This document shows, one piece after another, positions 1 through 13,175 of a stretch of DNA of 13,175 nt (within the stretch, counting starts at the first letter, position 1; every line of letters starts with the position of its first letter). Source of the stretch: Candidatus Krumholzibacteriia bacterium (lineage in GTDB: Bacteria > Krumholzibacteriota > Krumholzibacteriia > WVZY01); the NCBI GenBank assembly GCA_036478295.1, contig JAZGDW010000299.1, positions 1 through 13,175 on the forward strand. Reading direction: 5' to 3'. The position numbers were made by a program, and so were the translations under genes. The notes below the pieces were generated by a model. The model did not search any database. It was not told the origin of the DNA and worked only from the letters and a program-made list of their open reading frames with translations.

Positions 1-1
1 G

Positions 2-535
2 CAGGTCCGGGGTACGGTGGTGCTTCCGCACGGCACCGGCAAGTCGGTGAAGGTGCTGGTCATTGCCAGGGGTGAGAAGGAAAAGGAAGCGGCCGACGCC
101 GGAGCCGATTACGTCGGCGCCGAGGAGTTCATTCCGAAGCTGCAGGGAGGGTGGCAGGAAATGGACGTTATCATCGCCACGCCCGATCTGATGTCTGAGG
201 TTGGCAAACTGGGCAAGATCCTGGGCCCCAAGGGTCTCATGCCGAATCCGAAGAGCGGCACGGTGACGTTCGACGTTGCCAAAGCGGTCAAGGAAGTAAA
301 GGCGGGAAAGATCGAATATCGCGTGGACAAAGGCAGCAACATCCATGTTGCCGTCGGCAAGATGTCTTTTGACGACAGCAAGCTGATCGAGAACATCAGC
401 GTTCTCATAGCGGAACTCGTGCGGGTGAAGCCGTCGGCAAGCAAGGGCCGTTACATCAAGAGCATGACTTTGTCGCCCACCATGGGGCCGTCGATTCGCC
501 TTGATGGCCAGCAGATCGCGCTCGAAGTCAAGTAA
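2..535 (+). CDS. rplA: 50S ribosomal protein uL1, 5'-truncated by the window edge
   Basis: The frame is open from base 2 ([14 protein letters not shown]). It carries the uL1 motifs [39 protein letters not shown] and SPTMGPS, and stops at TAA 533-535. Confidence 0.98.
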
Positions 536-556
536 TCCATCAGGAGGTTTGAGGGG

Positions 557-1105
557 ATGGCGCGCCCGGAAAAGGTACAAAAAGTCGAAGCACTCAACTC
601 GATTTTCAACGAGGCGCGTTCGGTCGTTTTGAATGATTTTACCGGCCTGAACGTGAAGAAAATCTCCGAACTGAGAAAGCGCTGCCGGCAAAACGGTATC
701 GAGTTCCTCGTGGTCAAGAACACGCTGGCCAGGCGCAGCCTCAAGGGCACGCCGGCCGAGGGCCTGGAAAACCATTTTGAGGGTCCCACGGCGCTGGCGA
801 TCGGCCGCGAGAGCGAGAACGTATCCGCCAGGATCATAGCGGAGTTCGCCAAGGAACACGAGGCCCCGAAGTTCAAAGCAGGCCTGTTGGACGGCGAGGT
901 CCTAGACGCGTCGGAAGTGCTGGCGTTGTCCAAGCTCCCGTCAAGAGAGGAGCTCCTGTCGAGGGCGCTGGCCGGCATTATGTCGCCCGGCAACGGTCTG
1001 GTCTCTGTGTTGCAGGGCGCACTCCGGAATATGCTTTACGCGTTCAATGCAATTATCGAAAAAAAACAGAGCGAAGGTGGGGATTCTCCCCAGGAGAGCA
1101 AGTAA
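557..1105 (+). CDS. rplJ: 50S ribosomal protein uL10 (182 aa)
   Basis: Motifs DFTGLNV, LRKRCR, VVKNTL, FEGPTALA and LSKLPSREELL. SD AGGAGG at 542-547, 9 nt before ATG. Located between rplA and rplL. Confidence 0.97.
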   Translation: MARPEKVQKVEALNSIFNEARSVVLNDFTGLNVKKISELRKRCRQNGIEFLVVKNTLARRSLKGTPAEGLENHFEGPTALAIGRESENVSARIIAEFAKEHEAPKFKAGLLDGEVLDASEVLALSKLPSREELLSRALAGIMSPGNGLVSVLQGALRNMLYAFNAIIEKKQSEGGDSPQESK

Positions 1106-1131
1106 ACGTTTAGCACAAGGAGTTACTGAAG

Positions 1132-1548
1132 ATGGCAACAGCAAAAGCCGCTGCGAAACCGGCGAAGAAAAAGGGCAATGTGGAACAAGCGATGGAAATC
1201 ATCGAAGGGCTTACGCTTCTCGAGATGTCGGAACTCGTGAAGAACCTCGAAGACAAATTCGGTATAACGGCCGCCGCGCCGGTGGCAGCGATGCCCGTCG
1301 CGAGTGCCGCCACTGGAGCTGAAGCAGCGGAAGAGAAAACCGAATTCAACGTGATTCTCACCGGGTTCGGATCAGAGAAGATCAAAGTGATAAAAGTTGT
1401 CCGTGCGATTACCGCATTGGGGCTCAAGGAAGCCAAGGACCTCGTGGAAAGCGCGCCGACGCCGATCAAGGAAGGCGTGACCAAGGAAGAAGCCGAAACG
1501 GTGAAGAAGCAGATCGAAGAGGCTGGCGCCAGCGTAGAAATCAAGTAG
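1132..1548 (+). CDS. rplL: 50S ribosomal protein bL12 (L7/L12), 138 aa, with a basic N-terminal extension
   Basis: N-domain [18 protein letters not shown], Ala-rich hinge, and C-domain [45 protein letters not shown] at 1117-1122, 9 nt before ATG 1132. Confidence 0.97.
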
Positions 1549-1630
1549 CGCTTGGAGCATTTCAGGCAAGGCATTGGGCGAGAGGTGTCCCCTGCGTGCG
1601 TGACTATTCCTGTGACCACCGAGGTTCAAC

Positions 1631-4600
1631 ATGATTAAGAAGAGCACGACGAAAATTCTGGACTACCCCAAGGACGGCAATGGACGTGTGTCGTTTTCGA
1701 ACATACCGAACATCATGGAGATCCCCAATCTCCTTGCCGTTCAGCTGGAAAGCTACGCGCATTTCCTGCAGTTGAATGTCGACCCGGGTCGTCGAAAAGA
1801 CCAGGGGCTGGAGGCGGTTTTTCGGTCGGTTTTTCCGATCGAATCGCCGAAGGGCAAGTACATTCTCGAGTACCATGGCTACACCGTTGGAGAAACCAAG
1901 TACAGTGAGGAAGAGGGCAAGGAAAGGGACCTGACGTACGCCGCGCCCCTCAAGGCCCGTCTTCGCCTGGTGATCAACGAAGAAGACCCGGACACCAAAG
2001 AACGGAGGATCAAGGACATCATCCAGAGTGAGGTGTTCCTGGGTGAAATCCCGCTCTTGACGGACAAGGGTACCTTCATCATCAACGGCGCGGAGCGCGT
2101 AATCGTCAGCCAGCTCCATCGGTCGCCGGGCGTGTTCTTCGGCGACGAAATACATCCCAACGGAAAACGCCTCTTCAACGCCCGCATTATTCCATATCGC
2201 GGCTCGTGGGTGGAGTTTACGGTCGACATCAACGACGTGATGTTCGTCAACATCGATCGCCGCCGCAAGATCCCGGTCACGATCCTGCTGAAGGCCATGG
2301 GCTTCGATTCCAACCAGGCCATCATCCGGCTTTTTCATCAAACGGAAAACATCAAAATCAGCTCCCGGCTGAGCAAGAGGGATGAGGCCATCGTCGGACG
2401 AATCGCCGTTCAGGACATCATCGACAAGAAGAGCGGCGAGCTGATCGTCGAAAACGGACAACCGCTCACGCCAGCGCACCTCGAAAAATTACGTGCTTCC
2501 AAGATCCAGATGGTTCCGTGTGTGAAGTTTCGCGAAAACCTCGGCCCTGATGAAGACGTCATCCTAAAAACGCTGGCCAAGGACGCCTGCCCCGACCAGG
2601 AATCGGCGCTCAAAAAGATCTACAACCTCATTCGGCCGGGCGATCCCCCCAATCTGGAGACGGCAAAAGCGCTGCTGGCGCGGATGTTTTTTAATCCCAA
2701 GCGTTACGATCTGGCCAATGTGGGCCGTTACAAAATCAACAACCGCTTGAAACTCAGCGTTCCCGAGGACAAAACGACGCTCGACCAGGCCGACTTCATC
2801 GCCGTGATCGCCTGCCTGCTCGACATGAAAGAAACGGATGCCGAGCCGGACGATATCGACCACCTCGGCAATCGCCGTATCCGGTCGGTGGGCGAGCTCC
2901 TCGCCAACCAGTTTTCCATCGGCCTGGCCCGCATGGCACGCATCGTCAAGGAACGGATGGCGCTGCAGCAGGAAAGCGAACAGACTACTCCGTACGAGCT
3001 GATCAACGCCCGTACCGTATCCGCGGTCGTCCAATCGTTCTTCGGCAGCAGCCAGTTGTCGCAGTTTATGGACCAGACGAATCCCCTCGCTGAGCTGACG
3101 CATAAGCGGCGGCTCTCGGCGCTCGGTCCGGGAGGACTCACGAGGGAACGGGCTGGTTTCGAGGTGCGCGACGTGCACTTCACTCATTACGGCCGCATGT
3201 GTCCGATTGAAACACCGGAAGGTCCCAATATCGGCCTGATTAGTTCTCTGAGCACCTACGCCCGCATCAACCGGTACGGATTCCTCGAGACTCCTTATCG
3301 CAAGGTCTTGAAAGGGATTGCGACGAAGGAGATCGAGTACCTCAGCGCCGACGAGGAAGCCGAGTGTATCATCGCTCAGGCCAACGCGCCGCTGGACGAC
3401 AGGGGCAAGTTCGTCCGTGACACGGTGCTCTCACGCATTCGTGGCGAGTTTCCCGTTGTCGAACCCAAGCGGGTCCAGTACATGGATGTAGCTCCGAGCC
3501 AGCTGGTCAGCGCCGCCGCCTCGTTGATACCGTTTCTCGAGCACGATGACGCCAACCGTGCGCTGATGGGTTGCAATATGCAGCGCCAGGCGGTGCCGCT
3601 TCTCAAGACCGACTCTCCCCTGGTCGGTACGGGAATGGAAGGCAAGATCGCCCGCGACTCCGGTGTTCTGGTGCTCGCCAGGCGCGCCGGAACCGTGGCA
3701 TCGGTGACGGGCGCGAGAATCATTGTCAGCCCGCACGCGGCCAAGGATACGCTCGACGACTTTTCGAGATACGAAGGAATGGACGTTTACAAGCTGACCA
3801 AGTTCAAGCGATCCAACCAGGACACGTGCATCAACCAGCGGCCGCTGGTTAAAGTAGGCGATCGGGTCAAGCCGGGCGACGTGCTGGCAGACGGCCCTGC
3901 CACGGAGAACGGCGAGCTCGCCCTGGGCGCCAACGTGTTGGTCGCGTTCATGCCCTGGCTGGGTTACAACTTCGAGGACGCGATCTTGGTCAGCGAATCG
4001 TTCCTCAAGAACGACAGGTTCACCAGTATTCATATCGAAGAGTTCGAGTGCCAGGTAAGGGACACCAAAGCTGGTATCGAGGAAATCACCCGCGAGATCC
4101 CCAACGTCGGCGAGGAGGCACTGCGCAACCTGGACGAGGACGGTATCGTGCACATCGGGGCCCGGGTCAAGGCCAGTAACATTCTTGTCGGCAAGGTGAC
4201 GCCGAAGGGGGAGACGGATCTTTCTCCGGAGGAAAGGCTGCTGAGGGCGATCTTCGGCGAGAAGGCTGGAGACGTACGCGACGCCTCATTGAAGGCGCCC
4301 CCCGGCATGGATGGGATCGTGGTCGGGATCAAAGTCTTTTCGCGAAAGGAACGAGACGAGAAGTCCAGATCGCAGGACAAGCAAAAGCTCGCACAGCTCA
4401 AGGGTGAACGGAACCAGGAAATCGAACGGGTAGAGCACATCCGTGAGCGCAAGTTGAAGGCACTCATGGTGGGGCAGGTTTGCGAAAAGCTGGTCAGCGC
4501 CGAGACCGGAGAGCTCATAGCCAAAGCGGGACGCAAGATCAACGAGAAGTTTTTTGAGACGCTTGACATCGACAACCTCCAGTGGGGACTGGCAATCGTC

Positions 4601-5461
4601 AAGGATATCAAGGTCGACCGCAAGATCCAGATCGTTATGGATACGGCGGCCAAAGCTATTGAGCAAGTGGAGATGCAGCACGAGAAGGAAATCGAGCGCA
4701 TCACGCGCGGCGACGAGCTGCCACCGGGCGTATCGAAGCTCGTGAAGGTATACATCTTTCGCAAACGCAAGCTGGCCGTCGGCGACAAGATGGCGGGGCG
4801 CCACGGTAACAAGGGCGTGGTCGCGCGAATCGTTCCCGAAGAGGACATGCCGCACCTGTCCAACGGTCAGCCGGTCGAGATTGTCCTCAATCCCCTGGGT
4901 GTGCCCAGCCGTATGAACGTGGGGCAGATTCTGGAAACCCACCTGGGGTGGGCAGCGCAACTGATGGGTTACAAGGTGTCCTGTCCGGTGTTCGACGGCG
5001 CCACCATACGAGAGATCAAGCAGGCGCTGACCGAGGCGGACCAGCCCGAAGACGGCAAGTCCATCCTCTACGACGGAAGGATCGGAGAGCCCTTCGACCA
5101 GAAAATTAGCGTCGGTTACATCTATATGATGAAGCTCTCCCACCTGGTGGATGACAAGATCCACGCCCGTTCGATCGGTCCTTATTCGCTCGTATCCCAG
5201 CAGCCGCTGGGAGGCAAGGCCCAATTCGGCGGGCAGCGTTTCGGGGAAATGGAAGTATGGGCGCTCGAGGCGTACGGTGCGGCGTACTGCCTGCAGGAGT
5301 TGCTCACCGTGAAGTCGGACGACATCCAGGGCCGCGCCAAGATCTACGAGGCAATCGTCAAGGGCGAGAATCCGCCCGAGCCGGGGATCCCCGAATCGTT
5401 TAACGTGTTGATCAAAGAGTTGCAGAGTTTGGGGCTGGACGTGGAGTTGGAGAGAGGGTAA
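1631..5461 (+). CDS. rpoB: DNA-directed RNA polymerase subunit beta (1276 aa)
   Basis: Motifs [73 protein letters not shown] and [20 protein letters not shown] at 1621-1625. Stop TAA 5459-5461. Confidence 0.99.
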
Positions 5462-5500
5462 ACAAGTTGGCGCCGGTTGCGGCGTTCGAGGAGGTCCTCT

Positions 5501-8500
5501 GTGTACACAGGAACACTCGATAGGGACAGAAAAAAGCCTACCGATTTCAAGGCGATTCGCATTCAGTTGGCGTCGCCGGAGAAAATTCGTGAGTGGAGCT
5601 TCGGCGAAGTCACGAAACCAGAAACGATCAACTACCGTTCGTTCAAACCAGAAAAGGACGGGCTCTTCTGCGAGCGCATTTTCGGTCCCGTCAAGGACTG
5701 GGAGTGCAGCTGTGGCAAGTACAAGAGAATACGGTACAAAGGCGTCATCTGTGACCGCTGCGGAGTGGAAGTCACGCGCGCCAACGTTCGTCGTGAGCGC
5801 CTCGCTCACATCGTGTTGTCCGTACCCGTCTCGCACATCTGGTTCTTCAAGGGCCTGCCCAGCCGCATCGGACACCTGCTCGCCGTCACCATTCGGGATC
5901 TGGAGCGTATCCTCTACTACGAGTCCTACGTCATCCTCGATCCCGGTGATACCGAGCTCGAAATCAAAGAACTGATCAGCGAAGACCAGTACGCCGAGCT
6001 GATCGAAACCGGGGCCAAGTTCAAAGCGCTCATGGGCGCGGAAGCCATTCGCGAGCTTCTCAAGATGATCAACCTCGACGATCTGTCTGAGAAGCTGCGG
6101 AGCCAGATCAAGGTCGAGACAGCGGTTCAGCGCAAGAAGGATCTACTGAAGCGCTTGAAAGTCGTCGAAGCGTTCCGCAACTCCAGGAACAAACCCGAGT
6201 GGATGATCATGGACGTGATTCCGGTGCTGCCGCCGGAGCTCCGGCCGCTCGTGCCGCTGGAAGGCGGTCGCTTTGCTACTTCCGATTTGAACGATCTCTA
6301 CCGGCGGGTGATCAACCGCAACAACCGTTTGAAAAAGCTGGTCGAAATCAAGGCTCCGGAAGTCATCCTGCGCAACGAAAAGCGGATGCTGCAGGAGGCG
6401 GTTGACGCGTTGTTCGATAACGGCCGCCGCTCGCGCGCCGTCCGTGGGCAGGGAAACCGGCCCCTGAAAAGCCTGAGCGACATGCTCAAGGGCAAGCAGG
6501 GACGTTTTCGCCAGAATCTCCTCGGCAAGCGTGTCGACTACTCCGGGCGTTCGGTGATCGTAGTGGGACCCGAACTCAAGATACACGAGTGCGGATTGCC
6601 CAAGAGTATGGCACTGGAACTCTTCAAGCCTTTCATTATCCGCAAACTCGAAGAGAAGAACTACGTACAGACCGTCAAGAGCGCGAAGAAGCTGGTGGAG
6701 CAGGAGAGCCCCGAGGTATGGGACATCTTGGAGGAGATCATCCAGGATCATCCCGTGCTCCTCAACCGGGCGCCGACGCTTCACCGCCTCGGTATCCAGG
6801 CGTTCCAGCCGGTGCTGGTTGAGGGCAAGGCTATTCGTATCCACCCCCTGGTTTGCGGCGCTTTCAACGCTGACTTCGACGGCGACCAGATGGCCGTGCA
6901 CGTACCGCTGTCGTACGAGGCCCAACTGGAAGCGCGGACACTGATGCTCTCCGCGCATAATATCCTGTCTCCGGCCAGCGGCACCCCATTGACGACGCCT
7001 TCGCAGGACATGGTCATTGGCATTTATTACCTGACCATGGGCAAGAAGAACGCCAAAGGCGAAGGCAAGGCGTTCTACGGTCCCGACGAAGTTGCCCTCG
7101 CCTACGAGGCGGGCGAACTGGATCTGCATGCCAGGATCAAAATGCGCTGGGAGAACGAGCTCATCACCACGACTACCGGACGCGTCTTGTTCAATGAAAT
7201 CGTTCCCGAACCCCTCCGTTTCGTGAACGAAGTGCTGGATAAGCGAACGACGGAAACCCTGGTTCATACGAGTTTTCAAAAGTTGGGGCTCGAACAAACC
7301 GTAGAATTCCTCGATAGCCTCAAGCAAATCGGCTTCAAGTACGCGACGAAGAGCGGTCTTACCATTGGAGTCGACGACTTAATCGTGCCGGCCGAGAAGC
7401 AGGCTCTCGTGGACCAGGCGAGTGCCGAAGTCGAGCACATCATGCGGCAGTATGAGGAAGGCGTGATCACCGATGGTGAGCGGTACAACAAAATAATCGA
7501 TACCTGGACACAAACTACGGCGAAGGTCGGTGAAGTAATGTTCGAAGGTCTCCGCAACGACCGCGATGGCTTCAATTCGATCTTCATGATGACCGATTCC
7601 GGAGCCCGCGGCAGCCGCGAGCAGGTCCGCCAGTTGGCCGGTATGCGCGGACTGATGGCGAAGCCGCAGAAGAAGATCACCGGACAAATCGGTGAAATCA
7701 TCGAGATGCCCATTGTCGCGAGCTTCCTCGAAGGACTCTCGGTGCTGCAATACTTTATCTCGACCCACGGTGCTCGCAAAGGACTCGCGGACACGGCGCT
7801 GAAAACCGCCGACGCGGGGTACCTCACGCGCCGACTGGTCGACGTCGCTCAGGACGTCATCATTACCGAGCACGATTGTGGCACCATCATGGGTATCAAC
7901 GCGGGCGCGCTCAAAGAGGGCGAAGAGATCATCGAATCGCTCAGCGACCGGATTTTGGGCCGAGTGGCGGTCGATGACATCTTCGATCCGGTCACGGGTG
8001 AGACGCTGGTCGAGGCCAACAGCCTCCTGACGCCGGAACTGGCGACGTTGATAGAGGACCGCGGTGTGGATAGGGCGAAGATACGCAGCGTTCTTAGCTG
8101 CGAAGCCCGGCGAGGGGTGTGCGCGCTCTGTTACGGAACCAACCTCGCGAACGGGCGCATCGTTGAAATCGGCGAGGCTGTCGGCGTCATCGCCGCGCAG
8201 AGTATCGGCGAGCCCGGTACCCAGCTGACGCTGCGAACTTTCCATATCGGTGGTACGGCGAGCCGGATCGTCGAGCAGTCCCGAAAGATTTCCAAGTACG
8301 ATGGCGAGGTTACATTCAAGAACCTGCGCGCGGTCAAGGGCCGGTCAGGCAAAAGGATCGTGATCAGCCGCAAGAGCGAAGTACTGATACTCGACGAAGG
8401 CGATCGAGTTCGGTCTCGTTTCGGTGTGCCGTACGGTGCTGAACTTCTTGTCAAAGAGGGCGCGGAGATCAAGAAAGGTGAAGTTATCTACGAGTGGGAT

Positions 8501-9613
8501 CCGTACTCCGACGTCATTCTGTCGGACAAAGGTGGAACCGTCCGTTTCCGGGATATCGTCGAGGACGTATCAGTCAAGGAGAAGATCGACGAGAAAACCG
8601 GGAAGATGCAGATGGTCATCATCGAAGACCGCGAGAAGAAGCGACACCCGCACCTTCACGTCGTCGATGGCAAAGGAAAGGCCCTGGGCAATTTTATCGT
8701 TCCCACTGGTGCCTTCCTGTTGGTCAAGGATGGTCAGGAGGTACGTGCCGGCGATCAGTTGTGCAAGATCACCAAGGACATCAGCAAGACGAGTGACATC
8801 ACGGGCGGTCTGCCCCGTGTCGCCGAGCTGTTCGAAGCTCGTAAGCCGAAGGAAGCCGCGGTCATATCGGAAATCGATGGGGTTATCGAGTTCGGAGCCA
8901 TCACCCGTGGCATGCGCAAGATTCTGGTCAAGAATGACAGCGGTGAGGAGAAGAGCTATACCATTCCCCAGGGCAAACACCTGAGAGTGTATGAGGGAGA
9001 CCACGTGGAAGCGGGAGACAACCTGACGGAAGGTCCGATAAACCCGTTCGACATTCTCAACATCAAGGGAGTCAACGCCGCCCAGGAGTATCTGGTGAAT
9101 GGTATCCAGGAGGTCTACCGCCTGCAGGGCGTGAAGATCAATGATAAGCATATTGAGACCATCGTGCGGCAGATGCTGCAGAAGGTTCAGATCGAAGATG
9201 CCGGTGACACGATGTTTCTGGAAGGCGACCTGGTGGACAAGGTGGCCTTCCGGGTGGAGAACGAGCGAGTTCTCAAGGAAAAAGGTCGCGCGGCGGCGTT
9301 CAAGCCAACGCTGCTTGGCATTACCAAGGCATCGCTGAGCACCGAGAGTTTCATTTCGGCGGCCAGCTTTCAGGAGACCACCCGCGTGCTGACGGACGCA
9401 GCGGTTCGGGGAAAGATCGATCATCTGATGGGGCTCAAAGAAAACGTCATCATGGGGCATTTGATTCCAGCCGGTACCGGTCTCATGGCCTATGATCGCA
9501 TCGAGCTCCGGGCCGAAGCCGAAGAAGAGGAAGAATTCGGGTTCGAGGACGCGACGATACCGATCGAACAGGAGCCGCTGTCCGCGATGCGCAAGGAGGG
9601 GGGCGAAAAGTAG
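5501..9613 (+). CDS. rpoC: DNA-directed RNA polymerase subunit beta' (about 1370 aa from GTG 5501)
   Basis: Zn ribbon CERIFGP..CSCGKY..CDRC, catalytic NADFDGD at 6866-6886, bridge helix [14 protein letters not shown] and trigger loop [12 protein letters not shown]. The start is moved from the track's TTG 5477 to GTG 5501 because SD GAGGAGG lies at 5488-5494. Confidence 0.98.
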
Positions 9614-9693
9614 CGCCCCAGGGGAGTGTTTCACGGGGGGGAAAAAACCGGATTCTCAGGGGAGGGAAAAGATTTTTGATCTGGCGAAATCGC

Positions 9694-9724
9694 TTGACAA
9701 ATTAATGACTTAGGGCTAATTTTG
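9694..9724 (+). promoter_or_regulatory. Housekeeping-sigma promoter of the str (rpsL) operon
   Basis: Perfect TTGACA at 9694-9699, a 17-nt spacer, then TAATTT at 9717-9722, which keeps the conserved T-A---T positions. It sits in an AT-rich island of an otherwise GC-rich window. An A/T tract AAAAGATTTTT at 9667-9677 is at UP-element distance. Confidence 0.8.
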
Positions 9725-9801
9725 AGTTTCGTTTGCTCTAGTCAATCTTGCCTGGAAGCATTCCGGCCTTTACATAGATAAACAGAGCTAATCCGTTGAT
9801 A

Positions 9802-9839
9802 AATTTGCAGTTGTGGAGTTTGTCCACAATCTGCAAGTT
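9802..9839 (+). other. Strong stem-loop in the rpsL 5' leader
   Basis: AATTTGCAGTTGTGGA (9802-9817) pairs with TCCACAA-T-CTGCAAGTT (9823-9839): 16 pairs including one G-U, a single bulge at T9830, and loop GTTTG. No U-tract follows. Confidence 0.7.
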
Positions 9840-9875
9840 GAGGCGGCGTTGTGCAGTCAGGCCGAAGGGAAAAGT

Positions 9876-10250
9876 GTGCCAACTATCAATCAATTAATAA
9901 GATCCGGGCGGAAGCGCCAGAAGAGCAAGACGAAGACGCCCGCCATGGGGGGCTGTCCGCAGAAGCGAGGGGTCTGCACGCGGGTGTATACGCTGACGCC
10001 CAAGAAGCCCAATTCGGCGATGCGGAAAGTCGCGCGTGTGCGCCTGACCAACGGTTTCGAAGTGACGGCGTACATTCCCGGTGAGGGGCACAATCTCCAG
10101 GAGCACTCCATCGTTTTGATTCGGGGAGGCAGGGTAAAAGATCTGCCGGGTGTTCGTTATCACATCATACGAGGCGTGCTGGACACGTCGGGCGTTGACG
10201 GCAGGCACACCAGCCGCTCGAAATACGGTGTGAAGAAACCAAAAGCGTAG
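9876..10250 (+). CDS. rpsL: 30S ribosomal protein uS12 (124 aa)
   Basis: The canonical start (M)PTINQL is at GTG 9876, with SD-like AAGGGA at 9865-9870. Motifs [38 protein letters not shown] and RSKYG. Stop TAG 10248-10250. Confidence 0.98.
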
Positions 10251-10263
10251 GTTGCGGTAGCCA

Positions 10264-10734
10264 ATGTCAAGACGAAGAGTTCAAAAGAAGCGGGTAATCA
10301 CACCCGATGTGAAATACGGGGACCAGGTGCTGGCGCGGTTTATCAATTACGTCATGCGCAAGGGCAAGAGATCGGTCGCCGAGAGCATCGTGTACGATTG
10401 TTTTGAAATTATCGAGAAGAAAACCGGGCAAAAGGGCCTCGAAGTCTTCAAGAAGGCCCTTGAGAACGTAAGACCGACTCTGGAAGTGTCTTCGAGGAGA
10501 GTCGGAGGTGCGACGTACCAGGTGCCCATCGAGGTGCGGGCCGACCGACGCTTGGCACTGGCCATGCGCTGGATAACGAGTTTCGCAAAGGGCCGCTCCG
10601 AGAAGACGATGTCGGAACGGCTGGCGAACGAGCTGATGATGGCGGCGCGGCGCGAAGGCCCTTCCATGAAGAAGAAGGAAGACACGCACCGGATGGCGGA
10701 GGCGAACAAGGCATTCGCCCACTTCAGGTGGTAG
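10264..10734 (+). CDS. rpsG: 30S ribosomal protein uS7 (156 aa)
   Basis: Start MSRRR, motifs [20 protein letters not shown] and [16 protein letters not shown]. Lies 13 nt after the rpsL stop. Confidence 0.98.
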
Positions 10735-10873
10735 CGCTGGCATGACGGCGCGGCACCACATAGAGATTGTGAAACAAGCACATAGGGCTTAACGCTACAG
10801 AGGTTCGCAATCCAGAATTCAGCAGCGTTTGTGCGAGGGTGGTCATTCCACCCTGACCTTATGTATCACGAAC

Positions 10874-10933
10874 TCCCCCGGTAACTCTCTGACCATTCGA
10901 GTGCGAGCTCGACCGGTTGGAGACCCGGGCGGG
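10874..10933 (+). other. Long GNRA-capped stem-loop immediately upstream of the fusA ribosome-binding region
   Basis: TCGAGT-GCGA-GCTCGA (10897-10912) is extended by TCTCTGACC/GGTTGGAGA (10886-10894/10915-10923), CCCGG/CCGGG (10877-10881/10925-10929) and TCC/GGG. Confidence 0.7.
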
Positions 10934-10945
10934 CAAAGGCAGAAA

Positions 10946-13039
10946 ATGGCCAGATTGGTCCCATTAGCAAGAGTCCGGAATATCGGCATCATGGCTCACA
11001 TCGATGCCGGTAAGACAACGGTGACGGAGCGCGTCCTGTACTACACGGGCCGTACCCACCGCATGGGCGAAGTGCATGATGGAGCGGCGACGATGGATTG
11101 GATGGAGCAGGAGAAGGAGCGGGGCATCACCATCACCTCCGCCGCGACCACGTGTTTCTGGAACGACCATCGTATCAATATCATCGACACGCCGGGACAT
11201 GTCGACTTTACCGTCGAGGTGGAGCGAAGCCTGCGGGTGCTGGATGGTGCGGTGGCGATCTTCTGTTCCGTCGGCGGAGTCGAGCCGCAGTCGGAGACGG
11301 TATGGCGCCAGGCGGACAAGTACGGAGTCCCGCGAATTGCATTTGTGAACAAAATGGACCGCATGGGGTCCGATTTTTTAAACGTCGTCTCCATGATGAA
11401 AGACCGGCTGGGCGCAAACGCCGTTCCCATTCAATTGCCGATTGGGGACGGCGATATGTTTACGGGCATTATCGATCTGGTGAAGATGAGGGCGTACTTC
11501 TACAAGCGCGAAGATCTCGGAGCGACCCCGGAGGAGCAGGAAATCCCGGAGGACCTGCTGGAGATGGCCCAAGAGTATCGTGAGGGTCTGCTAGAGAGCC
11601 TGGCTGAGTTCGACGATGATCTCATGGAGGAATTCCTGAGCCATGGTGATGCGAGCAACGAACAGATTATGGGCGCGTTGCGCAAGGCCGTACTCAGTGG
11701 CGAATTCGTGCCGGTGCTGTGCGGGGCTGCGTTCAAGAACAAGGGCGTGCAGAAACTCCTCGACGCCGTGGTTGATTACCTCCCGGCGCCTTGCGATGTC
11801 CCACCGGTAGTTGGTGTCAACCCCTATACGACCAAGGAAGAGATACGTAAGGTCGACGACGACGAGCCATTCTCGGCCCTGGTATTCAAGATCATGACAG
11901 ACCAGCACATCGGCAAATTGACCTACATCCGGGTTTACAGCGGCGTGGCGAAGAAGGGCACCATGATCTTGAATGTAGCGACCGGTAGCAAGGAGAGGAT
12001 CGGACGCCTGGTGCAGATGCACGCCAACAAGCAGGAAGTCCGTGAGGCGATTTATTCTGGCGACATCGCCGCGGTGGTGGGGTTGAAGAAGGCAAGCACC
12101 GGCCACACCATTTGCGATATCAAGCATCCCATCGTCCTCGAACAGATGCATTTTCCAGAACCCGTCATGTCCGTTGCCATCGAACCGAAAACCAAAGCCG
12201 ACCAGGAAAAACTCTCCTCCGCGCTGGTGAAGCTGAGCGATGAGGACCCCACGTTTCAAGTCCGGGGGGATGAAGAGACAGGACAGACGATTATTTCCGG
12301 GATGGGCGAACTCCACTTGGAGATTCTCGTCGAACGCATGCTGCGCGAATTCAAGGTCGAAGCGAGCGTCGGAAAGCCCCAGGTCGCCTACAAGGAATCG
12401 ATTACGGCCACCGCGCGGGTGGAGGGAAAGTTCATCAAGCAAACCGGTGGTCACGGTCAGTACGGCCACGTTGAGATTATTGTTGAGCGCAACGAGAAGG
12501 GTGACGAGTTCGTTTTCGAAAACAACATCGTCGGTGGCGCGATACCGCGGGAGTTCATTCCTTCAGTGGAGCGGGGGATTTTGGACGCCATGTCGGGTGG
12601 CGTCGTCGCCGGTTATCCGGTCATCGGTATCAAGGTACAGCTGGTCGACGGCTCGTTCCACGACGTCGATTCGAGCGAAGTGGCCTTTCGCATGGCGGCC
12701 TCCATCGCCTTCAAGGAAGCGATGAAGAAGGCGGAGCCGGTCATTCTCGAGCCGACGATGGACGTCGAGGTGGTGGTACCGGAGCAGTACATGGGCGATG
12801 TGATGGGTGATTTGAATATGAGGCGTGGAAAGATCGGAGGAATGTTCCCGCGGGGCGACGTTCAAGTGATAGGCGCGCGGGTTCCGCTGGCCCAAATGTT
12901 TGGATACGTGAATCGGCTCCGGTCATTGACGCAAGGCAGGGCCGTTTACACGATGCAGTTCTCGAAATACGAAGAGCTTCCCCAAAGCATCGCCGAGGAA
13001 CTGGTCAACAGGTTTCAAGGAAAAGCCGTCCGGAGCTAA
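10946..13039 (+). CDS. fusA: Translation elongation factor G (697 aa from ATG 10946)
   Basis: Motifs [54 protein letters not shown] and [11 protein letters not shown]. The typical EF-G N-terminus MAR..RNIGI begins at ATG 10946, with weak SD AAAGG at 10935-10939. The 39 upstream codons in the track ORF do not resemble EF-G. Confidence 0.98.
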
Positions 13040-13048
13040 GGAGGAGAA

Positions 13049-13175
13049 ATGGCGAGAGCAAAGTTTGAGAGAACGAAGCCGCACGTGAACATCGGGACGA
13101 TCGGACACGTGGATCATGGGAAGACGACGCTGACGTCGGCGATAACGAAGGTGCTGGCGTCGAAGGGCCTGGCGG
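13049..13175 (+). CDS. tuf: Translation elongation factor Tu, 3'-truncated by the window edge (not in the ORF track)
   Basis: Translates as [42 protein letters not shown], with the EF-Tu P-loop [18 protein letters not shown] at 13037-13044 overlaps the fusA stop. Confidence 0.98.

Follow-up and report, generated by a model that had tools for sequence, protein, structure and literature searches.

A conserved structured RNA, absent from Rfam, in the rpsG-fusA spacer of an order of Candidatus Krumholzibacteriia

The 211-nt spacer between rpsG and fusA of a Candidatus Krumholzibacteriia bacterium (assembly GCA_036478295.1, contig JAZGDW010000299.1) holds a real, conserved structured cis-element, which is found at the level of the order and is absent from Rfam. 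The window, i.e., the whole analysed stretch of 13,175 nucleotides, contains ORFs in the order rplA-rplJ-rplL-rpoB-rpoC-rpsL-rpsG-fusA-tuf; these gene names are the ones we take from the translations. The spacer size given in an earlier note on this DNA agrees with the gene ends (rpsG ends at 10734 and the ATG of fusA starts at 10946), and all the sequences quoted in that note were found at the positions given for them. The spacer and its neighbours include the following features.

10264..10734, + strand: rpsG (uS7), the upstream gene, an ORF with homologs in 54 of the 61 genomes
10735..10945, + strand: rpsG-fusA spacer with the conserved structured RNA, 211 nt; the covariance-model match covers 10764-10945
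10758..10864, + strand: outer helix ACAUAG/UUAUGU, which closes domain 1, seen in this genus only
10774..10832, + strand: family helix P1, consensus CACAAAC/GUUUGUG, no two-sided covariation; in this copy most likely ACAAGC (10774-10779) with GUUUGU (10827-10832)
enclosed by P1, + strand: P2, GGGU/AUCC, degenerate in this copy
inside P1, + strand: conserved inner segment with an invariant GC at 10807-10808
10836..10854, + strand: hairpin P3, consensus GGUGC-loop-GCACC, here GGGUGG/CCACCC
10874..10933, + strand: domain 2, a stacked irregular hairpin with a variable apical loop, common to most genera of the order; helices CCC/GGG, CGGUC/GACCG, asymmetric internal loop, UGACC/GGUCG, AUCGAGC/GCUCGAU
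10935..10939, + strand: AAAGG, a weak Shine-Dalgarno-like motif that follows domain 2 immediately on its 3′ side, anti-SD duplex of −6.3 kcal/mol
10946..13039, + strand: fusA (EF-G), ATG at 10946
from 13050, + strand: tuf, after a 10-nt gap containing GGAGGAG

The order was represented by 36 genomes, 30 of them with an rpsG match and 29 with a full spacer, and the spacer was 184–238 nt long in all 29 measurable genomes. In addition, a metagenome scan was conducted with a fusA-anchored pattern that is blind to the spacer. As a result, 13 loci were found, six of which were new homologs with spacers of 207–262 nt, while the remaining ones were duplicates or came from unrelated taxa with spacers of 32–51 nt. 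Exact duplicates, the non-target fusA pattern matches with 32–51 nt spacers (L152, L156, L159, L162, L165 and L166) and G026, whose contig ends at rpsG, were left out. Between genera, the mean pairwise identity of the spacer was 0.65 against 0.53 for shuffled alignments, and the four-fold sites of rpsG showed an identity of 0.37 against 0.65 for the spacer (28 pairs).

One subgroup of 15 spacers, including this copy, shares P1, P2, P3 and domain 2. The alignment of these homologs contained 41 pairs with 88.7% of the cells paired, and 12 of the 41 pairs were changed on both sides; with slid partners, only 35–42% were paired. None of 500 shuffled alignments matched this signal on any of five measures, which should not be read as a p-value, since the structure was derived from the same sequences and the kin are not independent. 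It should be noted that the alignments were made on sequence only and that, in P1, the two members of this genus are probably misaligned by 2 nt. In P3, four of the seven pairs were changed on both sides with 93% of the cells paired, and the P3 of this copy carries a compensatory C-G to G-C change relative to the consensus. In the top of domain 2, two-sided changes were found in six of the 12 pairs, each in a single sequence. Two results are counted against the operator function proposed below: P1 exhibited no two-sided change among the 15 homologs, and the score of domain 2 alone in 22 sequences was reached by 128 of 500 shuffles. With 30 sequences, no shuffle out of 500 reached the score of domain 2 alone and 133 reached its pair types. 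L019 and L161 were excluded from the domain-2 alignment A5, and genus g13 was mostly excluded from alignment A3 and wholly from A5.

Thus, the cis-acting structured RNA under selection put forward in the earlier note is supported by position-specific conservation and covariation in relatives, and not by the G-U pairs and the GNRA loop from which selection had been argued there. The GCGA tetraloop is no sign of selection, because GNRA occurs in only one of 22 homologous domain-2 loops, which is that of this copy.

The + strand of the spacer folded at −77.6 kcal/mol with z = −2.69 (one of 200 shuffles was as good), and the − strand gave z = −0.40 in the shuffle control. The folding score, proposed earlier as a check, therefore separates the + strand, and not the − strand, from its shuffles, but it does not set this spacer apart, since z ≤ −2.6 was also obtained for nine of 60 intergenic regions of similar size that were crudely called in this genome. 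Two parts of the fold drawn in the earlier note were borne out, namely the hairpin at 10836-10854, with a pair probability of at least 0.91, and the domain-2 stem at 10874-10933, all 20 MFE pairs of which had a pair probability of at least 0.9. Its domain 1 was not supported in the single-sequence ensemble: the ACATAG/TTATGT closure and the TTGT/ACAA helix both had p 0.0, GCACA/TGTGC had p 0.1 and AACGCT/AGCGTT had p 0.16, and the domain as a whole lay 7 kcal/mol above the MFE. A counterpart of the outer ACATAG helix is present in the MFE of the congeneric L010, which also folds both P1 and P2. The ACAUAG hexamer is duplicated in this genus, so that two outer helices are possible, and in the MFE the second copy (10780-10785) rivals the first for the same partner. 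The family register of P1 (ACAAGC/GTTTGT) had p 0.0 in this genome and costs 11–14 kcal/mol, which is counted against an operator. For this reason, domain 1 of this copy is a diverged and ambiguous version of the family domain 1.

A profile built with the genus left out (nhmmer) matched 10780-10938 with E 7.8e-17, the sole significant match in this genome. Model R1, covering the whole element, matched 11 of 61 genomes in one place each, always in the rpsG-fusA spacer; two of the 11 lay outside the training set. R1 matched nine of the 12 other family members and one of 23 sister-family genomes, and missed the other three and 22, respectively, domain 1 being different between subgroups of the order. 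Model R2, covering domain 2, matched 11 of the 12 family members and seven of the 23 sister-family genomes, including a weak match in G018 that lies elsewhere than in the spacer. All 17 R2 matches with E < 1e-5 were at the spacer and belonged to training-set genomes, and among held-out genomes G015 was matched at its spacer with E 0.003 and G009 was missed. Nine weak R2 matches in other families (E 0.002–0.05) were treated as chance; L195 and L197 were checked and were not at rpsG-fusA. The other subgroups of the order keep domain 2 and have different 5′ domains. Such an exchange of domain 1 would be odd for one fixed ligand site, and it is also counted against an operator.

A second rpsL-rpsG-fusA set was observed in the assembly (L174, G000:C298:1-2500). 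Its rpsG, with a 36-nt spacer and 60% uS7 identity, was rejected as probable contamination.

The search of Rfam 15, named in the earlier note as a check of novelty, gave no gathering-score match in the window or in 40 related loci; in E-value mode, the window gave only matches with E 4–7, all on the − strand. No tRNA or tmRNA was found in the spacer. The earlier statement that the spacer lacks a tRNA, a credible ORF and a U-tract agrees with our results: no ORF is conserved in the 15 homologs, and the last 100 nt of these homologs contain a maximum of 3–5 T per 8-nt window. An upstream ORF (an AUG and, seven codons further, a UGA in frame) in three of four subgroup-B spacers was considered and dropped, none being common to the 15 homologs. 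The sole terminator-like prediction in the spacer is a 5-pair alternative to P3. A search for conserved switch pairing yielded only short complements among many chance ones and no conserved alternative fold, which is counted against an operator. Promoter-like sites were found in 27 of 27 rpsL upstream regions against one of 35 rpsG-fusA spacers, which makes it probable that the RNA lies within the str transcript. Two RNA runs (5–6% of words, contigs only) gave zero depth at 10800-10919, which is uninformative on expression. A blastn search of rpsG with the spacer against E. coli genomes returned no match, and in the literature searched we found no account of this element or of an EF-G-binding mRNA leader.

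The arrangement of the neighbouring genes is of importance for the function of this RNA. The rpsL-rpsG gap was 12–31 nt in 25 loci, the fusA-tuf gap is 10 nt, the tuf-rpsJ gap was 19 nt in both of the genomes read, and the S10-spc genes are tightly packed. The three short gaps are too small for the operators that E. coli keeps at rpsL-rpsG and tuf-rpsJ, and, apart from this RNA, no stretch of leader size was found before fusA-tuf-S10-spc. In the genome G015, rpsG and rpsJ lie on the same strand at a distance of 3.6 kb; in the assembly of the window, tuf is divided between contigs, and the str-S10 continuity rests on G015. It is likely that the genes under control comprise not only fusA-tuf but also the S10-spc block, a point unremarked in the earlier note. 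In G011 and G012, rpsJ is located far from the str genes, which is counted against an operator. In these two genomes (L175, L176), tuf after fusA is broken by masked runs and abrupt joins; this region may be a rearrangement or a mis-join at duplicated tuf genes.

We suggest, with about even confidence, that the element is a protein-responsive translational operator for fusA-tuf-S10-spc with its basal helix in the fusA initiation region. Every step beyond a conserved structured element is one that we infer. Transcription of the RNA would start at the rpsL promoter. A surplus downstream product, which may be an rRNA-binding r-protein (e.g., uL4 or uS8) or EF-G, would bind to the P1/P2 core, this putative target being conserved but non-covarying. 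The binding would stabilise the fold adjoining the ribosome-binding site and reduce fusA initiation, after which repression would spread downstream via translational coupling. The 3′ end of domain 2 lies 12 nt upstream of the fusA AUG, within the usual 30S footprint, and the helix overlaps SD-like bases in several homologs. Two points are counted against this mechanism: the AAAGG of this copy lies outside the helix, and the SD strength among the homologs ranges from −3.3 to −11.8 kcal/mol.

According to PMC7247131, the r-leaders known so far work through terminators or by sequestering the RBS, do not require rRNA mimicry and bind a product of the genes they regulate; on this last ground, a downstream product (an r-protein or EF-G) is favoured over uS7. 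By analogy, the element may be assigned to the r-leader class with a putative ligand. It exhibits covariation, and its position is always directly before fusA. The S10-operon leader of E. coli (uL4; PMC10931766) is likewise a long structured leader ahead of the S10 block; in contrast to it, this RNA lies two genes upstream of rpsJ, the 19-nt tuf-rpsJ gap having no room for a leader, and has neither an attenuator U-tract nor an Rfam match. A narrower version of the proposed operator, in which surplus EF-G would bind its own leader and throttle fusA-tuf and the whole S10-spc block, seems to us unlikely as a specific assignment.

The main rival explanation, to which we give a limited share of probability, is that domain 2 acts as a site of RNase III-type processing or as a stabilising stem and so parts rpsL-rpsG from the fusA-tuf-S10 mRNA, the two parts then differing in decay. 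RNase III cuts such intercistronic stems, and an RNase III family protein is encoded in the genome. It is consistent with processing that domain 2 is an irregular hairpin of about 60 nt, the stem of which is conserved in sequence while the loop varies freely, and that no other part of the element is shared so widely. However, this explanation leaves the conserved core of domain 1, with its invariant columns, unaccounted for.

A relocated uS7 operator, close to the uS7-responsive element imagined in the earlier note, is doubtful. In this case, surplus uS7 would bind to the RNA, block fusA translation and feed back on rpsL-rpsG only via mRNA destabilisation (retroregulation). The site used in E. 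coli, rpsL-rpsG, is too short here (12–31 nt), and in E. coli, according to PMC10931766, the synthesis of EF-G is repressed by uS7, which also retroregulates rpsL. The operator of E. coli (PMC3616713 and PMC10931766) resembles this RNA as an intercistronic multi-helix RNA of the str mRNA that adjoins a translation start and lies upstream of fusA. It differs in being located between rpsL and rpsG, whereas this RNA comes one gene later, and in its size (96 nt in E. coli, 211 nt here) and fold. Since the RNA is downstream of rpsG, uS7 would have no direct control over how much of it is made. The determinants of the E. coli operator named in PMC3616713 (AGUAA/UGUAA, UGAAN, CCA/UUGGR) are not jointly kept in the 15 homologs: (A/U)GUAA was found in three of 15 and UGAAU in one of 15, and the looser UGAAN and UUGGR in 12 and nine of 15, respectively, both counted without a chance control. 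Model R1 gave no match on the E. coli locus L155.

The uS7 idea also became weaker in the comparison with 16S rRNA. ACAAGC does occur in P1 of the window and the family consensus GCACAAAC resembles 16S GCACAAGC, but the ACAA word is base-paired in P1, and the words ACAAGC and CCCGGGC, likened to 16S in the earlier note, each occur in one of 15 homologs. The rRNA for comparison was taken from G015, as the genome of the window is without rRNA. When 1291 rRNA windows were ranked by their similarity to the spacers, the uS7 sites of the same-order 16S rRNA came at ranks 384–825, and the local alignment of the 15 closest spacers to same-order 16S and 23S rRNA was not above shuffled rRNA (p 0.07–1.0). 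These linear mimicry tests are insensitive, the E. coli operator itself having scored at chance in a related alignment test. The sarcin-ricin loop ranked 356 of 1291. To the eye, the inner segment resembled helix 43 of the GTPase centre, but this helix ranked 244 of 1291 and the resemblance was dropped. The 23S rRNA of G015 (L142, G015:C1:1536461-1540103) is a 3643-nt match against a 2925-position model, with about 700 nt of insertions.

A structural device without a ligand, which would set a fixed rate of fusA initiation or bring the rpsG stop and the fusA start together for coupling, has a small probability in our estimate. A spacer length that stays at about 200 nt while domain 1 is replaced from one subgroup to another would fit such a device, and the unbound S7 operator of E. 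coli was proposed to aid coupling (PMC3616713). On the other hand, invariant bases that are unpaired or do not covary suggest that a partner recognises them, and terminator-like versions at the same junction in related families point to a regulated node. It is highly improbable that the RNA is an independent small RNA freed from the str transcript to act in trans: it is about 180 nt long with a multi-helix fold, but its position is fixed on one strand directly before fusA, a promoter of its own was not found (one of 35 spacers), there is no U-tract after domain 2, and there is no Rfam or tRNA/tmRNA match. Finally, a dispersed repeat or MITE, named in the earlier note as an alternative, or chance folding is refuted by copy number and covariation, since, although a z of −2.7 is reached by nine of 60 other spacers of the genome, no further copies were found there by blastn (next best 20 nt, E 0.1), R1, R2 or nhmmer, and the element is orthologous across at least nine genera with covariation.

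Other families of the class (L124-L139) each have their own conserved rpsG-fusA element in spacers of 103–247 nt, with no Rfam match in the loci scanned. The elements of families f4 and f6 end in terminator-like hairpins followed by 6–7 T in 8 nt. Families f3 and f7 share the motifs GGTCY..., AAGCGCT and GAAT in this spacer, and one Ca. Krumholzibacteriia spacer (L058) has a motif in common with the same-class family f4. In Gemmatimonadota/Longimicrobiales (L047, L049, L051, L054, L065 and L070), the rpsG-fusA spacers are 198–272 nt long with hairpins and then T runs, a pattern that suggests attenuators at this junction there too.

The streptococcal "rpsL-leader" attenuator, proposed to control fusA-tufA, is located at the same rpsG-fusA junction; according to its description (Naville and Gautheret 2010, PMC2965389), leaders of this type have neither sequence nor structure in common between taxa. 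Compared by description only, that attenuator has a predicted terminator with a U-tract, whereas no U-tract follows domain 2 here. The Pelagibacter rpsL motif (Meyer et al. 2009, PMC2704228) is also a candidate structured leader and is occasionally found before rpsG or fusA. It differs in that it mainly precedes rpsL and is confined to Pelagibacter and marine metagenomes, while with R1 no second copy of this RNA was found before rpsL or rpsG.

In genus g13 (L021, L025-L030 and L033-L036), the 5′ part of the spacer contains a hairpin GGUUUGGAAGCGG...CCGCGCGAACC, which is kink-turn-like by eye. Its best rRNA match is at 23S position 2865 of L142 (rank 1 of 1291), presumably in the L1-stalk region. 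This match may be due to chance, as top z values of 4–5 were also obtained in other groups.

It is worth mentioning that the region upstream of rpsL is conserved as well. A sigma-70-like promoter, TTGACA-17-TAATTT, is located at 9694-9722 of the window and is promoter-like in all 27 loci (L010-L038). About 50–60 nt before the rpsL start, TTATCCACA (window 9820-9828) is exact in 23 of 27 loci and has at most one mismatch in 25 of 27, with only 20 exact copies in 3.5 Mb of this genome. We take TTATCCACA to be DnaA-box-like, which suggests a possible DnaA control of the str operon. The rpsL leader (window about 9735-9800) contains complementary segments GCTCTA...AGAGC and CTTGCCTGGAA...CC.GGC conserved across the family; with an identity of 0.71, it is as conserved as the rpsG-fusA spacer and is a second candidate leader RNA.

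The value of the rpsG-fusA element is moderate, as the hosts are uncultured, such leaders are well known and a streptococcal precedent for this junction has been published. Beyond the Gammaproteobacteria and Firmicutes, it is, to our knowledge, not known how most bacteria regulate the str-S10-spc cluster. The sites that usually accommodate an operator (rpsL-rpsG and tuf-rpsJ) are too short in this lineage, which makes this RNA a concrete, alignable candidate for the control point. Whether the different folds at the same junction in related families respond to the same protein is a question for one ligand screen. If the RNA were indeed an EF-G operator, the rpsG-fusA junction would be a widespread, repeatedly reinvented control point for the supply of elongation factors, the fold being different from family to family within the class.
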